Source: Massilicoli timonensis | GTDB taxonomy: Bacteria > Bacillota_I > Bacilli_A > Erysipelotrichales > Erysipelotrichaceae | Direction of reading: 5' to 3' | Length of the DNA stretch: 32,000 nucleotides | NCBI RefSeq assembly: GCF_900199515.1 | Contig: NZ_LT963433.1 | Coordinates: forward strand, 268,150-300,149 | Part shown: one piece after another, positions 1 to 32,000 of the stretch | How positions within the stretch are numbered: the stretch's first letter is position 1 | How the letters are laid out: every line of letters starts with the position of its first letter | Made by a program: the position numbers and the translations under genes | The notes under the pieces: model-generated | What the model was told of the DNA's origin: nothing | Seen by the model: the letters and a program-made list of their open reading frames with translations, nothing else | The model's database searches: none

Positions 1-213
1 GGTGGACAAGCCTAGTATGTAGTCCGTTGATACCTTAAATTTCTTTGCCACACCTATGAGAATATCACTGCTGACCGTTCTTGTTTCGCCGCTGACAATC
101 CGGCTTAACTGGGAAGCGGAAACGCCGATCTTCTCCGCAAGTTCCTTTTGTGTGATGTGGTTTCTGTTGCATAAATCGGAAATCCGCTGTCCCGGTGTTC
201 TGGGTAAAGCCAT
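1..213 (-). CDS. XRE-family helix-turn-helix transcriptional regulator; N-terminal 71 codons only, continues past the window edge
   Basis: Absent from the ORF track because it is open at the window edge. The reverse complement of 1..213 starts at ATG (213-211) and reads MALPRTPGQRISDLCNRNHITQKELAEKIGVSASQLSRIVSGETRTVSSDILIGVAKKFKVSTDYILGLST. This is a classic HTH_3/XRE signature (Q-x-ELA-x3-GVS-x4-SRI-x-x-G). GGAGGAGG RBS (221-230) lies 7 nt upstream. Confidence 0.85.
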   Translation of the reverse strand, partial: MALPRTPGQRISDLCNRNHITQKELAEKIGVSASQLSRIVSGETRTVSSDILIGVAKKFKVSTDYILGLST

Positions 214-240
214 AGACAGGCACCTCCTCCGCATATCACC

Positions 241-313
241 ATTATACAGCATAATTGCAAAAATGCAATTCTCAAAGTGTAAACTTCATCAAAATGCAAT
301 TTTCGCAAAATTC
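241..313 (-). promoter_or_regulatory. Promoter of the XRE gene overlapped by palindromic operator-like repeats
   Basis: Minus strand reads TTGCAT (268-263), a 16-nt spacer, then TATAAT (246-241). The perfect inverted repeat AATTGCA-AAAA-TGCAATT (253-270) covers the -35 and spacer. The half-site AAAATGCAATT recurs at 291-301 inside the imperfect palindrome TGCAATTTTCGCA. Confidence 0.55.
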
Positions 314-560
314 CGGGGATTGTATTTTTTCGTGTAGACTTAAGGTAGTTCATCGATAAACAGCACCTTGAAAACAGAATGACCATCCGAAAAGAAATAT
401 CCGGCGGGGAAAACACGCAGAGAGCCGACTTCCGGCCAAAGTGCCCAGAGGTGGTTTCGGGACAAGTTGTCCCGAAGTTATGGGGAACGTGCCAACGCCA
501 GAAATCCTTTCGGGGAGAACAGCAACGGAGAACAATGGAGGGATGTATGATAGACAATCC

Positions 561-586
561 ATATAAAAAGAGGCTGCACGCCTCTT
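561..586 (-). terminator. Rho-independent terminator of the purine permease gene
   Basis: Stem AGAGGC (569-574) / GCCTCT (580-585) with loop TGCAC. On the minus strand it is followed by UUUUAUAU. It lies 11 nt after the permease stop. Confidence 0.75.
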
Positions 587-596
587 ATGAGATCGA

Positions 597-1919
597 TTAG
601 ATCAGAAATCCGAAGTAAGCGATAAAGATGATGACCAATACCCAAACGATCCAGTTCACTTCTTTGGCTTTACCGCTCGCTAACATTGCCACCGTATAAG
701 CGATGAAGCCCAAAGCGATACCATTTGAAATGGAATAAGTCAGGATCATCGCAATTACCGTAATGAAACCGGCTGTCGCAAATACAAAATCATCCCAGTC
801 AATACCGCCTAACTGCTGTGCCATCAGGATACCGACCACGACCAGCGCCGGTGCTGTTACCGCATTGGTCGCAAGTGATAAAATGATCGGTGAAATAAAG
901 ATCGACAATAAGAACATGATACCGGTCGTTACCGCCGTTAAACCAGTTCTGCCGCCAACCTCAACACCGGAAGTGGATTCCACAAAGGAAGTAACCGTAG
1001 AAGTACCGAGCGCCGCACCGGCAACCGTACCGATCGCATCCGCTAATAACGCCCGTTCGACATTATCCAATTCTCCTTTTTCATTTACCAGTCCAACGCG
1101 GTTCGCAACCGCAACCAGTGTACCTGCCGTATCGAAGAAATCGACAAATAAGAAGGAGAAAATAATGATAAACGCCTGTCCCGGATCCGCAAACAGTTCT
1201 CCAAAACCGTCCATAAATCCACCAACTGTATTCATTGAGAAATCAGTCGTGATGACCCCGTCGATCGTCGGCATACCTTCCACGCCCGCAAAGCCGCAGA
1301 TCAAGCCGATCAAAGCCGTGATCACCATACCGATGAAAACCGCTGCCGGCACTTTCTTTGCCAACAGTGCAACCGTAATCAAAATACCGAAGATCGCCAG
1401 CAGTACCGTTGGTTCTTTGAAAGAGCCGATACCGACAAATGTAGATTCATTGGCAATGATGATGCCGGCATTTTTTAAGCCGACAAATGCGATAAAGAAA
1501 CCGATTCCGGCGCCGATTGCCAGCTTTAACTGCTTCGGGATCGCATTGATGATCACTTTACGGATTCCGGTAACCGAAATGATGACAAAGATCACACCGG
1601 ATACAAATACCGCAGCTAATGCCGCCTGCCAGCTGAAACCGCCTACTAAGCAAACATTAAACGTAAACAGCGCGTTTACCCCCATACCTGCCGCAAGCGC
1701 AACCGGATAGTTTGCGATAAGCCCCATCAAGATCGATGCGAATGCCGCGGAAATGGCAGTTGCCATAAATACCGAATGCAGATCCATACCGGTCTGTGCC
1801 AGCATGCCCGGATTGACGCCCAAAATGTACGCCATCGCCAGGAAGGTGGTAAGTCCGGCAATGATTTCCGTTTTGACCGTCGTGTTCTTTTCTTTCAGAT
1901 GAAACAACTTTTCTAACAT
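597..1919 (-). CDS. NCS2/AzgA-family purine permease (adenine/guanine/hypoxanthine)
   Basis: 440-aa polytopic membrane protein. The N-terminus MLEKLFHLKEKNTTVKTEIIAGLTTFLAMAYILGVNPGMLA is characteristic of the PbuG/AzgA xanthine-uracil permease superfamily. Confidence 0.9.
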   Translation of the reverse strand: MLEKLFHLKEKNTTVKTEIIAGLTTFLAMAYILGVNPGMLAQTGMDLHSVFMATAISAAFASILMGLIANYPVALAAGMGVNALFTFNVCLVGGFSWQAALAAVFVSGVIFVIISVTGIRKVIINAIPKQLKLAIGAGIGFFIAFVGLKNAGIIIANESTFVGIGSFKEPTVLLAIFGILITVALLAKKVPAAVFIGMVITALIGLICGFAGVEGMPTIDGVITTDFSMNTVGGFMDGFGELFADPGQAFIIIFSFLFVDFFDTAGTLVAVANRVGLVNEKGELDNVERALLADAIGTVAGAALGTSTVTSFVESTSGVEVGGRTGLTAVTTGIMFLLSIFISPIILSLATNAVTAPALVVVGILMAQQLGGIDWDDFVFATAGFITVIAMILTYSISNGIALGFIAYTVAMLASGKAKEVNWIVWVLVIIFIAYFGFLI

Positions 1920-2138
1920 ATTCTACCTCTTTTCTGCCCTTTTCTTCTAAAACCCCTTTGATAAAAAAGACTTTTTCATTATAAAACAAATTTCACACAG
2001 TTTCAAATTTTTTTGAATTTTCTATGTATATTTTTTACTGCATGTTTCTGCAATTATGTGTTTTTTGTGTTTCTATTTCCGCTTTCATGGTAAAACAACA
2101 GAAAAACAGGTACAATAAGAACAAGAAATGAGGTATTT

Positions 2139-3389
2139 ATGGAAAATCAAGAAAAAGAAGCGGTGCTCGTTGTTCTCACTTCGCTGCAGGGAAAAGAAAA
2201 TACAGCCTATTGGGATGAATTTTTAGAGTTGGTAAAAGCGGCGGATATGGAAGTGGTCATGCACGCCAAACAGCATATGAAAACAGTGAACAGCGCGACC
2301 TATATCGGAAGCGGCAAGGTCAAGGAAATCAAAGAGATGCTGGAAAGCACTGCGGTCGATGTCGTTTTGATCGATCATGTATTAACACCTTTACAAAGCC
2401 GCAATCTGGAAAAGGCATGGAATCGCCCGATCATGGATCGCAATGCTTTGATACTGGAGCTTTTTGAAACAAGAGCGGTAACGGCAGAGGCCAAACTACA
2501 GATCGAAGCCGCCAAATTAAATGCGCTGCTGCCAAAACTGGTCGGTTCTACTTCCTATTTAGGCAGACAAAGCGGCGGCAGAAACAAAGGAGCCGGAGAA
2601 AAGCAGTTGGAGCTAGATCGGCGTGTCATCAAGCGGCGCATCGGTGAAGTGCGTAATGAATTAAAGAGACTGGAAAAACAGCGTGCCGTAAGAGCGGCAA
2701 AGCGGCAGCGAAACGATCTGCCGATCGTCGCTTTGATCGGCTATACCAATGCGGGAAAATCCACGATCATGAACCAGCTGCTCGCCCGCTTTCAGAAAAA
2801 AGCAGCGAAACAAGTGCTGGAAAAGGATATGCTGTTTGCGACCTTGGATACCAGCGTACGGCGCATTTCCCTCGACGCGCACCGGCAGTTTCTGCTCATT
2901 GATACAGTCGGTTTTGTCAGCGACCTGCCTCATGAACTCATCGAAGCATTTCATTCCACTTTAGAACAGATCAAAGAAGCGGATCTGTTGTTGCAGATCG
3001 TAGACGGCGCCAATCCCCATTATCGAGAACAGATGCAGGTAACAAGCGATACACTGCAAAAACTGGGTGTGGAAAATATCGCGATGCTTACCGTTTTCAA
3101 TAAAGCCGATCGGTTACAGGAAAAGCATCCGCGCTGTTTACGGGAAGATCGTGTCATGCTATGTGCGAAAGCGGAAAAGGACATTGATTTTCTATGTGAT
3201 CTCATCAGCAAACGCCTATATCCGCTGCATCAAAAATGGAAACTGAAGATCCCTTATGATGATGCATTGCTTGCACAGCTGCGCAAACAGGGAATCTTGT
3301 CTGAGATTCACTACCTTGATGACGCGATGCTGGTGGAAATCGATGCAGATGCAGAACGCATGCGCAAATGGGAAGCCTATCTGGCATGA
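2139..3389 (+). CDS. hflX: GTPase HflX
   Basis: 416 aa. N-terminal HflX domain, coiled linker, and G-domain motifs GYTNAGKST (G1), DTVGF (G3) and NKAD (G4). GAGG RBS before the ATG. Confidence 0.92.
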   Translation: MENQEKEAVLVVLTSLQGKENTAYWDEFLELVKAADMEVVMHAKQHMKTVNSATYIGSGKVKEIKEMLESTAVDVVLIDHVLTPLQSRNLEKAWNRPIMDRNALILELFETRAVTAEAKLQIEAAKLNALLPKLVGSTSYLGRQSGGRNKGAGEKQLELDRRVIKRRIGEVRNELKRLEKQRAVRAAKRQRNDLPIVALIGYTNAGKSTIMNQLLARFQKKAAKQVLEKDMLFATLDTSVRRISLDAHRQFLLIDTVGFVSDLPHELIEAFHSTLEQIKEADLLLQIVDGANPHYREQMQVTSDTLQKLGVENIAMLTVFNKADRLQEKHPRCLREDRVMLCAKAEKDIDFLCDLISKRLYPLHQKWKLKIPYDDALLAQLRKQGILSEIHYLDDAMLVEIDADAERMRKWEAYLA

Positions 3390-3417
3390 GTTTGATCTGA
3401 TCAAACAAGCACTGAAA

Positions 3418-3462
3418 TAAAAAGCGGTTTTCTGTTGATGATCAAAAGAAAACTGCTTTTTC
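3418..3462. terminator. Bidirectional rho-independent terminator between convergent hflX and purN
   Basis: Stem AGCGGTTTTCT (3423-3433) / AGAAAACTGCT (3447-3457, one G-U pair), flanked by an A-run on the left and a T-run on the right. Confidence 0.7.
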
Positions 3463-3471
3463 TATGCGAAA

Positions 3472-4068
3472 CTAACCCAAAGGAATCGTGCCGTCCGCGA
3501 TCTTTGCAACGATTTCCTTTAGAAAACGATGCTCTTCTTCCAATACCCGGGCTGCCAAAGTATCGGCATTATCATCTTCTCGCACCGCTACTTTTCTGAC
3601 TGCCACGATCTCGCCGCTGTCGTATTCCTCATTGACCCGATGAATGGTGATGCCGGTTTCGGTTTCGTGATTGGCAAGTACTGCTTCATGTACATGTTTT
3701 CCATGCATGCCCTTTCCGCCATAGCGCGGCAGCAGGCCCGGATGAATATTGAATACACGCCCATGATATGCCTTTAACACGGCTTCCGGCAGTTTTTTCA
3801 AATAGCCGGCTAAAAAGATCATGTCCGTATGATGATCTGCCAGCACCTGCAGCGTTTTTTCCTGCATTTCCGCTTCACCGCCGCAGCGCTTCGCACTGAT
3901 GTGATAAGTGTCGATGTTGTGCATTCTGCCCCTTTCCAAAGCATAGGCGTCTGAATTGTTGCTGATGATTGCAACGACCTTTCCGTTGATGATGCCTGCT
4001 TCACAGCCGTCGATGATCGCCTGTAAATCACTGCCGTTATGTGATGCAAATACACTGATTGAAATCAT
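3472..4068 (-). CDS. purN: Phosphoribosylglycinamide formyltransferase
   Basis: 198 aa. Motifs SGNGS-like ASHNGSDLQAII, NIHPGLLPRYGG and the C-terminal folate-binding region are typical of PurN. Confidence 0.9.
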   Translation of the reverse strand: MISISVFASHNGSDLQAIIDGCEAGIINGKVVAIISNNSDAYALERGRMHNIDTYHISAKRCGGEAEMQEKTLQVLADHHTDMIFLAGYLKKLPEAVLKAYHGRVFNIHPGLLPRYGGKGMHGKHVHEAVLANHETETGITIHRVNEEYDSGEIVAVRKVAVREDDNADTLAARVLEEEHRFLKEIVAKIADGTIPLG

Positions 4069-4076
4069 AGTTCCTC

Positions 4077-4811
4077 CTACTCTGCCCCTAAAATGGCTTT
4101 GGCCTCTGCGATCTGTTCTGCACTTGGCGCTGTCATTCCCTTTAAGCGATACGCAATTCCCAGTTTTTCATATTTGACTTCGCCCATCGTGTGATAGGGC
4201 AGTACCTCTACTTTCTCCACATTGTGCAGGGTATCTAAGAATGCTCTTAACTGTTTTAGCTGATCCTCCTCAGCCGTAATCTGCGGCACCAGTACATGAC
4301 GGATCCATACCGGCTTGCCCGCTTGGCTCAAATACTGTGCAAAAGCTAAGATCTGCGCATTGCCATGTCCGCTCAAAGCACGATGCTTCTGTTCATCGAT
4401 CTGCTTGATGTCTAATAAAAACAGATCGCATACGTGCAACAATTCTTCCAGCTTTTGCATGAATAGCTGATCCTGCTCATCAAAGCAGACACCGCTGGTA
4501 TCCACTGCCATATGAATGCCTTGTTGCTTTAACCGTTTTCCCATAGCGATCAGAAAATCCATCTGCATCATCGGTTCCCCGCCGCTGAAGGTTACTCCGC
4601 CGCTCTTGATATAATTGCGATACTTTAAGATCTCCCGCAGCAGTTCATCTGCATCCATCTCTTTTCCCTGCTCGATGAACCACGTATCCGGATTGTGGCA
4701 ATAGGCGCAACGCATCGGACATCCTTGTAAAAACACCACGAAACGAACGCCCGGGCCATCAACGGTCCCAAAGCTTTCCAACGAATGGATCCTTCCTTTC
4801 ACATCTCTCAT
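4077..4811 (-). CDS. pflA: Pyruvate formate-lyase activating enzyme (radical SAM)
   Basis: 244 aa. GRIHSLESFGTVDGPGVRFVVFLQGCPMRCAYCHNPDTW aligns almost residue-for-residue with the E. coli PflA N-terminus, including the CxxxCxxC cluster motif. Confidence 0.92.
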   Translation of the reverse strand: MRDVKGRIHSLESFGTVDGPGVRFVVFLQGCPMRCAYCHNPDTWFIEQGKEMDADELLREILKYRNYIKSGGVTFSGGEPMMQMDFLIAMGKRLKQQGIHMAVDTSGVCFDEQDQLFMQKLEELLHVCDLFLLDIKQIDEQKHRALSGHGNAQILAFAQYLSQAGKPVWIRHVLVPQITAEEDQLKQLRAFLDTLHNVEKVEVLPYHTMGEVKYEKLGIAYRLKGMTAPSAEQIAEAKAILGAE

Positions 4812-4843
4812 CTCCTCTTTTTTCTTTCGTGTCTTTGTTTTCT

Positions 4844-4872
4844 TATTGTAATATAAGCAAAGCGATTAGTCA
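4844..4872 (-). promoter_or_regulatory. Sigma-A type promoter for pflA-purN
   Basis: Minus strand: TTGACT (4872-4867), a 17-nt spacer, then TACAAT (4849-4844), about 30 nt upstream of the AGAGGAG RBS and ATG. Confidence 0.6.
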
Positions 4873-4927
4873 AAAGCATCACCGAAATAAAACACATCCA
4901 TACAATAGAGAAGAAAGGAAGTGAATC

Positions 4928-5998
4928 ATGCTTTTTTCCTGCGGTCCTTCTAAATGTGATAAAGCTGTATTAAAGAAACAAAGCAACCTCATGGTTCATC
5001 ATCGCAGTGCTGCCTTTTTAGAACTGTATGAATCTTTGATCGTGCAGCTGAAACAGCTCTGTGATGACCGCGAGGGTGAAGTGCTGGTATTAAACGGCAG
5101 CGGCTCATCTGGTATGGAGGCAGCTCTGTTGAATTTTTTAAGCAGCGGTGAGGAACTGCTGGTCATTGACAGCGGCCGCTTTGGAAGCCGCTTCGCGCTC
5201 ATGGCGAAACGCATGGATATGATCCCTCATCTTTATGATGTCAAGCAGCAGGGTGTTGTGGATACTGCCATGCTGGAACAAATGCTCAGCGCATATCCTG
5301 CAATCAAAGCGATCGCTTTCACTTACAGCGATACCAGCACAGGGTTGTTAATGGATCCCAAGCGCATCGGTGCCTTTGCCAGAAAACATCAGCTGCTTTC
5401 GATCATGGATGGGATCGGCGGTGTGATCATGAATCCTTTTTCCATGAAGGAAAGTCAGATCGATGTCTGCATCATGGCTTCACAAAAAGGTTTTTGGATG
5501 TCGCCGGGCTTATGTATGATCGCTTTGTCGCCTACTGCACTTACTCGTCTCAATCCACAGGCACCGACCTATGTGTTTCACTTTTATGAAATGCTGCAGA
5601 AGCAAAAACAAAATGCCCTTTTGCAATATACGCCGGCCGTATCGCTTTATTTTGCCCTGCATCAGGCGCTCTGCATCTTAAACAGCCGGCCGATCACTTA
5701 TTGGAATCAGTTTTATCAAAGGCAGTATGAGCGCTTATACACGATCATTACGGAAGCAAACGGCTGTATCAAACAAGCGCCTTCCCTTTCCCGTTCGGTT
5801 CTGCTCTTTACCACTTCTAAAAGCGCTTCCCGGCTGCAGCAGCGCTTAGAGCAGGAATTTCAGATCCGCATCGAACTGGGATTAGATGATCGAGAAGACC
5901 GCATTTTGCGTATCGGCAATATGGCGCGTTACAGCGAAGAAGAATTAAATGCCTTGGCACATGCGTTAAAGCTCTGCCTGCAAGAAGAAAACAACTGA
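4928..5998 (+). CDS. Class-V (PLP-dependent) aminotransferase, serine-pyruvate/phosphoserine aminotransferase-like
   Basis: 356 aa. Matches the class-V pattern: HHRS, NGSGSSGMEAA, TYSDTSTGL, D in IMDGIGG, and the PLP lysine in SQKGF. Confidence 0.8.
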   Translation: MLFSCGPSKCDKAVLKKQSNLMVHHRSAAFLELYESLIVQLKQLCDDREGEVLVLNGSGSSGMEAALLNFLSSGEELLVIDSGRFGSRFALMAKRMDMIPHLYDVKQQGVVDTAMLEQMLSAYPAIKAIAFTYSDTSTGLLMDPKRIGAFARKHQLLSIMDGIGGVIMNPFSMKESQIDVCIMASQKGFWMSPGLCMIALSPTALTRLNPQAPTYVFHFYEMLQKQKQNALLQYTPAVSLYFALHQALCILNSRPITYWNQFYQRQYERLYTIITEANGCIKQAPSLSRSVLLFTTSKSASRLQQRLEQEFQIRIELGLDDREDRILRIGNMARYSEEELNALAHALKLCLQEENN

Positions 5999-6025
5999 AT
6001 CCGGTCATTTTTCCTGCTTCTTTCA

Positions 6026-6054
6026 TTGCCATTTTACCGCTTTTTCTCTATAAT
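6026..6054 (+). promoter_or_regulatory. Sigma-A type promoter for pyrR
   Basis: TTGCCA (6026-6031), an exactly 17-nt spacer, then TATAAT (6049-6054), 30 nt upstream of the pyrR ATG. Confidence 0.7.
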
Positions 6055-6056
6055 GA

Positions 6057-6599
<543 letters not shown>

Positions 6600-6612
6600 A
6601 AAGGAGAAGGCT

Positions 6613-7653
6613 ATGAAAGAGATGTTTGATCGCACTTATGTGCTGACATTTGCGCAAAAATTATTAGCGATTGATTCTCCAAGCGGCTACACGCACCATG
6701 CGATCGCTTTTCTAAAGAAGGAAGCACAGACGCTTGGCTATAAGACCGCACTGAATGAAAAAGGCAACCTGCTCATCTATGTATCCGGTGCAAGCAGTGA
6801 GAAGACGATCGGTCTTAGCGCACATACAGATACACTGGGGCTCATGGTACGCTCGATCAAGGAAAGCGGCACCCTTGCCTTAACTACGTTGGGAGGGCCG
6901 ATCCTTCCGACACTAGATGGTGAATACTGCCGGATCATCACCAGGTCGAACAAGGTTTACAGCGGAACGATCTTGTCCACTTCACCGGCTACGCATGTAT
7001 ATCCTGATGCTGCAAGTGTGCCAAGAGATCTGGAGCATTTAGAAGTGCGTATTGATGAGATGGTAAAGAACAAAGAAGCAGTGAAAAAACTGGGTATTGC
7101 CAACGGCGATATCGTAGCGATCGATCCTAAGACGACCGTTACGGAAAACGGATTTATCAAAAGCCGTTTCCTCGATGACAAGATCAGCGTGTCGGTGCTG
7201 TTTGGAGTCTTGCAGTATCTGCGAAAGCATGATGTAAAGCCAAACTACGACTGTATCATCATGATCAGTACGTATGAGGAGGTCGGACACGGTGCATCCT
7301 GTATGCCAAAGGAAGTGAGTGAACTGCTGGCAGTCGATATGGGCTGTATCGGTTTAGATTTAGATTGTACGGAATATGATGTCAGCATTTGTGCGAAGGA
7401 TTCCAGCGGACCTTATGATTATGCGATGACTTCTCATTTGGTAAAGCTTGCGCAAAAGCACGATCTGCACTACGCGCTAGATATCTATCCGTTTTACGGC
7501 AGTGATGTTTCCGCGGCCCTGCGCGGCGGCAATGATTTGCGCGGCGCTTTGATCGGACCGGGCGTACATGCTTCACATGGCATGGAGCGTACGCATTATG
7601 AAGCGCTGGAACAGACGATGCAGCTTGTGCTCGCTTATCTTTGTGAAGCATAA
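6613..7653 (+). CDS. M42-family metalloaminopeptidase (glutamyl aminopeptidase / FrvX-YsdC type)
   Basis: The start was moved from 6565 to ATG 6613, which has an AAGGAGAAGG RBS 2 nt upstream. M42 motifs present: SAHTDTLGLMV, FLDDK, STYEEVGHGAS, AVDMG, GPGVHASHG. Confidence 0.88.
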   Translation: MKEMFDRTYVLTFAQKLLAIDSPSGYTHHAIAFLKKEAQTLGYKTALNEKGNLLIYVSGASSEKTIGLSAHTDTLGLMVRSIKESGTLALTTLGGPILPTLDGEYCRIITRSNKVYSGTILSTSPATHVYPDAASVPRDLEHLEVRIDEMVKNKEAVKKLGIANGDIVAIDPKTTVTENGFIKSRFLDDKISVSVLFGVLQYLRKHDVKPNYDCIIMISTYEEVGHGASCMPKEVSELLAVDMGCIGLDLDCTEYDVSICAKDSSGPYDYAMTSHLVKLAQKHDLHYALDIYPFYGSDVSAALRGGNDLRGALIGPGVHASHGMERTHYEALEQTMQLVLAYLCEA

Positions 7654-7679
7654 ATGGCAGTGATCCTGCCATTTTTTCT
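7653..7679 (+). terminator. Rho-independent terminator after the M42 peptidase gene
   Basis: Stem AATGGCAG (7653-7660) / CTGCCATT (7666-7673) with loop TGATC, followed by a T-run. Confidence 0.75.
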
Positions 7680-7714
7680 TTGATGCGCTCATATACTTCT
7701 TTGAGGTGAAAGAC

Positions 7715-8356
7715 ATGTTTGAAAGTGCATTGCTGATTTTTATAGCAGAGATGGCAGATAAAACGCAGTTTATGGTCATGGCGCTTTGTACGCAATATCC
7801 CAGCATGATCGTTGCGGTCGGCATGGCGATCGGCGCTGTTGTCATTTCGTTTTTATCTACCGGCGCAGCTCATTTATTGACCCATTTCCTGCCGCTTGTC
7901 TATCTGCAAGCAGCCGCATCCGGTTTGTTTCTCCTGTTTGGTTTTGCCTCTTTATGGATGCGCAAAGAAAAGGAACAGGAAACAAAGGGCAAAAGACGGT
8001 TCCCGCTTATTTCGATCGCATTTGGCTTTGTGATTGCCGAATTAGGAGATAAGACGCAATTATCGACGATCGCATTAGCAGCGCATGAATCGCAGCTAGC
8101 GGTGTTTTTAGGCGCTTCCTTAGGATTGATCGCCGCCAATTTACTGGCGATCTTTGCCGGAAAACTGTTGTTGAAAAAACTGGATCCGCGTTATCTCGAT
8201 CTTGCCGGCAGTATCTTGTTTCTATATTTCGGGTTTGCTTCCTTCATGGAATTAGAACTGATGTCTAAAAGCACATCGCTGCTCTTTCTTTTGTTGATCG
8301 TTTTCTTATACTGGACTTCCGCTCTGCATTTGTTGAAAAGAACTGATATTTCTTGA
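7715..8356 (+). CDS. UPF0016 / GDT1-TMEM165 family cation (Mn2+/Ca2+) transporter
   Basis: Two copies of the family motif E-x-G-D-K-T (AEMADKTQ and AELGDKTQ), one in each half of a multi-pass membrane protein. ATG 7715 is preferred over GTG 7706 because the GAGGTG RBS lies 7 nt upstream of it. Confidence 0.85.
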   Translation: MFESALLIFIAEMADKTQFMVMALCTQYPSMIVAVGMAIGAVVISFLSTGAAHLLTHFLPLVYLQAAASGLFLLFGFASLWMRKEKEQETKGKRRFPLISIAFGFVIAELGDKTQLSTIALAAHESQLAVFLGASLGLIAANLLAIFAGKLLLKKLDPRYLDLAGSILFLYFGFASFMELELMSKSTSLLFLLLIVFLYWTSALHLLKRTDIS

Positions 8357-8428
8357 AAAAGATTCATTCCTTTAGATGAAATCGGTTTTCATGTGGTATA
8401 ATACATCGCATAAAGGTAGGTGTATATT

Positions 8429-10186
8429 ATGTACGATAAATGGAATCTCGATATTCTCTATAAGGGGTATGATGATCCCGCATTCCTAAATGACTGGAAA
8501 AAACTGGAACAGATCTTGGAGGAACTGAAACAGTTCGCGAAGGACTGTCAAAAGATGGAAGATCTGAAGATGCTGAAAGAAGCCGTAGCCGTGCTGGAAA
8601 ACTATCATTTGGTAGGTGAACGACTGGGTTCGTTTGTATCGCTGCGGCAGGCGACGGATACGACTGATGCGCAGACGGTATCTTTGATCGCGCGTTTCAG
8701 TAAGCTGGTTAGTCAAAGCGGTGAAGCGGAAGCGATGATCAACAAGCGCATTGCCGCCGTTTCAGATCTTGATGCGCTCATCAAGCAGGATGAAGTGTTA
8801 CAGGAATATGCATACTTATTCCATAACATCAAGGAAGAAAACCGCTATCTGTTAGATGATGCGGTAGAAGGCGTAATCGCAAAATTAAATTTAAGCGGAC
8901 CGAAAGGATGGGAGGATTTACAGCAGTATCTCACCAGTACATTGATCGTTGATTATAAAGGTTCAAATGAAACACTGTCCTCAATTCGCAACATGGCTTA
9001 CAGTGCAGATAAAGAAGTGCGTAAGTCAGCATATGAAGCAGAATTAAAGGCTTACGACAAGATCAAAGAGGCGATCGCCTTCTCTTTGAACAATCTAAAA
9101 TCTTACGTGAATACGATCGTGGAACTGCGTGGTTATGACAGTGCGCTGGATATGACGCTGAAGCAAGCACATATGAAACAGGAAACACTGGACGCCATGT
9201 TTGGAGCAATGAAGCGGTTTATGCCGAAATTCCATGCATACTATCGTCGGAAAGCAGAACTGCTCGGTTACCAAAACGGTCTGCCTTGGTATGAATTATT
9301 TGCGCCGATGGGAGAAAGCAGCCAAGTGTTTACACCGGAAAGCGCTCATCGTTATCTGCTGGATCATTTCAAGAATTTTGATATAGAATTGCATGATATG
9401 ATCGACCGCGCCTTCAAAGAGGAATGGATCGATTTCTTCCCGCGGAGCGGAAAAGTGGGCGGTGCATTCTGTGCGAATCTGACGGCGCAGAAAGTAAGCC
9501 GTGTCTTGACGAATTTCGACGGCGGCTTGGGAGATGTCGTTACTTTGGCGCATGAGCTCGGTCATGCGTTCCATGGGCAGCAGATCGAAAGTCATCGCCC
9601 CTTAAATACCGATTATTCGATGCCGGTTGCGGAAACAGCATCCACCTTCAATGAAAACATCATCATGAATGCGGCGATTGCGGAAACAAGCGATCCGCAG
9701 GAAAAAGCAGCGCTCATTGAAAATCAGCTGCAAGATCTGTCACAGATCATCTGCGACATCTATTCACGTTTCTTATTTGAGGATACGGTGTTCAATCGCT
9801 GTAAAAATGAATTCCTGTTCGCAAAGGATCTGGAGGAAATCATGCTGGAAGCGCAGAAGGAAGCTTATGGAAACGGCTTAGATCATGATGTGCTGCATCC
9901 TTATATGTGGATCTGTAAATCACACTACTATTCCGCACATTTAAGTTACTATAATTTCCCTTATGCCTTCGGTGGTTTGTTTGCACGTGGACTGATCGTA
10001 AAATATCAGCAGGAAGGGAAAGCCTTTGTTGAAAAGTACAAACAGTTACTGCATGCAACGACGGTTGCCGATGTCGAAGAAGTCGCAAAAATGGCTGATA
10101 TTGACTTAACCGATCAAGCGTTTTGGGAAAGCAGTTTACAAACTGCCAGCGATTTGATCGATCAGTATCTGGAACTCACAAAATAA
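8429..10186 (+). CDS. pepF: M3B-family oligoendopeptidase F
   Basis: About 585 aa. HELGHAFH zinc motif and PepF-like N- and C-terminal regions. ATG 8429 is preferred. An extended -10 TGgTATAAT lies at 8394-8402. Confidence 0.9.
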   Translation: MYDKWNLDILYKGYDDPAFLNDWKKLEQILEELKQFAKDCQKMEDLKMLKEAVAVLENYHLVGERLGSFVSLRQATDTTDAQTVSLIARFSKLVSQSGEAEAMINKRIAAVSDLDALIKQDEVLQEYAYLFHNIKEENRYLLDDAVEGVIAKLNLSGPKGWEDLQQYLTSTLIVDYKGSNETLSSIRNMAYSADKEVRKSAYEAELKAYDKIKEAIAFSLNNLKSYVNTIVELRGYDSALDMTLKQAHMKQETLDAMFGAMKRFMPKFHAYYRRKAELLGYQNGLPWYELFAPMGESSQVFTPESAHRYLLDHFKNFDIELHDMIDRAFKEEWIDFFPRSGKVGGAFCANLTAQKVSRVLTNFDGGLGDVVTLAHELGHAFHGQQIESHRPLNTDYSMPVAETASTFNENIIMNAAIAETSDPQEKAALIENQLQDLSQIICDIYSRFLFEDTVFNRCKNEFLFAKDLEEIMLEAQKEAYGNGLDHDVLHPYMWICKSHYYSAHLSYYNFPYAFGGLFARGLIVKYQQEGKAFVEKYKQLLHATTVADVEEVAKMADIDLTDQAFWESSLQTASDLIDQYLELTK

Positions 10187-10207
10187 AAACCGCATGAGCG
10201 GTTTTTA
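10185..10207. terminator. Bidirectional terminator between convergent pepF and ptsI
   Basis: AAAAACCGC-ATGA-GCGGTTTTT. The perfect stem is flanked by an A-run and a T-run. Confidence 0.8.
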
Positions 10208-10224
10208 TTATATCCATATTTTGA

Positions 10225-11925
10225 TTAGTCTACTGTTTTCTTGACCAATTCCAATACTTCTTCGGCAGTTGATAAAGACAGGGCTTCTTCTGCCAATTTC
10301 TCCATTTCTTTTTTGCTTAAAGAGTTTACCATCTTACGGGCTTTCAAAATAGAAGTTGCGGACATGGAGAATTCATCCAGCCCCATACCTAATAACAGCG
10401 GTACCGCATAAGGTTCTCCGGCCATTTCACCGCACATACCGGTCCATTTGCCTTCTTTATGCGCACCGTCGATCGTCATTTTGACCAAACGCAAAATCGA
10501 TGGATTGTATGGCTGATATAAGTAAGATACATGTTCGCTCATACGATCAGCCGCCATGGAGTACTGAATCAGATCGTTGGTGCCGATACTGAAGAAATCA
10601 GCTTCTTTTGCGAAATTGTCCGCATTTACCGCAGCTGCCGGGATTTCCACCATCATACCGACTTCAATATTATCTGCGACCTGAACCCCTTCGGCAATCA
10701 GGTTTGCTTTTTCTTCTTCAAAGATCGCTTTGGCATCACGGAATTCTTTTACCGTCGCAATCATCGGGAACATGATGCAAAGACGTCCATATACGCTGGC
10801 ACGAATCAGTGCGCGCAGCTGTGTACGGAAAATATCAGTGCGATCTAAGCACAAACGAATCGCGCGATAACCCAAAAACGGATTCATTTCTTCCGGGAAC
10901 TGGAAGTAAGACAGCTTCTTGTCGCCGCCGATGTCAAGGGTGCGTACCACTACCTTGCGGCCGCCCATGCCTTCCAATACTTCTTTATAAGCTTCAAACT
11001 GTTCATCTTCGCTTGGGAAATGATCGGCATTCATGTATAAGAATTCCGTACGGAACAAGCCAATGCCTTCCCCACCGTTATTTAATACGCCCTCTACGTC
11101 TTTTACACCGCCGATGTTGCCTGCCAATTCAACCTCATGACCGTCTGTGGAAACAGATTTCGCATGAAGCAGTGCTTTCAGCGCTTCTTTTTCTTCCGCA
11201 AAGGCTTTCGCTTTCGCTTCATATTCTTTTATCGTAGCAGCATCCGGATTGACGATGACATTGCCTTCTACCGCATCTAGGATGACCAGATCCCCATCCT
11301 GTGCAGCTTCCAGCACACCGCTGCATCCAACGACCGCAGGTACTTCCAAGCTTCTCGCCATGATTGCAGAATGACTGGTTCTGCCGCCGATTGCCGTCGC
11401 AAAGCCCTTGGCATATTCATTTAACTGCGCAGTGTCAGATGGTGTTAAATCATAAGCGACAATGATCGAATCTTCATCAATCGCCGATAAATCAGGAATG
11501 CGCAGTCCCAATAAGTTACATTTTAAGCGGAACGTAACATCTTTGATGTCAGCTGCTCTTTCTCTGAAATAGTCGTTATCCATAGATTCAAACATGGCAA
11601 CCATCATCGTCGATACCTGGTCAGCAGCATATTCCGCATTCACATTCTCATTTTCGATCGTTGCAACGATCTGCGATGCCAGCTCCGGATCGGATGCCAT
11701 CATCAAATGTGCATCGAATACCGCCAGCTCCTCCGCTGATAAACGTTTCGCAGCGCGCTCTTTGATTCCCTCGATATCCCTCTTTGTCTTTTCCAGTGCA
11801 TCGTTGAACTTTTTTACTTCATCAGCGGCAACTGCTTCTTTTTTTACGATTTCTACTTTCGGCTGCTCCAGCTTATATACTTTCGCAATCGCAATACCGG
11901 ATGATGCAGCAATACCTTTTAACAT
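10225..11925 (-). CDS. ptsI: Phosphoenolpyruvate-protein phosphotransferase (PTS Enzyme I)
   Basis: 566 aa. [17 protein letters not shown], the phospho-His region [21 protein letters not shown], and the PEP-utilizing TIM barrel [19 protein letters not shown]. Confidence 0.95.
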
Positions 11926-12021
11926 GAAAAACCCTCCTTAATAACTGTATCCTGTTCGGCAGAGCATCGCTTCATTCCCTTTATGAATGCCCTTACCATA
12001 CAATATATATGATACCATTTT

Positions 12022-12354
12022 TCACATAGTTAGACAATCTAAAAATCTTGTAAGCGCCTCGCTTTTTTCGATTTCGTTATAGATCGGAGCGGCTTTTTCA
12101 TATTGTGGCCGCAAATAGAGCGATTTGATCAATGCCGCATCTTTCTTAGGCATACATAGCAGGATGGCGTCAATGCGTGCGCACAGCTCTTGATTCAAAT
12201 AAGCAGCACCGCTTTCCGCAATCCTTTCTTCATCTGTTTCCTGTGCATGCTCTCGCTTATAAATATGAGCAAGCGTCGCCATGATCTGTTCTTTTTCACA
12301 CAGTGAAAGTAATTGGTGCATTGCCATCCCTCCCCCATTATACCAATACGTCAT
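12022..12354 (-). CDS. Hypothetical small protein (about 100-110 aa), function unknown
   Basis: The ORF has no family I recognise. ILLCMPKKDAALIKSLYLRP vaguely resembles the start of sigma-70 region 4, but no HTH follows. The start is uncertain: ATG 12354 has a weak RBS, while ATG 12327/12321 follows GGGGGAGGG. Confidence 0.5.
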   Translation of the reverse strand: MTYWYNGGGMAMHQLLSLCEKEQIMATLAHIYKREHAQETDEERIAESGAAYLNQELCARIDAILLCMPKKDAALIKSLYLRPQYEKAAPIYNEIEKSEALTRFLDCLTM

Positions 12355-12382
12355 ATTTCTTTTTTTCCTAAAAAGAAAAGAA

Positions 12383-12390
12383 CAAATATG
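12383..12390. repeat. Left copy of the 8-bp target-site duplication CAAATATG
   Basis: Identical octamer abuts the other IS end at 14024-14031. Confidence 0.8.
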
Positions 12391-12392
12391 GG

Positions 12393-12476
12393 CGCTCTAA
12401 ACTTCCGTGTGGGTGTGGGTACGCCCTAAACTTATGTGTGGTATTTTTCAGATACCTCTAACATTTTGTGTGGGTG
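12393..12476 (+). repeat. Three direct subterminal copies of the IS end motif (left end)
   Basis: CGCTCTAAACTTCCGTGTGGGT (12393-12414), CGCCCTAAACTTATGTGTGGTA (12422-12443) and ACCTCTAACATTTTGTGTGGGTG (12454-12476). Confidence 0.8.
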
Positions 12477-12542
12477 AATAAAAAACCTTCGTGATATGAT
12501 TTCTTTGTCGAGAAGAAATTACACGAAGGAGGTATTTAACCT

Positions 12543-13880
12543 ATGAATGATTTTATCACAGATTTATTTAATATTGATAGAAAAAAGATTAAAAAAATGA
12601 ATGTTGTTACTAGTAAGGATAAAACTGAGTTTCATATCGTCTTAAACCACGATGGTGATTTATTTTGTCCTTTTTGTTATGGTGTCGTTCATGCCAATGG
12701 CTATTCGAAACCTAAAATAATCAATCACCCTAAACTAACAGATAGAAAAGCGGTAATTATCTTTTATAACCATCGTTATCAATGCAACGAATGCTTGCGT
12801 ACTTTCTCTGGGAAAAATCCTTTCACTTTTTCTAACTTTAGAAATTCTTATCTTTCTTTTGAAAACATTATGAAGCAGCTTTCTAATTTGAATTATTCAT
12901 ATAAAATGGTAGCTGAGCTGAACCATATCTCTCCTACCCAAGTACAAAGATATTTTGATAGCTTCGTAAACATTCCTAGAATCACTCTACCTGAATCTAT
13001 AGGGATTGATGAGATTCATTCAAAAATGGCAAAACGAAAAGATTCTGCTTATTTATGTGTGATGGTGGATAATAAGAAACGTTCTCTTTTTGAAATACTT
13101 CCATCTCGTTCTAAAGCAGAATTAAAACGTTATTTTGAAAAGATTCCTCAAATAGAACGGAACAACGTAAAATATGTAACCATTGATATGTGGTTTCCTT
13201 ATAAAGAAGTAGCGAATAAGTATTTCCCTAACTGCATTGTAGCTGTTGATCCATTTCATGTTGTCGAACATTTAATGACTAGTTTCCGCCGTATACGTCT
13301 TAATATCATGTATCAGGTAGAATATGGCAGTGATAGTTACTATTTACTCAAAACATGGAAAGACTTAATTGAAAAGAATGTTTTTCTCGATAATGAACCA
13401 GTCTACAATAATCGCTTCAAAATGAAACTAAACAAAAGACAGCTACTTGATTTAATTCTTGAGATTAGTGAAACATTGGCTTTAGGATATCACCTAAAAG
13501 AGATGTATTTAACCTTTAATAAAAATGCAACGGAAGAAAATTGTGAGGAATGGTTCAATTCTATTTTAGAAGCTTTTAAAAAATCAGGAATATCAGAGTT
13601 CCATGATTTTATTCAAACACTTGAAAACTGGAAACCAGAAATTCTTAATTCATTCAAAAGACCTTTTGATGAGCACAAACTAAGCAATGCACTCTGTGAA
13701 AATATCAATGGGCAAATTAGAACATATTTATCTGTATCAAAAGGAGTATCTAATTTTATCCGTTTTAGAAAAAGATGTATTTTTGCTTTAAATCCAAAGG
13801 TTTTCTATTCAATTACAAATCAATTAAAATCTAATAAAGTTCAAGGCAAAAGAAGAGGCAAATATAATAAAAACAAATAA
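12543..13880 (+). CDS. ISL3-family DDE transposase
   Basis: 445 aa. N-terminal zinc-finger cysteines (CPFCYG...H, CNEC) and ISL3-like catalytic blocks GIDEIH, VTIDMW, VDPFHV and ENINGQIR. GAAGGAGG RBS. Confidence 0.9.
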   Translation: MNDFITDLFNIDRKKIKKMNVVTSKDKTEFHIVLNHDGDLFCPFCYGVVHANGYSKPKIINHPKLTDRKAVIIFYNHRYQCNECLRTFSGKNPFTFSNFRNSYLSFENIMKQLSNLNYSYKMVAELNHISPTQVQRYFDSFVNIPRITLPESIGIDEIHSKMAKRKDSAYLCVMVDNKKRSLFEILPSRSKAELKRYFEKIPQIERNNVKYVTIDMWFPYKEVANKYFPNCIVAVDPFHVVEHLMTSFRRIRLNIMYQVEYGSDSYYLLKTWKDLIEKNVFLDNEPVYNNRFKMKLNKRQLLDLILEISETLALGYHLKEMYLTFNKNATEENCEEWFNSILEAFKKSGISEFHDFIQTLENWKPEILNSFKRPFDEHKLSNALCENINGQIRTYLSVSKGVSNFIRFRKRCIFALNPKVFYSITNQLKSNKVQGKRRGKYNKNK

Positions 13881-13906
13881 ATAAATGAATCGTACTTCTC
13901 GACACA

Positions 13907-13957
13907 TAAAAAGGTGGTTCATTAGTACTTACTTGTACTAAATATACCACCTTTTAT
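13907..13957 (+). terminator. Hairpin/terminator downstream of the transposase inside the IS
   Basis: AAAAGGTGGT (13908-13917) pairs with ACCACCTTTT (13946-13955), with an inner AGTAC/GTACT pair, followed by TTTTAT. Confidence 0.6.
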
Positions 13958-13963
13958 CTCATC

Positions 13964-14023
13964 TTAAACCACTCGAAAGTTTAGAGTTCATTTTCTCAAA
14001 ACCACTCGAAAGTTTAGATTACT
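13964..14023 (+). repeat. Two copies of the IS end motif (right end, inverted relative to the left)
   Basis: AAACCACTCGAAAGTTTAGAG (13966-13986) and AAACCACTCGAAAGTTTAGAT (13999-14019). Reverse complement TCTAAACTTTCGAGTGGTTT versus left TCTAAACTTCCGTGTGGGTG. Confidence 0.8.
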
Positions 14024-14031
14024 CAAATATG
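14024..14031. repeat. Right copy of the 8-bp target-site duplication CAAATATG
   Basis: Identical to 12383-12390. Confidence 0.8.
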
Positions 14032-14041
14032 ACATTTGTTC

Positions 14042-14239
14042 TCATCTCAAAAACAATAACCATAAAATCCCGTAGATGACGAGCAGGCAGATTAAAACAG
14101 GAGGTATAAATGTGATGATTGCGGCGATGAACATTGCGAACGCATCGCCTTTTTCAAACTCCACATCAGAAAATTTTTCTTTTAATTCCTGCTCGTCCTT
14201 CATACGCGACTTTATTTTATTTTTCAAACGTGGAAGCAT
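14042..14239 (-). CDS. Small membrane protein (65 aa) at the 3' end of the opp operon
   Basis: Charged N-terminal half (KNKIKSRMKDEQELKEKFSDVEFEKGD) followed by one or two hydrophobic helices (FAMFIAAIITFIPPVLICLLVIYGILWLLFL). The ATG lies 4 nt after the oppF stop, with the AAGGAAG RBS inside the last oppF codons. Confidence 0.6.
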   Translation of the reverse strand: MLPRLKNKIKSRMKDEQELKEKFSDVEFEKGDAFAMFIAAIITFIPPVLICLLVIYGILWLLFLR

Positions 14240-14242
14240 TGA

Positions 14243-15643
14243 TTATTTCTTCCTTAAGTGGCAGGCCACAAAGTGCTGCGGCTCGATTTCCATCCATTCC
14301 GGATTTTTCTCGCGGCAAATATCCATCGCATATTTACATCTCGTATGGAATTTACATCCTTTCGGCGGATTGACCGGACTTGGAATATCGCCTTCCAGAA
14401 TTTGCAGCTCCTTGTTATCGGCATCCGTTGTCGGAATCGCATTGAGCAATGCCTCCGTATAAGGATGCAGCGGATTCTTGAAAATATCCTCGGAACGTGC
14501 CGACTCTACCATATTGCCCAAATACATGACGCCGATACGATCGGAAATATATTTCACGACACTTAGGTCATGTGAAATGAACAGATAGGTCAGATTTTCT
14601 TTCTCTTTCAGTTCCTGAAGCAGGTTCAGGATCTGTGACTGAATGGAAACATCCAACGCCGATACCGCTTCATCACAAACGATGAATTTCGGGTTCAGCG
14701 CTAATGCACGCGCAATACCGATACGCTGACGCTGTCCACCGGAGAACTGGTGCGGATAACGGTGAATGAAATATTTTTCCAGACCGCACTTATCCATGAT
14801 CTCAATGATGTAGTCTTCCAGTTCCTGTGAACCCTTTTTGAACAGCTTATGTCCAACCAGCGGCTCACTGATCAGCTGTCCGACGGTCAAACGCGGATTC
14901 AAAGAAGAATACGGATCCTGGAAAATAATCTGAATATCCTGGCGCAGCAAACGCAACTCTTCTTTTTTCAGCATGCCCAGATCAATACCATGATCCCAAT
15001 ACTGCTCAGCTTTTAAGAAAGCATCGCTCTGTTCGCATTCTTTGCGCATTTCATCTAACTGCGCGCGGATTTCTTCCTGTTTCTTTACCGCCGCTTCATA
15101 AGCAGCGCGATTGGCACTGTCTTTTTCCAGCTTGGCTGCCTCTTCCACTACCTTACAGCCGGCATGGTATTCTTCTAACAAGAGCTTGCCGGCCTTTGCC
15201 AGATCCTTGGCATAGATCAAACCACCGGTCAGATGCACGATCTCATGGAAAACCCGATCCGCATCATCCGCTTTGAAATTGTGATGCGTTTCATCTTCCT
15301 TAACCGCTTTGGCTTTTTCTACCAGTGCATCCAATTTTTTCTTCTGCTCCGGCAAGTTTTTCAAAATTCGTTCTACATATGCCGGTTTATATTCATAAAT
15401 CGTTTTGCCATAGTAGATCGTATTTCCCTGTGTCTGTGGGTACAGCTGCAGCAGGACACGTCCCAGCGTTGATTTTCCACATCCCGATTCACCTACCAAA
15501 CCAAAGGTCTCACCGCGGTTGATATCGATCGTAATGCCGTCATTCGCCTTTACATAAAGCTGCTCCTTCTGCAAAAAGCTGCTCTTTTTTACCGGGAAAT
15601 ATTTTTTTAGGTTATGAATACTGATCAATTTTTCATTTTCCAT
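14243..15643 (-). CDS. oppF: Oligopeptide ABC transporter ATP-binding protein OppF-type, with an insertion of about 140 aa
   Basis: The start was moved to ATG 15643 (MENEKLISIHNLKKYF), which overlaps the oppD stop as TAATG and follows a GGGGGAAAC RBS. Walker A GESGCGKST, signature FSGGQRQR, Walker B FIVCDEAVSALD, and a C-terminal oligo_HPY-type Cys motif. At 466 aa it is longer than the usual roughly 320 aa. Confidence 0.9.
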   Translation of the reverse strand: MENEKLISIHNLKKYFPVKKSSFLQKEQLYVKANDGITIDINRGETFGLVGESGCGKSTLGRVLLQLYPQTQGNTIYYGKTIYEYKPAYVERILKNLPEQKKKLDALVEKAKAVKEDETHHNFKADDADRVFHEIVHLTGGLIYAKDLAKAGKLLLEEYHAGCKVVEEAAKLEKDSANRAAYEAAVKKQEEIRAQLDEMRKECEQSDAFLKAEQYWDHGIDLGMLKKEELRLLRQDIQIIFQDPYSSLNPRLTVGQLISEPLVGHKLFKKGSQELEDYIIEIMDKCGLEKYFIHRYPHQFSGGQRQRIGIARALALNPKFIVCDEAVSALDVSIQSQILNLLQELKEKENLTYLFISHDLSVVKYISDRIGVMYLGNMVESARSEDIFKNPLHPYTEALLNAIPTTDADNKELQILEGDIPSPVNPPKGCKFHTRCKYAMDICREKNPEWMEIEPQHFVACHLRKK

Positions 15644-16632
15644 TATTGTTTCCCCCTTTTCACTGGATGGAAGCATCGAATTGCATGACCCGGACTCACT
15701 TCTTTTAATTCCGGCTCATTTTCACGGCATTCCGCTGTCGCATACTTACAGCGCGGCGCGAATTTACAGCCTTTCGGCAGATTCAATGGATGTGGCACAG
15801 CGCCCGGAATGACCTCTAGCTTTGAACTGCGGTCGGTGTTCAACCGCGGGATCGAAGTCAGAAGGCCTTCAGTATAAGGATGAATATGCTCGCTATCCTG
15901 GAAGATCTTATCGACCGGTGCCGTTTCTACGACCTGTCCGCAATACATAACGGCTACATCATCTGCCATCTGGTTGATAACACCCAAATCATGTGTAATG
16001 AACATGATCGAAGTGCCCATTTCTCTTTTTAATTCATTCATCAGATACAAGATCTGTGCCTGAATGGTAACATCAAGCGCTGTTGTCGGCTCATCGGCAA
16101 TCAGCAGCTTCGGCTTGCAGGCAAGCGCCATCGCGATCATAACACGCTGACGCATACCGCCGGACAGCTGGAACGGATAAGACTTATTTACCTGTTCCGG
16201 ATTGGCGATCTTGACCGCTTTCAGCATTTCAATGCTATGCTGCTCTGCTTCCTTTTTGCTCATGCCCTGATGCAGCATCAGCACTTCCGAAATCTGACGA
16301 TTTACGGTAAAGATCGGATTCAGCGAAGTCATCGGTTCCTGGAAGATCATCGAAATATCGTTGCCACGTACCTTTGACATTTCTTTCGCATTGTAATTGG
16401 AAATCACTTTCCCTTGGAATTTGATTTCACCATCATAAATTTTCTGATTTTTTTCAAATAACTTCAAGATGCTCATCGCCGTTTGGCTCTTGCCGCTGCC
16501 GGACTCACCCACGACGCCAAGCGTATGTCCCTCTTCAATCGACAATGAAACTCCGTTTACTGCTTTGATCAGCCCGCGCTTCGTTTCAAAATACGTATGA
16601 AGGTTATTGATTTCTAGTAATTTTGCCATCAT
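15643..16632 (-). CDS. oppD: Oligopeptide ABC transporter ATP-binding protein OppD-type
   Basis: 329 aa. Walker A GESGSGKSQ, signature LSGGMRQR, Walker B LLIADEPTTALD, and C-terminal CKFAPRCKYATAEC. Confidence 0.93.
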   Translation of the reverse strand: MMAKLLEINNLHTYFETKRGLIKAVNGVSLSIEEGHTLGVVGESGSGKSQTAMSILKLFEKNQKIYDGEIKFQGKVISNYNAKEMSKVRGNDISMIFQEPMTSLNPIFTVNRQISEVLMLHQGMSKKEAEQHSIEMLKAVKIANPEQVNKSYPFQLSGGMRQRVMIAMALACKPKLLIADEPTTALDVTIQAQILYLMNELKREMGTSIMFITHDLGVINQMADDVAVMYCGQVVETAPVDKIFQDSEHIHPYTEGLLTSIPRLNTDRSSKLEVIPGAVPHPLNLPKGCKFAPRCKYATAECRENEPELKEVSPGHAIRCFHPVKRGKQ

Positions 16633-16638
16633 TCACAC

Positions 16639-18465
16639 CTACTTTTCATTTGATTTCGGGTCAATCGCATCACCCAGAGCATTACCGATCAAGTTAATGC
16701 TCAATGCGGCAATCAATACACAGACTGCCGGAAGGATCCACTGCCACCAGTAATTCTCGATCGTCGTTGCCTGCTGCGCCTTGTTCAGCATGTTGCCCCA
16801 TGAAGGATTAGGCGGCTGCACACCGAAGCCAAGGAAAGACAGCGCTGCTTCCTGTAACATCATGACCGCATAAGAGAGCGTCATATCAACCAATACCATG
16901 CTGATGACATTCGGCATGATATGGCGAATGATGATGGAACCTTCTTTGATTCCCATCGCTCTGGCAGCCAGTACGAAGTCCTTTTCACGTTCGATCAAGA
17001 TCTGCGCACGCACCAGACGCGCCAATCCCGGCCAGCTCAATAAACCGAGGATGATCATGATCAGATACATCTTAGATTGTGAATCCATGCTGCTGCCGAT
17101 CATGTAGGAAAGGGTAATGACCAGCGGCATAAACGGAATCGAAACGATGATTTCCGCAATACGCATCAACAGGTTGTCGATCCAACCGCCTTTGAAACCG
17201 GCAATCATTCCGACTGTCAAACCGATTGCCGATGAAATCAATACGGCAATCACACCGACTAGCAGCGTGATCTTACCGCCGTGCATCAAACGCGTCAATA
17301 CATCACGTCCCTGATCATCCGTACCTAAGATAAATCCTTCATTGCCCCACGCCGTCATTTCGCCGCTCTTGCTGATCGCGTAGCCCTGGAAGAAATCCAC
17401 AAAGATCTGTTCTGCTTCAAAATCTTCCGGAATATCTAAGATACTTTCGGCATCTTCGCCCCAGCCATAGATCTTGCCGCTTTCGCCAACTGCGAAGAAT
17501 GCGTTTTTGCCGGAATCGATCTGCACGATCTTTTCACCGAAATCAGGTACAGTGTCTAAATTAAAGGAAGTGCCGCCCCAAGCATAAACATTGCCTTCAT
17601 CATCTAAAGCCATCGCATTACGCTTGCCGGCCTTCACGGAAACGACTTTCACTTCGCCGTTTTCCAGTTCTTCCGGATAGTTCTTGAAATCTCCGCCGGA
17701 ACCGATAGCCCGTACCGTGTTATCATCCATCAATAAGATCATGCCCATGGCCGCCGCATCGGCATCCACGATATGTCCCTGATAATCATCCGGAATGATA
17801 TCCAGCTTCGTAGAGGTAACACTGCCCCAAGTATACAGATAGCCTTGATCGGTCAGCGCCGCCGAATATTCTTCATTTGCATAGACATGCACGACTTTCC
17901 CGCGCATCATGCCTTTGATCGAAACCGGCAGATTTTGCTGCTGCCAGTTCGCACGGCCCCAGCCGACGATAGAACCGCTGTTGGTAAGCGCCAGAATATG
18001 ACGATCCCCTACTGCGATCTCCTTGATGCCGGAATCTGCATTTGATGGAATTTCCAGCACATCATCCTGATCCTGCCCCCAGGCACACAGCTTCCCATCA
18101 TTTGTTAAAACGACCGAGAACGTAGCACCGGAAGCAAGCTGTTTGATATCCTCTGCCTTTACATCACAGGAACCATAATCCAAATATCCTCTCCCCGGCT
18201 GCACATTTTTCAGGATCGGCTCGGTATAAAGCGGATCCATCGGGAAAAACAGTGAACCGACAAAGGAGAACAGCAAAATGAAGATAAAGCCGATCAGACC
18301 GACCTTAGCCAAAGTATTGCTGAAGAAATTTTTAATGATCGTACGCATTGGCGACTGAATCGCTTCTTCCTCCAATACGTTGATTTCCTTTTTACCTGTA
18401 ACACTACTTCTAAACAATGATTTGAAAGAGCGTCCAAGTTTCGCGAAAAAACTTTCTTTTTTCAT
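16639..18465 (-). CDS. oppC: OppC-type ABC permease carrying an inserted seven-blade RCC1-like beta-propeller
   Basis: 608 aa. Basic N-terminus plus TM1 (res about 52-75), then seven repeats of about 40 aa of the type IKEIAVGDRHILALTNSGSIVGWG (res about 105-376). After these come the canonical OppC/DppC motif GTDDQGRDVLTRL and a BPD_transp_1 membrane domain containing EAALSFLGFGVQPP. Confidence 0.88.
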   Translation of the reverse strand: MKKESFFAKLGRSFKSLFRSSVTGKKEINVLEEEAIQSPMRTIIKNFFSNTLAKVGLIGFIFILLFSFVGSLFFPMDPLYTEPILKNVQPGRGYLDYGSCDVKAEDIKQLASGATFSVVLTNDGKLCAWGQDQDDVLEIPSNADSGIKEIAVGDRHILALTNSGSIVGWGRANWQQQNLPVSIKGMMRGKVVHVYANEEYSAALTDQGYLYTWGSVTSTKLDIIPDDYQGHIVDADAAAMGMILLMDDNTVRAIGSGGDFKNYPEELENGEVKVVSVKAGKRNAMALDDEGNVYAWGGTSFNLDTVPDFGEKIVQIDSGKNAFFAVGESGKIYGWGEDAESILDIPEDFEAEQIFVDFFQGYAISKSGEMTAWGNEGFILGTDDQGRDVLTRLMHGGKITLLVGVIAVLISSAIGLTVGMIAGFKGGWIDNLLMRIAEIIVSIPFMPLVITLSYMIGSSMDSQSKMYLIMIILGLLSWPGLARLVRAQILIEREKDFVLAARAMGIKEGSIIIRHIMPNVISMVLVDMTLSYAVMMLQEAALSFLGFGVQPPNPSWGNMLNKAQQATTIENYWWQWILPAVCVLIAALSINLIGNALGDAIDPKSNEK

Positions 18466-18482
18466 AAAATAGCCTCTCCTTC

Positions 18483-19439
18483 CTAATCAAGTTTAATACG
18501 CGGGTCGACCAGTGCATATGTCAAATCCGCAATAAAGTTGCTTATTAAGTAAACGACCGCGTAAAACATGTTCATTGCGATAACCAGATAGAAGTCGCGT
18601 CGATTTAACGCAGTCAAGAGCGTTGATCCCATACCATCCCAAACAAATACGGACTCGGTGATCATCGAACCGCCGAACAGCGTACCGATCTGTGCGATCA
18701 CGACCGTTACGATCGGAATCAAAGCGTTTCTAAACGCATGTGAATAAACGACGACTTTTTCGCTCAAACCTTTTGAACGTGCCGTACGGATATAATCTTG
18801 GCTCAGCGCATCAAGCATGGCATTGCGCACATAACGAACCGTACTTGCCAAAGAAGTGATCGTCAGCGTTATCACCGGCAACACCAAAAATCTTACCCAT
18901 TCGCCAAGTCCGCTGCCATCTACCGGCATACCGTTGCTTGGCAGCCAGCCTAAACGCAGAGCGAATACAAACACCAAACACAAACCGATAAAGAACGTCG
19001 GTACGCTCATACAAATCAAAGAAAAGACCTGCCAGAACTGATCGACAAAGGAATTTTTCTTGACCGCTGAGCGGATACCTGCCGTAATGGAAATCGTCAG
19101 TGAGAAAATTAACACAAAGAAATTCAAAATAACCGTGTTTTTCAGCGGATTGGCAATGACATTTTTCACATCGTCGTTTTTCCATGATGAAAAACCAAGT
19201 TCTCCTTGTGCGACATTGCCGATCCAAGCGACATACTGTTCGGGAAGTGATTTATCCAATCCCAACTGTTTTGTAATTTCTTCCCTTAACTGCGGGATCT
19301 GTTCCGGCTTGGCGGAAGTCGGAATCATCATTGAGACAGGATCTCCCGGCATAATTTTTGTTAAACTGAACAAAACGATCGAAATAGCAAAAATTACGGG
19401 GATCAATGATAGAATTCTCTTGATCGAGTATTTGATCAT
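18483..19439 (-). CDS. oppB: OppB-type ABC permease
   Basis: 318 aa. MIKYSIKRILSLIPVIFAISIVLF..., DPV, and the EAA loop region IRTARSKGLSEKVVVYSHAFRNALIP. Confidence 0.92.
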   Translation of the reverse strand: MIKYSIKRILSLIPVIFAISIVLFSLTKIMPGDPVSMMIPTSAKPEQIPQLREEITKQLGLDKSLPEQYVAWIGNVAQGELGFSSWKNDDVKNVIANPLKNTVILNFFVLIFSLTISITAGIRSAVKKNSFVDQFWQVFSLICMSVPTFFIGLCLVFVFALRLGWLPSNGMPVDGSGLGEWVRFLVLPVITLTITSLASTVRYVRNAMLDALSQDYIRTARSKGLSEKVVVYSHAFRNALIPIVTVVIAQIGTLFGGSMITESVFVWDGMGSTLLTALNRRDFYLVIAMNMFYAVVYLISNFIADLTYALVDPRIKLD

Positions 19440-19464
19440 AACTATAAACTCCTTTCATAAGAAG

Positions 19465-19494
19465 AAAGCGGATAGGGTTATTGCTATCCGCTTT
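19465..19494 (-). terminator. Intra-operon hairpin between oppA and oppB (partial terminator/attenuator)
   Basis: An 11-bp stem AAAGCGGATAG (19465-19475) / CTATCCGCTTT (19484-19494). On the minus strand it is followed by UUCUUCUUAU. Hairpins at this position are commonly found after the SBP gene of opp operons. Confidence 0.55.
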
Positions 19495-19530
19495 TTAATA
19501 ATCTTGAACTTTTATAATTCTAAATCAGAA

Positions 19531-21585
19531 TTATTCTTCCCAAGACAGATCGCATACGATTTCAGACCATGAAGCCATAGGACCTGTGTTGAATCCTTTC
19601 AGCTTAGCGTTATAGAAATCGAAATACTGGTTAGCGTACACTGGAATTACCGGCACGATCTCATTGAAGCGTTTCTGGAACTGGAACCATAATTCAGAAT
19701 ATTCGTCTTTCTGAGAAGGATCCAAAGAACGCATCTTCATCATCAGATCATCTAATACTTCATCTTCTGTGTTAGTCGCATTCAAAGAAGTACCTGAGAA
19801 GCCGGAATAGTATGAAGAATAGTAAGGGTCATATACCGGTGTGAATCCGGTTGCCATATTGAATGTGTGATATTTTCTCTGGCTATCCGGTTTTGCGGCA
19901 CCGTTGTAGTAGTTTTCAAGCAGACCCGCGAAGTCGGTACGTTCGATCGTGAACTTGATACCGGCTTTCGGACAGTTCTTCATCATAGAAGTTTCGATTG
20001 CATCGGTAACGGTATTGTCTTCAGTACCTAAGTGGTTGATCTGCAATACTTCGCCGTTTGCGTTGTGACGGAAGTAATCCGTTGCATTTTCCGCTTTAGA
20101 AGCGTCGAATGGCGTTACGCCGTCAGCCTCATATTTCCATTCAGTTGCATCTAATTCAGCATTTGCGTTAGCGATAGAGTAATCATAGTGATTCAGTTCT
20201 TCTTCAACACGTGCTTTATTTTCCTGATACATCCACTGTGCTACACCATAATCTGCGTATACAGTAGAACCATAGCCGCCTAATACGTTCTTGATTACTT
20301 CATCTTTTTCCAGAACATAGTTCAGCGCACGACGTACGGCAGGATCTTTTGTAGGACCGAAGTCGTTGTGGATCGGCATGTTGCCATAACCGTTACGATC
20401 GTAAGTCTGTTCTTTCAAAGAGTCGGTCGCACGTGCTTTTTCGATCTTTTCGCCTTCAACGACGCCTGTTAATACGTCTACTTCACCGGCGATCAACTGA
20501 TCCATATCCGTAGTCGCATTGACTGTTTTGATCAGAATGTTTTCGATTACCGGCTTATCGCCTTTGTAGTCGCCTTTGAAGTATTCGTTCAGCGTTAATT
20601 TTACCTGTTTGTTCTTGAAACTTACCAGTTTGTAAGGACCGGAAACAACATCCGGGTTTTTACGGTATCCGGATTTGATCTGCGGAGCGATTTCGCTCAG
20701 ATCCACGCCGACCAATTCACAACCTGCATCAGACGATACGATTTCCGCATCTTCGCCGGCTAAGTGTTTCATCGGTTTCGGATACAGCGCTACATAACTT
20801 TCTTCATAGAAGTACGGAAGCTGTGAAGCGTCGATCGTTAAAGAGAATGTGTAGTCGTCGATCTTCTTAACGCCCTGGAACACACCGTTCTTTCCTTCTG
20901 CTTCGGTCAATACCGGAATAAAGTTACCGTCCGCATCGACAGCCGGCAGGCCGTTTTCATCTTCCAGATAACCGGTAACCGGGATACGTTTACCGTTGCT
21001 ATCCAATTCGTATCCTTCGTCATCGTAAACGGTTCCGTTTTCCGCTTCGTTAGCCGCACGCAGATCCGGATCGGTTTCCTGTTTGTAGACGATGTTGTTG
21101 ATACCGCCTTCTTCTTCCGTTGCCAAACCTTTGTGATACTTTTCATAACCTAACAGCGCGTCACCTGTCGAATCGGCTGCCAACTGCGCTACCCATTCAT
21201 CGGAAGCGATCAGCAGCAGGTTGAAGATGAAATCATCCGCTGTCATGTCGGAACCATCAGACCATTTCAGATCTTCCGCAAGTTTGAAAGTATAAGTTTT
21301 GTTGCCTGCTTCATCTACTTCCGTAGACGGTTCTTCTTTCAGAATTGACTGATTCCAAACAAACGCCCCTTCTGCATCCGTGTCATACGTCGTATAGTAG
21401 TTGTGCAGTAAGTTTTTCACCTCAAGGTCGTAACTGGAGTTACCGAAACCTTCGATGAAATCACCGTTCATTTCCTGCGACGCTACTCGTAACGTACCGC
21501 TCTCTTCACCGCTGTCGCCGGAGCCGCATCCTACTAAGGAAAGCCCCATAACGCCAACAGCAAATAGTGTTAAAAGTTTTTTCAT
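19531..21585 (-). CDS. oppA: Family-5 (OppA/DppA-type) substrate-binding lipoprotein, oversized
   Basis: The start was moved to ATG 21585 with an AGGAGG RBS. Signal peptide and lipobox MKKLLTLFAVGVMGLSLVGC-GSG. SBP_bac_5-like body of about 684 aa. Confidence 0.88.
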   Translation of the reverse strand: MKKLLTLFAVGVMGLSLVGCGSGDSGEESGTLRVASQEMNGDFIEGFGNSSYDLEVKNLLHNYYTTYDTDAEGAFVWNQSILKEEPSTEVDEAGNKTYTFKLAEDLKWSDGSDMTADDFIFNLLLIASDEWVAQLAADSTGDALLGYEKYHKGLATEEEGGINNIVYKQETDPDLRAANEAENGTVYDDEGYELDSNGKRIPVTGYLEDENGLPAVDADGNFIPVLTEAEGKNGVFQGVKKIDDYTFSLTIDASQLPYFYEESYVALYPKPMKHLAGEDAEIVSSDAGCELVGVDLSEIAPQIKSGYRKNPDVVSGPYKLVSFKNKQVKLTLNEYFKGDYKGDKPVIENILIKTVNATTDMDQLIAGEVDVLTGVVEGEKIEKARATDSLKEQTYDRNGYGNMPIHNDFGPTKDPAVRRALNYVLEKDEVIKNVLGGYGSTVYADYGVAQWMYQENKARVEEELNHYDYSIANANAELDATEWKYEADGVTPFDASKAENATDYFRHNANGEVLQINHLGTEDNTVTDAIETSMMKNCPKAGIKFTIERTDFAGLLENYYNGAAKPDSQRKYHTFNMATGFTPVYDPYYSSYYSGFSGTSLNATNTEDEVLDDLMMKMRSLDPSQKDEYSELWFQFQKRFNEIVPVIPVYANQYFDFYNAKLKGFNTGPMASWSEIVCDLSWEE

Positions 21586-21623
21586 CTGCTTACCTCCTAT
21601 CAATCTGTATTGATAATACCTGT

Positions 21624-21652
21624 ATTATACATGATGGTTTTCAGTTTTTCAA
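21624..21652 (-). promoter_or_regulatory. Sigma-A type promoter of the opp operon
   Basis: Minus strand: TTGAAA (21652-21647), an exactly 17-nt spacer, then TATAAT (21629-21624), about 38 nt upstream of the oppA ATG. Confidence 0.7.
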
Positions 21653-21674
21653 TAACAAATTACACATTTTAACC

Positions 21675-21700
21675 ATTTTTTCATGAAAATATTTTCATAA
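21675..21700. promoter_or_regulatory. AT-rich overlapping-palindrome motif, copy 1 (candidate operator just upstream of the opp -35)
   Basis: TTTTTTCATGAAAATATTTTCATAA contains the palindromes TTTTCATGAAAA and GAAAATATTTTC. It resembles copy 2 at 21841-21869. Confidence 0.35.
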
Positions 21701-21840
21701 ATCGGCATTTCTTGGCCTTTTCTGTTTTTTCAAAAAATCAGAAATATCAAAAAAGCCTTTATTTATCAGCTATTTTTCCATTATCGGCGCACTGTTCGAA
21801 CCATTTGGCACACATCCCACAAAAGTCCACATTTCGGTTT

Positions 21841-21869
21841 CATTTTCATTGAAATATTTTTCATTCATG
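21841..21869. promoter_or_regulatory. AT-rich motif, copy 2
   Basis: CATTTTCATTGAAATATTTTTCATTCATG has the same word order as copy 1 with single-base indels, about 165 bp away. Confidence 0.3.
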
Positions 21870-22210
21870 TTTTTTCAATAAAATACACGATATTTTTCGT
21901 TTTTTTACCGTAGGATGACTGCCGTTTCTTAATCTCTTCATCATTTTTTACTTTTTCTCCTTTCCTGTTTCGGCGTTTCTGCCATAAGCCGCTTTCTCTC
22001 CCTGCTTCATTCACCTGCTTTCCCTTTCCTCCTTAGATCGATCCACGGCTTACTTCATATTATGAACCTACCGGCAAGCCTATTCAAAAAAAGCGATCTG
22101 CCCTTCTTTAGCAAACCGCTACCATCTGTCATCGTCATCCTTTTCCCGCTGATACTTCTATTTGCAGGTATCTGCTCAATGCGTTCATCCTTTACGAAAG
22201 CGACAATGCT

Positions 22211-22594
22211 CTACTTGCCTTGGTATTTCTTTTTGACGAATGGATTTAGCAGCGTCATGAGCAGATCGTTGCCGACCAGGATCATGCAAAGCCCGCTGTC
22301 CTTAAATGCCAGCACCAGATAACAAAGCGATGTTCCATAAGCATACACCTTATAGCGTTTCCATAGATCCGCATAACGCTCCGCCTTGATCGCCTGCATG
22401 ATCTGCCGCATATCCACCAGATAAAGCTGCATCACATCTAAATAAAGCAGCAGCGTCCAAAAGCCAAAAGGATTGCGGTCGTATAAGAAAAGCAGGATCG
22501 GCAGCGCCAGCAGTTCTAATATTGACATAAATTCGATTGTCGAGATCCGCCATTTATTTTTCATGTTCTTCATTTGCGCCCTGCGCATAGCCAA
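22211..22594 (-). CDS. Hypothetical multi-pass membrane protein (about 120 aa)
   Basis: Three to four hydrophobic segments (ILELLALPILLFLY, FGFWTLLLYLDVMQLYLV, SLCYLVLAF, LCMILVGNDLLMTLL). No recognisable family. Start ambiguous (TTG 22594, ATG 22588/22573/22564). The only strong RBS (GAAAGGAGG) is about 19 nt upstream of the TTG. Confidence 0.5.
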   Translation of the reverse strand: MAMRRAQMKNMKNKWRISTIEFMSILELLALPILLFLYDRNPFGFWTLLLYLDVMQLYLVDMRQIMQAIKAERYADLWKRYKVYAYGTSLCYLVLAFKDSGLCMILVGNDLLMTLLNPFVKKKYQGK

Positions 22595-22652
22595 AACTGA
22601 CTTGCGCGCCGCGCCTCCTTTCTATCAGCTGTTTTATCGCTGATCGTTTGGT

Positions 22653-24527
22653 TTAGTGATCGATCTGTTCGCTGTACGTTTCCCATAAAGCGAGCAGATG
22701 TTCGATCTCATTGTGTATTTCATCGATCTGTTCATCTAATGCCTGCATTTTCTGATAATCATGATAATACTCCGGCTCGAAACGAAGCGCTCTGGCATCT
22801 TCCAGTTCTTGCTCCTTACGGGCGATCTGCTTTTCCAGCTTCGCCGCTTCCTTCGCATAATTGATCAAACGCACTTTTTTATTTTTTTCCTTGATCGGCT
22901 CTGCGCCATGATGTGCCACAACGTCTTCATGCACAGCCCCCTCTTGCTTCAAACGCTCCAGATACTCCGCGTAAGACAAAGGATAATAAGTTGCCTTGCC
23001 TGCATCGATCACCAAGATCGCCGTTGCCAGTGAACGGATAAAGTAGCGATCATGCGACACAAACAGCATCGTGCCTTCATATTCTCGCAAAGCGTTTTCA
23101 AGCGCCTCTTTCCCAGCCAGATCCAAGTGATTGGTCGGCTCATCCAAGATCAAAAAGTTAGGCTGCGCCAACATCAATTTCACAAAACTAAGCCGTACCT
23201 TCCCCCCGCCGGATAACACATCGGTCGTTTTGAATACATCTTCTCCGCTGAATAAAAATCGTCCCAGCGCCGTTCTTACCTGTGTGCGATCCAAATGAGG
23301 AAAGGCATTCCACACTTCCTCCAGCACCGTCGCATTTCGCTGAAACTGCGCCAGCTCCTGATCGAAATAACCGATCTCGATCTGATGTCCGAGCAGAAAT
23401 TCTCCGCTTCTTGCGGGAACCTGCTGCATCAGCGTTTTTACAAAGGTCGATTTCCCTTTGCCGTTGGGCCCGATCACCGCAACCTTTTCGCCCTGCATGA
23501 TCGTCAGATCGATCACCGCCAGATCATGATCATAGCCGATATGTAAATCAGCGATCGAAAGCACTCGCCTGCCGCCTTTCACCCGCGGTGTAAAACGCGC
23601 CGCAAACTGCCGATCATCCGTCTTGATCTCTTCCACCTTTTCCATGCGTTCCAGATATTTGATCTTTGATTGGGCAAAGGCAGCTTTGTTTTTCTTATAG
23701 CGGAATTTCTCGATCAATTCTTCCATCCGCTTGATTTCCTGCTGCTGTCTGGCATAGGCGCTCTTTGCCCGCTCTACGTCCTGCTTCTTCATTTCGACAT
23801 AATGGGTGTAGTTGCCCACATATTTGCGCATGACGCCAAATTCCAATTCATAGATCACATCACATACGTCATCCAGAAACATCCTGTCATGCGACACCAG
23901 CACCACCGCTTTGGGATAATGCTTCACATAGCCCTCCAGCCATTCGATCGTATCTAGGTCCAGATGATTGGTCGGCTCATCCAGCAATAAAATATCCGGC
24001 CTGGATAACAACAGCTTCACAAAACCCAAACGTGTCTTCTGCCCGCCTGAAAAAGCATAGATCGGCTTTTGCAGATCCTCTTTCGCAAAGCCGAACTTCG
24101 TGAATATGGTATGCATCTCCGCTTCCCACGTATAACCCCCGCGCTCTTCAAATTCTGTCATGACCCGCGCATATTGATCTAACAGCGCTTCCCCATAATC
24201 ATGCTCCATCTGCCTGCTCAATTCCCGCATCTTGCTTTCCAGTTCTTTCAGGCCCGCAAAAGCCAGCTTCAGCTCTGCTTCCGCTGTTCGCGATTCATCT
24301 TCAAACGTCGTCTGCGCCAAGTAGCCGATCCGCATACGATTTTCCTGATGGATCGTTCCGCTGTCCAGTTCCTCCACGCCGGCAATGATCTTCAAAAGGG
24401 TCGTTTTCCCACATCCGTTCCTGCCGACAACCGCGATTTTCTCTTTTTCTTTGATCTCAAACTGTATATTTTCAAAAACCGTTTCGACACCGAACGATTT
24501 TGTCCCTTTACTGATTTGATACTTCAT
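22653..24527 (-). CDS. ABC-F family ATPase (two NBDs, no membrane domain; translation-factor type, YdiF/Uup-like)
   Basis: 624 aa. Two Walker A sites (GRNGCGKTT, GPNGKGKST), two signatures (FSGGQKTR, LSGGGKVR), an inter-domain linker and a C-terminal coiled coil. Confidence 0.9.
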   Translation of the reverse strand: MKYQISKGTKSFGVETVFENIQFEIKEKEKIAVVGRNGCGKTTLLKIIAGVEELDSGTIHQENRMRIGYLAQTTFEDESRTAEAELKLAFAGLKELESKMRELSRQMEHDYGEALLDQYARVMTEFEERGGYTWEAEMHTIFTKFGFAKEDLQKPIYAFSGGQKTRLGFVKLLLSRPDILLLDEPTNHLDLDTIEWLEGYVKHYPKAVVLVSHDRMFLDDVCDVIYELEFGVMRKYVGNYTHYVEMKKQDVERAKSAYARQQQEIKRMEELIEKFRYKKNKAAFAQSKIKYLERMEKVEEIKTDDRQFAARFTPRVKGGRRVLSIADLHIGYDHDLAVIDLTIMQGEKVAVIGPNGKGKSTFVKTLMQQVPARSGEFLLGHQIEIGYFDQELAQFQRNATVLEEVWNAFPHLDRTQVRTALGRFLFSGEDVFKTTDVLSGGGKVRLSFVKLMLAQPNFLILDEPTNHLDLAGKEALENALREYEGTMLFVSHDRYFIRSLATAILVIDAGKATYYPLSYAEYLERLKQEGAVHEDVVAHHGAEPIKEKNKKVRLINYAKEAAKLEKQIARKEQELEDARALRFEPEYYHDYQKMQALDEQIDEIHNEIEHLLALWETYSEQIDH

Positions 24528-24607
24528 ATCATTCCTCTTTTCTCATCCACTTTCTCATCTTTTTACATCTGCTCGCACCCTTCAGCACTTCCTGTGCCGA
24601 TCACATC

Positions 24608-25930
24608 TCATTCTTCGCTTTCTTCCACCCGCAAAGATTTGGCGATCGATGCGGCAGTCGCTTCCATGATCTGCTTGCGGTTTGCTTTCCAGTAATTCAT
24701 ATCATCGGCATTGCTGACATAGCCATAGTAGATACTGATTGCCTGCATGCCATATAAATTGTCTTTGGCAAACGATGCCGTGCCTTTTACCGTATTTTCC
24801 GAATACATGCCTGCCTGCGTCGCCTTCCCGCCGGCTTCTCGTATTACCATATCGTTGTCATACACCGTTCTGCCATCCATTCCGGTATATTGCTCTAATG
24901 CAATGACACCGACAGTCTTTTCATCATAAACATACATCGGATTTCCTTCTAATTCCGTGTTTGCCTTCAGATCGTAAAGCAGGGCATTCGCCAAGACCGC
25001 AGAAGCATGAGAGGAATAGTAAATCTCCATGCCGTGTACGCTCGCTGAGGCATCCTCTTGTAAACCGATATGGAAATAGTAGCGGGCATTGCTTTGATAA
25101 GCCTTTGCCAGTCGTCCCTTGCGGCCATATGTATTGACGACATCCTCCATCTGATCGCGGGTAATACCGACTCGCAAACCGTATTTCTCCAGCGCCGCCT
25201 TTAATTCCAGCGCCGCCTGATAGTTTTCCTCATACTCCATCACGCCGTTGCCTTCACCGCCGCGTTCTACATAGTTGGTATAGTCCTTGTTGTATTCTGA
25301 TGGATCCAGCATAATATCATAGTCATCCTGATTCGGCTTCTCTTCTTTTACCTCCAGAAACAAATAGCGATCCTGCAAAGTAACATCAAAATCCTTTAAC
25401 AGCGAACGATCGGCGATCAAGGAAATACGATGCACCTTGCCGTTTCGTTTGATCGTTGTAAAATGATCATCATGCAGATCGCTCGCATAAACCGCACGCT
25501 TTCTTACAAGCTGATCAACGACATATACCTCATAAAAACCCGGTTCCAGTTCATCCAAAGGCAGTTTGCGATCCACGCTTCCCTCCATGGACAACTGATA
25601 AGTATGATCTTGATCACACACATCGACCAATTCCACCGTCTTGCCGACGATGTCATCGCTTTTTTCTACATCATAGGCTGTCTGCAGCAAACTCAGTGAT
25701 TCTCCGTAAAACAAATAATCGCTTAATAAATAGGTGTCTTCAAAAGTCTGATTTAATTTTTCTTCCGTTTGCGGCGGAGAAAAGGAGCAGATCGCATAGC
25801 GCGTATCTTCCGGCGCCGGCTGAAACAGCAGATGCGCGAAAAAATAAACGCATAACAAAAGTAAGACCAACAGCGGCAGAGCGATCTTCCAGCGAATCTT
25901 AAATTGTCGGTTGCGCGGTGCGTATGCCAT
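24608..25930 (-). CDS. Membrane-anchored protein with a divergent, probably degenerate Amidase_3 (MurNAc-L-Ala amidase) domain
   Basis: 440 aa with an N-terminal TM anchor (WKIALPLLVLLLLCVYFFAHLLF). The C-terminal 220 aa align by eye to the Amidase_3 pattern: IMLDPSEYN / VMEYEENYQAALELKAALEKYGLRVGITRD / YYFHIGLQED / HGMEIYY / AISIYYGYVSNADD. Confidence 0.55.
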   Translation of the reverse strand: MAYAPRNRQFKIRWKIALPLLVLLLLCVYFFAHLLFQPAPEDTRYAICSFSPPQTEEKLNQTFEDTYLLSDYLFYGESLSLLQTAYDVEKSDDIVGKTVELVDVCDQDHTYQLSMEGSVDRKLPLDELEPGFYEVYVVDQLVRKRAVYASDLHDDHFTTIKRNGKVHRISLIADRSLLKDFDVTLQDRYLFLEVKEEKPNQDDYDIMLDPSEYNKDYTNYVERGGEGNGVMEYEENYQAALELKAALEKYGLRVGITRDQMEDVVNTYGRKGRLAKAYQSNARYYFHIGLQEDASASVHGMEIYYSSHASAVLANALLYDLKANTELEGNPMYVYDEKTVGVIALEQYTGMDGRTVYDNDMVIREAGGKATQAGMYSENTVKGTASFAKDNLYGMQAISIYYGYVSNADDMNYWKANRKQIMEATAASIAKSLRVEESEE

Positions 25931-25953
25931 AATATGCTCCTTTCTTTCATTTC

Positions 25954-26784
25954 TTATCGTTCCGGATATTCCCGATGGATCTCAACATCTTTAATATGCT
26001 TCGGACGCTGCTCCTTTAACGGCGGATATTCCATGTGATGAACAGAAACCTCCACATCCAACAGTGCCTTGGGGTTTTTAGGAACCGGCAGCATCGTATC
26101 CTCAAAAGGAACGTATCGCACCGGATAAATGTCATCCTTGCGATATACCACCGGATGCTTAAAAAATTCAAATACCCACGTTAATTCAAAGCCGATCAGT
26201 TCACTGCCTTGATTTTTCCTGCCATAGTTTTCCGCAAGAGCGACAAAACGGCGTTTCAGCCTTTTGGGATTGATGCCGATATTTTCAAACAGTGTAATCA
26301 GCGGCATCTGAAGCAGCGCTTTCCTTCTCCAACGGCGATCGAGCTTTGGATCCTGCGACACATGATCGACGATAAAAACATCAATAAATAAACCATCTCC
26401 GCTTTTGCACTTATTGCGCAGCAGAACATTTTGTTCCTTCACATAAGTGCCGCGCTTGCGGATCTTCATTGCCGGGATACATACATTGTAGCTTGGATCT
26501 AAAGCAAACGACTGTGCGTAATACTGCTGCGGCAATTCGCCGATCACCTTTACAAAGCGTTCATAATCTTCCCGCATCATGCAAATGTCCGCATCATCAT
26601 CCCAGGGAATAAAACCGCCATGTCTGATCGCACCCAAACAACTGCCTCCCGATAAATAATAAGGGATCCCATGCCGACGGCATAAAACGTCGATATCTTT
26701 CAACATTTCCAACAGGATCATCTGGACATCTCTTACCGTGATCACAGAGCCATCCCGCTTTTGTTTCAATACATATTCTTTCAT
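25954..26784 (-). CDS. licD: LicD-family phosphotransferase (phosphocholine/polyol-phosphate transfer to cell-wall glycopolymers)
   Basis: 276 aa. YYLSGGSCLGAIRHGGFIPWDDDADICM is the LicD nucleotidyltransferase-fold signature. Confidence 0.85.
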   Translation of the reverse strand: MKEYVLKQKRDGSVITVRDVQMILLEMLKDIDVLCRRHGIPYYLSGGSCLGAIRHGGFIPWDDDADICMMREDYERFVKVIGELPQQYYAQSFALDPSYNVCIPAMKIRKRGTYVKEQNVLLRNKCKSGDGLFIDVFIVDHVSQDPKLDRRWRRKALLQMPLITLFENIGINPKRLKRRFVALAENYGRKNQGSELIGFELTWVFEFFKHPVVYRKDDIYPVRYVPFEDTMLPVPKNPKALLDVEVSVHHMEYPPLKEQRPKHIKDVEIHREYPER

Positions 26785-26814
26785 CTTTTCACCTATTCAT
26801 TCTAAACCTATTTT

Positions 26815-26843
26815 ATTATAGAATAAAAGCGCGTTCCATACAA
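26815..26843 (-). promoter_or_regulatory. Sigma-A type promoter for licD
   Basis: Minus strand: TTGTAT (26843-26838), a 17-nt spacer, then TATAAT (26820-26815). Confidence 0.6.
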
Positions 26844-26901
26844 CCTTTCTGACAAATTTGAAAGATGGCATCCACCCTGTGATCTTGAACCGTTCTCAAA
26901 C

Positions 26902-26923
26902 AAAAAGAAGGGAAGTCCCTTCT
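26902..26923 (-). terminator. Rho-independent terminator of asnS
   Basis: Minus strand: AGAAGGG-ACTT-CCCTTCT followed by TTTTTG, 5 nt after the asnS stop. Confidence 0.8.
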
Positions 26924-26928
26924 CTTGC

Positions 26929-28314
26929 TTAAAACAACAGATTGTTCGGTGTTCTCGGGAATGGCTGCACATCGCGGATATTCTGCATACCGGTCAAGTA
27001 CATCAAGAAGCGATCAAATCCCAAACCGAAACCGGCATGCTTGCATCCCCCATAGCGGCGCAGATCCATATACCACTGCAAGCTCTCTTTGCCCATGCCC
27101 ATTTCATCCATGCGGGCATTTAATACCTCATAGCGTTCCTCACGCTGGCTGCCGCCGACCAGTTCACCTACGCCCGGCACTAATAAATCACAAGCCGCTA
27201 CGGTTTTCTGATCATCATTGACACGCATATAGAAAGCCTTGATCTCCTTTGGATAGTCAGTCAAGAAAACCGGTCCCTTTACCACTTGTTCACACAAATA
27301 ACGCTCATGCTCCGCATTCAGGTCCATGCCCCAGTAAATGTCGCGATTCTCAAATTTCACATCTGCTTTCTGCAATAAGGCGATCGCTTCACTGTAAGTC
27401 ATGCGCTTAAATTCACTGTCCCGCACTTCACTGATACGGCGGATACAGTCTTTATCGATCATCTTTTCAAAGAATTTCATTTCTTCCGGCGCATTCTCCA
27501 ATACATAATCAATACAGTACTTGATCATATCTTCGATCAGTTCCATATCATCATCCAGATCGGCAAAGGCAATCTCCGGTTCGATCATCCAAAACTCGCT
27601 GGCATGTCTTGAAGTATGTGAATTTTCAGCACGGAATGCCGGCCCGAACGTATAAACATCGCGGAAAGCCATCGCAAACGCTTCGACATGCAACTGCCCG
27701 GTTACCGTTAAGAACGCCTGCTTGCCGAAAAAGTCCTCCTCGTAGTGATCATCGCTGCGCGTAGTGGCGCAAAACATTTCTCCGGCGCCTTCGCCGTCAT
27801 TGCCGGTAATGATCGGTGTATGCACATAGACAAAACCCTGATTTTGGAAAAACTCATGAATGGCCATCGACAAGATTGAACGCAGCCGATAAATCGCATA
27901 AAAACTGTTTGCCCGCGGACGCAGATGGGCAATCTCACGCATATATTCGAAACTATGGCGTTTTTTCTGAAGCGGATAGTCCCGATCACAGTCGCCCTCC
28001 AGCTGCATTTCCGCTACGATGATCTCAAAAGGCTGTTTCCCTTCCGGTGTGCGCTTCAATTTTCCCGTTACACTTACCGCAGCCCCAGTCGGATACTTTG
28101 CGATCGTATCAAACATCGCCAACTGATGATCATAAACCAACTGGGCATTGCGGAAATATGTACCGTCATTCAATTCGATAAAGCCGAGCTTCCCGCTGCA
28201 TCGATTCGTCCTGATCCAGCCCTGCAATTCCACATATTCTAAGCTTTCCACCTCTACTAATGAGCCGCCTAATACCATTTCGTAAAGTTCTCTGATCGTA
28301 ATAAATTCAAACAT
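26929..28314 (-). CDS. asnS: Asparagine--tRNA ligase
   Basis: 461 aa. Class IIb N-terminal OB fold and AsnRS motifs [33 protein letters not shown] and [12 protein letters not shown]. Confidence 0.93.
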
Positions 28315-28330
28315 CTGTTTTCCTCCTTAT

Positions 28331-28560
28331 AAAAAAACGTCCCCTGCTAACAGGAACGTCATCACACGCGGTACCATCCTCATTCATATACGCTGTTTCG
28401 CATATGCACCTTTCCCATAACGCCGGGCTGCGAAACTGTCTACTGATGCTTCGACGCACGTTCTCCAGTCTAACTCCGTGGCTGTTCCTTTCTTCCGCAC
28501 CTGTGCCGGTCTTTCACCATCACCGGCTCGCTGCAAACAAGTTTTTGCGGATCAAGTTTC
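28331..28560 (-). promoter_or_regulatory. T-box riboswitch leader controlling asnS (probable Asn AAC specifier)
   Basis: Minus strand elements, in order:
- AGCGAG bulge and GGTGAAAG distal loop.
- Specifier region GGAAGAAAGGAACAGCC, with AAC at 28486-28484 followed by A.
- GCGTTA F-box.
- Conserved T-box GGATGGTACCGCG (28379-28367).
- Terminator ACGTTCCT-GTTAGCA-GGGGACGT plus U7 (28360-28331), directly before the AAGGAGG RBS. Confidence 0.88.
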
Positions 28561-28579
28561 CACTTCTTCGTTTTCTTTT

Positions 28580-29206
28580 TTATTGAAATGAATTGGCATT
28601 TGTTTCAAACACCAGTTCTTGGATCGATGAAACGACATCTACCGGTTTCAAGCGCACGCCTTTTGGCACTTGGATGTGTTCATGCGTAAAATCAACGATA
28701 CCGATAATGCCACAGGCGATCAAGCGATCGACCGTTTTTTGAATGTCTTTTGAAATCGCCAGTATCGCGATACGGCACCCTTCCGGGATCTTTTCTTCCA
28801 ATTCGCTGAGATCATATACCGGAATGCCGAAGCGCACCCCCTGACGATCCGGATTCAGATCGAAAGCAGCCGCAATCTCTCCTACTACATAGTCCCATTT
28901 ATTGTACTTCATCAAAGCTCTGCCGAGATTACCCGCGCCGACCAAAATGATCTTCTCATCGAAATCCATGCCGAGCTCCTGATTAAAGATTTCAATCAGT
29001 TTTGCGACATCATAACCATAGCCTTGTTTCCCCAAATTTCCTAGAAACGAGAAATCACGGCGAATCGTCGTCGGTTCGATGTTTACCACAGCGGCGAGTT
29101 CTTTAGACATGATGCGTTCTACTCCGCTTCGATGTAATTTGCGAAGTGCTTTCAGATAGACGGGATAGCGTTGCAAAGTAGCCTTAGGTACAGTCCTATT
29201 TGTCAT
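28580..29206 (-). CDS. rex: Redox-sensing transcriptional repressor Rex
   Basis: VPKATLQRYPVYLKALRKL, the winged helix, and the Rossmann motif ILVGAGNLGRAL. ATG 29206 is preferred; the alternative start is GTG 29215. Confidence 0.92.
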   Translation of the reverse strand: MTNRTVPKATLQRYPVYLKALRKLHRSGVERIMSKELAAVVNIEPTTIRRDFSFLGNLGKQGYGYDVAKLIEIFNQELGMDFDEKIILVGAGNLGRALMKYNKWDYVVGEIAAAFDLNPDRQGVRFGIPVYDLSELEEKIPEGCRIAILAISKDIQKTVDRLIACGIIGIVDFTHEHIQVPKGVRLKPVDVVSSIQELVFETNANSFQ

Positions 29207-29299
29207 ACTTATCACCGTTCCTATTATAGCACAAGCGCCTTTGATTGTGAATAATTTATTTTATTGCACTAACCAATTTTGCACAGGTGAGGTCAGCAT

Positions 29300-30328
29300 C
29301 TACTTTGTATTGCCATATTCCTCAAGATCCATGCTCGGATCGGCAGTCAAATCCATCTCGCCTCTTACCTGATGCAGATAGGCAGCCGTTCCCGCTACTG
29401 CGATCATCGCCGCATTATCCGTACAGCAGGATAGCGGAGGAATGATATAAGCGCAATCCGGAAACTGCTCTTCCATCATTTGGGTCATACGTTCCCGCAG
29501 CCGGGAATTCGCCGCTACACCGCCGGCCAAAACCACCTGCTTCGGCCTTTTCAGTTTGATTGCCTTTTCCAGCTTCTGCAATAGCTGTGTGAGTGCCGTT
29601 TCCTGAAAAGAGGCCGCCAGATTCGCTTCTTCATAGGCAACACCCTGCCGTTTACAGCGGTCGATAAACTGTAAAACACCGGATTTTAAGCCACTGAAGG
29701 AAAAATCCAGTTCCCCGGCGGTCTTAGGAAGCGGCAAGCGGTAGATCGCTTCCCCGCTTTTTGCCAGTCGATCGATCTTCGGACCGCCCGGATAGCCAAG
29801 CCCCATCACTCTGGCCACCTTGTCGTAAGCTTCTCCGATTGCATCATCCTGCGTCGTTCCCAAAATTTCAAAAGTAAAATCATCTTCCATATAGACCAGT
29901 TCGGTATGCCCGCCGGAAACGACCAGCGCCAACAAAGGGAAATGCAGCTCCTCTACCAAACGATTCGCATAAATATGGCCGGCGATATGGTGTACCGGCA
30001 CCAACGGCTTATCAAAAGCATATGCCAATGTTTTAGCGGCCTGTACCCCGACATGCAGAGAACCGATCAGGCCCGGCCCCTGCGTAATGGCGATTGCGTC
30101 CATTTCTTCCATCGTCATATCGGCCTGCTTCAGTGCCTCTGCGATTACCATGGAAATATTTTCGACATGGATGCGGCTGGCAACTTCCGGTATCACACCG
30201 CCGAAATCTTTATGCACATCAATCTGTGTCGCAACGACATTTGCCAAGATCTCACATCCGTTTTTAACGATTGCCGCAGCGGTTTCATCACAGCTGGATT
30301 CCAGCGCAAAAATTACGGTATCACTCAT
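29300..30328 (-). CDS. tsaD: tRNA N6-adenosine threonylcarbamoyltransferase
   Basis: 342 aa. ESSCDETAAAIV, HHIAGHIYA and SGGHTELV are Kae1/TsaD signatures. Confidence 0.95.
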   Translation of the reverse strand: MSDTVIFALESSCDETAAAIVKNGCEILANVVATQIDVHKDFGGVIPEVASRIHVENISMVIAEALKQADMTMEEMDAIAITQGPGLIGSLHVGVQAAKTLAYAFDKPLVPVHHIAGHIYANRLVEELHFPLLALVVSGGHTELVYMEDDFTFEILGTTQDDAIGEAYDKVARVMGLGYPGGPKIDRLAKSGEAIYRLPLPKTAGELDFSFSGLKSGVLQFIDRCKRQGVAYEEANLAASFQETALTQLLQKLEKAIKLKRPKQVVLAGGVAANSRLRERMTQMMEEQFPDCAYIIPPLSCCTDNAAMIAVAGTAAYLHQVRGEMDLTADPSMDLEEYGNTK

Positions 30329-30773
30329 TTATCATCACTCCCAACGGTTTTACTAAAAGCAGTGCATCTTCCTGATTATCGCTGTAATAACCCTTGCGTA
30401 CATTGACCTGCATAAAGCCAAAGGATTCATACAGTTTTTGTGCGGGAAGATTGCTGATACGCACTTCAAGGGAAATATTATCACAGTTCGCATTTATCGC
30501 ATCGCTTATCATCTGCTGCATCAAGGCATGTGCATGACCTGCTCTTCGAAACGCAGGGTGCACGGCAATCGACGCCAGCTGACAAATATCAAAGGTAATC
30601 CAAAAATCAATGTAAGCCACGACTCTTCCGTTCACTTCCACAACATATAGATAAGCATAGTCGTTTTCACTTAATTCATATAAAAAATGTTCTTTCTGCC
30701 ATTTTGATGAAAAAGAACGCTTTTCAATCTGTTCAATTTCCATCAGATCGGACGGTTTCATTCTTCTGATCAT
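30321..30773 (-). CDS. rimI: Ribosomal-protein-alanine N-acetyltransferase (GNAT)
   Basis: 150 aa. GNAT motif A IAVHPAFRRAGHAHALM. Sits in the conserved position between tsaB and tsaD. Confidence 0.85.
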   Translation of the reverse strand: MIRRMKPSDLMEIEQIEKRSFSSKWQKEHFLYELSENDYAYLYVVEVNGRVVAYIDFWITFDICQLASIAVHPAFRRAGHAHALMQQMISDAINANCDNISLEVRISNLPAQKLYESFGFMQVNVRKGYYSDNQEDALLLVKPLGVMINE

Positions 30774-30774
30774 C

Positions 30775-31374
30775 TTATTTCACCAGATAGGCGCTTTGTT
30801 CCTTCAAATAACAAGGCACCAGCGTATGCGGGTTCTGCACAAGCTGCCAAAGCGGCTTCAGATCACAAAAATTTGCGACAAAATCGACTTCCGTTTTCGG
30901 CATTCCCAGCAGATCCAAATCACCTATTAAATTGAGATCATCGTTTTGTTCCGCTTTGATCTCATCTAATGTCTTAATGCTTGGCTCCTCTATAAACACA
31001 CCATTATGAAGTTTCCCGACATAGGCGCGATTGCTTCTCGCATCCAGCATCACATAGGCATTTTCCATCATCCCGGCATACAGCTGTAGCGTAGAAAGCG
31101 TATAAAGAGGAACGTTGCGGGTCGTCGCAAATACTTTGGCGATCGTCATGGCAATTCTGACTCCGGTATAGCTACCCGGACCGACGCTCACCACAAGCGC
31201 ACCGATCTGCGATGCCTGCCATCCGGCTTGATCCATCAGCTCGATCCATTTTGGGAAAATGGTTTCAGACTGCTTTTTCCAAGAAGGAATCGCACAGCCC
31301 GCAACCACCGTTTGATCTTCGATCAGTGCGATCACCAAATGTCGATGCGATGTATCCATACAAACATATTTCAT
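30775..31374 (-). CDS. tsaB: tRNA threonylcarbamoyladenosine biosynthesis protein TsaB
   Basis: 199 aa. VSVGPGSYTGVRIAMTIAK, and its operon context. Confidence 0.88.
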   Translation of the reverse strand: MKYVCMDTSHRHLVIALIEDQTVVAGCAIPSWKKQSETIFPKWIELMDQAGWQASQIGALVVSVGPGSYTGVRIAMTIAKVFATTRNVPLYTLSTLQLYAGMMENAYVMLDARSNRAYVGKLHNGVFIEEPSIKTLDEIKAEQNDDLNLIGDLDLLGMPKTEVDFVANFCDLKPLWQLVQNPHTLVPCYLKEQSAYLVK

Positions 31375-31817
31375 AATTCTTCCTCCAATTTACGATATCT
31401 TTCTCCAATGCCGTTGATCATGATCAGACGCTTTTCTCCCTCTTGATTTGTAATCGTTAATTCCAGTCGTTCTTTGGGCAGCGTGTATTCGATATACTGC
31501 GGCCATTCGACCACACAGACGCCTTCATCCGCAAACACTTCTTCAAAACCCAGATCCTGGGTAATCCCCTCTAAGCGGTAAGCATCAATATGATAAAAGG
31601 GTAAACTGCCCTGATAAATCTTCAAGATATTAAACGTAGGTGAATTGATCGTCTTTTTTACACCGAGCGAGCGCCCAAACGCCTTGGTAAAAGTGGTCTT
31701 GCCCGCACCCAGATCGCCTTTTAAGGTAACCAATAGCCCGGGAAATACTTTTGCGGCTAAAGCTTCGGCAAGTGCGTTTGTCTCTTCTAATGAATGAATT
31801 TCGATCGTTTTCATCAT
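31371..31817 (-). CDS. tsaE: tRNA t6A biosynthesis ATPase TsaE
   Basis: 148 aa. Walker A GDLGAGKTTF, SPTFNI and YHIDAYRL. By RBS spacing (GGAGGTG) the second ATG (31814) may be the true start. Confidence 0.9.
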   Translation of the reverse strand: MMKTIEIHSLEETNALAEALAAKVFPGLLVTLKGDLGAGKTTFTKAFGRSLGVKKTINSPTFNILKIYQGSLPFYHIDAYRLEGITQDLGFEEVFADEGVCVVEWPQYIEYTLPKERLELTITNQEGEKRLIMINGIGERYRKLEEEL

Positions 31818-31870
31818 ACACCTCCAACTGCATCAAAATGTGTGCGAGAACATTATACAGGAAAAACAAC

Positions 31871-31895
31871 AAAAAAAAAAGCCTCGTTTAGAGGC
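31871..31895 (-). terminator. Rho-independent terminator following the 5S rRNA
   Basis: Minus strand: GCCTC-TAAAC-GAGGC followed by a run of 10 U. Confidence 0.8.
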
Positions 31896-31899
31896 AAGA

Positions 31900-32000
31900 A
31901 GGACCGGCGAAGTGCTATCTTGACTGAGGCAAGCCCAGCTATTGTCGCCGCTGAAGTGCTTAACTTCTGTGTTCGGGATGGGAACAGGTGTGTCCACTCC
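31900..32000 (-). rRNA. rrf: 5S ribosomal RNA, 3' portion of about 100 nt (5' end beyond the window)
   Basis: The reverse complement reads ...CACACCTGTTCCCATCCCGAACACAGAAGTTAAGCACTTCAGCGGCGACAATAGC.... This matches the universally conserved 5S loop B/C-helix III core (compare B. subtilis CACACCCGTTCCCATACCGAACACGGAAGTTAAGC). The 3' boundary is approximate. Confidence 0.9.

Follow-up and report, generated by a model that had tools for sequence, protein, structure and literature searches.

Prediction of a BLIP-II-like seven-bladed beta-propeller in the first extracytoplasmic loop of OppC-type ABC permeases

In the prevailing view, a type I ABC importer has a minimal membrane core that is encountered by a binding protein, either soluble or lipid anchored, and the P2 loop of MalF has been regarded as peculiar to maltose import. 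Type I importers in which a binding domain is fused to the membrane subunit include OpuA and GlnPQ. In the Escherichia coli maltose importer MalFGK2, the P2 domain of MalF is periplasmic, has an Ig-like fold, and binds MalE with a micromolar Kd throughout the transport cycle, and in B. bacteriovorus the binding protein is fused to the membrane subunit (MalE-MalF fusion) (PMC6906923). The canonical OppC and DppC permeases (E. coli OppC 8z21_B and DppC 8z1v_B, M. tuberculosis OppC 8j5q_C, and S. aureus Opp4C NF045476) are ~280 to 300 aa long and have ~25 to 30 residues between transmembrane helix 1 (TM1) and the GTD motif. The solved structure of E. coli DppBCDF shows the TM1-TM2 region of DppC on the periplasmic side, with DppA capping DppB and DppC (PMC12136057).

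In the window analyzed here (32,000 nucleotides of Massilicoli timonensis contig NZ_LT963433.1), a family-5 binding protein, OppB, and two oligo_HPY ATPases were identified by Pfam as being encoded with an OppC-type permease (Table 1). The system is almost certainly a five-gene oppA-B-C-D-F binding-protein-dependent ABC importer of the peptide/nickel family, the OppC of which carries an outward-facing seven-bladed propeller. Both the oppABCDF operon and the four-Cys C-terminal motifs in the two ATPases are shared with canonical systems. The best match of the window OppA in the PDB was OppA (9p48_A; 1.3e-37), and genes for PepF-like peptidases are found near the operon and also near related loci L017, L019, and L091, which hints that the importer could transport peptides.

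The oppC-like gene is an intact ORF, and its product is 100% identical to the NCBI protein "ABC transporter permease subunit [Massilicoli timonensis]." The Pfam families named in the original prediction all gave matches: OppC_N (PF12911; 3.3e-08), BPD_transp_1 (PF00528; 8.3e-33), RCC1_2 (1.1e-31; 108.2 bits versus a cut-off of 22), and RCC1 (27.4 bits versus 21.7). The permease core is homologous to the canonical OppC/DppC proteins (36 to 40% identity; E value, 1e-46; 1.2e-46 against E. coli DppC/OppC), shares with them the OppC_N TM1, the GTDxxGRD motif, six TM helices, and the EAA loop, and was matched by Foldseek to 8z21_B and 8j5q_C. The best NCBIfam model, Opp4C (4.5e-92), scored 308.3 bits versus a cut-off of 350, and every other model scored lower. 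Since no NCBIfam cut-off was reached (Opp4C, OppC, DppC, NikC, and others), the window OppC is a member of the family and not an equivalog of any named transporter.

The difference from the canonical permeases lies after TM1, where the window OppC has 305 residues, including a whole propeller, between the end of TM1 and the GTDDQGRD motif (residues 381 to 388). The originally suggested value of about 270 aa is too low for this spacing and corresponds to the size of the propeller itself. It is nearly certain that the short turn which normally follows TM1 on the periplasmic side, ahead of the GTDxxGRD segment, is replaced by a propeller of ~285 aa, and the Pfam, NCBIfam, and E. coli homologue searches agreed with insertion at this site of an OppC-type permease. 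All seven blade strings of the original prediction were located in the protein. The six linkers between the blades read LEIP, NLP, LDIIP, NYP, LDTVP, and LDIP, so that the proposed LxIP pattern is approximate.

AlphaFold2 modeled seven blades of three strands each (pLDDT, 85 to 95; pTM, 0.74), and the seven blades form a closed propeller in the predicted structure. The best Foldseek match was BLIP-II (1jtd_B; E value, 1.8e-19), with a TM score of 0.80 across the entire 273-aa propeller; the alignments to BLIP-II covered 251 to 295 columns against whole chains of 268 to 273 residues, with TM scores of 0.78 to 0.80. A phmmer search of the PDB with the insert alone also identified BLIP-II (7e-22). 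Together with the RCC1_2 match, these results lie well outside what chance would give and bear out the prediction of a complete seven-blade RCC1-like propeller.

Table 1. Features of the opp operon and of the OppC-type protein. Positions are those of the 32,000-nucleotide window; residues are those of OppC.
Feature	Residues	Positions	Strand	Basis
Promoter-like site upstream of oppA, TTGAAA-17-TATAAT, 11/12		21624..21652	-	Consensus match only
oppA-like family-5 solute-binding lipoprotein, 690-aa ORF, lipobox LVGC		19531..21603	-	PF00496, 1.5e-42; first gene of the operon
oppB-like permease, 318 aa, ordinary length		18483..19439	-	PF00528 and PF19300
oppC-like gene, 608 aa (TM1, propeller, five-TM permease core)		16639..18465	-	Intact ORF; Pfam OppC_N 38-83, RCC1_2 x4, BPD_transp_1 415-604
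oppD-like ATPase, 329 aa		15643..16632	-	ABC_tran and oligo_HPY
oppF-like ATPase with helical insertion, 477-aa ORF (466-aa form on record)		14243..15676	-	ABC_tran in two stretches and oligo_HPY; P0271; structure model
N-terminal segment, predicted cytoplasmic	1-52	18310..18465	-	10 K+R versus 5 D+E; low pLDDT except short helix
TM1 (OppC_N)	53-75	18241..18309	-	Hydropathy; model helix 51-73; PF12911
Post-TM1 periplasmic linker, native, P90 invariant	76-104	18154..18240	-	Conservation; pLDDT 83-87
BLIP-II/RCC1-type seven-blade beta-propeller, predicted	105-376	17338..18153	-	AlphaFold2, Foldseek, RCC1_2, phmmer
Blade 1 core	107-130	18076..18147	-	String located; strands 107-112, 116-121, 126-130
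Blade 2 core, GDRH motif	147-170	17956..18027	-	String located; model strands
Blade 3 core	191-214	17824..17895	-	String located; model
Blade 4 core, ends AIG not WG	232-255	17701..17772	-	String located; model
Blade 5 core	274-297	17575..17646	-	String located; model
Blade 6 core	313-336	17458..17529	-	String located; model
Blade 7 core	354-374	17344..17406	-	String located; model
Zero-length junction WGNEGFILGTDDQGRD, final blade strand directly into native OppC GTDxxGRD segment	373-388	17302..17349	-	Conservation
Permease core (TM2-TM6, EAA coupling loop) and stop codon	377-608	16639..17337	-	DppC/OppC, Opp4C, Foldseek matches

The blades are of the short, ~40-aa, three-stranded type that is also found sevenfold in BLIP-II (Streptomyces exfoliatus beta-lactamase inhibitory protein II; 1jtd_B and 3qhy_B), with which the OppC propeller shares the repeat WG-x-N-x-x-GQ-x-x-VP and ~26% identity. 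BLIP-II is a free secreted binder of class A beta-lactamases, and the likeness of the OppC propeller to it is one of sequence and fold. The eukaryotic RCC1-like domains (RCC1, UVR8, and HERC2 RLDs) are likewise seven-bladed interaction propellers of the RCC1 superfamily but have four-stranded blades of 50 to 60 aa, a weaker Foldseek match (TM score, ~0.5 to 0.6), and an unrelated membrane context. Consistent with short BLIP-II-kind blades, the whole-domain eukaryote-type model PF25390 scored 109.2 bits, below its gathering score of 150. That an RCC1-like propeller can serve as the ectodomain of a membrane protein is shown by CR4. The plant CR4 receptor kinases have an extracellular "crinkly" RCC1-like propeller (PMC4617170).

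OppC is predicted to have six TM helices and two cytoplasmic termini, based on hydropathy (segments 53 to 75, 397 to 420, 433 to 455, 466 to 483, 519 to 538, and 574 to 598, also helical in the model) and charge bias (net charge of +5 for the N terminus and -26 for the TM1-TM2 loop). The EAA coupling loop, located between TM4 and TM5, must be cytoplasmic. Together with the charge bias and the periplasmic location of the corresponding region in the solved DppC/OppC structures (PMC12136057), this places the propeller on the outer face of the membrane, as originally proposed.

Related loci were found by searching for the junction as a degenerate DNA pattern. Among the 120 loci read, 119 were propeller bearing, all with the gene order oppA-B-C-D-F, and the same architecture and operon occur in at least 119 species genomes of Bacillota, Mollicutes, Spirochaetota, and Chloroflexota. 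The family spans at least four phyla and, at 50% identity, falls into ~40 clusters. Cultured carriers include Erysipelothrix inopinata, Hungatella effluvii, Anaeromicropila herbilytica, Anaerococcus vaginalis, and Peloplasma aerotolerans, and the carrier envelopes are monoderm (Bacillota), wall-less (Mollicutes), and diderm (Spirochaetota). The nearest OppC of ordinary length was P0218, the contig of which ends before oppA. Some database relatives, such as P0200 and P0262, are evident chimeras in which Radical_SAM or ThiW is fused to a permease core. Such entries could favor the view that the window protein is itself an artefact, arising from a chimeric assembly or as a fused pseudogene or chance repeat. 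However, the identical 608-aa protein is recorded on 268 contigs, its reading frame is intact, and the propeller is modeled with high confidence; with the recurrence of the architecture, these observations refute the artefact reading, to which we assign a negligible probability. The original prediction knew of no characterized example. This does not apply to importer ectodomains as such, as MalF P2 binds MalE (PMC6906923) and fusions are known, but it stands for the propeller in OppC, since full-text searches aimed at this architecture revealed no description of it. The propeller-in-OppC design is real, widespread, and so far unstudied.

We tentatively propose, with a probability of about 40%, that the propeller is a rigidly mounted protein-docking platform for the operon's own OppA, comparable to the MalF P2 loop. 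The propeller would be held rigidly atop OppC, as suggested by the two-residue distance between its final strand and the native segment of OppC and by the conserved and confidently modeled N-terminal linker. It would provide a protein-protein docking platform beside the landing site of OppA, which could be recruited or oriented by the propeller during the transport cycle, as MalE is by P2. Because OppB, OppD, and the permease core appear to be of the conventional kind, basic alternating-access import would be unchanged, and the propeller would be an add-on. MalF P2 is likewise a folded domain carried by a periplasmic loop of the membrane subunit in a type I importer, but it is ~185 aa long, is located between TM3 and TM4, belongs to a sugar system, and has no homology to the OppC propeller; furthermore, its function has been demonstrated, whereas we infer the same function for the propeller. 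In the importers with fused binding proteins, the additional domain is the binding protein itself, whereas the propeller systems always have a separate oppA gene.

The geometry of the attachment appears to be fixed, which we count in favor of docking. In 28 homologues found by protein search, with identities down to 46%, the junction residues W373, G374, G377, G381, D383, and GRD did not vary and no indel occurred, and divergent variants P0129 and P0147 keep the same junction spacing. In the linker, P90 was invariant and G91 was at least 90% conserved in the 28 homologues, with P90 having a frequency of 1.0 in 87 sequences. The loop length is uniform (288 to 359 aa in 86 complete genes), and the pTM of 0.74 points in the same direction. 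Conservation of the operon and the lack of another recurrent partner also argue for OppA, as clustering of 218 flanking ORFs from the 120 loci revealed no recurrent neighbor gene. Considering that the carriers are monoderm, wall-less, and diderm, no partner is common to all three envelope types apart from the substrate and the components of the transporter itself. Among the functions put forward in the original prediction (capture of a ligand or of the cell wall, tethering of the binding protein, and sensing), wall capture is unlikely to be general. Cell wall anchoring was rejected as a general role for the propeller, since wall-less Mollicutes and Spirochaetota, in which the protein is confined to the periplasm, carry it.

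The propeller surface evolves rapidly (mean pairwise identity, 0.37 versus 0.61 for the core) and the propeller is always retained, as expected of an interface with a rapidly evolving cognate partner. Residual distances covaried more strongly between the propeller and OppA (partial Mantel r = 0.24, P = 0.004) than between the propeller and OppB (r = 0.12, P = 0.09), but the signal is weak, being no stronger than the covariation of the propeller with its own core (0.24) and below that between OppA and OppB (0.53). The correlation between OppA length and loop length was weak (rho = 0.38, P = 0.04, n = 30) and confounded by phylogeny; it was dropped as docking evidence, as was the acidic insert of the window OppA, which is lineage specific. 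Further observations count against docking. In E. coli, the scoop motif that engages the binding protein is in DppB and not in DppC (PMC12136057). In addition, a search for a conserved surface patch in 87 propeller sequences yielded only structural RCC1 signature residues (G, W, P, H, and Q) and no polar patch; the conserved positions are all structural and mark no common docking surface. In blade 2, G153 and D154 were invariant in the 28 homologues, and G153 and H156 had frequencies of 1.0 and 0.98, respectively, in the 87 sequences.

Such confinement of family-wide conservation to fold-determining residues would also be in line with a passive structural role, in which the propeller is a spacer, a shield of the periplasmic gate, a stabilizer or assembly aid, or an oligomerization domain with no specific ligand. 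Its uniform length and rigid attachment agree with this, and unrelated domains can fill the same loop, as P0263 has a ~200-aa non-RCC1 insert there. However, retention of an intact 30-kDa domain across the phyla and clusters mentioned above suggests selection beyond bulk, and propellers of this type serve as interaction scaffolds in every case studied (BLIP-II, RCC1, UVR8, and HERC2). We regard a passive role as unlikely.

Some features of the family point to partners other than OppA and are hints against docking to it. The propeller could capture a polypeptide or peptide substrate, or it could keep a peptidase or a PBP/beta-lactamase-fold enzyme beside the importer, with products being released within reach of OppA; we consider this somewhat unlikely. 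The closest relative with a solved structure, BLIP-II, binds protein tightly, and the most similar propellers outside OppC are found in giant proteins of 1,500 to 7,000 aa. These contain Big_5, He_PIG, PKD, cadherin-like, and InlB-type Ig domains and have the makeup of typical surface-binding proteins. Variants of the same OppC loop contain approximately two propellers or coiled-coil or other inserts between the blades. The fast-evolving surface with no family-wide patch would fit diverse capture of this kind, and PepF-like and TldD-like peptidase genes occur sporadically near a few operons. Nevertheless, no conserved partner gene adjoins the operon, a cell wall polymer or an outside macromolecule cannot be the universal ligand given the wall-less Mollicutes and the periplasmic location in Spirochaetota, and a simple tethered module would need no rigid zero-length junction. 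A more specific proposal, quite unlikely in our estimate, is that of a built-in receptor. The propeller would bind some other extracytoplasmic protein (e.g., a peptidase or PBP/beta-lactamase-fold enzyme) tightly in the manner of BLIP-II and would either channel the products of that enzyme into the importer or gate transport, with the signal passing through the OppC-OppF half.

That half carries a second accessory domain, the OppF insertion, which was confidently modeled as four long helices. A long OppF was present in 44 of 55 propeller-type operons, raising the idea of a regulatory or sensory module in which a bound ligand or protein would modulate transport or ATPase activity via OppC-OppF. 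In its favor, E. coli DppC pairs specifically with DppF (PMC12136057), and MalF P2 has been reported to signal substrate availability to MalK (PMC6906923). However, the remaining 11 of the 55 operons have an OppF of ordinary length, indicating that the two features are separable; no signaling domain or regulator is linked to the operon; and the idea is purely correlative. We consider it very unlikely, and docking of OppA remains our preferred reading.

The presence of a 30-kDa OppC propeller in considerably more than 100 species of anaerobes from gut and sediment indicates that large importer ectodomains are a recurrent design and that the OppC TM1-TM2 loop is a hot spot for them. It also places an uncharacterized bacterial RCC1/BLIP-II propeller in a defined physiological setting. 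Should OppA dock on the propeller, the picture of binding-protein recruitment would change for the whole Opp subfamily. If it binds another partner, peptide import would be coupled to that extracytoplasmic partner, and a receptor of the BLIP-II style would define a new class of ABC importer, coupled to a partner or gated by a ligand.

The OppC of the window is assigned by its sequence both to the OppC/DppC permease family and to the RCC1/BLIP-II propeller superfamily. All seven blade strings quoted in the original prediction were found in the 608-aa protein, and the Pfam search proposed there matched OppC_N, RCC1_2, and BPD_transp_1; the presence of a propeller in OppC is real and far beyond chance. 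The permease core was closest to Opp4C (NCBIfam; 4.5e-92), every equivalog cutoff was missed, and the protein is not an equivalog of any named transporter. It shares 100% identity with "ABC transporter permease subunit [Massilicoli timonensis]," on record for 268 contigs; the host organism is a member of the Erysipelotrichaceae. OppC proteins with a propeller already have these Pfam families assigned by automated annotation, so that the architecture can be seen in databases but is unstudied.

Table. Coordinates of features in OppC, in its operon, and in the flanking region
Feature	Position	Strand	Basis or remark
oppC-like ORF, 608 aa, intact	16639-18465	-	ORF reading
Propeller insert	residues 105-376 (17338-18153)	-	coordinates of the original prediction
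Blade strings 1-7	residues 107-130, 147-170, 191-214, 232-255, 274-297, 313-336, 354-374	-	strings located in translation
Membrane segments, six	residues 53-75, 397-420, 433-455, 466-483, 519-538, 574-598	-	hydropathy
GTDDQGRD motif	starts at residue 381	-	string located in translation
OppC_N	residues 38-83	-	Pfam 3.3e-08
RCC1_2, four stretches	in OppC insert	-	Pfam 1.1e-31
BPD_transp_1	residues 415-604	-	Pfam 8.3e-33
OppF insertion, ~130 aa, K/E/A-rich	14990-15382	-	within oppF 14243-15676
OppA acidic insertion, ~80 aa, D/E/G/N-rich	residues ~160-240 (20884-21126)	-	within oppA
Hairpin, 11-bp stem, without good T-tail	19465-19494	-	in 91-nt oppA-oppB gap
ISL3-family transposase	12543-13880	+	PF01610 3.8e-44; directly downstream of oppF
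PepF-like M3 oligoendopeptidase gene	8420-10186	+	~4 kb from operon
Small ORF, 127 aa	22211-22594	-	no Pfam match; between ABC-F gene and oppA
Small ORF, 110 aa	12022-12354	-	no Pfam match; flanks operon region

In a sequence search of solved structures, OppC residues 374 to 605 matched E. coli DppC/OppC (1e-46) and residues ~105 to 375 matched Streptomyces BLIP-II (3e-20; 7e-22 with the insert alone), with HERC2, UVR8, and RCC1 as the next matches of the insert. The AlphaFold2 model of OppC, based on 28 homologues (mean pLDDT, 80.7; pTM, 0.74), has seven blades of three strands each in the loop (pLDDT, 85 to 95). Its top Foldseek match was BLIP-II (1jtd_B; E value, 1.8e-19; TM score, 0.80, normalised to the 273-residue target), in an alignment spanning the entire closed seven-bladed propeller, and its membrane portion matched DppC/OppC chains. 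The complete seven-blade propeller originally proposed is thus borne out by model and match alike. The insert is of the short-bladed bacterial BLIP-II type, which is why the whole-domain RCC1-like model PF25390, tuned to eukaryotes, stayed under its 150-bit cutoff (3.7e-31; 109 bits). Blade-to-blade identity within the propeller is ~26%, indicating that it is old and differentiated, not recently amplified.

The N-terminal 52 residues of OppC contain 10 K+R versus 5 D+E, and the TM1-TM2 loop contains 22 versus 48. The EAA coupling loop, which must be cytoplasmic, connects TM4 with TM5; the TM1-TM2 loop is therefore on the outside. Cryo-EM structures of E. coli DppBCDF show periplasmic TM1-TM2 regions in both DppB and DppC (PMC12136057). 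All of this agrees with the outward-facing propeller that had been predicted. According to the alignment, the propeller stands in place of a turn of ~9 residues leading from the native post-TM1 segment to the "H-LLGTD" segment. At its C-terminal end, the last blade strand (AWG) is only two residues away from the native "GFxLGTD"; W373, G374, G377, G381, and D383 are invariant, with zero indels, in 28 homologues at down to 46% identity, and the divergent database variants P0129 and P0147 retain identical junction spacing. In the N-terminal linker (pLDDT, 83 to 87), P90 is invariant and G91 nearly so. This junction, together with the conserved and confidently modelled linker, indicates that the propeller is mounted rigidly on OppC rather than flexibly tethered to it.

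The top 120 homologues in the database, at down to 45% identity, were all ~600 to 630 aa long with one domain set, and exhaustive searching of 1.84 billion representatives recovered the propeller-in-OppC design in ~40 clusters at 50% identity, down to ~32% identity. The junction was also searched for in DNA with a degenerate pattern (WG-x-x-G-[FY]-x-x-G-[ST]-D-x-x-GRD), which matched at least 120 species genomes; because the pattern selects the junction, its conservation among these matches follows from the search itself, and the independent evidence is that from the 28 homologues and P0129/P0147. In 119 of these genomes, the ORF has, where uncut by a block edge, 5 to 7 WG motifs upstream of the junction and 236 to 238 residues downstream (up to 244 in one locus, L065). 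In 86 complete genes, 288 to 359 aa separate TM1 from the junction, always one propeller. The carriers among the matches listed are Erysipelotrichaceae, Lachnospiraceae (Roseburia, Hungatella effluvii, and Anaeromicropila herbilytica), Oscillospiraceae, Christensenellales, Tissierellia, and Anaerococcus on the Bacillota side, the Mollicutes Peloplasma and Izemoplasmatales, the Spirochaetota Sphaerochaeta and Treponema, and one Anaerolineaceae MAG. The gene order oppA-B-C-D-F is conserved in the propeller-bearing loci listed, and comparison of their flanking ORFs revealed no other gene recurring beside the operon. These data show an OppC permease with an outward, rigidly attached seven-blade propeller; its operon is of the Opp type, self-contained, and never without a binding protein of its own. 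Three loci (L023, L053, and L080) have a tandem oppA-like gene pair upstream of oppB (739 and 762 aa in Anaerococcus L080), which suggests several binding proteins sharing one translocator.

The TM1-TM2 loop also holds other contents: ~two propellers in P0147 (876 aa), a propeller broken by non-RCC1 and ~220-aa coiled-coil segments in P0129 (1142 aa; also locus L122, 1011-4439), an unrelated ~200-aa domain in P0263 (551 aa), and just ~two RCC1 repeats in P0174. Relatives of ordinary length exist as well (e.g., P0218; ~51% core identity). The differing contents make this loop look like a hot spot for ectodomain insertion in the permease family. The closest propellers outside OppC (31 to 35% identity) belong to proteins of 1500 to 7000 aa (P0122, P0127, P0128, P0155, P0158, and P0205) that combine many RCC1_2 repeats with Big_5, He_PIG, PKD, cadherin-like, and InlB-type Ig domains and are, by this composition, typical surface proteins. 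The multidomain loop variants and these relatives suggest other binding roles, and binding of another partner or of the substrate by the propeller is conceivable, if rather unlikely.

In the window, oppC is the third gene of a tight operon, oppA-oppB-oppC-oppD-oppF, with a promoter-like site of strong consensus match upstream of oppA. The oppA gene encodes a family-5 binding lipoprotein (lipobox LVGC), and oppB is ordinary. The hairpin between them could be an intraoperon attenuator or mRNA stabiliser yielding surplus binding protein. In 29 other propeller-type operons, OppA lacks this protein's acidic insertion (occupancy, 0 to 0.3), which is thus lineage specific. OppD and OppF carry a C-terminal four-cysteine motif, C-x6-C-x7-C-x18-C, which resembles that binding a [4Fe-4S] cluster through four coordinating cysteines in E. 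coli DppD/F (PMC12136057); in OppF, all four cysteines are kept without exception across 22 homologues. The flanking genes are of housekeeping type (PepF-like peptidase, PTS enzyme I, ISL3 transposase, ABC-F protein, and amidase). The transposase gene, in a patch of 30 to 36% GC versus ~46% in its surroundings, was probably inserted recently, and the 127-aa ORF resembles one for a small membrane protein. The operon has PepF-like genes at its side in three further, unrelated loci, L019 (5685-7431; 49% identity), L017 (1118-3116), and L091, and TldD/PmbA-like genes adjoin it in two; such neighbours give a faint hint of a peptide substrate.

The OppF insertion sits between the strand after Walker A and the Q-loop and is modelled as four long helices (pLDDT, 90 to 97); whole-protein searches found no Pfam or PDB counterpart. 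It spans 130 to 200 aa across homologues, with a conserved core in which G140 and Y159 are invariant and G141 is nearly so. E. coli DppC pairs with DppF (PMC12136057), and by analogy the OppF insertion and the propeller would belong to one half-transporter. A regulatory propeller linked to this insertion is nevertheless very unlikely; the long OppF is present in 44 of 55 propeller-type operons and absent from 11.

We consider, tentatively and with a probability of about 0.4, that the propeller docks OppA and would be an interaction platform for it, a role comparable to that of the MalF P2 loop toward MalE (PMC6906923). In E. coli, DppA caps both DppB and DppC, and the scoop motif entering DppA is part of DppB (PMC12136057). 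Docking of OppA is suggested by the fixed geometry of the propeller next to the docking surface of the binding protein and by the lack of any other conserved partner gene; since the carriers are monoderm, wall-less, and diderm, the universal partners left are the substrate and the components of the transporter itself. It is also consistent with a propeller surface that evolves fast (identity, 0.37 versus 0.61 for the core) yet is always retained. Residual covariation between propeller and OppA, modest as it is (partial Mantel r, 0.24; P = 0.004; 0.12 for propeller and OppB), also speaks for docking. Its weakness, at a level not above that between the propeller and its own core, counts against docking, as do the lack of a conserved surface patch on the propeller in a family-wide conservation scan and of a family-wide OppA feature matching the propeller in the propeller-type operons, and the other binding roles suggested by the loop variants and the surface-protein relatives. 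A passive, structural role for the propeller appears improbable.

The original prediction cited no characterised importer membrane subunit with its own extracellular interaction domain; the implied lack of precedent is not supported, because such periplasmic domains are already known from MalF-P2 and SBD fusions. No description of a beta-propeller as an interaction domain in the TM1-TM2 loop of OppC was found in the literature searched. The general principle behind the propeller-bearing OppC has precedent, and the architecture itself is real, widespread, structurally striking to transporter specialists, and directly testable.
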